Below are positions 1 to 64,000 of a stretch of DNA of 64,000 nt, piece by piece. Source of the DNA: Adineta vaga (taxonomy: Eukaryota > Animalia > Rotifera); NCBI GenBank assembly GCA_021613535.1, contig CP075492.1:12152001-12216000 (forward strand), written 5' to 3'. The number at the start of each line of letters is the position of its first letter. Position 1 is the first letter of the stretch. A program made the translations under genes and the position numbers. The notes under the pieces are model-generated. The model saw only the letters and a program-made list of their open reading frames with translations. It had not been told where the DNA came from and made no database searches.

Positions 1-43
1 AAGAACAAAGAACTTGAAGTTGAGAACGATTTCGTATATTTAG

Positions 44-3000
44 ATACCAATTGTTAATCTTTGTGGTAATGTTAGTTGGGTAGCAACGAAATTCTTATTG
101 GAAAAATTTCCTCAATTTGCTCGATTACTTGATAAAAAAGCTTTACAAGCTGTTGAACAACAACGTATTACATACTTACAAACTAAAGAATCTTCATTAA
201 CAAAGTAAATCTTTTTGATAACAAATCATTTGCATAGATTTTTATTTTTATCCTTTTCAGTCTTAAGTAAGAGATACTAATAAGCATGTTTTTATATTGT
301 AACATGGGAGCTTCTTCTTTTTACTTTCACTCCTTGCATGTTTCGTTATTACACTCGAAGAAAAATAGCAACAATTCATTGAATAATTTTATTCTCTGTA
401 TATATTTAGAGATCTACAACGAAGTTATCTCGATGTTTTAACCTGGCTTGTACGAATGGAATCAACAGTAACAACCGATGATGCAAATGAAACTGCATTA
501 ATTAATGATGTTCTAAAGAAAACATCATTATTGAATCATGTATGTCATTTGACGTAAATAAATTTTTCGTTCACGAAAATTTTCGTATTCTTAGGGTCTA
601 TTTCATGCATATACATTATCACATACGATTAAAACTTTAATTGGTCTTCATTCAACACTTCGATTGCCTATGAAATCGGAATGTATGCTTGTTATTTATC
701 GTTATACAGAATTATTAAAAGTTATTGAATCAACTTATCATCGACATGCAATGGCTATTGCACCCTATTTTAATTCTATCATGCAATTTCATTCTCAACG
801 TTTGCTAAAAATTATTGCTATTGCAAAAGTAAACTAGTTTTTTATTTGACATGTATTTGTTTATGTTGAATTTTCTATAGAAACGAATTTCAATTGTAAC
901 AGATAAACGATTTACTGACAAACAAGTCGATGTACTTGCTGCACTTGTTCTAGCAGAATCATGTTTAAATGGACCTTGTAAGTTTGTTCATTATTTATTT
1001 ATTCGATTTCTATTCGATTTGTTTTAGGTACGAAAGAACGTTTGTTGATATTTCGATTAGCATTTTCATTTGGTTCTCGATTGGTATAATTCTTCTATTC
1101 TGAATCGATAATTTCCAATGATTCTCTTTTCATTCATTATAGAAAACTTGTCGAGATGAAGAAATGGTGGCTATTGAAGAGGCATTACGCAAATTAGAAA
1201 CATTAGCTGCATTTTCAGAAAAGTAATTGCTAGATTTAATGATTTCTTCATCTTAGTTTTGTATAGACTTTATGCGGCTTGTGATACGACATTTATCTAT
1301 TGGGAACAAAGTTCATTTCGATTGTATTTACAAGATTTATTTCTAACAGTTCGAGATCCACATCGATTACACGTGAGATTTGATTGATTTTGAAAACGAA
1401 AAAAAAAAGAATTATTGTCATCGTTTCTAGTTCATATTTACTGCACTTCGTGATTGTGTTCCATCATTACGAGCGATTCGTCATGATAAACCACAGAAAT
1501 TGATCACTACATATAAGAATGAAATTATGAAAATGTTCGATCAAGTTAGTATAAAAACAAGCAATATTTGAAAGAGAAAGACAAAGAATTTCAATTTAGT
1601 GTTTTCTCCAAGAACTATTCAAAACAATTGAAGATGACCTGCGTTGTTTATGTCATGCACATTTAGAAGTTGGTGATCGAAGTGTGTTTCGATCGAGTTT
1701 TAAAGATGTTACACCATTTCTGGATGTTAAACCCATTCGATGTTTTGATGAATTTATTAGTATAAAAGGTAAGAAGATTGAATTCAAAACGTCTGATCTT
1801 CATCGATCGATTCGTTTTAGGAGCGGTAGAAAGTTATTTAGATAAGATTTTCTATGATTATACAACAGCATCATCAACCGATTGGAATACATATTCAGAA
1901 ATGCGAAATTTAGCATCACAAAAATATGGATTAGATTTACATGAACCGCATTTACCAAGTAAAACCCTTGAACAAGTAAGAATAACATCGACTTTCTTTT
2001 TCGTCAAATAAAATGAATATTATTATCAACTGTAGGGTTGTGATGTCCTTGATATTCTTCGTAATTTAAATGCATTTGTCTCTCAACATTATTATAATAT
2101 CAATACACAAATGTTTATTGAACGATCGAGTAACAATAAATTTCTACGTACAACAAATATTCGTCATGTTGCTAATTCAATTCGTACACATGGTATTGGT
2201 ATTATGAATACAGCTGTAATTTCACTTTACTTTTTATTTTTTACAAAATGTTCATTTTCAAATGATTTTGTTTCAGGTTAATTTCACTTATCAATACCTT
2301 CGACAAAAATTCTATATGTTTTCACAATTCTTATTTGATGAACATATTAAAAGTCGTTTGATGAAGGATATTAAATATTTTAAAGAAAATAAAGATCGAT
2401 TAAATCAACGAGTACGTATATATATTTCAAATTCTCATATGGATATATTCATAAATTGATTTGTTTAGTATCCCTTTGAACGAGCGAAGAAATTCTTTAT
2501 TAGTATCAGAAAATTAGGTGTTACACCTGATACAAATGAAACTTATCTGGATCAATTTCGACAATTAATTGGTCAAATAGGTAAGGATTACAGAACAGAA
2601 ATTTAATAAACTGTTTCATAAATTAAGGAAATGCGATGGGCTATGTTCGAATGATTCGTTCAGGTGGTTTGAATACATGTTCAAGTTCAATAAGATTTGT
2701 ACCGGACTTTGAAAATATTATTTCGTTTGAAGAATATACAAGCAAAGCAAATTTACCGCATGAAACAGTTAGTGCTTCGAAGTAAGCTATTCTCGTTTAC
2801 GCTTAGTGACTAAAAAACAAAGTAAAGAGCGTGTTTTCGTTTGTCGAAAGTTGCACTTTGTATGTTTACAAAAGACAAGAGAATGACGATTAGTTAAATA
2901 TAATCGATTGTTGGGAAAAAAACGCGTAATTTTGTTTTTTTCGTTTTGATTTGTAATTCACATGTCTGTATTAACAAGACTCTAGTTGATCGTGAATGTT

Positions 3001-4141
3001 GTGAAATCTTTTTTTTGAAATTTTAAATGAATCTTCTTTATTGTTTGTATTTAGACATTTAGATGATGTGATATCCAATTTAGTTAAAAATTTTACAGAA
3101 GGAACGGAATATTTCAAAATCTTAGTTGATGTCTTTTCAAATGAATTTCGTGGAAAGAAAAATTTACATTTGAAAAATTTCTATGCTATTGTACCACCAT
3201 TAGTACGTATATAGAAAATCACATTGTATTTCATATTTCTAATGCAAATGATTCTTTTTCTAGACGCTCAGTTTCGTTGAACATATTAAAGGATTGAAAG
3301 ATAATTTAACGAAAAAATCTAAAATGAATGCATCATTTACTGATGATGGATTTGTTATGGGTAAGAACTGATTTTGATTGAATATTCACCGCTTGTTTTG
3401 TTTTAGGTGTTGCGTATATCTTGAAATTATTAGATCAATATCGAGATTTTGATTCTTTACATTGGTTTGAAGCTGTAAGAGAAACATCGCTTGCCGAAAG
3501 AGTAAGATGAGAAAGTTTTCAGAGTTAAAAAAGGACGTTTATTCTTTTCTTGATGAATATAGACTGATGTAATCAATAAATCAAGAACTAGTACGGAAGA
3601 GAATGTGAAAAAAGCTTTGAATGCTTCAATGAAAAGAATCGAAAATGATCAACTGGTTTGTATAAAACTAACGCTATTAGAGCATTTTATTTTCTATTTA
3701 GAAATCTCAGAGATATAGATGATTGCTTTTTCTTTTCTTTTAGGAATTTGATTTACTCAATTACAGTTTACGTTCGGCGAGAATATTTTTTCGTGCTGAT
3801 AAAACAGCCGAAGAAGATAAACGTATGTTATTAGCTCAAAAACATTAGCTCTTTTTTTGCTGCTCATACATTCCTATTTCTATCTTATTGTTGATTAAAT
3901 AAGGTAAGAAATCATACATACAGAATATATTGTACTATTAATTTTCATTATTCTAGAATCATCAATAGCTGAAATCGAAACACGTGTACAAACAGAAACA
4001 GTACCCGTTACAACTGAAGTACCTCCTGTCACCGGTAGTGCACCACCACCACCACCACCGCCGCCGCCGCCCCCAGCAATGTCTACGGGTGCTCCTCCAC
4101 CACCTCCACCACCTCCTCCTCCGTTCTTCATGACGAATTGA
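44..4141 (+). CDS. WASHC4: WASH complex subunit 4 (SWIP/KIAA1033), 5'-truncated by the window, many short exons, C-terminal polyproline tail
   Basis: Spliced translation gives motifs typical of WASHC4: [85 protein letters not shown]. Stop TGA at 4139-4141. Confidence 0.93.
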
Positions 4142-4338
4142 TCATATATATCATTTCGGACATAATAGATATCTTCATTTTTTTTCCAAATCTTTTTTCA
4201 TAAAACTTAATTAACCGGTGATTTTAAAAATCGATTCCTATTGATGATTTGTCTATATGTAATTTTCCTATATAATATATTTAATTTATTCGTTTGTACT
4301 TCTAGAAGAATATTTGCTCAAATTTAGATCTGAATTTG

Positions 4339-5730
4339 ATGAATTACTTTACCTGTACCATTATTATTGTAAGTCTTTTGTTCATCTCATCTAATATTTA
4401 ATTTTGACTATGTTTATATTTTTCAGATTGTATCAATTTCTATCTCAGCTGTTAGTACCGATAGTTGTCCAGAAGCACAATGTAAATGTTCACAAGATCT
4501 GACTGTTGTTAATTGCGATTCTAAGCCATCGTTAAACTTAAGCAACATTGAATTTCCTTCAGAAGTTGTTACTTTAACATTGATAAATGATCGACTTAAA
4601 TTTGATACAAGTAAGTACTTTCCTGCCATATCCTTTCTAATTCAAATTTTATTCTTCATCATAGGTGCTGATCGTTCGAAGATTGCAAATCTGTCCCGTT
4701 TGCAAGATCTCAGTCTTAATCACAATCCGCTGACTATTATTCCCTCATTCAATATCAGTAGTCTTCGTTCACTTTCATTACAAGATACTTCTTTAACATC
4801 GGTAGAATTTCCTCCATCATACTCGAGTTCAATTCTTCAAACTGTTATTCTAAGTGATAATAAAATTCGTTCGATAGCATCAACTGATTTTGCCGTTTTA
4901 AAAAATACCAAAACAAAAAGATTACATATCGATAGTGCTAGTCTAACTACAATCGATCAAAATGCTTTTACTCCATTAAGTCAACTTCAATCTTTATCAT
5001 TGAATAAGAATCAGTTAAAATCGTGTGACTTCCTATCAACACTTCGTGTTCTTTCTTCAATTAAACTTGACGGAAATATTTTTACTTCTCTTCCTCAACA
5101 ATTATCAACACCAAATGATATAAAAATATTCTCATTCAAAAACAATAATATCTCAATTATTGATGAATCATCATCATTATTTGTATGGCAAAAGAAGAAT
5201 TGGACGAATATGCGAGTTTATTTAGAGAAGAATCCTTTGATTGCTGTCAGTCATTGTGGTTCGTTCGTTTTTTGAAAATATCACCAAATCTTGTTGCTGA
5301 TGCATTATCATTAACATGTGTCACGCCATCAAGTTATGCTGGTAAAAAACTCATAGATCTTGATCCAAATTCGATGAATTGTGGAGGAGTTCAACCCGAA
5401 AAGTCATGGTGGACAACACAAAGAATTATAACTGTTTCTGGTGGAGGATCATTCGTAGTTTTAGTAGCTATTGGTTTTATTGTTATTTGGATTCGTCAAC
5501 GTCCATCTCGCACAGGTTATACAGAAATCGAAGGAGTAAATGAATCATTCCTAAATGCACCTCCTCCATCATCACCCAGTGAGCTTCCATTTCCACCACA
5601 CGGAGAGGATGAGACTGATGATGCTGTATCGTCATATTCTACTGCTCCTACGAGATACACAAATGCATCAGAAGCACGAACATTTAGTACTGTTGTTGGT
5701 GTTTCAGTACATGATGACAAATGCGTATAG
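4339..5730 (+). CDS. Type I transmembrane leucine-rich repeat protein (signal peptide, LRRNT, LRRs, LRRCT, TM, cytoplasmic tail), with a 1-nt frameshift near 5236
   Basis: ATG 4339; introns 4369-4426 and 4611-4663; CPEAQCKC N-cap; LxxLxLxxN repeats. The LRRCT NPFDCCQSLWF is split across the 4580 and 5185 ORFs. Hydrophobic segment FVVLVAIGFIVIWI. Confidence 0.85.
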
Positions 5731-6093
5731 AAATAACGATAAAAAAAAACATTCACTTTGTAGTTTTCAGCCAATTTAACCGGTATTTTATACATTTTTA
5801 TCTCCTAATCTTTTTACTATTTAATCTCGATGAATATTCTGATCTGAACTTGATTTTATCAAATAAAAATCTCGGTGAATTTTTTTATTTACATTCTAAT
5901 CTTGATAATGATTTTGTCTATTAACATAAAAGAATGTTTACATTCAACATATTTCAGTGACGTGTATGAGCGAGAAAGAGAATGAAAATGAAAATAAAAA
6001 TCTAATTACATTATTCATTCATATTTGATGAATTGATTGAAAACAGACTAGAATTTCGAACGATTATTATTACCGATATGATTGTATAGAAAA

Positions 6094-6688
6094 TCAAACG
6101 TCTTCATCAGGTGGGATGACAGCGACGGCAGGTGCTTGAATACTTTTCTTTTTCTTTAATTTCAAACTATCGTTTTGTTGTTCATCGTCTGAAAAAATAT
6201 GATTTTCTGATAGATCATCTTCAGAACAGAGGGAAAATCTCGGATGAGTTTTATCAAATTTTGGTGGATATAAAACATTAGAATTGCTTGAATTCAAACT
6301 TTCATTCAGTTTTGTATCGGATGTTCCATGCCAATAAGTCATTGGACGATCAGATGCATCACTTGTTGAACGTTGACGTTGTTGAAATAGATGATCAGAT
6401 CCAAATCGACTCGATACTTTTTTTTCGAATTTTTTTTGTTCAAATGCTAAGAATTGTAGATTACTTGCTGATTTTCGTCGTTCGACATCAAGAATTCGTT
6501 GATGAGCTACGAGTAAACGATCTTTAGCAACGATATGTTTGGTACGAGTATCCAAAAGACCATTATGACAAGATACAGTACGTTGCGGTGGATGAAAGAA
6601 CTAAAACAAAAAGACAGTTAAAAAATTCTTCATCGTGAATTTTTCTTCTTCTTACTTTACTCGTTAAATCATCTTTAGATTTAGACAT
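6094..6688 (-). CDS. Uncharacterised protein of about 180 aa (basic helical N-half, Ser/Asp-rich disordered C-half)
   Basis: ATG 6688; exon MSKSKDDLTSK; GT-AG intron 6601-6655 joins in frame to the 153-aa ORF. No family recognised. Confidence 0.65.
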
Positions 6689-7759
6689 CGAAATAGTTTT
6701 TTTACTATTACCGATAGTTCATATATATATATATAGAACGATTTCTCTCTCTATTGATTGATCGTTCAGTGCAAAAAAAAAAGAGAAATTAATGTTCTTC
6801 CTACCCGTAGGAACAGCCGTTTAAGTATTGTGACATGTTCTCTCACTCCTGATTGAATTGAATAAGAGTTTTCAGATTATTTCAAAGTTATTCAGTTTGC
6901 AAGAAATTATATATATATTTAAAAACGATGCAAAGAAAGCATCTTTATGAAAGAAGATATATTTGATATCTTTGAATATTAGAAATCAGTCATGCGTAGT
7001 ATATATCCTCTCGTTTCAACAAATAGTTGTCGTTTTCTTCTTAATGCACAAATGTGATAAATGAATGGTGAAGTGATGATTAATGTATAGATGTTCAACG
7101 AATATTAAATATACCAACAGTTTGATTTCAAATTGTCAATTTGTCAACGACGATCAATTTTTTTTACAAGAGAAACACAGGTACAAAATTTGAATTGTTT
7201 CTTTTTTTTCTACTTCATATTTATTCTACTTTTACAATAAAATTAAATATGAACGAAACATTTTTCATCTATCCTACATACACGTTTTTTTGCATATAAA
7301 TACACTTTTCAACTTTGGTATATACTTCATCGTCACAAAAATGAAAATAAAAATAAAAATCTTGTTCTGTTTGTATTTACTATATACTCTTGGAAGAATT
7401 CGATCGAACAAAAGTAACATTGAAAAAAAAAGTAATCAATCGAAATGCGGTCTTTTTTCTTTCTGTTCTTCATACCATTATTGTTGTTCTGTTTTTCTTA
7501 TTCCAGAGTCTAAAGTGCAACCAGATGAGGAGGATAGAAAGAACGCACGATGTCCCGATAGAAAAGAACGTAGTAGAAGGAAAATACTTAGCGACATTTA
7601 GTAGATATATAAGTTATATTGATGTTTTCAACGTAAGATCAACGAATGGAAAAGAGGTGTGTCATTCTGATCGTTTTTTTCTCTCTTTTCTTATTCGACA
7701 TTGTGTCAGAACATATTTTTCATGAAAGTTTTCCTTTTTCAGTATTACATTGTTTACAT

Positions 7760-8719
7760 ATGGCATTGGATTTTGGTTTCGGCTTTGTTGCTGGTGTTAC
7801 CGGTACCATTGCTGGATATCCATTCGATACAGTGAAAGTTCGTCTACAGACACAAACATTAAATCATCGTTTATATTCGGGTTCATTAGATTGTTTTATT
7901 AAAATTGCAAAACAAGAATCAATCTTAGGCTTTTACAAAGGCATGTCATCTCCAATGTTTGGTGTTGCAATTATTAATGGAATTGTTTTTTCTATCCAAA
8001 ATCTTTCGAGAGGACTCTTTAACAATCCAGATTCATATTTAACATTAACAATAACTGGTGCTATGGCTGGTAGTGCACAAGCTTTAATATGTTCACCTAT
8101 TGAATTAGTTAAAACACGTCTTCAAATGCAAGGCATTGGACAACAACGAAAACTATTTGCATTATCAACACATTTATATAAAGGACCATTTGATTGTTTG
8201 AAGAAATCGTATGAACGACGTGGTCTTCGACATGGCGTTCTGCGTGGTTTATCAATGACATTTGCACGCGATATTCCATCATTTGCTGCTTATTTTCCTG
8301 CATGGCAATTTTTTGTGACGAATTTTTCACCGACAGGACACGAAGCGGATATGCCAATGTATATGAGTTTAATTGGAGGTGGTTTTACTGGTGTAGCAGC
8401 GTGGACTGTTTCATATCCATTTGATGTCATTAAAAGTCGTTATCAAGCAGCACGAGAACATGTTTATAAAGATGTTTGGGATTGTGCGGTCAAATCATTT
8501 CGAACAGAAGGATGGCAAGTATTTACACGAGGATTTGTACCATGTACATTACGTGCTATACCAACAAATGCATTTACTTATCCTGTTTATGCATTTTTGA
8601 AACGAACATTCGATAAACCACTTGATGATACTGATGAAACAAATGCTACGAATTCAACAAAAATGACGAATACAACAACAATTTCACCTCCATCGATAAC
8701 TTCAATTCAATCGGTGTAA
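7760..8719 (+). CDS. Mitochondrial carrier, SLC25A29/45/48-like (basic amino acid/carnitine subfamily); coding region intronless
   Basis: Three PxD/ExxKxR repeats (PFDTVKVRLQ, PIELVKTRLQ, PFDVIKSRYQ), plus GFYKGMSSP and RDIPSFAAYF. Probable start MALDF at 7760. Confidence 0.92.
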   Translation: MALDFGFGFVAGVTGTIAGYPFDTVKVRLQTQTLNHRLYSGSLDCFIKIAKQESILGFYKGMSSPMFGVAIINGIVFSIQNLSRGLFNNPDSYLTLTITGAMAGSAQALICSPIELVKTRLQMQGIGQQRKLFALSTHLYKGPFDCLKKSYERRGLRHGVLRGLSMTFARDIPSFAAYFPAWQFFVTNFSPTGHEADMPMYMSLIGGGFTGVAAWTVSYPFDVIKSRYQAAREHVYKDVWDCAVKSFRTEGWQVFTRGFVPCTLRAIPTNAFTYPVYAFLKRTFDKPLDDTDETNATNSTKMTNTTTISPPSITSIQSV

Positions 8720-9309
8720 TTTGAATTCTTTTTCTATTTTTTTGATCGGAAGAAACAAAAAGAAATGTGTGCATGTCAGATGGAGAGTTAGGAGTTTGTT
8801 TTTTCAATTTATTTATTAATGTATAACAATGATCTTGTTTCTTGAATCTCCGTTTACTGTTATTTTATATATAAAAACGTAGATCTTGTAGATCATTAAA
8901 GTAATAATAAAATTAGACAAATTTTATGCATGAAAAAATCACTGATCAACACAGAATATCTATTCTGTGTTCGTTTTTCTTTGCAATGCTGAACAAGAAT
9001 AATTAACTGACTGTATTGTGTCAAGAATTTGAACTACTAATAGATCATTTTCTACAGAGAATGCATAAACTTAGTACGAATATATTTCAAATCGAAATTT
9101 TGCTTTTTAGACTTCGTGATTAGTAATTCCTTTTCTTTTTTTTTCGTCGTAAAGAACGAGTGACTATCACTATTGATTTTCGTCGCCGTCCGTTTCACTT
9201 ATGTCAAATATCTTAGTACGATAAAGACATATATACATATATATCGATGTAACACGAAACTATATATTTACATTTATCATCGGACCTAGTCGGCGTATAC
9301 GATCATAGA

Positions 9310-12300
9310 ATGCATAGAATGATGCGTCAACCGCCGCCGCCTCCGCCTCCACCGCCCCCACTTTCTACTTCAGGATCATCAGCAAAAGTACATCTTTTAC
9401 GAAATTCAGCACGTTTACTAAACGAATCAATTAAAGCTAAGTAAATATAAGATCCATTGAAATCAATTGATTCATTCTCTATTTATCCTAGGAAGAATAA
9501 TACTAATGGAAATAATAATAACAATATGAATAGTAATAAAAATGGTTATTGGTGGGATGTTGCTCATGTCACAAGTCGTCATTATGAGCAAGAACAAAGT
9601 ACAAATAAAGAACGTCGACTGACATTTCGTCGAATTGTTAAAATATGCGTTTATATGATTTTCTTTTGTGTTGTTCTTACATCAGCTGTTGTTAGTAAAC
9701 TTAGTCTATTTACCATGATCAATGCTTATAAAACCATTGAACAAGTTTGTTAATCTATTTTATTATAATCAACTTGTATTCATATCTTGTTTTCTTTCAT
9801 ATTAGCCAAAAGCATATATTATTCGTTGGCAAGTTCTTCTTCTTATAGCAATGGGTATACCATATGTCTTAACATTTATCCACAGTGTACAATTATCCAT
9901 ATTTTTTATCAAACGTTCTCCACCATTTTTTCTAACTCTTTGGGTATGTCATACAAACAACCTTGATATAAATATTTGAATTTCTTTTTACTTTAGGTTC
10001 ATTTTGTTGAAGCTTGTCATACTGCTGGTTTATCGATACTTGTCTTTCGAATTTTACCATCGATTGATAATGTCACTGGTTTATTTATACTCAATGGTGT
10101 TTGTATTATTCCAGCAATCTTAAATGTCTTCTCTTCTCATCGTGGCCTTAATCAAACAATGAAAATACTTACATTAATAACTGATATAGCTACAGTTTTA
10201 ATGCAATTATGTGTTTGTTTTATACCTTCGATACTACCAATGAAAGAGAATATCACCGGTCGACTTCAATGGCAATTACCATTTGCATTATTACTTATTT
10301 CATTTGGTTATTGGGAAAGTTTTACAGAAATACCATTATCGAAAAAACGGTTTTTTACTTGGTTTCATCATGGAATTGGTGCATTGAAGAAATCCCGTCC
10401 AAAAATTTATGTTACAGCTAGTCTTTTGAAATTATTCGTATTAATTTCAACTGCAATTTACTTTTTACCCGAAGGAATTGATCGAAAAATGTATCTACGA
10501 ATCTTTGATTCAATACCTATTGGTTTTCGTGATGCAGCTACTCGACGAGTTCTTGGCGGTGGAATTTTCGATGAACATGAAGATCTTTTTCGTATTACAC
10601 ATGAAGTTTATATTCCATTGGTTGTTCAAGTTCTTTCTTCATGCGTTTGTTATTATACTGGACGTATTGCATGTAAAGTAAGTTGAAATAGTTTGTTATT
10701 TTCTTTAAAAATGAAAAGAAACGTTTGATTTAGGTTTTAATGCAAAGCTTTGGTTTTTCATTACCATTAACATTATCGACATTGATTGCTTATATTGTAT
10801 TATTCTTCAGTCAAGGTTTTAAAAGTAAAAAAGATATTATTGCTCTGGGTCATCTATTCTATCTTGATAAACCACAAGGTAATATTGATATCTATGCAAT
10901 ATGTATTTATTTTCTTATTGAATTATTTCTAGCATTGGGATCTAAACTTGTTATTATTTCATTAATTGGTTTTTTGCTTTTATGGTTATCAAAAATGAAA
11001 ATAACGAGTCATGTTTGGTTTCCCACAACCGAACGTTTAGCAGTGATCTATAAGTTCGTAGAAATATGATTGAAATCTAAATAGAACGATTTCTTTTTCA
11101 ATGTATAGATTATTTGTTCTTCCCTATTACGAACCAGCTATTGTTGAACAAAATTTATTATTAAATAAACGACACAAAGATGAAACAGAAATGAAAGGTT
11201 AGTTAAATATTAGAGATTTGTTGTCTTCATCATTAAGCTTTTTATAGATCAAATTGAACCTGATTTAAGTCTTGAAAGAAAATTTCCAGTACCAATGATA
11301 TATGTTTGTGCAACTATGTGGCATGAAACGACTAGTGAAATGGTACAATTATTAAAATCAATTTTTCGGTACATGAATTTATTTATTTCGTTTTCAAATA
11401 TAATAATTCTACTTTAGTCTTGATTCGGATCAACATGCACGTCGAACTGTTCAGAAAAATCTACGTATTCTTGATCCGGATTATTATCGATTTGAAACAC
11501 ATGTTCTATTTGATGATGCATTTGAAGATGATGAAAATGGAAATCGTGTACCGAATCGTTATGTAAAACAATTAGTTGCTGCCGTAAATGTGGCTGGAGC
11601 GTATGTTGCTATAATTTAGTTATTTCATTTGATTGAATGAATATTTTATGTAGGTACGTTCATGGTGTAGAAAAAGTTGTTGAAGATCCAATTAAAATTC
11701 CAACACCATATGGTGGACGTTTAGTTTGGTTATTACCAGGCAAAAACCGATTGATTGTTCATATGAAAGATAAAAATGCAATTCGACATAAAAAACGATG
11801 GAGTCAAGTTAGTATTTATAATCGATCAGAATTAAACTAAAGTAGAATTCAATTCTCAAATGAAACGATGACTAAATTTGATAGAAATTCTTTGTTGAAC
11901 AAAAATCGAGTTATAAATAAACATTCGAATTGAATAAGCTGAAATTTGTTGTTCTAGGTTATGTATATGTATTATCTATTATCATTCAAATTACTACGTC
12001 GAAAACAAGGTGGACATAATGTTTCACAACATACAACTCGATTAGATACAGAATTTATTGGTTTTAGTGATTTTCTTCGAAATTTACCGGATGATAAAAA
12101 GATCGCTGTATGAATAGAGATATTTTTTTGTTTGTGCAATGAAAACGATCAAAATTTCATTTAGGCTCAAAATACATTTGTTCTAGCACTTGATGGTGAT
12201 GTTGATTTCAAACCAGAAGCAGTTCTATTATTAGTCGATCGTATGCGTAAGAATCCTAAAGTTGCAGCAGCTTGTGGTCGAATTCATCCAACTGGTGATG

Positions 12301-14620
12301 GTATAGTTCTAATCATTTCTTTTCATTTTCTCCAAAAATGTTCTCTTTAGGACCTATCGTATGGTATCAACAATTCGAATATGCCGTCGGTCATTGGCTA
12401 CAAAAAGCTGCTGAACATAAATTAGGTAGTGTCCTTTGTTGTCCCGGTTGTTTCTCATTATTTCGTGGTTCATCTTTAATGGATGATAATGTTATGCGAC
12501 GTTATGCTGATAAATCTACGGAAGCTTCACATTATGTACAATATGATCAAGGTAATAGAGCATGCAGTGCCTTTCATCTATATAAATATTTATTTGTTGT
12601 TTTTGAAAATGTATTTAGGAGAGGATCGTTGGTTAACCACACTTCTTCTTCAACAAGGTTATCGTGTTGAATATTGTGCTGCGTCCGACGCTTTTACTCA
12701 TGCACCAGAAACATTCAAAGAATTTTTTAATCAACGTCGTAGATGGATGCCTTCAACTATGGCAAATATTATGGATTTACTTAAGGATACGAAACATACG
12801 ACACATGTGAATGAAAATATCTCAAAATTATATATGTTCTATCAAGCAGTTCTATTTGTATCGACAATCTTAGGTCCCGGAACAATCTTATTAACTATAG
12901 CTTCCGCATTGCGTACCGTATTTTCAACATTAACAATAGCTGAATCCTATACAATATCTATTTTACCAGCCATTTTCTATATACTTATATGTGTAAAAAC
13001 TAAAGCTAGTACACAAATATCGATTGGTGCTATAATGACAGGTAGAATAATAGATTAATTTTAACATAGAACTATAATTGCAAGTTTATTTCAGCTATCT
13101 ATGCTTTGGTGATGTCCATGGTACTTGTAGCTACAACTGCTCAAATTCTTAAGTCAGGTTTTCTTGATCCAAGTGCTGTATTTTTACCAACTGTAGCTAT
13201 GATATTTATTGTTACTGGTGTTCTTCATCCGAATGAAATGCTCAATTTACTTCATGGTTTTCTCTATTTGGTAACCATTCCTGGTGGCTATCTTCTTCTT
13301 GTAACTTATGCTCTATGTAATTTACATGTGGTTTCATGGGGCACACGAGAAACAGTCGAAGTTGTAAAAACAAAAAAGAAAAAACCTGGTGAAAAAGAAG
13401 TTATTCTACCTGGTAAAACAAAATCAAATATTTGAAATAGATGAATTCAGACTTTTCTTCAATGTAGATCCAAAAAAACGTCGAACAACTGATGTTTTGA
13501 ATAATATGCTTTGGGGTAATAGTAATGATGGACATCGTGGTTTTATTCATCAGATGGGTGATGCTATTGAACAAGTTTTTAGACCAACGGCAAAACGACA
13601 AGAAATGCTTTTACAACAGATAATCGACAAACTTGATCGAGAAAGTGGCAGTCAAGAATTGAGAAAATTCGACGGTACGTATAAAGATTCTAGCCATACT
13701 AAATAAGAATCAAATGCTATTGAAAACTTTTTGTCGAATCGTTTTTAGATGACAATGATGGAAATAGTAGGGATTTACTGATTGTACCAGGTGAAAATGA
13801 TCTACATGATAATAGTTCTTCCAATACAACATCAACAACATCTATATGTAATAAATCTCGAAATAATATGGTTAATCCTTATTGGTCTGAATTGCCATGG
13901 CTTGGTTCAGAATCTATTATTGGTTATCTTCATACGGATGAAATAACATTTTGGCAACAAATTCTAGCCAAATATTTAGCACCACTTGATAAAGATGCTG
14001 AAGAAGAACGACGTATTTCATCTGATTTAATTAGTTTACGAAATAATGCTGGTTTTGCTTTCTTTATGGTTAATGCTATTTGGATTATTTTACAATTTCA
14101 ATGTGAATATGTTTCAACAAAATTTACCGAACTTATGATTGATATTGGTCGACCATTTGGACAACAAGGAACTAAAGTACAATTATTAGGTTTATTATTT
14201 ATGTTATTTTTTGCATCATGTATGATCATTCAATTCATTACTATGCTTTTACATCGTTGGGGAACATTCATAGAAATTTTAGCAAGTACAAAATTATTTG
14301 AAAAACATCGAAAATATAAATTAAAACCAGGTTCTGATATTGCTGGTATGACAAGTCAAGAAGTCGCTGAAGTTCTAAGAGAATTAGATATTCAATTAGT
14401 TGTACCACCAGTAGGAACAGCACCTAAACAAAGTGTGACATTTCAAATGGAACCTATTATTAAAGGAGGAACTGAAGTTCATAGTCCTGATTATGATGAA
14501 AACGATGATGATGATGAAATCGATGATTTTGAAGATGTATATATTGAACCACCGATTGATTATTTTGATCATCCAGTTGTTCAAGAAGCTGCTGATGAAA
14601 GTCGTCTTCGTTTATTGTAA
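9310..14620 (+). CDS. chs: Chitin synthase (GT2), multi-exon, with N-terminal polyproline
   Basis: Catalytic motifs CATMWHE, KKRWSQ, LDGDVDF, QQFEYAVGHW, QYDQGEDRWL, QRRRW and SWGTRE; multiple TM segments. Confidence 0.95.
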
Positions 14621-16288
14621 TTGATCAAACTAGGCATTCATGCTCGTCTTTTATTCGAATAATTTTTATATGATTTTATTATTTTTTACGTTGACCGTTT
14701 TAAAAAAAAATAAAGAGATATAGAGATTATTGTTTCTGCTTCATATAAAAGGATGATTACTTTAACTTAAACTCCCTTTTGGAGGCTAGTACCAATTACC
14801 TTGTAAAACTAAAGAATTGATCTTCCAGACTGAAGGATATTGGTAGAAGACGGAGAAGGTTGTTTGGTGTGCTTCGGTAACTTTCGATGAAATTTTTTCT
14901 TGCTGTCAATTATTAGACAATAAATCGCATGAAATGGTTTTGATTCGATCATGATAACCTCGAAACTGAAGGCAGACGCATTTGTACAAATGCGATTCAT
15001 TATCTGATGAATAAACGCAATAATAAATATTGATACCGATTTATTTTAATATATGTTATTACTAAATTATCAGTGCGTTTATATAAATGATAATATGTAT
15101 CATATAGATGATCTGTCGATCCATCATATATTTCTTTCGAACAATATACAAACACCTTTAATTTGCAAATAACTTCCCATTTTCTCTTCTTCTCAGAATA
15201 TAAAAGGAAAACTTATTATAGATGACTAATTTTTCTATTCTCATTAATCACTTGGCATGTGTACGTCATAGGAAACACGAAACAATGAGTTAGTGAATGA
15301 TTTCATTCTTCTTCTTTTTGATCCTCTATTGACATACCTTGAGCAATCCATATTCAGTATATTTCAAAGGATATTAATGTTTACAATATTCAACCGATTA
15401 AAATCTCTCCTTAAAATATCATACATTTCGATAGTCAAATCTTGTATTGATGAAAAAACAATCATTCTATTTCAGATTCAGAGAAAAATTTCATTATGAG
15501 ATAATTCTATACAATTGGAAGATAGTATTCAATTGTTTTAATGTCATAGGTATATAGTTATATGTAGTCTGGAATATGTCTATTGACGTGATATGTTCTA
15601 TTTTTATATTGATACTTTTTGAAATCTTAGAAAATAAGGTCGAATATCTACCATGACAATTACAAAATACATCCTTGCCAAATGGTTCCAATGAATAAGA
15701 CATCGTATCTAATTTGATTGCACTCATTTGCCAATTTTGATTTCACAGTTACAGACAATTTTAAATCAACCATCACTAAACATATCGTAATTATGACTTT
15801 TCTAGATCTAAGTAACTGTTCGTATTACATCTATCATATATTCAAGTTGGAAACATTCTCAATTTTTTTAATATTATTAATCGAATAATCCCTGAAATGT
15901 TAATGATAACAATCACAATATTGTGTTGTTTTCGTTTTCATAGATATTCATAGCCTTGTCTGGATATTTTTTCATCCTTCATCGTTCCTTGTTCATTGCC
16001 ATTAAATACGATTTTATCATTGTAGAGAATTATCGTTGTTCTTGGGTTTTTTGTTCGATATTATACAATAATCTTATCGTCAGACTATTGATTGGTTTAA
16101 GTATGAATGTCTAACCGCGAAATATTGTGTTCGTCTCTTTTTTTTTATCTACATTGTCTCTTTCTCCTACCCTGTAATTTCGTTGATGTTCATTGAAGAA
16201 ACCCTAAAAGAGAAAAAAAGAAGTATAGGATATGACCGGTCATGCATGACTACAACACATATAGATAGACCAAAAAGAAAGAAAAGGA

Positions 16289-16312
16289 GAAGAAGAAGAA
16301 GAAGAAGAAGAA
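16289..16312. repeat. (GAA)8 microsatellite
   Basis: Read directly from the sequence. Confidence 0.85.
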
Positions 16313-17632
16313 GTTACTCTTGTGGTTTAGCCAACTCGTATCAAACATAGAGATGAGCCGTATACACATATCACCGAAAGATATGTCTTTAACTTTTTCA
16401 TAGTCTATACTTTACACACACTTAGAATCATATATTCTTCGAAAATATATTTCATAGCTTTTTTTTGCGTTCATTCATAAATACATGTAGATACTTATAC
16501 TTATTTTTTTTTTATAGTTCTTAATTGGATAGATTTAATCATAATATGCAATCAACAGGTAGAATGGTATTTATATCGTCCTGTAGATGAAAATAAAGGT
16601 AGTAATCACTAAATTAGTAGATCATTAATGTATACATTCTGTTGAATGTTATCATGTATAGTTAGTCATAAGAATAATTATCTGGTTTTGTTGATATTGA
16701 ATGGTTTTGTGTTCAAGGGTATGTATTCTTCTTTAAAAAAAGAAAGACCTTGTTATGCATCAATACAAATATTTAAAAAAACGTATCTACGATTCATAAC
16801 GGATATTAGTGAGTTGATATGAGGTGAACATTCGATAGTATTATAGAAGCAGACAAATCTTATTATTTTAAATGAAAGTTCAATTATTTTTATCATTTTT
16901 GTTAACAATATTCACAAACGAGAGACGTTAATCTGTCTGTACTACTTTATGCATCTTTGGGTGTTTTTTTCTCTCAGTCTCTCTCACATTATCACTCTTT
17001 CTCTCTCTCTCTCTCTTTCTTGTTCCCTCCCTCCGGTTTCTCTCTCCATTAGCTCTCGCTCTTTTATATTCACCATATTAAAAGCGATACGCTTGAGATG
17101 AAGCACAAGATATGGGTAGTAGTCGTCTCTGCTTTTTGCTTTACACACTTCTTTCTTTTCTTTTTCGTCTTCTTACCATCCATTCAATATAGTGCAAATG
17201 AGAATGAATACATTGAAGCATCTATTCAGTACTATTGATCATATTCATTGTTGTCTTTGTTTGTAGGTGATAATGATAATCATATTTTAGTCGCAAAGAT
17301 AACAGTTGTTCTTTGGATGCGATAAAGTATGTGTACGAGAAGGTAAGTTAATAGCCACACACGAATGCACTCAATGATTTTTTTTGTCCGTTTTTATGCA
17401 ATTTATATTACCATCGACCACAATTGTAAAACCGCAAAATTGTGATTTTGAACATTAACCTCGAATGTATGATAATTGAATGATAAAAAAAAAAGTTCGA
17501 TATGATATGAACATTGACAAAAAAAAACTCGAAGAACACTTTTTGTAATGAACTTGTTTTTTTTCTAGATCAGTTTTTTTTGGGCCGTTGCTACACCTTT
17601 TGACGTGATTTCGCACCTCAATATTCACAAAA

Positions 17633-18328
17633 ATGATTGATCCACGTTTCGCCACTGCAGGCGCTATTCCAATGGCACCAGGATATGGTGCTCAGCCAGT
17701 ACCCACTCAATATCATCATCATCGTCATCATCGTCATCATAAACATAAAGCTCGCAATGATGTTTCACCAATAAGCCTTGATGAATCAATACATAAAGTA
17801 GAGCATGGTCATCGTCATCATTTTCAACAAAGTAAATAAACCAATTAAGAACTAAATCCACTAGAACAATGAGTTCGCTTCTAGATGATGGTGCCCCACT
17901 AGGTGGAGGATATGGAGTTCCATATGGTGCTGCTGGATATCTTCAGCAACAACAACAACAGCAACCACCACAACAACAGTTTGGTGGTCATAATTATGGT
18001 TACGCAAATCAATATCAAACCTCTGGTTACGGTCAAGTTCCATATGGTATTCCTCCTTCTGGACAGACAGTAAAGCGTCGTCGACGCCATCATCGCCATC
18101 ATCGCCATCATACAGCCGATGAAGTCAATCCAGAATCTACTGGAGAACATGAGCAAGCAGTACCTGAGTAAGTTTATATATCACATAGATCTATATCTTA
18201 TTAGCAATATATTTATTATAGACAGTTAATTGGTCAACGTTCATCAAGCGTTCTAGGTGATGAAGATCAACCAATACGTTCGCCAGCACCTACTAATGAT
18301 GAAAAGGCTAGTGAAGGACAACTTGTCC

Positions 18329-18359
<31 letters not shown>

Positions 18360-20715
18360 CAACCACCATCATCATCATCAACAGCAGCAGCAGCAGCAAT
18401 ATAGCAATGAGGAACAAGCTGGCTATGGTTACACACATCAATCGCATCACGGGCATAGTGGCGGCACAGTTGGTACAGATGGCTATGGTCATATTAACGA
18501 AGATTTGATCTTTATCGAACGTGGTGATCATAGTCCGCATCGACAAGAACCACCGGCTGGTTATGAATATAAGGGCAAAATCGAAGTTCAAGGCATAAAT
18601 AAAGAGTTTCAGTCTGCATCACGTGGTGCTGGTTTGAATATACCACCACCACAAATGCCAGTGCATCAACCTGTTCTACCACCACCGCCAAGTATGGGCC
18701 CATGTCCACCTGGTTGGCAACAGATGATTCTATCACCTGCTCCTGGAGGTCCTTGTCCATCCGGAGGATTACCATATACTGGACAACTGATTGGACCAGC
18801 TAGTGCAACTAGTGCATTGGAACTTATGGATCTAATAATCCCTATTCATCTCAATGTCAAATTGTTGCAGATTATATTTTTGGTCAGAATTCAGCAGCTA
18901 ACACAAGTGGATATCAACAAACAAGTGCTGTTGGTTGTGTAGAACAATAGTAAGTTTATATTGAATTTAGAATGATGAGTAAATTAATGTTTATTTATAT
19001 TTATCTAGTCAAAATCAACAAGCACTAGAACATTCAACTGCTCGTCCAACAATTATTGAAGTTTGGCAAAAACGTGCGAAGGTATTTATATTTAATCTTC
19101 GAAAAAAAAGTCATGAACAACTTCATTTCATTCTAATTTTCTTCTATTTTTCAGGGTGAAACACAAGAACGATCACGTTCCAGATCTCATCATCGCTCAC
19201 GAACTCCAGCTGAAGGTCCTGGATTTGATTTTGATCGATTTCGTGATGAAATTCTTGCTGCTATCGAGTAATCTATTCTTTTTTCGATCGTAGTTATCGC
19301 ATTTTTTCAAATAAAAATCTATAGACGTATGGTACCACGTGGCGGAGGAGCCCCTGATATTCAATGGGTTGGACGTGATGGTGGTACACAAACTCAGATT
19401 CATCCAGGTGAATCTAAAGTGGAAGAAAAACGACCATCAGGATCAGGAGAAGTACGAGTTATTGTACAACCAATTCAACCTGTCTTCTACATGCCACGTC
19501 AAAGTATGATGATGATTTAATGAATATACTGTTTTCGATAATTATAACCTTGTATCTTCTTCATTGTAGCTGGTGGAACACCAACACCTGGTACAGGTCC
19601 TGCACCTTAACGAGTGGAGCACCTAATGTTGTTTATGTTCCACGTAATGTTTACGTACCAGTTATTAAACCTGTTTTTGTTCCACGTGAACGTAAGTAAT
19701 CAAAACTTGTATCTACATACGTCTGAAAGATAATCATCAATATGTTGTTTTTTTTTCACTATTTCTACGTACAGGTGTTATTGTACGCCCTCAAGTTATA
19801 CACGTTGCACGTCCTGTTCTCGTTGATCGACCTGTACCCGTTACTCAACGACCTATTATAATTGATCGTGAAAAACCTATTCCTGTACCAGTTCGTGAAG
19901 GTCAAGCTGCAGTACAAAGCGGTGGTTCAAAAGTTGTTCGAGAAGAATATGTTTATCGAGATAACATACCTGTTGCTTATGGAGGTCGTTGTGCTGAATT
20001 TGCTGGTGGTGTTAATTATGGTTACATGCCTACACAACAAGAACATCAATATGCTACTAGTTCAACACATGAAGTATCAAATATTTATCAGACACAAGGA
20101 GCAGGTGTCAATGTAAATGTTCCCAATGAATATCAACATAGTCATTCAAGTTCTCACGTTGAAGTCCAACCGGGTTGTGAAGGAAGTTTCCATGGTTCAT
20201 ATTCGAATCTAGCTGGTCAACAAGCCCAACAATATGCATCAAGTTCGACACATGAAGCCGCAGGTATTTATCGAATATAATTATTACAAGTTTGGATTTG
20301 AAATTTTCATTTAGGTGGTGCTGGTAGTAGTTTCCACGGTTCATATTCAAATTTATCTGGAGTCAATAATGCATCTGCCGTCAATGTTGGTCATCTTAAT
20401 CAAGATGTTCTTCGACAAACTTTTGAACAATCTGCTCAAATTGCAGGTGTTCCTCCTCATTGTCCAACACAAATTGAAGTCCTCGATACAGCTGTTAATC
20501 CATTTTGGCAAAAAACAGATCAACCAACTTTAATGCGTCGTTATGGACGGCCAGCTTTTGAAATTGTTCATAAAAGTGAAGAAGTTGAACAACAAATGTA
20601 TAGTGAACTTCGTCAACGAGAGAGTAGTGCTAGTGTTTTAAGATCGGCTTCAGCCGCTAGTTATGGATCGGGTTCTGGTATAGGACTTCATGGTAATGGT
20701 GTCGCTCAATATTAA
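17633..20715 (+). CDS. Low-complexity His/Gln/Gly/Pro-rich protein with a Val/Pro-rich (articulin/epiplasmin-like) block; two apparent 1-nt frameshifts
   Basis: Exons join through canonical short introns (e.g. 17832-17884, 18168-18221, 18950-19008). The translation contains VVYVPRNVYVPVIKPVFVPRERVIVRPQVIHVARPVLVDRPVPVTQRPIIIDREKPIPVPVR. The frame needs one extra base at about 18817 and at about 19607. Confidence 0.75.
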
Positions 20716-22347
20716 AAATCGTTCTAGTTTGTTCTTGTTATTGTCCTAAGAAACATTTTAACGTATGTATTAAAAATTGTATTGAAAAAGACATCATATA
20801 TATATACAACGACTATTTACAAATTGTCATCATTCTTTGATTTTTTTTCTTTGAATTTCATTTTTTCTCATTGGTCGCATACAACAAAATTAGAAGAATC
20901 GATTTCTTCATTGTCATCGTTTTTTTATGTGTGTTTATTGTACTGTTTATTGTTCTTTTTAAAAAAAATTCGTTTTTTCTTCTTCCTAGAATAATATCGT
21001 TTATGCTATTTCTTTTTTTTTCTCTTTTTTCAAAATAAAAAAAAGAAAAAGAAACCTTCATTGAGATATTTCATATTAATTATAATGCAATTCATCTGAA
21101 ATAAGTCTTATCGGTTGATATTAGATTACATATCAATAAATATACATGTTGATTTGTCAATAGTGACCATTTCCATTGCAAAGAAAACGTCATGAGTAGG
21201 AAGAAAGTCTAGCTGTTCGATATCCTGTGTCGTTTCTTTTTTTCTTCTTCTATGATTGAATCAAACTTGATATGTGAAGTTGCATTAGCCTACGAGCATA
21301 CAACATCGATGATACCATTGTGTATGAGTGTGGAGAACAATGAAGAGAAAACTGATTCCACTTTTTAATGAAAAGAACAAACTCCTGCGGTTAATCGATT
21401 TATTTATGATTACGAAAAAGAAAATGATTGCAGATTTTACAATGACAAAAGAAACACGTAAGTTATCGAAGAAAAAAAGGAAAAAAGATTCTATATTACG
21501 TATCTGTTCGTTAAGTCTTATCAGTCAAGTTGACATACAGTTTTCAAGAGATGAAGAATGGTTGCTCCTTCTCTTCTTTTTTTTTCATTTGACTCAAATC
21601 ATCATCAACAAATAATCGTGTTCCTTTAGTCTCTGTTATCTAAAGAATAAAAGATGCAGGCAAAATGTCTGTTTCATAGATACGATTAATTGATCAGTTA
21701 TTGAAGAATAACGGAGCATCACGTACATACAGATTTGAGATATACATACACATATAACCACTCATACTCCCACGTGAATGGCTCAGAAAGATTCTTAACA
21801 ACATAGACGATTGACGTGCATAAGATCGAATATCGAGATAAAAGTCATTTTAAACAAGAATATGTAAGTTTGTTTTTATTTGATATGGATAAATTAGTGA
21901 AAGAAATCTTGTTCGAGTCATCTAAAATAGTAGTCGTTGTCATCAACAGAACGACCTAAAAATGGTAATAATCATAATAGTAAATCTGTTCTTTTTCTTT
22001 TCACTGATAAAAAAAAGAAAGATATATATATATATATATACATGTTATAGATACATATCCGTATATCAAACTGAGATTTCTTTTTATTATATAGAAGTAC
22101 TTTATTCCTTGGTTTTTTTACGTAAGTAGTATGCTTTTTGATTCGTTGTCTAGTTGAAAAGGTTAAACTTGTCAGAGAGATTTTATATGTTTATCTTTCG
22201 TAGAATGTTTACGTTTGGAGAAATAAATATACGTATAGATGAATTTGCGTAGTTAACTGACAAAGTCATTTTCTAACTTAGGCGATATCATCGATCATGA
22301 GACAAATCAATGATAATCCTGGTTAGTTCCTGTAGAATAAATCTTTA

Positions 22348-24245
22348 ATGGCGAATTCAAACAATCAAGAACATGTACCTATGACTGTTACGAAACATTA
22401 TGGTCAATCGGAAATAAGTCATAGACTTGATGCAACAAATGAAATAGGAAAGAAAAATATTCAAATAATTAAACAAGGTCAACGGGCTAATTGGAGTAAT
22501 CGTATTGTTTATCTTCTATCGATTATTGGTTTTGTTGTTGATCTTGGTAACTATAACTTATCTTAATAAAATCTGAAATATTTCGAAATGTTCTTTCTAG
22601 GAAATGTTTGGCGTTTTCCTACAACATGTTATCGAAATGGTGGTGGTGCTTTTCTTCTTCCTTATTTTACCTTTTTATTTCTTGTTGGTCTTCCTTGTAA
22701 GTTTATATTCATTTTCAAATGTCTACATTCGTCGTTTCTTTCATAAAAATAGGTATGTATATGGAATTAGCTATCGGTCAATATCATCGTCTTGGTTACA
22801 TAACTATATGGGATAAAATATTTCCTCCATTGAAAGGTATTGGTTATTCAATGTTAATTATCAATTTATATGTTTTATCATATTATAATACAATTATTGC
22901 TTGGTCAGTTCATTATTGTTTAGCATCATTTCGTGCGATTCTTCCATGGACATTTTGTCATAATGAATGGAATACTCATTTATGCTATTCTTTACATGAT
23001 AAACGATCGTTGAATGTTACTCATAATGCATCCTATTCATCAACAGATGAATATTTTGAACGACGTATGTTAAAATCGCATTTATCATCAGGTATTGACA
23101 ACTTAGGTTCATTACAATGGGAATTAGTTGGTTGTTCAATCATTGTTTTTCTTCTTATTTATCTTTCAATATTTAAAGGAGTTAAAACAGCAGGAAAAGC
23201 AATTTGGTTTACAGCCTTAGTTCCTTATGCTGTTTTAATTATTTTATTATTACGTTCATTAACATTAGATGGTATCTTCGAAGGTTTAAAATATTATGTT
23301 GCACCATCATTTGAACGTTTAGGTGAATATTCTGTATGGCAAGCAGCTGCTGTTCAAATCTTTTTCAGTTTAGGACCTGGTTTTGGTGTTTTACTTAGTT
23401 ATGCTAGTTTTACTGATACACATGATAATGTCTCTGGTACAGCGTTGATTGCTAGTTTAGTTAATTGTTCCACAAGTTTATTATATGGAACAGTTGTTTT
23501 TGCTGGTCTTGGTTATCTATCACATCGTTTACATAGTGATGTACGACAATTTACTGAAAGTAATATGGGTCTTGTATTTGTTGTTTATCCCGAAATTTTA
23601 ACATCAATACGTGGTGCACCATTTTTTTCGATTCTTTTCTTTATTATGTTATTAACATTGGGACTTGATAGTGTTTTTGCTGGTGCAGAAAGTATCTATA
23701 CAGCCATATCAGATGAATTTCCAATCTTAGCTCGTCGTCCTCGTATATCACGTGCTTGTGTTGTTTTAGTCCCGTTTTTAATATCAATTCCAACATTAAC
23801 AAATGGAGGAAAATATGTTATTCATTTTATGGATTTTTTTGGTACATCACCATCGATTATGTTCATTGTTCTTTGTGAACTTATTGCAACTGTATGGATA
23901 TATGGCATGGATAAATTTAGTAGTAATGTGGAAACGATGACTGGACATAAGCCAAGTATTTATTGGCGTATTACTTGTCGTTATATTGCACCATTAATTC
24001 TATTTATACTCTACGTTTGTTCATTTATTCAATTTGATAGTCAAGAATTTGTGTCATTTGGTGGAAAAAATACAGCATTGAAAGTTAGCATTGCCGGATG
24101 GTCATTGAGTACAATATCGACATTACCAATTCCAATGTATGCATGTTGGTGGTATTTATTTCGACGTCAAACATCAACAACAACAACAACAACGATTGTT
24201 ATTGCAGAACCAATCCCAAATAATGAACAGGAACCGTTTATATAA
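22348..24245 (+). CDS. SLC6 sodium:neurotransmitter symporter, monoamine-transporter type
   Basis: TM1 [34 protein letters not shown]2 cysteines, [18 protein letters not shown]; two introns near the 5' end. Confidence 0.93.
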
Positions 24246-25531
24246 AATGAACAGTAGTAGTGTTTTTTTTTGTATTTTATTTCTTTTTCTTTTTTCGAGT
24301 GTCGTAATCTCATAGAAATAAAAAAAATCAGAGACAATATTCGTAGTGTTCGAATTTTTTAAGTAAATGATTAAAAAAGCTTGTGTATCAAAAATATTGT
24401 TTTAACTCTTTATACGCCATAGAAGAAGTGGTCAGTTATTGTAGAAAATGACATTGTTCAATGTCATTGTATCATCTGAATAACTGATTTCTACTGGTAT
24501 TTGGCCAAGATACTTTTTCGTTCTGGTTCGATTTAATAGAATATAATTCAAATTTGGTGATATTGTTTGGACTTTAAAATAAGATTTACATGGAAGACCA
24601 AAGTTAAAACGAATTGAAAAACTATATGAAACCTTTCTAACTCTTATTCTTCAACTCTATATTATTCGATAGATCATTATACAGACATGCAGTTCATAGA
24701 ATTATCATAATGCCTTTCAATATAATACTCTTTGAAAGTTCAAAACGTTTTCAATATAATATCAAAAAATATGTATTGTCGTACTAGTCTTCTGTGGATA
24801 AGAGGAATCTGACAATTATTTAACCAGAAATATTCCTTAAATGTGTATTGTAAATGATTCTGACATTTTCAAGACGAAATAAATAGTAAAAGATCATAAT
24901 GCGCGTAGTAATAATAAAAATAAATGTAATTATAGAATGTATAATTAAGAACAGATTCAATTTAAGAATAATTCCATCGTCGGTCGCTATCTATGCAATA
25001 CGTGGCGCTTTTTATAGCTACAAAGAAAAAGAAAAAATGTAAGGTAAGAATACTCTGATAGCGATCGTAGGAGTAATTATCAATAGAAGAAAATACTATA
25101 GCCATATGTGCGATGGATGATTATGATTCACTACATTATCATTCAATTCAAAACATCTGGATTAAAATGTTACACATATATATAACAGATCCCAAAATAT
25201 ATGCATCAAAATCCAAACTATAGATTAAAAGTACGGGAAAGGTATGTATTCGAATACTGTTCTTCCATTTGGAAAAGCTCCAAAATGAATGATCATTTGT
25301 TTATTTCTATACACAAAAAAAATATTATTAATACATCGATGATATGTATCAAAAGTGTTAAGGAGAAAACGATGACAGATCTATTTGCATCAATAACAAT
25401 GATAGTGTTTCAGAATGCAAAACATGCAACTATTGCTTGAGTATAAAAAAATATTTTCGTCGAAACGTTGTGCTAAGCACCGGTTAGTTTATATTACTTG
25501 ATTTTGTATATTTACATATAAAGAAAGTAAT

Positions 25532-27165
25532 TCAAATATCATCGAATAGTAAATATCGTTGTAAGAAAATCGGTAAATCTAATTTTTTTACAGTACGATC
25601 TATACGTATTTTCATTGTTGAATTAAATAATGAATCTCGAATTTGTTTTCGTGTTATATTTTTTAATGTTTGTGCTGTTGTTGCATGATGATAGATTTCT
25701 TTCTTCGTTTTCTCATCCAATTCTGTACATTCTGTAATGTAACTTCGATGAAATAAATAAGCAGCATCACAAAGTAATTCAATTAAACATGAATTCGATT
25801 GAAATCGGCGTAAAAAACGTAAGACACTATCTAAAAATGAGCAAACAAGATTTCTTTTTTTTTCTTATGAAAATGAAAATCGATAATAATCAAACCTCGT
25901 CCTCGTGAAAATGAAACTCGTGCACCATAACCAATCAATAAACGAATAATTCTCATATCTAATCTTTGATCACGAGCATAATTAATATAAGTCACTAATG
26001 GTGTTCGATATGGTACATGTTGATGATGGTGTTGAGGATTATATGAAACTGATTGATTAGGTTGAGCATCATTCTCTAGAAGATTTTTAATAATAGAATA
26101 TTGATTCTTTAAATTTGATAATTGACAAGCAAGAATTAAGGGAGTAATACATTCATTATCTTCATTTGTTTCTTCATTTGTATCGGCACCAAATGCTAGA
26201 AGAAGAAGAAGACAAAAAAAGCAGGAAATGAACAATGACTTCGTTTAAACAATCTCATTGATTACCAATTAATAATTGTATTGTATCAATATTATCTTTC
26301 CGGATAGCTAATTCTAATGGTGAATTACATAAATCCGGATGTTTATTGACAAAACCATCATGAACTAATAACTGTTCAATAATATCACATCGTTTCGATT
26401 CGATTGCTGTTATTAAAGCATTTCGTTGTCGAAATTTTCTGGTAACATAATTAACATTCGCACCATATCGACATAATAGAACGACTGCAGCAAGATTTTC
26501 TTCTCGACATGCTTTAATCAATGGTGTAATACCGCTACGTGAAAGTGCATTTGCATTTGCACCATGTTTTAATATTAATTCGAGTGATAGAAGATTTTCA
26601 TAAGGTAATAAATTAATTTCATAACCAAGAAAATAATGTTGATTAACATTTGCTCCAGAAAAAAGTAATAAACGTGCACAATCGATATGATTATTTTCTA
26701 AACAAAGACTTAGTGGTTGAATCACAATTTCCTGATGGGAAGTTACAACTGAATGTGTTTGAGAGCTCTGTAGTGGAGTATGAAAATTAACGGACGAACC
26801 ATGATCAATTAGAATATGTATAATATCAATGAAACCATATTTTGAAGCTAAATGTAGAGGTGAATAACCTGCTTCATCAAGAACATTAACATCTGCATGA
26901 TAATCTTCGATAAGAAGACGAACACATTCGAGATCATTCTCAAAGACTGCATAATGTAATGGTCGAAGGCCACGACGTACAGTTCCATCAATATTCAGTT
27001 GTTTAAAACTGAAACAAAAAAAGAGCAAAGAATTGATTCGATTTTTCTTAGGATTTCATTCAAATACCAAAGAATACGTTTTATATCTTTCAAGGGTAAA
27101 TGTTGTACGATCGCATCACGAAGAAGTGAAAGGAGTGAATCTCCATCGCCAATATTTACAGACAT
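25532..27165 (-). CDS. Ankyrin repeat and SOCS box protein (ASB family)
   Basis: Ankyrin repeats (LRPLHYAV, GYSPLHLAS, GITPLIKAC) and a C-terminal SOCS box TLKNITRKQIR...LDLPIFLQRYLLF; three short introns. Confidence 0.88.
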
Positions 27166-27638
27166 TTTGCTGTTGTTGTTGTTGTTGTTGTTGTTGCTTA
27201 TTCTTCTTCTTTTGCATTATCTAGATTTTTGTTTCCTCCTATTTATACAACTCGATCTAAGCCCCCTTACACTTTAGTACGTAATTCCGTCTTTTTTCCA
27301 GCGGCTTTTCTTTTTCTTCGTTTCTGTCATTATCGTATCATCTGATCTTTTCATGTCGAGGTTGTCGTCTGATGGATATATATATACAAAGAACATCTAG
27401 CATCAATGCTACTATACTAGAGATGCACCCAATCACTACTGATTAAGCTTGCAGTTTCGTGACAAATGACAAGAATAGAATAGATATATAGATGCACATG
27501 TTAACCTTTCATTATCTTTTTTTAATAATATTTTCTTGCTAGTGTATCAACGATCGAACTAAATCATCATCACAATGTTCTTGCATTTATTTATATATAA
27601 CGAAAAGAAGGACAAAGTAGCCAGACAACTATTATTAT

Positions 27639-28258
27639 CGGTCAAGTGAACCAATAAATTGTGTGTACAAAAAGGATAAGTATTGTGTGACCGATCCATA
27701 CATCTCGAGTAATGAGAAAAAAAGAATTATGTCGGTCAATTCGACCTCCTTATGTAGATATAGACAATGTGTACTACAGATTCAAACAATAATCATATCG
27801 GTCATAACTAACGAAGAGAAATGTTCTTCATAACCTTCTTCTCTTTTGTTTCTTCTCTTTTGAAAAAATTCAATAGAAAGCTTAAATTGACCTTATTCTT
27901 CTCGTTCTCGAGTGAACGAGAAAAACATATTCATCATCTCATGTTGTCGGTCATCCATTCGATAATTCCTCAAGTTTAAAGCAAAGAGAACAACTCTATA
28001 TACACATACACATAAGGTCAACGATTGTGTGTGCAGATGTTCATAAGAAAGAGAAAGGAAGAGAATGGGTACATATAACGGCCATCAAAAGAGAGAGAGA
28101 GAAGCAGGTCACATTGACCTAACTCATTTTGACCGCAGACATGTACACATACATCTGCATCATATTACTTTGACCTAAAAACAAAAACTAAACGAGAGAA
28201 TGAATTAGGGCAACGAGAGAAAATCTATTGAGAAGGAATAAGAGAGAAAGAAAGGTCA
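27639..28258. promoter_or_regulatory. Cluster of 12 nuclear-receptor half-sites ([A/C]GGTCA), including a perfect IR3 palindrome AGGTCAcatTGACCT at 28106-28120
   Basis: CGGTCA at 27639, 27733, 27799, 27948; TGACCG at 27688, 28130; AGGTCA at 28015, 28106, 28253; TGACCT at 27888, 28115, 28171. Lies between the divergently transcribed ASB and NFIL3 genes. Confidence 0.7.
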
Positions 28259-28389
28259 GTTTCGTGTCCGAGTCCAACGTGAATAGACGTTCATCTAGAT
28301 TCTTCGACAAGCACAATGACGACAAGCATTCAAGTTCGTTGTTAACCATAATCTCTTGAAAAAGTCTTATTTCTTTCATTAAATAGAAA

Positions 28390-29847
28390 ATGCAATCGAA
28401 CGATTTCCTTCGTTCATCAGCCTCTTCTCCATTCATGGAATCATCTCCATTACTTTCGAATAATTTTCATTCACAATTAAATATGCTCTATGCTCTTACA
28501 CAGCAACATCAACAACAACAACAACAACAACAGATCTCACCGCCTGATTCGAAAATCAAACGAATCAAGTATGTTTTTGAGTTTCTGTTTTCTTTTCAAT
28601 TTAAAACCTTTCTTTATTTTGTTAAGAAAATCAATGTCATTATCTAACGATCTTCCTACCCAAGTACCATTGATATCCGCTACTGAAACTGCCTGTTTAA
28701 CTGATCGTGAAGTAGTAAAAGTTGTAACAACAGCAGGTCCACAATGTGTCGATAAAGATTTTTTAACACAATTATTAACAAGAAAAGATGTTATTCCAGC
28801 ACGTAAACGTCGTGATTTTATTCCTAATGATATGAAAGATGATCACTATTGGGAACGACGACGTAAAAATAATCTAGCTGCTAAACGTTCACGAGAAAAA
28901 CGTCGTTTAAATGATATTGTTCTTGGTAAGAGAAACCGAAGGTTTTTTTTTGCAAAAATTTTCTATAAAAATTCTTATTTTTTAGAAACCAAAGTAGTCG
29001 AATTAACAAATGAAAATGAAGCATTAAAAGCTAAACTTCATCTAATGCTTTCACGTATAAATATGAAAGAAACTGACATGGAAACACTCTTTGAAGAAGA
29101 ACAACGTCTTGGTCATATATGTCTTAAACCAGCTACAACAGCTTCAACTATTTTCGGTTCAAATGAATCAGATAATGATGATGAATATTCATCACATGAA
29201 GATCTTCGTTTTACTCAACAATCAAAACCTAACAATGACAATACAGCCATAGATTTAAGTCGTACAGAAGTTAAAACAGGAAATTTATTACGTAAAAGTC
29301 CATCACCATTAACACCGTCACCTTCACCACCCAATGAATCTTTACTACAAATTCTTGCTAATCAAATGCTTCATACAAAACCACAAGAAACTTCATCATC
29401 ACGTTTATTAACCATTGCTTCTCCGCCTGAAACAAAACCATTGAAACGAGCTTACAATCAATTACAACAAGATAATGATCAACAGCAAAAATGGGATGAA
29501 GCAGCAATGACATTACTTTCATTAAATAAACCACAACCACCAACTGCACCTGTTGAACAACAAGTTGCACTTCAATCTGTAATTAATGGTCTACTACGAA
29601 AACCAAATCCTCCAAGAGCGACTATTGATTATCATAGTCAACAGCCATCGAGTGAAAATTTCACTTCATTTGAACAATGGAAAACTTTAATGAATTATTT
29701 TTCCATGCCATCAACACAACAATCCACACATCCAATGCAACAAATACTCATTCTCAACAAATACAATCACAAAATCAACAACATGAACCACGTGGCGATA
29801 TGATGCCATTAAAATTACGAATGAAAATGTTAAATGCAAAAATTTAA
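28390..29847 (+). CDS. NFIL3: bZIP transcription factor, NFIL3/E4BP4/vrille family; apparent 1-nt frameshift near 29739
   Basis: [48 protein letters not shown] matches the NFIL3/vrille basic region and zipper. The corrected C-terminus reads [10 protein letters not shown] and ends at TAA 29845-29847. Confidence 0.85.
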
Positions 29848-30792
29848 TATCAATACGAAGAGCTGAAGCACAAGTTATAACAGTAAATTGAACAGTTTGT
29901 TTTCGTACATATGTATATCTATTTAACGAATCGATTTTATTGAAAATGATAGACAAGACAAGAAATTGGCGGCGAGGTGTGAGCAGAGACATGGACTCCT
30001 ATTCGAGGAGATGATTGTATAGACAAAAAAAAACGAGAAGACACACTCGATAGTGTGTGGTAATAATAAGAAGGCAGGCGAGGCCCCACATTACAGTTCG
30101 CCGCTCACTAAAGCGTCCTGCACAAAATTGAATTCTAACATTTACATGAGGTAAAGGAAAACGAGATGATGTATATTGTAGTTGTTATATAAACAAGAGG
30201 AGAAAGCAAGAAAAAAAATAATCTTATGTATTTAAATTGTGTCATATTGCATGTTTTATCTTATTCTTCATCGAATATTTTACTCCGAATGTTGTTAAAT
30301 GTTTTCTTTTGTTTGTTTTCTTTTTCGTTAATAAATAATTAAGCAATACAAAAAATAATAATTTAGCAAAACTAGTTTCATATATTGATCTCTTTGTGTA
30401 CAGAATGTATCGTATTCATTATCAATTCAACCATGAAGGTCATTTACAACTTTATTTTAATGAATGCGATCGAATGTATTGCCTTTTTTTCTTCTTCTTC
30501 TTCTCCTTCTTCTTTCGTTTCATTTCGACCATACAGGGATTGCATAAACACTTTTTTCTTTGCTTTTATTCGTATCTTCATACCAATAGATGATCGATGT
30601 TCAGAGTGCATGTAAAATGACAGACGATCGATGTTCAACGTCGTACGAATAAAAGCTATCATCGATATTCACCTGATCATTCAACCATATCACATTCATT
30701 CATTTTGAATAAACATTTCAATACTCTTGTTCTTGCAATATTGTTCAATAAAGAAAGAGGACACATCATAAGAAATATTTAAACGGTCAACG

Positions 30793-32288
30793 ATGTTTTC
30801 AAATCCTGTCTATAATCTCCCACCACAATTTAATGAAAATATTCTTACACAAAATCTTGCCGGTCTTTCATTGAATGGTGTTGTTCCATCACATCATGAT
30901 CCTCAACAACGACAAAATCTAGATTTTGGTTCCTTTCAATTTGCCCAACAACAACCACCACCATCACAGCAACAGCAATCGATTGATATCGGTGGATATG
31001 TTGCACCAACAATTGATGAACCGAATATTAAATGGCCATCACCAGATGATGTTAATACTTCCTATCAACGTGGTTCAACTGTCGTACGTCAATATAATAA
31101 TTCGATAATTGATGATTATTATAAAAAATTTCTTCGTCCAATTACGGATTATGTAGCTATACCTACAAACGGTCAACCGACTTATGTTTATCAAAACTTA
31201 GGTGGACAAGGTACTTCGACTACTGTTGGTCTAGCTCAACAACCGATTAATTCAGGTATATGTTGATAAATTTGTATATAAGTTGAGTTCTTTTTATATC
31301 ATCATTGATCTCGATTTTTCTAGTTGAACCAGCAAATGATCCAACGGGAACAGTACCTACTAATACACATCAAAAGGCTGATGGTACAGAAGAAAAAAAA
31401 CATAAGAAAAAACATAAAAAACGATCATCAAAACATGCACATGAAGATGGTAGTAAACATGGTCACAGTTCAAAAGTAACTGATGAACAGTAAGATATCG
31501 ATTATTTTTTATTTTTGATGATTTTCATATTTATCTCTAATTTTTTTATTTTTAAAGGAAAGCTAATCCCGTAGATGGCAATGTGCATAAAGAACTTCCG
31601 TCTATTCCAGTCAGAGGTGGTCTTGAACAGCAACAGCAACAACAACAACAACAACAGCAACAGCAACCAGTTGCAGGAGGTGCTGGTTTAACGAATACGT
31701 AAGGGGAGAACAGGTTTTGATTGAACGATAAAAAACATTGAAATCATTTAATCTAGAGGTGCTGCTGGTCCTCAGGTACCTATGCGATGTTCATCAAATC
31801 CCGTCGTTTATTTCGATATTGAAATTGATAATGAACCACGTGGTCGTCTTGTAATGGAACTTTTTCGTCATGTTTTACCACGAACAGCGCAAAATTTTCT
31901 TGCATTAACAACCAATGAACATGGTTTTGGTTATCGTTTATCATACTTTCATCGGATTATTCCAGGTTTTATGGCTCAAGGTGGTGATTTCGAAAAGTCC
32001 AATGGTACAGGTGGTTATTCAATCTATGGAGAGAAATTCGATGATGAAGGTTTTCCATATCCACATGATCGTCCAGGTCTTTTATCAATGGCCAATAGTG
32101 GACCGAATACCAATGGAAGTCAATTTTTTATTACATTTGAACCATGTCCTCATTTAGATAACAAACATGTCGTTTATGGTCAAATTTTACAAGGTTTTCA
32201 TCTTCTCAAAGATCTTGATATGAGTGGATCAGAAAGTGGAGAAGTATTACGTGAAGTGAAAATTGCTGCTACTGGTCAACTTCAATGA
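30793..32288 (+). CDS. Cyclophilin-type peptidyl-prolyl isomerase with a long Gln/Lys/His-rich N-terminal extension
   Basis: Four exons join in frame (introns start at about 31256, 31490 and 31699). The C-terminal domain has FHRIIPGFMAQGGDF, SMANSGPNTNGSQFFIT and HLDNKHVVYG. Confidence 0.9.
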
Positions 32289-33314
32289 TCATGAAAACGA
32301 AACTAATCTATTGTCAACATCAAGTGACATACTATAAACTAAATAAAAAGCAAAAACAAAGTTCATTTTTGTATAAATTTAATGCTTTCGTAGTTAGAAA
32401 TAATGAGGAAAAACACAAACGATACTGTTTTACAATATTTATGAATTTATATACCAGATGTTGTTTTCTTTTTTTATCTTTTATTAATTGCCAAGCAAAA
32501 AAATAAATATGTAGAAGCATCTAGAACAATTCAATCATTTTTCAAACATCAATATCATTATAATAACTATCGTAATTGTTCTTAGTACCTTTTGTATAAA
32601 CCATGTATGTTGTATGTCAAAAAAGAATTTAAACTTTCCTCTGTTTAAATTATAGATGCATATTAACAGACGCTAATAAAATATCTGATAGGATTGCTTC
32701 ATTTATTCATACATTTGCCATCAAAAAAGTTCATTGTATTCTGGACAAACTCGATGAGATAACGATTTTTTCTATCAATTCATGATGTGTGCATACATAT
32801 CATACATATCAGGTAAATTTCCCCTTCAACTGACCACTGGACACACAACATTCCCTGGTCGATCTCTCTCCGACTACAAACACACACACACGAACATTAT
32901 AGTTAGTCAAAATGATATAAAAGCAAACACTGATCTCAACAGAATATTGAAAAAAAATGTCATATAAAAAACCTTTATCATGACCTATATAATATCATCG
33001 ATCGATCTAACCTTCAAGATCAGAAGAATCTATAACTGAATCGTAAAATAACAATTGAAAATCTACATTTATCCATTTCACTAATCTCTTGAGACATATT
33101 TCCTTCATCGTATAATTACATTTTCTCCACTCAAAACAAACAAATTCATTGCTTCACTTCATTCAATTGACAATATTAAACTGTAGAAATATAATCATAC
33201 AATTAATTTAAGTTTCTTTTTATCAATCATCGACAAAATCTATTCATCCGGGTATATTATAGAATAAAAAATACAAAAAAAAAGAAAATCATGTCCGAAT
33301 GAAAATATACATAA

Positions 33315-35072
33315 CTATCTTTTATGCTTTAACGATTGATTCCATAACTGAAATAGTTGATAATTTTGTCCTCTTAATGTCTGAAAATCTTGACTATCTA
33401 TTGTTTGATAGATATGTTTTGCATGATGATGATGATTTTGTGTTATTGGTAACGGTGTTTCAATATGACTACTATCGGTTGAATTTGATAGATTTTCCGA
33501 ATTATAGATGATTTGATGATGTGGACAATGATAAACTGGATATGGATAATGTTGTGAACATTGTTCATAAACAGGTTGACCATGTGATGTTTTATATTTT
33601 CGAATTTGATAACATAGATAACAACATGTTAATAGTAAGATAAATGTTAAAAGGCCACCAATACAAGTACCAATAAATAATAAAAAAACATGATGATCAG
33701 ATTTCTTTTCTGAAAGAATCATTTCATTCTCTTGAAAATCTATATTATTAACAATTATTGGTTCCCATGTTTGAACATCACGACAATATTTATCTCGTGA
33801 ATATTTATGTATTAAGATTAAACATACATAATAATATTTATTCGATTGAATTTCATTCGATAGAAATAGACGTGTTTGATTCGAAGGAAATTTTAATAAC
33901 ATTTGATCAACACTAATTTCTATTGAAGATAATGTTTGATAATTATCTATTAATATCCATTCGATTAGGAGACCAATTTTTGTTGAAATTTTAGCAAATG
34001 TTATATTAAAATTTACTAGACGAGGTATTAACATTGATTGACATTGAAAATCATTCGATAATGAACAAGTATAAAGAGGTGAAATAGTTAAATTTGTTAA
34101 CCATTTTAAATGACAATTACATTCAAGTAAATTGTCATTAAGATTGAAATATGTTAGCTGATCATATAAAGAAGTCTTTTCCAATGTTTTTAATTGATTT
34201 GAACTTAAATCTAAGGATAATAACGTTTTTGGATATGAATTAATTTGAATTTGTTGAAAATCATTTGAACTAAGATTAAGATAAGTTAAATTTTCATTTA
34301 ATATTGTCCAATCAATTGTGGATAATTGATTGAAACTTAAATCTAAATTGAAAAGTTTTTTATTCGAAATTGTTAATGAATAAAATTCTTGAAGGAAATT
34401 TTTCGAAAGATTTAATGAAATTAAATTAGGATTATTCTGTAAAATAATAGATGAAAGTTGATTATTTGCAAGATTAATATATGAATATGTTGATGAAAGA
34501 AATAATGATTTTGAAAGAAAATTATTTTCTAAATTTAACATTTGTACATGATTCAATTGAGGTAGTTGTTTGATTTGACATGATTGTAGATGAAGAATTT
34601 CTAATTTCGTCATATTGAGAAAGAGATTTTGAAGATTAAGTTGATTTAAATTGAAATGATTTAATTTTAAAATACGTAATTTTTTCAATGGATAACGAGT
34701 AAGAAATTCCAATGAATCAATTTCTGTATCGCCGGTGAGAATTAATTCTTCGAGATAATTTCCTAAGAATCGTAAGAGATCTTCATCGATATAGGAAAGT
34801 GTATTTCCATATAGATTGATACGTTTTATTGTTTTGATATTATTAAAAGATGATGCAGTAAGGTATTTGATATGATTATTCGATAAGATCAATTCATCAT
34901 AAGGAAATGAACGTTTAAATTTTGGAATTTCATTCAAAGAATTTTCCTCACATTTGATATAAGATTCACCATTAGTTAAGATTCCACAATGACAACGAGA
35001 TAAATATTCATCAGTTAATGGACACGATTGTATTTGAAGGAAAAAGAAGAAGAAGAAGAATAACAATAACAT
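33315..35072 (-). CDS. Type I transmembrane LRR protein (signal peptide, LRRNT, about 11 LRRs, LRRCT, probable FN3-like segment, TM, Tyr-containing tail)
   Basis: 585-aa single ORF; CPLTDEYLSRCHC cap, LDLSxNxL repeats, NLLECNCHLKWL, TM VFLLFIGTCIGGLLTFILLLTCCYLCY. Confidence 0.88.
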   Translation of the reverse strand: MLLLFFFFFFFLQIQSCPLTDEYLSRCHCGILTNGESYIKCEENSLNEIPKFKRSFPYDELILSNNHIKYLTASSFNNIKTIKRINLYGNTLSYIDEDLLRFLGNYLEELILTGDTEIDSLEFLTRYPLKKLRILKLNHFNLNQLNLQNLFLNMTKLEILHLQSCQIKQLPQLNHVQMLNLENNFLSKSLFLSSTYSYINLANNQLSSIILQNNPNLISLNLSKNFLQEFYSLTISNKKLFNLDLSFNQLSTIDWTILNENLTYLNLSSNDFQQIQINSYPKTLLSLDLSSNQLKTLEKTSLYDQLTYFNLNDNLLECNCHLKWLTNLTISPLYTCSLSNDFQCQSMLIPRLVNFNITFAKISTKIGLLIEWILIDNYQTLSSIEISVDQMLLKFPSNQTRLFLSNEIQSNKYYYVCLILIHKYSRDKYCRDVQTWEPIIVNNIDFQENEMILSEKKSDHHVFLLFIGTCIGGLLTFILLLTCCYLCYQIRKYKTSHGQPVYEQCSQHYPYPVYHCPHHQIIYNSENLSNSTDSSHIETPLPITQNHHHHAKHIYQTIDSQDFQTLRGQNYQLFQLWNQSLKHKR

Positions 35073-36062
35073 CTAAAACAAGAAAAGAAATAATGCATTC
35101 ACTTTACCTATGAAATGAATGAACACCGACAGTAGACAATTAATATTCGATGAAATTTTAGATTGTCTGTGTTATCTCTCTTGAGTTTAAACATGTGCTC
35201 TATAGATTTGTACATACGCAAGAGAGAAAGTGAATATTTGATTATCTTTTTCAACTAGCTGATTGATATTCTATCCGCCCTAACTATCTAAGATGACAAG
35301 AATAACAGTTTACTGTAATGTTTCCGAATTCTTTATGTAATACATGCAACAAAAAAAAAGAAAATGACTGATAAGAAACAGTGAAAAACAATCATGTATG
35401 ATGTAAGCTTATCAATAGGAAGAGATATAGGGCAAACATACATACTCATCTTTATTTAATTCTTCTTACATTCTTACCCTATGTGTTGATAATGTACAAT
35501 TTACACATAGTACATCACTGTCGGAAAGATAGTTCGATGAATTTTTTCTTCTTAACTCATCTACGGAGTTTAAGGTCAAGAAAAAGAAAAAGAAAAAGAA
35601 AACGAAACTGAATCGATTGTCACTTCACTTCACGATGACGACCACAACGTTAAGTGGTTTAATAGAATTGAAATGACAGGAAGAAAAGTTGTCGTCACTC
35701 ATCACAAAATCGTTTCTTTTCCTTCATCTTCTGCTTCTTCGTTTTTTTTATGAGCACTGTATAGCAAATAAGCGGCAACAGACCGGATGACGGACATATA
35801 CATACATAGAACGTATTGTGAGTGAATAGTTCATCAGTAGGCATACGCGTGTCGCTTGTGTAATCGTACTTGACACTCCGCCCATTTCAACAACATCCAA
35901 AGAGCAAAAGAAAAAAAGTCAAAATGTACGAGAATGATGATGGTGATGGTGGTGGTGGTGATGATGATGACGATGATGCAACAAGTCAGACCGAGAGGTT
36001 TAATCGAAACAACAGAATGAATAAAAAGTCGTTTGTATCATTCTCTTCTAAATATCTAGAAA

Positions 36063-36094
36063 AATGAATGAATGAATGAATGAATGAATGAATG
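36063..36094. repeat. (AATG)8 microsatellite
   Basis: Read directly from the sequence. Confidence 0.9.
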
Positions 36095-39000
36095 AAATAG
36101 AAAGAGAAGGAAGGAGGGAGAGAGAAGTGAGTTGAAATAACAATGATCATATTCTCACTTGCTACTAAACAGATCAGTTTTGATATGGTTAATTCACATT
36201 TTTTTAATCCCTAAAGGAAAACAGCACATCCTATTGTAATGTCCATCACTATTTCGTCGAACATAGAAAGTAAACGAGACTAATGAGTAAAAATCTAAAC
36301 GAATGATGTGCTATACCTCTAGTCAACTTCAAACATTAATCACTGAGAAAAAAAAACGATTATCGACTTCCCATGGCGGACAGAAGAGAAACAGAGAAAA
36401 AAATCACCACCTGTCCGAAGACGCGCTGTTAGGAAAAAGGTGCGAAGTGACTGTTCTAACCTTCAAAAAGCTCTCAGGTGTAGGATATACTATAACGATA
36501 AATGATTGCCGTCCAATTCCGGCATTGAACAGATGAAGCTATTTTTCTTCCTGTGTCTTAACCTTATCAGTTTTATTTGAAAAAAAAAGTCGAGTATATA
36601 CCCACAGATTCGTTAGCAGAACAATATATATGCAAATATTCGAACCATGAAATGGTCCGTTATCGATAAGATGAGAATGAAGAATGAATACACATATACA
36701 TACTCATCATTACACTACTCAAGCATGCATACACTCAACAAAAGGTAACAATCCCACAATTGAATTAGTCTTGATATATGAATATCGACGGAAAGAAAAA
36801 CTGATGAGAGATGAAGAAGAATTAGTCTGAAGTGTTGACTGACAAATGAAAAAATCTAAATAAACTTATGATTATAGAAGACAAGATCAATAAATAACAT
36901 TGTATTCGATAGGGATATGAACATAAGAGCAACCAATCAACACCAGATGAGTGAATGATAGACAAATACAAAGAAAGATTCAATATTCATCATTGTAATA
37001 ACAAAATGAAGTTTTAGTCTATGATATACAGCGGAGAAAAGTAGTCTTTCACACGAAAAAAAAAATCGTTCATTCATTAATCAAGAATTGAAAAGTTTTT
37101 TCTCCAGATGTTTTGTTTCATATCAAGTGTCTTTTGTGAAGCAAGCTCGAATGATAAACTCAAGGAGAATTTACTCACGTTCTAGATTTCTTTAGTCTAT
37201 CTAACGAAATATAAATGCCTTGAGGGTGATAAAAAATAATTGGTAAGAACTCTTTTAACAGATAAGATGAGATAGAACGACGAAGTAATGTCTTTGCACA
37301 TTGGTTATAAGCAAAGAAAAATGGAAAAGTCAATGTTTGTCAGATCGTACATGATAATATCAAATTTGTCCTTCGATAAGAACAGAATTTGATGGAATCC
37401 CGTGGCTCTTCTCGAGGACCCTCATCAATTAGTAACGAATGAGTTCTCTATTCTAATATGATTAGACGATACTGTTACTATAAATGCTACTATTTCTTTC
37501 TTTTGCTTCTTCTCTACTCTTCCTTCTCTTAGTTCAGTTAATAGAGCAAACGAAGAAGAAAATAGATGTTCTCTCCTTCGCTCTTTCTCTGTCTTGGTCT
37601 CTTAGGACGCAAGAAAAACAACAACATCATACGTATACAAACCGAATATTAACACTCTCACTAGATTATTCTTCTTCAGCTTTGCTTTCATTTTCTCGAT
37701 TTCTTTAGGGATCCTATACTCTTTCTCACACACACACACACATACACAAACGATGTTTGTCAACCAACGGCCATAATTCAGTCACGATTGATCAAGCGAT
37801 TTCAATTGTATACTACTACGAATGATTCGATTATAATCATAGAGAAAATAAAAGAGTGAAAACGTTTGCATGCTTGATTGAAGTTCGATGATTAAACTCC
37901 AATGAACTGTTCATATGATGAGCAATAATAGGCATACGACTGTTGACCACATCATCAAAATATATTCACAGTCTCTTTGATATGGAAATTAACATAGTAG
38001 TGATATCATATTTCCTTTTCTTTCTCAATTGTATCATAGTTTTGATCAATGATTTGAAACCGAGAAGAAAAGTTAATTAACAATCGCTATTTTCTTCAAA
38101 TAATAATGAACTCGATTGATTTAAATCAAGAGAAAAAAAATGCAGTAAGAAATCTAAACTATTCGATTCTTTCATACAATAGACAGATTAAATGTAGTTT
38201 GAGTCGTTTGTTTTAATGAAGAAATTGGAATCGTTATTCATTCAAGTATATTTGTTCAATGAAAATCATGTTTTCATCAACTATACAACAAAGAAGAGAT
38301 CAGACCAGATTTGAATATTAATTTTCGACAACACAAATCATCGACATTTATCTCTCTTTTCGAGGTCGAACATTTGATATTTGTATGTGATTCGTTCTTT
38401 TTCATCTTTCTGCTCATTATTTGTACAACAGATGCTAATCGAATATTGTTTCATAAGTTCTTCTTTTCTTTTCTATTCTATTCTACATCATATAAAGAAA
38501 GAAGGTGCCACATGTGTGTTCATTGATACTTTTCTTCTTTTCAAGGTGAACACTGGTAGTAGACACAGACATTTTATTGATTTGTTTATATAGCTTATAG
38601 AAGAGTCTCAACAGAATTATACCACAAACTGTCTTACTCGATCCAGAAATTATCTATAAATGCAGATGATATTAGACGGTGCTTTGTTAATGATGATACT
38701 AGTGCCAGTGTAAAAGAGACGGAGAATAACAAAAGAAAATGTCTCATTGTTATTGTTCGATTCGTTAAAAAAGAACGCAAATTATCTTCCTTTATTTCAA
38801 ACTGTCAGTCATCCTTGACACTCTATCAATGCTATTTCACAATGACAATACCAGATGAAACAATGGTTAATCATATTACAGAAAAATCATCAACATGCTT
38901 TTCCTATGTTATTCAACGATGAGCAAACGAAATCTATGAGGAACTTTTTGTTACCTAAAAAAATGAATATCATCAAACTTTAGTTAAGGATGATTTGAAT

Positions 39001-39841
39001 GCTTATGTGGTATAGAAGTTAATCATTATTTTATTCGATCATGCTTATTTGAAAATAAGAAACGTTCCTAGTTCTATGAGTTTTTAATATAATGAATAAT
39101 TTTGTTCTGAATGATTTAGTATTACAAAATCTTCTATGCTGGAATAAGAATTGGAAAATGTCATTCATTAGTGTTCAGATTAGCAAATAACGTCAATCAT
39201 AGACGATTCATTTGCTGTTTGCCCTATCGACATTTACAAAAATGTCAGATCGATGTTTCATTTTGATATGTGAATATTCAACTTAAATTGTAGACAAAAG
39301 TAAAGATTATTTGATAGCTTCTATCAGAATACATCTATAGAAGGTTAATACACATGTATAGACAGATAATTGTAGATAAATTTTGTTTTTCGGCTCCAAT
39401 TTCTAATTAAATGTAGTTACGTATCATTTCTAATGAGAACTCAATGCGTCTGGCGTCATGTCAGTAGCTGTATAGTATTGATTGAATATAAATTGATAGT
39501 AATTATTTTCAGATTCAAAGTAGTAACGTATTATTCCTTTGATTCTTCTTCTCAGACGTAGAATAACAAAATCTGATTATAGAAATATACTGATATACAT
39601 GATACAATAAAGTATTTATTTACAACAAACACGTTACAATTTGTTTGCAGTCCACGCGAGGATGATGAAGTACACATTTAATATAATACCCTGGTTAAGT
39701 TAGATTATATTTTATACTACTATTCGATGGTTAGATATATCAAAAAGGTTATATGATCAAGGACATTCAAACATAAACACGTGTCTATATATAGTCGTTC
39801 TATTTCATTTTTCTACATTATATATCAAACTATCTTTTATA

Positions 39842-40892
39842 ATGTCTTACGTAAACTCTTCTACATCTACCGCTACATCATCTTCAGGTTCAGCCAAGAT
39901 TCATTCAGCACATGCTGATAATGTTCATGTTCAATCGGTTGTTCAAAGTGAAACTCAATCAAAGGTTAGCATTGATAATGCGAGAAAAATGAATGATCTT
40001 ATGGCTCGACTTGGTAAACTGAATATTTATAGTTTGAAAAAAAAAAGATTTTTGTTTTTCTTGATTATCTTAGGATCAACACATAGCCAAATTGATGAAT
40101 ATTCACGTAAACGCACTGAAGAAATTAATGAAGGTGTCACTGAAGCTCTACAAAAAATTGTAATGGAAACACAACAACATCAACAATTACTTCTTGCTGA
40201 TGCTAATTCTCGTACAGCTGGTAAGATGACCGATTGATTTGATTGAAAAGAAAAGATTATTTATAATATATTTTTCTTCTTCAGAAATTGAAAACGGTTT
40301 TAAACTTAAACTTCAGGAACAGATTGCTAAACTTGATACAGAAAAGGCTGGTTTCCTTGCTGAACTTGAAAAAGAACTCGGTGTTCGTCAAGAATCGATT
40401 CTTGAAACTGCACGTAAACGTATTGATGATCTTAATGAAGAAGCTAACCGTTTGAAGATGGTATTAGTCATAAATATCTTGATTAGTATCATTATCTTTT
40501 TCTTCATTTTCAGGGTGTTCTCAGAGAAGCTCAATTACAAAGTCATGCTAAAATCAGTAACTATATTTCTTCAATCACATGATTAATTTACTTTACTCTT
40601 CTTATATTATATAGATCAAATAACTGAACAAGTAGTTGCACTTGGTCATGAAGATGCTACACGTCGTCTTGCTTCAACTACAACTACAGTTTGTTTTTTT
40701 TGCCTATCTATTTGAAACTTCTATTTACTTCAATATAATTTTTTGTAGGTTATTACAACTAGAGCTGAAGCTACTGGTGAAAATCATATTGAAGGCAAAC
40801 CAATTACAGTTGGCACAACAGCTAAACATGTTGAATCATCAAAATCAACCACGAGTTCTTCATCTTATGCTGATGCTCAACGTCATTTTTAA
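39842..40892 (+). CDS. Hydrophilic 251-aa protein with a long central amphipathic helix/coiled coil and Ser/Thr-rich ends (LEA/CAHS-like architecture)
   Basis: Six exons (39842-40013, 40074-40220, 40285-40460, 40514-40556, 40615-40688, 40749-40892) join in frame at GT-AG sites. No Cys or Trp and a single Pro. Confidence 0.85.
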
Positions 40893-41379
40893 ATCAATTG
40901 ATATTGATTACAAAGAAATTATGTTTTATTATGACATTGTGTTCTTATGAATTTCGATTCGTAGATATTAACGAAAATAAAACTATAGATTTTTTATTTT
41001 AAATACATTACTATTCAAGTAGACAAAAATGAATAAAAAACGGTGAAATATGCGTGACGCACTCTTGTTTTTTCTTATTCTCGACCTTAATACCAATTTC
41101 TCGATAAACATATATATATATACATATGTGTAATTCTATACGCATTATAGTTCGAGGGCTAGTAATGATTATGTTGTGAGTATATTAGTCTGAATGTGCA
41201 GAGATTTCGATGTCAAACTTAGTAGAATGTTCTGAATGGAGCTACAAAGAACCGCCTGGAGCTTTGAAATATCAGACAAAGTTTTTAGAATCTGTCAAAG
41301 ATTCGCTATGATGCAAGTGAAATTATTTAGGTGAAAACAAAGAATATGCTGTTATTTATATCATTTATATCCTTTGATT

Positions 41380-42180
41380 ATGGTTTATATATATCATATG
41401 GCACAATGAAGTATACATTTTCTTGCTATCTATTGCACTTAACATACGACAACGCTTTAATATTGCAGCAAATCATCGTATTTGTTTTTGCTAGTGCGTC
41501 AACGATGGTCGTAGGCGTTTTTCTGAAGGTCTTCTCCGTCTTGGTATGCATATAAATCTCTAATCTTAAACCATTCATAACTCAAGAACTGTCATATTTT
41601 GACAATTTCATATATCAAAACCAATCAATAACAAAATGATACATACGTTCCTGTGAATAATCAACCAATAACATACTATTCTCTTTAGAAAACAACATGC
41701 TCCTTTTCTGAACTGGTACATTTCGTAAAAGTGGATCTCGGGGAAACTTTCTAAAACTGTCGTATGCACTCTTCAAGTGTCTGTCATAAAAGATAAATAT
41801 TCCGCTAATTTCTGAGCATGTTAGAATGTAATAAACTTTAATATTATGCAAAAATCATGACTACATACATACCTATCAGCTGATGAACATGGGTGCAATT
41901 TCAAAGAATAACACTTAATAATGAAATTATTCTTTAGACAGAAAAAAAGTTATTCCTTGCATAGATGATAAAAACGTCCTAGAGTTTATATCGATAATGT
42001 TGTGTAAAACAAAGTTTATAGTCACAAGATCATTGATTATTTCATCAAAGAAGACTTCTGTAACAATAGTGCTCATACAAATCTGATGAATGCTCGGAAT
42101 TTATAAGACTTTGTTATAAAAGACGTTGTTTAGCATGTTCTTTGAACCGATCATATTCAGTTTCATGGCATAAATACATG
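41380..42180 (-). pseudogene. Possible decayed intron-containing gene of unknown family
   Basis: Coding-like frames interrupted by scattered stops (e.g. FLSYEWFKIRDLYAYQDGEDLQKNAYDHR*) and separated by GTATGT...GACAG intron-like segments. Confidence 0.3.
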
Positions 42181-42930
42181 CTGCAAGAATATAATTATTA
42201 CAGCAGTTCAAAATGTTTGATGATATAAATCCAATGCACAACAATTACAGAAACAGGTAATAGGAAAGGGAAAAAATTTGATATTTACCAAGAAATCATC
42301 CGGTTGAAACCGGAAAAAATCGTCTCGAGATATTGGCAAACTGATTGTAGTTAAACAGAATTCAAATAATCAAAATCTCAAACTACACTATACTGTTCAT
42401 ATTCTGAATTGTTATCACATCAAATCAGCACAATATTAAACTTGCATATTCTTTTCTCTAATAAGCGCTAGTGGTGCAGTCATCTTTCTATCAATTGATT
42501 TGATTAGTTAGATTCATTCTTGATCTAGATAAAGAGAAAAAGATTAGATAGCCGATCTACACGCACGTATTTCATCTACAGATCCTATCAACTACTTCAA
42601 TATTCTTTTATTCTATTGTCAGTAAAGTTCAAACATACCTATTGATCAAAGCAATCCATCGAATAGTATAATTAAGCAAGAAAAAAAGGAAATTTGAATA
42701 TGAAATATTTATCATTCTGTTTTTTTTATTGATTATCATAATTTTGACAAAAAAAAGCAATAAATTTGCAAAAAATATTGCATATGAAGACATGAATTCA
42801 ACGAAACAAAACAAACATTCAGAGACATTCTACAGCCATGATAAATTGCACACATAATAAAGAATTGTTTAAAGGATAATTAATGAGAATGCTGTTTAAT
42901 TATTTGAATGCATAGCACCAGATCTTTGAA

Positions 42931-43134
42931 TTATAATGGAACACATTTACTTTTATCTTTATATGGATTGATAATACCGATTTTTTCCCATCCAATTACC
43001 AAGACATCGCCATTTTCATGATCTTGACAAAATTTAATAAGATCTTTACATGCAGTTGAAAGTTTAATACGATCAATATTGGCTTCGGTACGTAATTGTT
43101 GGATTAGTTTTTGTTTATTTTCAACTACGGACAT
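42931..43134 (-). CDS. Heterotrimeric G protein gamma subunit
   Basis: 67 aa; IQQLRTEANIDRIKLSTACKDLIKFC...NPYKDKSKCVPL; GGL domain and C-terminal CaaL prenylation motif. Confidence 0.93.
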   Translation of the reverse strand: MSVVENKQKLIQQLRTEANIDRIKLSTACKDLIKFCQDHENGDVLVIGWEKIGIINPYKDKSKCVPL

Positions 43135-43718
43135 TGTCGATTGAATTCTTGAGATAATGAAATCAAATTTTGCGAAATATCTAAAAATGAAAAACAGCAA
43201 CGGAGGGAAAAGATTCAATGCTTTTCTTTGTGTCTTTTATGAATGAGACAGATTCGATTATGTTCTTTTTTTCTCTCGTCTATCAAGAATAGCAGGGAAA
43301 AAACGAGCAATAAGGCGAGCATTTTCTCTCGCTTTTGCTTAGAACAGGAACTGGAAAAAGCTCATTTTTTTTCTCTATGTTTGTCATTTGTAATCATTTC
43401 TTTTGCTGTTCTATCTTCATAGAGAAGTAATCAATGATGACTAATGATTATCTTCGTGTCAAAAATTCGCATAAACTATTGATTAACAAATTTTGTCGAC
43501 AAATTTAAATAGAATAAAAAAAATCTTATAACAACGAACTATTGAAGAAAACGAAAGAAGATTTCAAAACAAAAACAAAAACAAAATCATCAGCATCGTT
43601 CTTTCTGTTCGAAAATAACTATCACTGAAGATTTTTAATTTAGTGATTTTAACGGAATATACGGAAAACAAAAGTATATATATATATTAAATCAATCAAA
43701 GAGATTCGACAAAACTGT

Positions 43719-45905
43719 TCAAGTATTTGATAAATGTCGTGGTGCATCTGCAAACATCACTTTTAATTGATATGCTTCCGCTGTTAGAATACTTATATCA
43801 TTGCTTGTCCATGAATGTGTCGGTAAATTTTGCAGAAAGAGTAATAAACCCTGGAAAAGGTAAAGAATTGTGAAAAAAAATTACCAATTCAATGACATGT
43901 TTTGTACGTACTTGAAAGTCTTTTTCACGTAAAAGATCTTTAGAAAAACGAATTAAAAATGCAGCACATATATACAAATGAAAATGAGAGAAACCATCTT
44001 GTTCAGCCTAGAAGAAAAACAAACAGGTAATGATTTGTTTCTTTTCATAATTCAAAGAATATATAAATTACAAGATAAGTATCCCAAAGACGAATCGTAC
44101 ATCGAATAGGTAATTCTCTCATGAGTAAATTATTCATCCAACGAAAACTGAATTGTAAAAATTCGATATGTTGATTTTTTAAATGACGATAGAGTGGTTC
44201 TAAAATCAAGTTTGTTATTTTTTTTATAAAGAAAAATCAGAAAAATGATCATTTGAAACAAACCATCAATACGTTTGATTAATTCTTCTAATGTTCGAAT
44301 TTTATATTGAATACCAGGTTGAGCAAATGTATAATTGTCTTGAATACCTTCAAGTAAATAAGATGTTGCCCAATAGCTATCAGCTTCAATAACACGTCGA
44401 TCTGATTCGGATAAAGAATTTATATCAAAATTTTCAATATCTGTATCTAGAATATTTCATAAATGATCGTGTTAATTGAAGAAGAATGAATATACTATTT
44501 ACCATTCTCGATGAACTCCGAAAGAAAAACCACAAAGAATGGTGTAACAAGATCATTGATACCTTGTACATAACCACTAGCTGGATGACGAATTGCCCAA
44601 ATGAATAGAATACGTTCGAATAATTGTTGAACAACAATCTGTTGAAATATTGGCATTAGTGGAGTCATACGTGGAATGTCTATATGAATCTAAATTGAAT
44701 AGAAAAGAATTTTCCCAAGATCAATATACTCATTACAAATTAAACAAAGAAAGACACGACTGAATTGTTAAACAGAATGAATTCAATTACAACTGTCTTG
44801 TAAATGTATGCACTATGACTTATTGATCTGATATCAAGACATGTATTGTTTTCTAACCTGTCTGAATGTATCTTGATGTTCACTATCTGTTCTAGTATGG
44901 TAATATTGACTAACATATGACCAATATTCATCACGTTTTCGTGTTAATGTATCTTCTCGACGTTCGATTTTCGGTGGTAAATATCCCTAAACAAAAATAA
45001 AACATCATTATGAACATAATCGAATCTATAAAACATACACAAAGTAATTTCCATGCTTGTGGACGATATGGTTTAGGGATCCCATTCCAACTAGCTTTAC
45101 GTAACTCATCTAAAGTTAAAATAGATGAATGTTTTGTATCGTTGAAAGAAAAAGACTATTACTTAAATCTACAGTTGATTGATCGAATAATTGTTTAAAT
45201 TTATTTTCTTTTTGTTGATTTACATCCATGATTGTATTTACATTTAATTTCGTATTTTTCGTTGTTGAAGACGAACTAGCATTATTATTGCTTGTATATT
45301 GAGTTTGTAGGGATGTTTTCGTATTAAATTGATCATTCGTTCGTCGACTACCAAGACCTGAAGAAGAGGTTGAGCTTGAATTTGTTGAAAGATTTGGACG
45401 ACGAACTAAATAAACAAACAGACAATACATATTTTCATCGACAAAATTCTTCTTACCATTTGTACTTTTTTGTTGTTGAGCAAATTTTGATGCTGCTACT
45501 TCTTCTACTTTCTAAATACAAAAAAAAACAAAAAACAAAGTTCATGCATACCGTTATCACAATATTTAACCTGTTTAGAAATAGCTAAATCATCATCATC
45601 ATCATCGTTCTTATCAAGTATTCTTAATGTCATTGCTCTATCATCAATTTCCCAAGCATCATCAGTGTTAATCGAATATGCATTGAATTTTTCTTGATCT
45701 TTCTTTTTAGACATATTTGGTTTGAATTGAATAGATTTATCAGCTAATTTGGATGAAAGTGGTGGATATTGAGCGCCGAAAATTGATCTTTAAACGAATA
45801 AATAGAAAAGAAATTAATTGAAGTTTAAAAAAAAACAAGAACAACTAACCGACCAGATACGGAATGTTCTGTTTTCAAAACAGGTTCTGGTCTATTGCCA
45901 AACAT
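43719..45905 (-). CDS. TBC1D22: Rab-GAP TBC1 domain family member 22
   Basis: SWNGIPKPYRPQAWKLLCGYLP, IHIDIPR (Arg finger), WAIRHPASGYVQGINDL (Gln finger), QDNYTFAQPGIQ, AEAYQLKVMFADAPRHL. Confidence 0.92.
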
Positions 45906-46122
45906 TGGCAAAATTAATAATTAACACATTGTTTTCTAAAAATTACAAAAATAAATAAAAGAACAAGAAAAATGATATTATTTTAATAGAAGAGAAACGA
46001 AGGCGGCGAAGAAGAAGAAGAAGAAAAAGAAAAGAATGAATGAATACATACTTGGTATTCATTGGATATTTTATTGAAGAAGTTTAATTGGATTTTTTAT
46101 TCACCAATAAAATACATTAAAC

Positions 46123-46137
46123 GTTTACCATAGTAAC
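46123..46137. promoter_or_regulatory. X-box (RFX site)-like element upstream of AKAP14
   Basis: GTTTACCATAGTAAC, about 60 nt before the AKAP14 ATG; one mismatch to GTTNCCATRGNAAC. Confidence 0.55.
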
Positions 46138-46197
46138 AGATATAGAAAAATAAAGTCAAGAGCATTTCAAGTATTCAGATTTGTTACAATTTAAACA

Positions 46198-47044
46198 ATG
46201 ACTGTTAACAATAACAATATTCATGAAGTGTGTTATTGATACTATTTTGTACGATGTTAAAATTGATTTTTATGTCTTTTAGTCATTTGTTCAATCTGAA
46301 GATTATGATTTACTAGCATATGAAGCACATCGTATTGTCGATGAAGTTGTCGCACAATCTTTAGTTCATATGCATGATAAAACTATTGATCAAACCGAAG
46401 AGAAAAATGAACGCGGACGTTTTATTGAATCAGAAAATGATCATGAACAAGAAAAAACTGAAGGCTATTCAGTAGTACAATGGCCGACTATCGAAGAATT
46501 TAAAAATACAAATATTGGTCTAGAGAAAATAAATGAATATATTGAAAAGGTGAGACTTCCTTACAAGCGATTTTATCCTGAATAAATACATGATTTTCTT
46601 TGTTTCTAGCAATGGAAAACAACACCAGGCGGTCAAGATCCATGCTGGTTATATGTAACTGATTTTATTGAAAAAAAATCCCTTGAATTCAATGATCTTT
46701 ATATCTATCGCGTAGACATTTTCTTTTCAAAATCAATTCTTTATCATAAATTTCTCCCGTAGGTTCGATATTCTATACCAACACGACGTCAACCCATTCC
46801 AAAACATACTGCATCAGTCTATTTCACTTTTGATGTTTCCAAAGTTAAATCAAAAGTAAATATTGATAATTCTAAACAAAAGAAAATTGCAAAATTTTTC
46901 TTCTAGAATACAATCATTCCAGTTTCATTTGTATTTGAAAATATGCGACTTATTCATTATCCAGATAAATTTCGTTTTCGTCAAATATGGTTAGAAAATA
47001 TTCTTTTAATGAAAGAAAAACTAGCGAATACAATAGATTTTTAA
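46198..47044 (+). CDS. AKAP14: A-kinase anchor protein 14 (AKAP28 family, axonemal)
   Basis: Amphipathic AHRIVDEVVAQS helix, QWPTIEEF, CWLYVTDF, YRVRYSIPTRRQPIPKHTASVYF, FRQIWLENIL; five exons. Confidence 0.82.
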
Positions 47045-47400
47045 TTCAGTTCTCTCTTTTATTATCTTTCTTTCATATATATATAGATGAACAAACATAA
47101 AATAGAATGAAAAAAGAAAACATTTTGAACGATATATGATTTAATATATATATATATATGTATTTATAATAAATGTACATATCATATGGGATTGATGAAG
47201 TTTTTCTCTGATGATTATGATTGGTTACAAAACAGGATGAGTAACGATAAGTGTGATATCAACTCTAAAGATAATGATGTGCGTAGGGACTGTAAAATAA
47301 CCAAATGAGAAAAGAAAAATAAATTCAACTGTTCACACTAAATATCGCACATTTTATTGTAAGACTAAGTGAAATGTTTGATATTGAAGAAAATGGGAGT

Positions 47401-50400
47401 TTAAGCTACAAGTGATGTTGATAGAGACATCCGATTTTGATCCGTTGATGGTCGTTTAAAAAATTGCAAGGGTTCACTTTGATCTGGTTCTGATTGATAT
47501 TTACCTGAGATAGAAATAGAAGTAAAATACATTTCGATATGACAAAAGAAAAAGTCTTCTCTTCCTACCACTAGCAATTTTCTTCTTTAATAGTGAGACA
47601 CGATAACCACGACATGCAAATTCGAAATTTAATGATGAAAAAAGTGCGTTTTCAGCAAGGAATTGTACATGAACGATAGATGATGTTGTTAATGGTTTTG
47701 ATTGTTGTTCATTATCACTACCATCTGATCCTGATTGATTCGTCATTAAAGTAGCTGATAGACTACCTGATCCATCGAATATATATGGAACTTTCCATGA
47801 TAATTTATGTTCATTCAAAGACCTATTAATTATATTAATACGAAAGAACAACAAAGAAAATAAACATCTGCTTACCATTCACAAGACGGTGTTGAATGAG
47901 TTATTTGTTGCCCATCTGAGATATTTGTATAGAAAGTAACCGTATCATTTACTAATCGAATGGAGTCTGGTAAAGCTGAACTATTAAAACGATAATTAAT
48001 ATTCACTGATATTGTATCAATTGTTCGTGTCCATTGAGATGAAACTTCAAAAGGTATGTTTGATATACCTGAATGTTTAACCTTTGAAGAAATTAAATTT
48101 CTTTCTTTAATTTCGAAAAATAAATATTACTCATACTTCATATTTGAGTATACCAAAGTTGAAGAATGGTAACGAACGATTCTTTTCTTGAAGATTACGA
48201 AGAATATTACTTAATGCAGACATATTAAATGTATAAATAGATCCTTCCAAATCTGTTGCTGATGGTTTCCTATGGAATGAAAAAAAGCGAGAATAAAGTC
48301 AATCTCGTCTTTAGTTTATCTTTCAATTTACTGTGAAACTAATTGAGGATTAGCAATAACATTTTCGACTTTACTTAAATTTTGTAAACGAAATTCTAAT
48401 GTATTTAAATGAGGTGATTGTTCAACTAGTATATTTAAAATCGCTGCCGGAAATGAGATAAGCATATCACCGAGAATTCGAATTTTCCATCTAGATACAA
48501 ATAGAATAATAGAGTAAAATTGTCAAGATTAAAATTTGTTCGATTTACTTTGTTTGATCATCACCTGACATCATAACATGAATTGTTTCTTGAAAGGCAA
48601 CAGCAATTGGAATCTGATCCGTAGCACCAATCGTTATTGGAGACATTCGATGATCCAAGGATGTCATTAAACTATTCGAGCAAGTTGAAGTATTTGGAGC
48701 AATAAATGGCGTCATACGACCATTTGCAATCGATGGACCAATTGTACTCGTTGTTGGTTGTTGTGGCTAAAATCAAATCAAATAGAGAATGATTTAATAC
48801 GAAGACGAATGTCTTTATACTAAATTGCAAAATTAGCGAGAATGAAAATTCTTGTGGGCAAACTGTATATTAGAGATAAACTTAGTGAACTTTGCCTATT
48901 TGCATATATATGAATTCAATCATATAACTAAACTGCATTGTTCTAGGTATCATGCATATATAGCAAATGAAATAAAAACACCTCATCACTAGATGTTCTT
49001 ATGCGAGACCATAGATTAATATTTGTTGGAGGAATAAGTCGAGGAGGAAGTTTTATTGTTAGATTATCTATTGAAAAACTATCGAACGAATCTATCATAG
49101 TAGAAAAGTAAGTTTAGATGATGAAATAAAAGAAATTTACGAATGGATTGTGCATCATTGAATGACAATTTCGATAAACTTTCTCGCGCTGTATGAAACG
49201 AATCAATCGATGTTTGTTCCATGGATGTATTGTGAGTTGAAAAACCGAAACTTGCTTTTTTTATCGATGGTATTTGATATCGTATAGATGGTGGATGAAT
49301 TTTACGAAAAGTAATTGATTTAGGTTGTGTTGATAGTTTCCAAATTGAACGAATACGTTCAATCAATGACGAACGAATTTGTATGATCTTTCGTGATGAA
49401 GATTTTCGGAGAAGAATCGCATGAGATATGGGATTATTTATTAAATCTGATTTCGATTTCTTTATATGCAATTTATATTTATATGACTGAGGAAGTGAAA
49501 GATTTTTTTCGGAAAAAAACTGATCATGCTAAAATATATTCGAAGGATATGAAAGAAAAAAGTATAAACGAAACGATTCTTACAAATGATTGACGAACTC
49601 GTGGTGGTCGTGAAACAGCAAATGGTGCTGTTTTACTTGTTGAAGCATCACCAGGAAATGTATTTGCTACTTCAGTATCATCATCCGTTGATGATATAGA
49701 TGTTAATTTTTTACCTAAAAAAATTTCGGATATAAGAATATTATTTCAAAATGTAACGGGTAGTTATCCTTCAGAACTGTCATATTCAACTTTTTTCTTT
49801 CTATTTGCATTGACTATGCTAATAAACCATGACATCTCTTCATTGACATTTTCCGCTCTGTTTGCTTTTATGAATTGAAAAGAGAATGAACTCCAGGCGA
49901 TATATGTCTATATTTAGAAAACACAAATCGATCCATTAAGGCAGTGATATTTGAAGAAGAAGAAGAAAACAAAAAAAAAAGATGGATGAAACTTAGTTCT
50001 AATCATACTTTCAGTTGCGTTCGTCATTGATCGAGGATGAACAAAAGCGGGTGGGATGTTTTCTTGATGATTTGAAGATACACTCATCGATTTTGAACGC
50101 GTTTCAATACCATCAAATGTATTGACTAATGACGTAGGCTGTGGAGATGATGGAATAGGTCCAAGATTATCTGTTGTTACACTTGTTGAAAGTGTTCTAT
50201 ATATATACATATATGTTCAGGCATTGCAAATCAAAAAAGATTACGAAAACTTCTACTTACGATGGTGGACGTGAAGGAAGTGGGGGTGGAATTCTTGCAC
50301 CGATTTGTCCAATGGATATGGATTTACTCAAATCTGGTAATTTCTATGAATAGGAAAAAAAGACAATTCATTTAGGCTACCTGGAAAATTTTTTGTTAAA

Positions 50401-53135
50401 ACAATTTTAATTAGATTTCATTCATGCAAAATATTGTGTAGACAAAACAACATATAATGTTTACCTCATCCTAGAAGATAATGATGTTCAAACGATATAT
50501 ATAACTATTATTTTGAGATCATTTTTCAAATAACTTACTCGTCCTGTTACTCGTGAATATGTTGATGGTAGTCCAATACTCTTTTCTACACGACGCATCG
50601 CATTACTTATTTTTGCATCATCATTTTCTTCCGCGATAGGCGATTTTTGTGTTGTAGGATTAATTTTAAATTGAATTTTTGATGTACGAAAATCATCATC
50701 GTCATCATCACTTGAATCACTTGAACTTGTTGATTTACGCATTGCTGCTGATGAAAATGGAATTGTACTTTGACATCCGGGACGATTAATTCCACTATTT
50801 GGGATTTGTGGACTTGATTGTGTATATGGTTCAGGTGTTGGCTACAGAGAATAGAAATATTATTTTAAAAGAAAGAAATTCTCATGGGAAAATGTGTTAT
50901 TACGCATTTAGTTTTCTGGATATTGCTTGGTATTTCATTTAGTCCATCCATACTACCGATCATCTTATGAAAACCGTTTGTATCATTCGCTGAACTAATC
51001 GAACTCGTCTCATCCGGTACTTGTGGTGGTTGTACTTGTTCAGTTTTATTTGATTTAGAATTGTTTGATTTCTTTTTATCACCTTTTTTATCTTTACGAT
51101 TTGATGGCCAAAATCCTTCGTAGAGATTTTTATTAAATTAATTCATTAGTTCAACTTCACATACAAAATAAATGTCATACCTTTGAATGCTGGTCGTCGA
51201 ATTTTAACATCAAATGGATTCGATGATGGTTCATTGCTGTTTTCTTGTAAACGAGCTAATGGATTATTAGGATTACTAAGACTCATGGGTGTTGTATTGA
51301 AAAGCGACGATGATGATTGATTATTTGGCAAGATATGTTGATGATTGATAGCCGTATTTGAAGCCAAGGCTAGACAATAATAGACAAATTTAATTGAAGA
51401 GCTATCGATTCCTTTCTTATGGATTATTATAGAAAAGCAAAAGTGCGAACTTATTAGTTAAAATAGACCAGAAAGAAAAAAGGAAACTTAGACATGCAAT
51501 AGCAAAAATAAGTTTTTGCGTGGACGTGAGCAGATAATAGTTCTCTATCTAATTATTCGATGTTCTTCTCATTTTTGTTCTTTAGTATTCTTTTTTTTTG
51601 TTTCTTATACGTGTGCTCTTCTATGTGTCGTACGAACCATGTAAAACATTATAATAATGATGAGCATGAGCTGAATTTATTAGATAGAATAAACAGCGGA
51701 ATAAAAAAACGAGAATCAAAAGATTTACCTCGATTACTTTCACTTTTTTTCATATTTGTTGTTGAGGGCCATCCCGATAACATGGTTGGTGATGAAACAG
51801 GAAAATGTGCTTGAAATGTTGGTACACCTGCTTCAGATTGTTCGAATGTAATCAATTCGTCTGGTAAACCGGCTGATGAATCAGGTGTTACTGATGATGG
51901 AAGATTTGTTAGATTCAATGATGATTTAATATTATCTAGTTCTTCGAATTGGATTGGAGCTATTCGAAAAAAATGTCAAGGAGAAAGTGAAAAAAGAAAA
52001 AGAAGAGGAAAGGGAATACAATAACAATAAATAATTTGACTCATAGATAAGAACATGGGGATATTTACCCGGTCGTTCTATGCCCGTTTTTTTCTGTTCG
52101 ACAAATGCTTCAATAAGATCGGTACCAGTAAATTGTTTAATCCTTTCTTGAAATTCATTTTGTGCTAAACGTGTTTGTTCATTATTTCGTTTAAGTATTT
52201 CTGAATAATGTAATGAAAAACTGAGCATTTTTTCTACATGTTCACCTTCGAAATCTTGAAATTTTGTACAAGCTAAAGAAGAAAATAGACATCGATATAA
52301 CTTTGTAACTTGTTTAGTTTTTTCTTTTCTATCGAAAGATGAAAATCGAAAATCTTATCTATTTGTAATATTTTAACCTTGAGTTTAAAGTGTAAATTAC
52401 CATCATAGAAACGTTTTTCGAATTCATTTCTTAATGAATTATATTTTTCCACTGATGTTTTATAATCATCGAATGATTGACGATATTTTTTTTCTAGACG
52501 TTCAAATTGTCTTGTGGCTGATGTTAACGTATTGAATGCCGTTTGAGCAAGACTACTGGATGTATTATTATCTTGTGGAATTGGCGTAGATGTTCCATTT
52601 GTTAAATTATTTCCTGAACGTTTAGCACGTTCATAATCTAAACCGATTGAATGATATTGTTCTTTTGCTTTATTCAAAGTATTTAATGCGTTGTTTAGTT
52701 GTGAAACAAGATCAGCTGTACGTGTAATATCAGGATCTTTTTGTATAGATGTTTTGACTTTTTTTTGATAAGAATCATGATAATTATGAATTTCTCGTAG
52801 TAAATCTTGATAATATGTCACAGTAGATAAATGTGTTTGTGCGATTTTTTCTAACAAATCACGTATGGATTGCCATATTGGCGTAAAAGTTCCAACATGT
52901 TGAACTTTTAATAATTGTGATTGTAGACGAGATAAATTTTTACAATAGGCTGATTCATATTGTGAACTAAATGAAAACAAATAAATAAACATACAAATGA
53001 GATATTTCAACTATGCCTTTCATTCAAAAATCGTTGAAATTCTTCGATTGCTATTGCTCCATTTTTTACATTTGTTGATAGAACTTCAAAACCTCGATTA
53101 CCTTCACCCCAAAACGTATCATTCCAACGAACCAT
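47401..53135 (-). CDS. FCHO: FCH and mu-homology domain endocytic adaptor (FCHO1/2-like)
   Basis: N-terminal F-BAR (FWGEGNRGFEVL), Ser/Pro-rich linker (SSDDDDDD..KIQFKINP), C-terminal muHD (IPIAVAFQETIH, HVQFLAE...GYRVSLLKKKIASGKY). Confidence 0.88.
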
Positions 53136-54292
53136 GGGGAATAATACGATCTAAAATGTAAAAACAAGAGAATTCCTATGTTATTTATTATCGAACGAAT
53201 AAAAAAAAGAGAACATTTCTTCTCGTTTCTTGCTCTCTTGCAACAATCCAATTTATAAGGATATTCGCTACTGATCATCGATTTCCACGCATTGATAGTA
53301 GCGCTATTACGCGAAAAGAGAATTCTTTATATAAGTCGAAAATGGCGAAAAGTTGTTCTTCTATTCTATTCTACTATGTTGATCTAATAATCAACTAATT
53401 TTGATTGATAAGAATTTGTCAATAATGAATGATCTTAATGACATTATGATAATATCTACTCTTATTAGTTTGTTTTTGAATATAAATGAATGTTAAAAAC
53501 TACAAGAAAGTAACTGATTAAAACCTATTCGAGATCTTAATTAGATTGTATATGGTTACTTCGTTGCTTTGATAAAAACATTCATTCTTTCTTGCTAGAC
53601 ATATAATTATTTCATTGTGATCTTTATGTCAATTTGATATGTAACATTACGAACAAAGAGTAAAAATATTGTTGTATCAAATGTAATCTTTTCTCTTTCG
53701 AAATTGTCATTTGCATAAATTATAAATATTAATGATATGCATGCAATTGCAGTATTGTATTTTCATCACTAAATTGAACCGTCAATGTTTCTTTCAAAAT
53801 AGCACAATATTTATGAAAGTTTTCATGTTTTATTTATTAATCAATCGAATGAATAATGAATGAACTTCATACTATAGCATGAGATAAGATTTTGTTCGAA
53901 TATTGTCATTTTGTCTTAGGTCAGTGGAACGAAACAATTCATTACATTAAAGACAGAAATTTTGAAAAACTGAAGTACAAACAACGATTGATGAATATAT
54001 AGATTTGCTGATTAGTTTTTCAGAGTTTTTTCAATGAATATAATGCTGTGATTCTGAGTGCTTTATTCATCATTTACTCACGCACTGCTCACTACATCCG
54101 TTTTGTAATTAGAAAACTTTCTGTATTGTGATTCCGATATTAACACGATAACATCGATAAAAAATCTTTTCATTCGATATTCATTAAGTGCAGCAACTTT
54201 AGAATGAATAAATAATCTTGACAAACAAAATTAGTTATAGAATAGTTTTATTAATAGAGAAAAAAAAACAAATATCTTTCGTTCTCTTCTCT

Positions 54293-55941
54293 TCACGGTA
54301 ATCGCAAATCATCAGATGATGAAGGTTTTTCAAAATAATTCTCAATCTCTTTCTCTGTTACATTCTTCAATGAATTCGGTTTCCATTGTGGTTTGTTATC
54401 TTTATCGACCAGAACTGAAAAAGAAGACAACATTCTATGATTATTTATAAATGAAATCAATCAATTCTAGTTACCAGCCCGAACACCTTCAAAAAAATCA
54501 TGACCATTCATTACATTTTGTACCATACGGTATTCCATAGTTAAACAATCTTTTAAATCTAATTTTTGGCCACGTTTTAATTGTTCAAATGTCACTTTAA
54601 GTGATGTTGGACTCTAGAACGAAGATTTTCTTTACAAAGAACCAATACTAGGACAAACAAACCATCTTTTCAAGTGTTGATAATTGTTTCAAAGCAAATT
54701 CGGAACCATCCGATTTCAATTGTTCAAGAATTGTTTCAACATTTTTCGAATTAATTGAAAACAAACGATTGATTTGAGGTAATTGTTCTTGAAGACTGAA
54801 TGGTGGTTGAGACTCAATCTATTTAAAAAAACGAACTGTATCTAATAGAAAGTTTTGTTTTGAATTTATTCTTACCGATGCTTGGCTAGATTTATCTAAA
54901 AGTTCTTTGACGGAATTATGATTTGCTTTTGGTATGTCTACAAGTTTTCGTTCTAGTTCTTCTAACTAAATAAAGACAGAAAAAAATGACATCGTTCAAT
55001 CCCACAAAATTTCATTGTAAGTATTTACTCGATTAGTTGGAACAAAATGTGTAGCAATACCAGCATGAAGTACATCAATACCACGTAAACGATAACCAGT
55101 TAATCCAAGAAAAACTCCAAGATTGTTTGGTAATCGTGAGAGAAAATGTGATCCACCAACATCTGGAAAGAGACCTACAAAACAATACAACATCGATCAT
55201 CCATTCTATTCTACATATTAATTCTGTTTTTTAACCAATCGCTGTTTCTGGCATTGCAATCGTTGTTGTTTCTGTTGCTACACGAAATGGTCCATGTACT
55301 GATAAACCACAACCCTAAACAAAAACTCAATGAAATATCATTTTCTTTTGGACTTTATTTACTCCGCCCATAGTAATACCATTGATAATTGCGACATAAG
55401 GTAATCGATAAGTTCCAGTAAGATGGTTCAATTTATATTCTTCATGAAAGAATTCTTGTCGAAGTTTTTCACCTTGTGATGTTTTATCCAAAAGTGCTGA
55501 ATGAAAATAATAGTTTAGATTTCGGTTATCAATTCAATTATCTTTACCTTTTATATCACCACCAGCACAGAATGCTTTTGGGCTAGTACTTTTTACAATA
55601 ACTAATTCGGTTTTACCATCAGATTCCCATTCCTGTACATACAATTCTTGTTTAAAGAGAGAATCATTATACAAAAAATAAAGTGATTTTTATACTTTCA
55701 TTTTTGGATAAATTTCTTTAACCATGGATAATGATAAAGCATTTAATGCTTTTGGTTTATTCAATTGAATAATACCTGTTTTATTAATATAATCAAATTT
55801 CACTTCATCATTTGTATTAGTCACTGGTTTTTGTTGCACATCTTTATTCGATGTTTCTGCCAGGTTAGGAGTTGATAAATGAATATTAACTCTTGGATAG
55901 ACTCGAGAAAAATTTGATCGAATCAATAGTGTTCGAAACAT
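54293..55941 (-). CDS. HIBCH: 3-hydroxyisobutyryl-CoA hydrolase, mitochondrial
   Basis: [72 protein letters not shown]; N-terminus resembles a mitochondrial presequence. Confidence 0.94.
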
Positions 55942-56496
55942 GAACGAAAGCAAATGATGTCGACCACGATCACGATATATTAGCTTTTAGGCTATTCGTG
56001 ACGAACCAATCAAAGAAAACGACATCTATTTGTTGGTTTACAGCCATTCAGATGTTTCCATCAAGGCCTATATTTACCGTTACCAGTAGGCTGAAAATAC
56101 TAAAGAAATCATCCATCTGCCGATAGATTCATTGTTAAATGAATGAACATTTCTCTCTTTTATTTTCCTTCCATTTCGAATTAAATCGAAATATTCAACA
56201 ACGAAAAGTTTCGACTTTCGATTTTAAATGATCGTCAAAAACACTCTTTTTTTTACATATTAACAAGGTATTTTTTTCAGATCAATTGAATGTCAACTGT
56301 ACGAATTGTTATCATTCATTATTTTGAACATTCATAACCACTCAATTCAAAAATGATTCGCTACTTGTGATTAATTTATCTAGATTGATTGTAGCGCTTT
56401 GATCTGGAAGAAAAGACGCGATGATTACTGAATACGATTGATATACATAAACAAACGAACGAACGAACGATCGCTTTCTTCTCATTCTCATCAAGA

Positions 56497-59400
56497 ATGG
56501 TCACAACATTGATGGCCTATGCTCAATTAGAAATTGATAACAGCTCTACATGTATTCCTCGGTAAACTGAATTTTACCTATTTTTCATATCTAATTTTTG
56601 TGTTTCATTAGACTTTGTAAATTCAGTATTGTTCGTCTTGTATTAAATCGATTGAATGAGGGCGGTGATTCAAATTCTATTGTTGTTGCTGTCAAAATTC
56701 AAGTAAAACATTGATTATTTTACTTACCATATTCATTAAATTGTCTTCACAGAGTAATAAACGAACATTTCGTTGTTGTGATATTCCTCTTCAACAAGAT
56801 GGAAATCTAGATGTATCTGTTAATTTACAATATATCCTTACTGTACGTACACAATTATGAATCGATTTGTTTCTGAATAGAAATATGTATTTCGTATTTT
56901 TAGTATCCTCATTACTTTAAAAGAGATATCAATAAAATTCAGATCTATATCCAACGACGAAAAAATCGACCTATGATCGGTTATAAAACTTTAGCTAAAG
57001 GTGAAATAAATCTTAATCAAGTAAATAATGAATATAAATTTAAAATCAATAGTCTAAACTGTTTCTTTTCAGGTTATTCAACAATCTCAAAGTGTAGATC
57101 TACATTTATATGGTAATCTCAATGAAAAAACTAAACAGACAATTCGTTCAATAAATGCCGATGAATTTTCTACAAATGAAATACAAAATCGTTCTGTTGG
57201 TTATGTTTCAATCGTATCCTTATCAAGTACGATTCCAAATGAAGCTGAAGCTATTGAACAACCAGAAATTGGTTTAACATCGAATCGGTTAATAGAAAAA
57301 CAGCATCAATTTGGTAAAAGACTATTCAATTTTATCTTGTATAAATTTGTCTTTTTATTCTAGAGAAATCTTTTAATGATGACTATGAATATAATGAAGA
57401 TGAAGAAATAAATTCTGAACTTGAAGATAGTGATATGGAATTTAATAGTAAAAATAAACAAAAATTTAATCCTAATGTTATACGAAATAAATTAATTCAA
57501 ATGTTCAAACGTAAAGGTGTACAATCAACAACGAATCCAAATAAAAATTCCATTTCTCAGGGAACAGAAACGAATCATTTCGATCATCAATATGAAAGAA
57601 TTCTATTTGATCGACAGTCAGATACAGAAGAAGATCCGCCGTCAGATATTAGTGATAGTACAATACCAGTTGATCAATGGAGTATTGAATCTGTACCTAA
57701 ACCAGGTTTTACACCAGTTGAACATTTACAATTATTAAAATGTGTAAGTCAAATTGAACTGAACGATTTTTCACTTTAATAACATCTTTTTATCGTACAA
57801 TAGACTGATGATGAAACGCATTTAATTAAGCAAATAAAAACTAATATTGATAGTCCATTCGACTCCGATACATCAGATCCTGGCGTCGATAATGATCAAA
57901 TAAACAATCATCAACATTTCCTACCAATATCTGAAACAAAATCCTTACGATCATCAATCGTTTGTTTTGACTGAATCTTTATTACTTGTGTAATAATGAA
58001 TTTTCATTTTCTTAGACAATTCGTGATAGTGCAATTAAACAACTCGAAGAACTCTATACAAATGATCGTCTACCAGAATCAATCATTTTTCTCTATACTG
58101 GTCTTAATCAACCAAATGTATGTAAAGAATTCTTTAGGAGAAAAACAAAATAACAAATGTTCATTATATATATATCTAGATAACAGCATCAAAATTTAAA
58201 GAACATAATCTATCTGTCGTATCATTGAATGCTTTAAATGAATCAAAAGGCGTTTTAAATAATTTAATACAACGTATACAAAAATGGTTTGTAAAATTTG
58301 AAGGAAAATATTCAGATTTATAATCTATTTATTATTAGTTCAAGTCAAGCTGTTATACGCATTGTTCTACTTGGTGATGATGCATTTATAAATTCATTTC
58401 TTCAATCTTATGTTGAATGTTTAACATCACGACCACATGAATATATGGCTTATTTTCGATTTTATTTCATTCCATTAGGTACATATTCTAAGGAGTACTT
58501 TTCATGTATTCTTTTTTGTATTTTTAGTGTTTTCCTATCTGGCGAAATTTCTTGGTAGTTTGGATCCACAATATGAAATACTTTTCGGTGGTAGTAATGA
58601 TTTTTATCATACTGTAGCAGGTAATTGAATTCAACTGTTCAAAGACAAAAGATTTGTCTTCGTTGTAGATATACGAGATTTATCTCAGAAGATTAATCGA
58701 TATTTGAAAACATCTCAACGTACATTATCATTACCTGTTGGAGAAGTTATGCTTAATCGAAAAGGCAAATTGTATGTTTCAAACTTATTTTCTTCTATCC
58801 ATTATATTCACGTATTTCTCTTCTTTCAGATCAGATGAAGATTCATCGCCAACATTTCTCCCATTCTTTTGTGTATGTAGAACTTTTTTTGCAAAGAAAT
58901 TCTTCGAAATAAACAAATATTTTAGTATGTTCGATTGGGAACATTATCTGCCAATGAAAATCAATTATCATCAATAGATGATAATACACTTCCTTCAACA
59001 TCGTTATCTCTAGCAACAAATCTTCTATCACGTGAATTGAAAGATTCATCAGATGATGAAAATAATCAAATCTTGTTACCAAAATCTCCTCAAGCTAAAT
59101 TAACAAATAATTTGATTAAAACGTTTGGTACAGATGATTTCTCCACATCACCATTTGATCTTTCGATTGATTATTGGACTAGTGTTGATAATCAAAAAGA
59201 TAAAAAGGATGGAATGAGAACAATAAAATCATCTTTAAAATCAAATATGCGTGTATTAACAATAACTAGACAATCGGAAATGACGATCGATGGAAAAATT
59301 TCACCTTCATTAACAATGACTTATATAACAAGAGAGAAGAGACAAAAAAGTAAGTTTACTCAAATAAAATTCATCGAAAACATGTTTTTCTTTCAGTTAT

Positions 59401-59685
59401 GAAATTTGGAAAAAAACTTAAAGATGGACAAAATAATAAAATTATCGAACGACAAGAAATAACGGGTATTAATCGATTGGTCTGTACATCCAAATCACAA
59501 AATGTTGAATTGAAAGGTACGTGATAAATTTCGAATACTTGTTTTTTCCTTACTATTATCTTATTTTAGTGAATATCGATGGTCAAGAATGGGACAATGT
59601 TAAATTCTTTCAAATATCTTCTCAATGGCATACACATATTAAATATTTTCCCCTTGCTTTATTTAATGAGACACGCAATACTTAA
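56497..59685 (+). CDS. PACS: Phosphofurin acidic cluster sorting protein (PACS1/2 family)
   Basis: N-terminal [29 protein letters not shown]; C-terminal [26 protein letters not shown]. Confidence 0.88.
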
Positions 59686-60112
59686 ATCTATCTCAATTCT
59701 TCTAATCGATGTAAACATTTCGTAATGCTCTATTTCAATAGATGTTTAGCTGCTATTATTCTATCGTTAATATGCTTTGTACATTGATGTGTTTGACAAT
59801 AGTAGAATGATCTGTATTATATTAAATTTTTTTTGTATAAACAAGAATGTAAGTCAGATACTACAGAAATTAAATGAGATTTGATACATTTCTGTGTCTA
59901 ATATAACACGTGCTTGATGATTTTGTTTTTCGTTTCTGTTTACGTTTTCACGATCGTTGAAGTGTAGATATGTGAAGAATGCCCAACCAGATTGTTTGGT
60001 TTTTGTATATTTGCCATCATTGTCTCATGATCATGATTGACAAATAAATATAGTATTAAGCTTTGTGTTGATTCACTGCTAATAATCTATATTTTAGATA
60101 TATTTTATAATT

Positions 60113-62060
60113 ATGAAAGTATTTTCATCTGTTATTTTTCTCATTCTTTTAAGTCAAGTCAAGGCACAGCAAAAGGAACTTGTTGCTGGTCATGTCGTAA
60201 GTGCACCTATTGTAGCACATTAATCTCATTCTCATTGTCTTCACGTCATCATTTCAGTTATTCAGACATGGTGATCGAACACCAATAACAACTTATCCTA
60301 CTGATCCTATGAAAGAAGAAGATTGGCCTAATGGGTATTGAATCATCATTCGATATGTTTTTTCTCCATTCGTCTATGCTTATATGAATATTTAGTTATG
60401 GTCAGTTAACATCTGCTGGTATTGAACAACACCATCGTCTTGGTCAATATCTTCGCACTCGTTATGACTCAATTCTCAGTACTACTTACAGTCCACGTGA
60501 ACTTGTTGTGCGCTCGACGGATTATGATCGAACACTGATGTCAGCTCAATCGAATCTTGTTGGTCTCTATCCACAAATGAATCTGACAAGTGATAAAATA
60601 CCTATTCAACCAATTCCAATACATACTGTACCCATCAGTGAAGACTTCGTATGTGAAAAAGAAAAGAATTTGATAGAATCCAATAATTTTCTTTGTTTAG
60701 CTACTTGGTGTGAACACTTGTCCAAGATGGATGAGATCGAACTTGAAGTTTATCGAAGCGACGAATTCAAGAGAATGAATACATATTATGAGGTAACATT
60801 AATATTTTCATGTGAACTATAAATTCTACCAAAATAATGATAGTTAATCGTTAAAAAAACTACAAATGTTTTCTAATTTTCTTAAAAATACAAAACCTTA
60901 TTCTTCTACATAAATCTAGGCTGATTAATTAACATGATTATGCTTCAATTTTTGCTTATTGATGTTTTCACTTAAATAAAAGAATTTGATCTTATTTAGC
61001 CATTTTTTGAAAAACTTCAAGTATGGACAGATATTAGCAATATTACTGTGTACAATGCTTGGGATATAGCTGATACAATATTTGTTGAAGTAAACATACA
61101 AGTATTGATATAGATATAGAATGTTCTCTTGAATTTTTATAGCATATTTATAATAAAGAACCAACATGGGCTACTGAAGCTGTTCAAAAGAATCTTACAG
61201 CTGTGAATGAACTTTCCTTTCATTTTCTTTATTTGGATGATAATACAAAACGAATTCGAGGAGGTACAGTAACTAAATTTCATTCTTTTATTTCACTAAA
61301 AAAACATCTTTACCTTCAATAGGTCCTGTCATTCAAGATATCTGGCTTAATATGAACAATTCAAAACATGGATTGACGATTCCTAAACTCAAAATGTATT
61401 CAGCTGTAAGTTCAAAATCAAAGTTACCATTTAAATGAAGAATAATCATATTTTTTTAGCACGATACAACGGTGAGTGCAGCTTTGGCTTTTCTTCGTAT
61501 CAACTATCCACATCAACCACAAGTAAGCTGGATTCAATCATACCACATAATCATCTGTTTCTACCATTCTTTAGTATGCATCTGCTCTATTTCTCGATCT
61601 CTATAGACAAAGTAAATTACTACTTTTTCAATACGAAACCGAAAACAAAATCCTCTCTCCATTCAATTGATTGTAGATGGAACATACTTTGTCAAAGTGG
61701 AATATCTGAATGTAACAGATTCGAATAAACCATATGCATATGTATTGGATGGTTGTCCAACAACTGAATGTCCATTAGATATTTTTACAGCTATATATCA
61801 ACCTCATTTTCCGGAAACAGCACAAGTTGAATGTGCAAGCAAGAACAAACCTCCAAGTAAATTTGATTATGTTGTCTGTTTAATCTATTTTATTCGCTTT
61901 AGGTGGTGATGGAAATAATAAGATAATGATAATTATTTTAAGTTTGGTCGTTGTCGCTCTTACTGCTATTATTATTAGTCTTTTTATATATCTTTATCGA
62001 CAAAATCAGAAGTCATATGTACAATTTTCATCTTCTGAAACAGTGGAACCTACAGTTTAA
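60113..62060 (+). CDS. Histidine acid phosphatase, lysosomal/prostatic (ACP2/ACP3-like), copy 1; apparent 1-nt frameshift near 60729
   Basis: Signal peptide, [31 protein letters not shown]; C-terminal TM and a YVQF (YxxPhi) tail. Confidence 0.9.
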
Positions 62061-62735
62061 AACTTTGAAAATTATTGACTCTACGAACAAAGATCTGTGT
62101 GACGTGATCTGTAGTTTTTTGTATAATTTTATCTTTGGATTTTCTTTGGGATCAGTTATGAAGTATTTTCATGGTGAAATAAAAGGGTAAAGGTAAAAGA
62201 TTGTATGATTTTAGAAATGTTGCCACCAAGCTTCATGATGAAGAATAATTCCAATCAAATTGGTACATCAATATAGATTATTGTATTCCTTTCCTTAAAA
62301 TTGAACAGAATATGAGCAGAAAAAGTGATACTTATTGACAAGTGATCAAAAAATCGAATTTATTTTCACAAACAGTGTCCAAGAAACGGAATCCTTTCTA
62401 TTATTCCTATATATTCCTCTTTGATAAACAAAATTTCGGTGACATATTATACGATACGATATTAACGTTAAAGGCTTCGAATAGATTCTGTATCCTTCAA
62501 ATTAAATTGACAGATTTTACGACCGAGGACAAATTTATCTATTGATTGATTTTAATAGTAACTGATTGTATTAACACATTTTCAGGATGAATATGCCGTG
62601 ATATATATCACTTTTATTTCTCTTGTATCCGTATGTTTCTGTCTGACCTTTTCATATACCTCGCTTGATTCTCCAGACATCTCTTCCATAAAAATCTATT
62701 TTCCTCTGTTCTAGATTTCGACTAGCAATAAGACA

Positions 62736-64000
62736 ATGTATATACACGTCATTCTTTTCACTTTATTTACTTATGCCCAAACGGAACAAAAGGAACTTAT
62801 TGCTGGTCACGTTGTAAGTACACATATTATACCACATTAATCTCATTCTCATTGTCTTCACGTCATCATTTCAGTTATTCAGACATGGCGATGAACACCA
62901 ATAACAACTTATCCTACTGATCCTATGAAAGAAAAAGATTGGCCTAATGGGTAATGAATCATCATTCGATATGTTTTTTCTCCATTCGTCTATGCTTATA
63001 TGAATATTTAGTTATGGTCAGTTAACATCTGCTGGTATTGAACAACACCGTCGTCTTGGTCAATATCTCCGTATTCGTTATGGCTCAATTCTCAGCACCA
63101 CTTACAGTCCACGTGAAATCTTTGTTCGTTCGACAGATTTTGATCGAACATTGATGTCAGCTCAATCGAATCTTGTTGGTCTCTATCCACAAATGAATAT
63201 GACAAGTGATAAAGTACCTATTCAACCAATTCCAATACATACTGTACCCACCAGTGAAGATTATGTCTGTTTAGATACAACCAAGAAAGAAAAATCGAAT
63301 AAATTTTTATATTTAGTTACTTGGACAAAGCGATTGTTTCTTATATAATGGTGTTGGACAAGAAGTGTATCAGAGCGAGGAGTTTAAACGATTAAACAAA
63401 TATTATGAAGTATGACTCTCCTTTTTACATGCTGACTTGGACTTTAAATGATTTCTTTTCAGCCCCTTTTTCGAAAGCTTGAGATATGGTCAAATCTTAC
63501 TAATATTACACTATACAATACATGGGGTTTACCTGATGCAATATTCATTGAAGTGAGGATAGAAGTATACAAATCGATTTCAAATGTTCTTTTTCTTCTT
63601 TCTTTGACAGCATATTTATAACAAAGCACCAGCGTGGGCTGATGAGGATGTCCGGAAGAGTTTATCAGAAATAAGTGACATTAACTTTTATTTTGCATTT
63701 TCAAATGATAGAATAAAACGATTACGAGGAGGTCAAGTAACTCAATATCATTCCTTATATCATGAGACAAATTCTTTTTTTTACAGGTCCAGTAATTCAA
63801 GATATGTGGCTCAATATGAACAATTCAGTACATAACGATACGTTTCACAAATTAAAAATATATTCCGGAGTAAGTACACTACTCGTAATTGTCTATCATA
63901 TCGAACATTGAGTATTTCGCATAGCACGATGGAACGGTGAGTGCAGCTTTGGCTTTTCTTCGTGTCAACTACCCACGTCAACCACAAGTAAGCTGAATTC
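62736..64000 (+). CDS. Histidine acid phosphatase, tandem copy 2; 3'-truncated by the window; frameshift inside the RHGDR motif
   Basis: Same exon layout as copy 1. Reads AGACATGGCGATGAACA where copy 1 has AGACATGGTGATCGAACA (C missing near 62892). The HDGTV motif is present. Confidence 0.82.

Follow-up and report, generated by a model that had tools for sequence, protein, structure and literature searches.

The DNA upstream of an NFIL3/vrille-like bZIP gene of Adineta vaga contains a dense cluster of GGTCA half-sites that has been kept site by site on both ohnologs and across bdelloid genera, and this is almost certainly a regulatory module of the bZIP gene that is functional and under selection. 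The module occupies positions 27600-28290 (plus strand) of the window, i.e., the whole 64,000-nucleotide stretch analysed here, and it comprises the GGTCA cluster together with other invariant blocks. As in other conserved cis-regulatory modules, the sites are dense, they are placed upstream of a covered transcript and they have been under purifying selection, and the A. vaga genome encodes receptors that fit them. We consider it likely, with a probability of about 0.6, that this is a promoter-proximal module of the bZIP gene whose half-sites are read by nuclear receptors; that receptors bind the module, which receptors these would be and in which direction they would act is what we infer from it.

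The window derives from contig 3 of A. vaga in the six-contig, 100.8-Mb assembly, and the best protein match to the window gene carries the name Adineta vaga. The cluster lies between a minus-strand ASB-like gene (25532-27165) and the plus-strand NFIL3/vrille-like bZIP gene, and the gene order SNF, ASB (minus), bZIP (plus), cyclophilin is common to Adineta and Rotaria. Both neighbours had been named in a preliminary description of this DNA, and both assignments were borne out by the Pfam and protein searches. The ASB-like gene encodes ankyrin repeats (Ank families, E 5e-33) followed by a C-terminal SOCS box (PF07525, E 3.7e-5, above the cut-off), which is the composition of an ASB protein. For the bZIP gene, the queries were its separate exons and the natural open frame 28490-29800, in which an in-frame 60-nt intron is read through; the gene encodes a bZIP_2 domain (PF07716, E 2.5e-10), fish NFIL3 proteins are its closest relatives outside the rotifers and one metagenomic match is named vrille. 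The vertebrate NFIL3 C-terminal domain PF06529 is absent and exon 3 is without any Pfam match, and because PF06529 was defined on vertebrate proteins, its absence is expected outside vertebrates.

The first, very short exon of the bZIP gene was traced as far as RNA contigs extend (28272-28333, plus strand) and contains an ATG at 28316, the equivalent of which is the annotated start in A. steineri, R. magnacalcarata and the B ohnologs. In run X3, one RNA contig joins 28272-28333 to 28387-28485 and omits 53 nt with GT..AG ends. The rest of the gene, recognised by bZIP_2 and RNA contigs, occupies 28387-29847 (plus strand) with exons at 28387-28568, 28627-28925 and from 28986 to about 29847. Three introns (28334-28386, 28569-28626 and 28925-28984) are backed by RNA contigs from four runs, and an extra T behind 29728 in all four runs shifts the stop codon to about 29847. 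The contigs of the four runs cover the bZIP exons and extend 5' to 28272; none was placed on 27100-28271, with the simple repeats at 27100-27221 and 28495-28538 omitted from the placement, and contigs of this kind can neither prove absence of transcription nor fix a start. Since contig coverage stops at 28272 and 27100-28271 is bare of contigs, we regard the cluster as upstream DNA, its proximal end coinciding with the 5' limit of the covered transcript.

Exactly 12 GGTCA words occur at 27640-28258, seven on the plus and five on the minus strand, and the base before GGTCA is always A or C; the count agrees with the 12 in about 620 bp of the preliminary description. The expected number per 620 bp is 0.63, close to the 0.5 estimated there, and the Poisson probability of at least 12 is 4.5e-12. 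The whole window holds 65 GGTCA words, about 1 per kb, versus 64 expected from shuffling, so the word is without general enrichment in the window. Among 200 Markov simulations of the window, no 620-bp segment held more than six GGTCA, and the second-densest place of the real window holds four. When all 5-mers of 27600-28300 were scanned against the rest of the window, GGTCA ranked first (P 2.3e-12), and TCGGTCA ranked first among the 7-mers, with 5 found versus 0.04 expected. C precedes GGTCA in six of the 12 sites, and five of these six read TCGGTCA; all five TCGGTCA sites are located in the distal half (27638-27953), and their T and C are largely conserved. Likenesses of the TCGGTCA flanks to plant-type DRE (CCGAC), Myb (TAACGG) and SOX (ACAAT) sites were considered, and none accounts for the common GGTCA core.

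Repeat and tandem-repeat searches showed that the 12 sites have only the core and a few flanking bases in common. A repeat or tandem-repeat origin of the cluster was ruled out by these searches and by a DNA search of the genome, in which the locus is single-copy apart from its ohnolog on contig 6. For the module no Rfam family came near any gathering score, and it contains no long ORF. It does contain enriched GAGA-type words and other invariant blocks, which show that factors besides GGTCA readers are involved as well. No CACGTG E-box, as in fly vrille control, was found on reading the module, and the conserved AACGTGAA at 28275 is a partial E-box match only.

Comparable clusters are rare in the A. 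vaga genome so far as a 110-kb sample and two whole-genome pattern counts can tell, and within that coverage the refuting condition named in the preliminary description, that such clusters are common genome-wide, did not hold. No 620-bp segment of the 110 kb sampled from other A. vaga loci held more than 5 sites. Dense half-site triples with gaps of up to 30 nt numbered 51 genome-wide versus 43 for the control, many of them in repeats. The perfect inverted repeat with a 3-base spacer (IR3), RGGTCAnnnTGACCY, occurs 8 times in the 100.8-Mb genome versus 5 times for the reversed control; two of the eight are this ohnolog pair, and none of the other six is in a dense cluster. Because perfect IR3s are without genome-wide enrichment, there is no sign of a large regulon of oestrogen response elements (EREs). 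Given 12 sites in 620 bp, exact IR3 spacing would be expected by chance in roughly 5% of cases by our estimate, and the perfect palindrome in the module therefore carries weight only because it is conserved.

The DNA search of the A. vaga genome returned one other copy of the spacer, on contig 6 beside the ohnologous bZIP gene. This copy contains 15 GGTCA in about 810 bp, and ten of the 12 window sites have positional counterparts with similar flanks there. The orthologous loci of other bdelloids were located through their proteins, and eight sequences were compared, namely this copy, the contig 6 ohnolog, A. steineri, A. ricciae A and B, Rotaria sp. Silwood2, R. magnacalcarata and Rotaria sp. 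Silwood1 B. In Adineta, the spacer between the ASB and bZIP genes holds 14 (A. steineri), 12 (A. ricciae A) and 15 (A. ricciae B) GGTCA words, and in Rotaria 13 (Silwood2), 13 (R. magnacalcarata) and 14 (Silwood1 B); the flanking DNA has 0.6-1.2 per kb. All these spacers, the contig 6 copy included, carry the sites in one order and orientation, and according to the site lists nine of the 12 are common to all eight Adineta and Rotaria sequences, two apparent losses in the MAFFT alignment being artefacts of gap placement. In that alignment, which consists of short conserved blocks separated by gaps of variable length, 80% of the core positions are invariant versus 35% in the rest of the module. 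Mean retention among the seven other sequences was 5.75 for the GGTCA sites versus 2.21 for other 5-mers, and none of 20000 random draws matched the mean of the sites. The synonymous sites of the bZIP gene are near saturation, the identity at four-fold sites being 0.46-0.64 versus 0.41 expected at saturation, and in 16 kb of synteny no intergenic DNA other than the module aligns between the ohnologs. The module most likely predates the split of the ohnologs, because it has been kept on both ohnolog lineages in Adineta and Rotaria.

Conservation also extends, for the most part, to Didymodactylos carnosus, in which the annotated bZIP start was found to be too far upstream and the real exon 2 is at 6652 of the locus sequence L019. 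Collinear counterparts of S2, E1, S4, the TAACGGTCA site, the right half of E3, S10, the GAATTAGGGCAACGA block and AAAGGTCA (elements described below) are present upstream of this gene, and the left half of E3 was not found there. The preliminary description had conceded that its proposal would fail if the sites were not conserved in orthologous promoters; this comparison was run, and the sites proved to be conserved between the ohnologs and in three bdelloid families. The Didymodactylos module accompanies the bZIP gene, whose neighbour there is not an ASB gene, and the idea that the divergent ASB gene is co-regulated, also raised earlier, is weak and draws no support from the sequence. The module is evidently old within Bdelloidea and travels with the bZIP gene. 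In the monogonont Brachionus calyciflorus, for which orthology of the gene is uncertain, the upstream region showed no cluster (1.65 vs 1.2 sites per kb).

The distal part of the module begins with half-site S1, TCGGTCA (27638-27644, plus strand), which is kept in all Adineta sequences and in the B ohnologs; its equivalent in the two Rotaria A sequences is CAGTCA. S2, TCGGTCAcacaat (27688-27694, minus strand), is present in all eight Adineta and Rotaria sequences and reads TGTGTGACCGAT in Didymodactylos. The imperfect IR3 E1, CGGTCA-att-CGACCT (CGGTCAattCGACCT, 27733-27747), sits in a 47-bp nearly invariant block (27720-27770); both of its halves are invariant in the eight sequences and its spacer varies (att, gtt, gct), the Didymodactylos form being AGGTCAtctCAACCT. 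At S4, TCGGTCAtaac (27798-27804, plus strand), the GGTCATAAC part is invariant in the eight sequences, and the base preceding GGTCA varies between C and A, with A in two B ohnologs in which GGTCA is kept. E2, AGCTTAaatTGACCT (27879-27893), is a decayed IR3 whose right half TGACCT (27888, minus strand) alone is intact. At the aligned place the Adineta B ohnologs have the left half instead (AGGTCAyatTAACCT), which suggests that E2 was probably a full IR3 ancestrally and decayed reciprocally in the ohnologs. S6, TCGGTCA (27947-27953, plus strand), is contained in the block TGTCGGTCATCCrTTyGATAATT, which is invariant in the eight sequences.

The proximal part starts with S7, TAAGGTCAA (28013-28021, plus strand), which is present in all eight sequences; a gap at this site in the MAFFT alignment is an alignment artefact according to the site lists. 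An ancestral half-site has been lost in this copy at 28074-28083 (plus strand; ATAACGGCCA), where position 28078 reads GGCCA; its equivalent is (A/T)AAyGGTCA in six of the seven other sequences, ATAACGATCA in Rotaria sp. Silwood1 B and TAACGGTCA in Didymodactylos. The exact IR3 described earlier is present as E3, AGGTCA-cat-TGACCT (AGGTCAcatTGACCT, 28106-28120), which has the consensus ERE arrangement. Both GGTCA cores of E3 are invariant in the eight sequences, the spacer takes five forms (cat, agt, gct, gat, ctt), and the counterpart in the contig 6 ohnolog is GGGTCAagtTGACCC. Two imperfect IR3s had also been proposed; that at 27733-27747 (E1) stood, and that at 28121-28135 (AACTCAtttTGACCG) did not, being left out of the IR3 list because its left half is poor and is not kept in the relatives. 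Within the latter stretch S10, TGACCG on the plus strand (28130-28135, minus-strand site), is a conserved half-site in the invariant block TGACCGCAGACATGT; it lies 15 nt start-to-start from the right half of E3 in seven of the eight sequences and 16 nt in one, and is also kept in Didymodactylos. S11, TTTTTAGGTCAaag (28171-28181, minus strand), is the most RORE-like site (TTTTTAGGTCA) and is kept in all five A-ohnolog sequences and lost in all three B-ohnolog sequences. The NBRE-like site reported at 28251 was found there as S12, AAAGGTCA (28251-28258, plus strand), which is invariant in the eight sequences and adjoins the initiator-like AGTTTCGTGTCC. Didymodactylos keeps both AAAGGTCA and AGTTTCATGTCC at a distance of 17 nt, so S12 and the initiator-like block are separate elements.

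Receptors that could read such sites are encoded by A. vaga. The genome contains 163 exon-level zf-C4 matches, and the best translated ones include RXR, COUP-TF, HNF4, NR5A, NR4A and NR2E types and two ER-type copies. The exons of the ER-type DNA-binding domain (DBD) are at C5:12522355 and C2:5045237, and those of the NR4A type at C4:2287718 and C1:9762457 (contig:position). The ER-type exon on contig 5 scores 102 bits to the human ER DBD (1hcq) versus 71 bits to ERR, and read across the splice site (GVWSCEGCKAFFKRSIQG) it has the P-box CEGCKA and the D-box PATNT. The copy on contig 2 has WSCEG at the donor and the same second exon as the contig 5 copy. No obvious ROR or REV-ERB was seen among the best 20 of the 163 zf-C4 matches. 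In a yeast assay, oestradiol elicits a response from an ER-like ligand-binding domain of the monogonont Brachionus (PMC5336670), and bdelloids have receptors with two DNA-binding domains (PMC10497141). Our literature search returned no paper linking bdelloids with NFIL3 or vrille and no direct target of an ER-type receptor in rotifers.

Compared with known response elements, E3 is an exact consensus ERE, i.e., two inverted RGGTCA with a 3-base spacer, and as in EREs the half-sites and their spacing have been under selection in the eight sequences and the sequence of the spacer has been free. A. vaga also encodes an ER-type DBD, and the D-box of the contig 5 copy is nearly identical to that of vertebrate ER. 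Unlike a typical ERE, the A. vaga element is found within an array of ten further non-ERE half-sites, and it is a candidate ERE by sequence. S12 is likewise a candidate NBRE, being the exact octamer AAAGGTCA and conserved in a genome with an NR4A-type DBD.

REV-ERB-alpha binds and represses mouse Nfil3 (PMC6400287), and the A. vaga module resembles the RORE/RevRE elements of mammalian Nfil3 in belonging to the same target gene family and in having a candidate nuclear-receptor input through AGGTCA-type half-sites near the promoter. On the other hand, RORE-like sequence is limited to 28171-28181 (TTTTTAGGTCA) and, in a loose sense, the right half of E3 (half-site at 28115). An A/T-rich extension ending in T and followed by RGGTCA is not what the sites in general display, as six have C and the others A in front. 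The REV-ERB/ROR and circadian-clock reading of the preliminary description found no support in the sequence, with six of 12 sites reading CGGTCA and only one or two having T and an A/T-rich extension, and homology of the A. vaga regulatory DNA with the mammalian Nfil3 elements cannot be claimed. EcR/USP prefers an inverted repeat with a 1-base spacer, and no such repeat is conserved in the A. vaga module. In this the module differs from the Drosophila system, in which multi-platform evidence supports direct EcR control of vrille (PMC4978916), and the likeness to that system is that there a steroid receptor acts on the fly member of the same bZIP family. The module is also similar to homotypic site clusters, in which many copies of a short core lie within a few hundred bases beside a regulator gene and keep their order and orientation. 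Its depth is unusual among them, since both copies from an old bdelloid genome doubling keep it in Adineta and Rotaria with intergenic neighbours that are no longer alignable.

Under the reading that we favour, the module would represent an array of about 13 ancestral nuclear-receptor-type half-sites, 12 of which are intact in this copy. Two or three IR3s, including the perfect consensus at 28106-28120, would be best suited to an ER-type dimer, single half-sites with conserved 5' extensions (AAAGGTCA, TAAGGTCAA and TTTTTAGGTCA) would suit monomeric receptors, and the five TCGGTCA sites would form a distal group. Occupancy of the sites by one or several A. vaga nuclear receptors would then set the transcription of the bZIP gene, which probably starts at or just upstream of 28272. 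Nuclear receptors are the best-supported readers because the module combines IR3s with a free spacer, an exact NBRE and decay variants typical of receptor sites, and because fitting receptors are encoded in the genome. It is quite improbable that the GGTCA core is read throughout by a factor other than a nuclear receptor, so that the likeness to receptor elements would be coincidental. Such a reader would agree with a core of only 5 bases and with flanks that fit no single known receptor consensus, but it would leave to coincidence an IR3 geometry with invariant halves and free spacer that is found two or three times, as well as the exact NBRE octamer AAAGGTCA and the fitting receptors. The decay products point the same way: GGCCA has replaced GGTCA at 28078 in this copy and at 27888 in A. 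ricciae A, the Adineta B copies have GGTTA instead, and both GGCCA and GGTTA are variants known from receptor sites.

The main rival is a mixed array, because the TCGGTCA class matches no characterised receptor site that we know of; here the AGGTCA-type sites and IR3s would be bound by receptors and the five distal TCGGTCA sites by a different DNA-binding protein, giving two unrelated inputs. We regard this as unlikely. Textbook receptor half-sites have A or G before GGTCA, so that a C at this position is atypical, and the excess of TCGGTCA (5 vs 0.04 expected), its confinement to the distal half, the conservation of its T and C and the presence of other invariant blocks and GAGA-type words all speak for a second input. 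However, at S4 two B ohnologs have A in place of the C with GGTCA kept, as predicted for one GGTCA-reading factor, and E1 pairs CGGTCA with an inverted CGACCT at the 3-base spacing typical of receptors, invariantly in the eight sequences. It is very improbable that the conserved stretch instead belongs to a transcript (a long 5' UTR, upstream exon or non-coding RNA) and owes its conservation to RNA function. Bdelloid mRNAs can be trans-spliced, which would hide their true 5' starts, and RNA contigs cannot prove that a transcript is absent; nevertheless, four runs that cover the exons gave no contig on 27100-28271, the sites are on both strands and form short blocks with gaps of variable length between them, and neither an Rfam match nor a long ORF was found. 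A chance cluster or functionless repeat relic has a negligible probability. Only the general rule that short words will cluster somewhere in a large genome speaks for it, and against it stand the Poisson value of 4.5e-12, the lack of repeat structure and a locus that is single-copy apart from its ohnolog; it is refuted by conservation of site after site across genera in which synonymous positions are nearly saturated.

It is debated whether invertebrate ER-type receptors are sequence-specific, ligand-controlled regulators, and the module, which is short, deeply conserved and mapped with precision, can serve rotifer receptor biology as a test object. It assembles beside one regulator gene a consensus ERE, two related inverted repeats, an exact NBRE and the novel TCGGTCA class, and through it a rotifer oestrogen-type receptor gains a candidate target. 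A regulatory module can be preserved site by site on bdelloid ohnologs whose neighbouring intergenic DNA has ceased to align, and because the module has been retained in this way, footprinting between ohnologs and across genera is usable for finding bdelloid regulatory DNA. More speculatively, and with considerable doubt, nuclear-receptor input into NFIL3/vrille genes may be an ancient bilaterian link, represented by REV-ERB/ROR in mammals, by EcR in flies and by the present module in rotifers, which in bdelloids would include a true ER-type dimer site selected on both copies since the genome doubling. If this is true, that site would be the first candidate for a place in the genome on which a rotifer steroid-type receptor acts directly.

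The second most enriched class of words in the conserved GGTCA-cluster module upstream of the NFIL3/vrille-like bZIP gene was of the GAGA type, with AGAGA and GAGAA each occurring 15 times in window 27600-28300 (1.8 and 2.2 expected, respectively), and some of these words fall in blocks that are invariant, GGGCAACGAGAGAAA being one of them. In the half of the spacer nearer to ASB (window 27240-27590), the Adineta and Rotaria A ohnologs share conserved blocks, for instance GTCGAGGTTGTCGTC, CGTGACAAATGACAAGA and ATGTTAACCTTTCATTATC. This half contains no GGTCA words and showed no alignment to the B ohnologs; it is probably the ASB promoter. GGTCA words also occur in window 17807-24434, where 16 of 17 lie on the plus strand, and this excess is probably a codon effect, since coding sequence on that strand makes up most of the region. 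In Brachionus calyciflorus, GTTACGGTCAAAAGTG is present twice in inverted orientation (5260-5345 of the locus), at a distance of about 700 bp upstream from the bZIP gene, and the pair bears a faint resemblance to the bdelloid ATAACGGTCAA site.

The bZIP gene itself carries, in window 28316-28386, an unlisted mini-exon (ATGACGACAAGCATTCAA) and, following it, a 53-nt intron, as confirmed by one RNA contig; the start codon is probably at 28316 rather than at 28390. Relative to the window sequence, all four RNA runs had an extra T behind window 29728, and therefore the open frame of the assembly shifts at this position. With the extra T included, the reading frame changes and the protein continues until a stop codon near 29847. 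The extra T reflects an indel in the assembly or else a difference between strains. The 3' untranslated region (window 29850-30124) is still alignable to that of the contig 6 ohnolog, with about 66% identity, and the intergenic DNA beyond it lacks such alignment.

The Adineta vaga genome encodes an ER-type DNA-binding domain in an ohnologous pair of exons, on contig 5 (C5:12522355-12522501; P-box CEGCKA, D-box PATNT) and contig 2 (C2:5045237-5045383), and this domain is nearly identical to that of vertebrate ER. Many dense half-site triples of the genome stem from a repeated element of GGTCACG/CGTGACC units (GGTCACGCGTGACCGTGATCGTGACC), which was found close to where contigs 2 and 3 begin (C2:179517-179560, C3:144186-144247 and C3:443905-443968). 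Of the eight perfect IR3 palindromes (RGGTCAnnnTGACCY) in the genome, two are contained in or adjoin nuclear-receptor genes: one (C3:9864539-9864553) is located between two matches to exons of the nuclear-receptor zinc-finger domain, zf-C4 (C3:9864220-9864698), and the other (C2:9392337-9392351) is separated by about 340 bp from one of the zf-C4 matches of a receptor array (C2:9391896-9414141).
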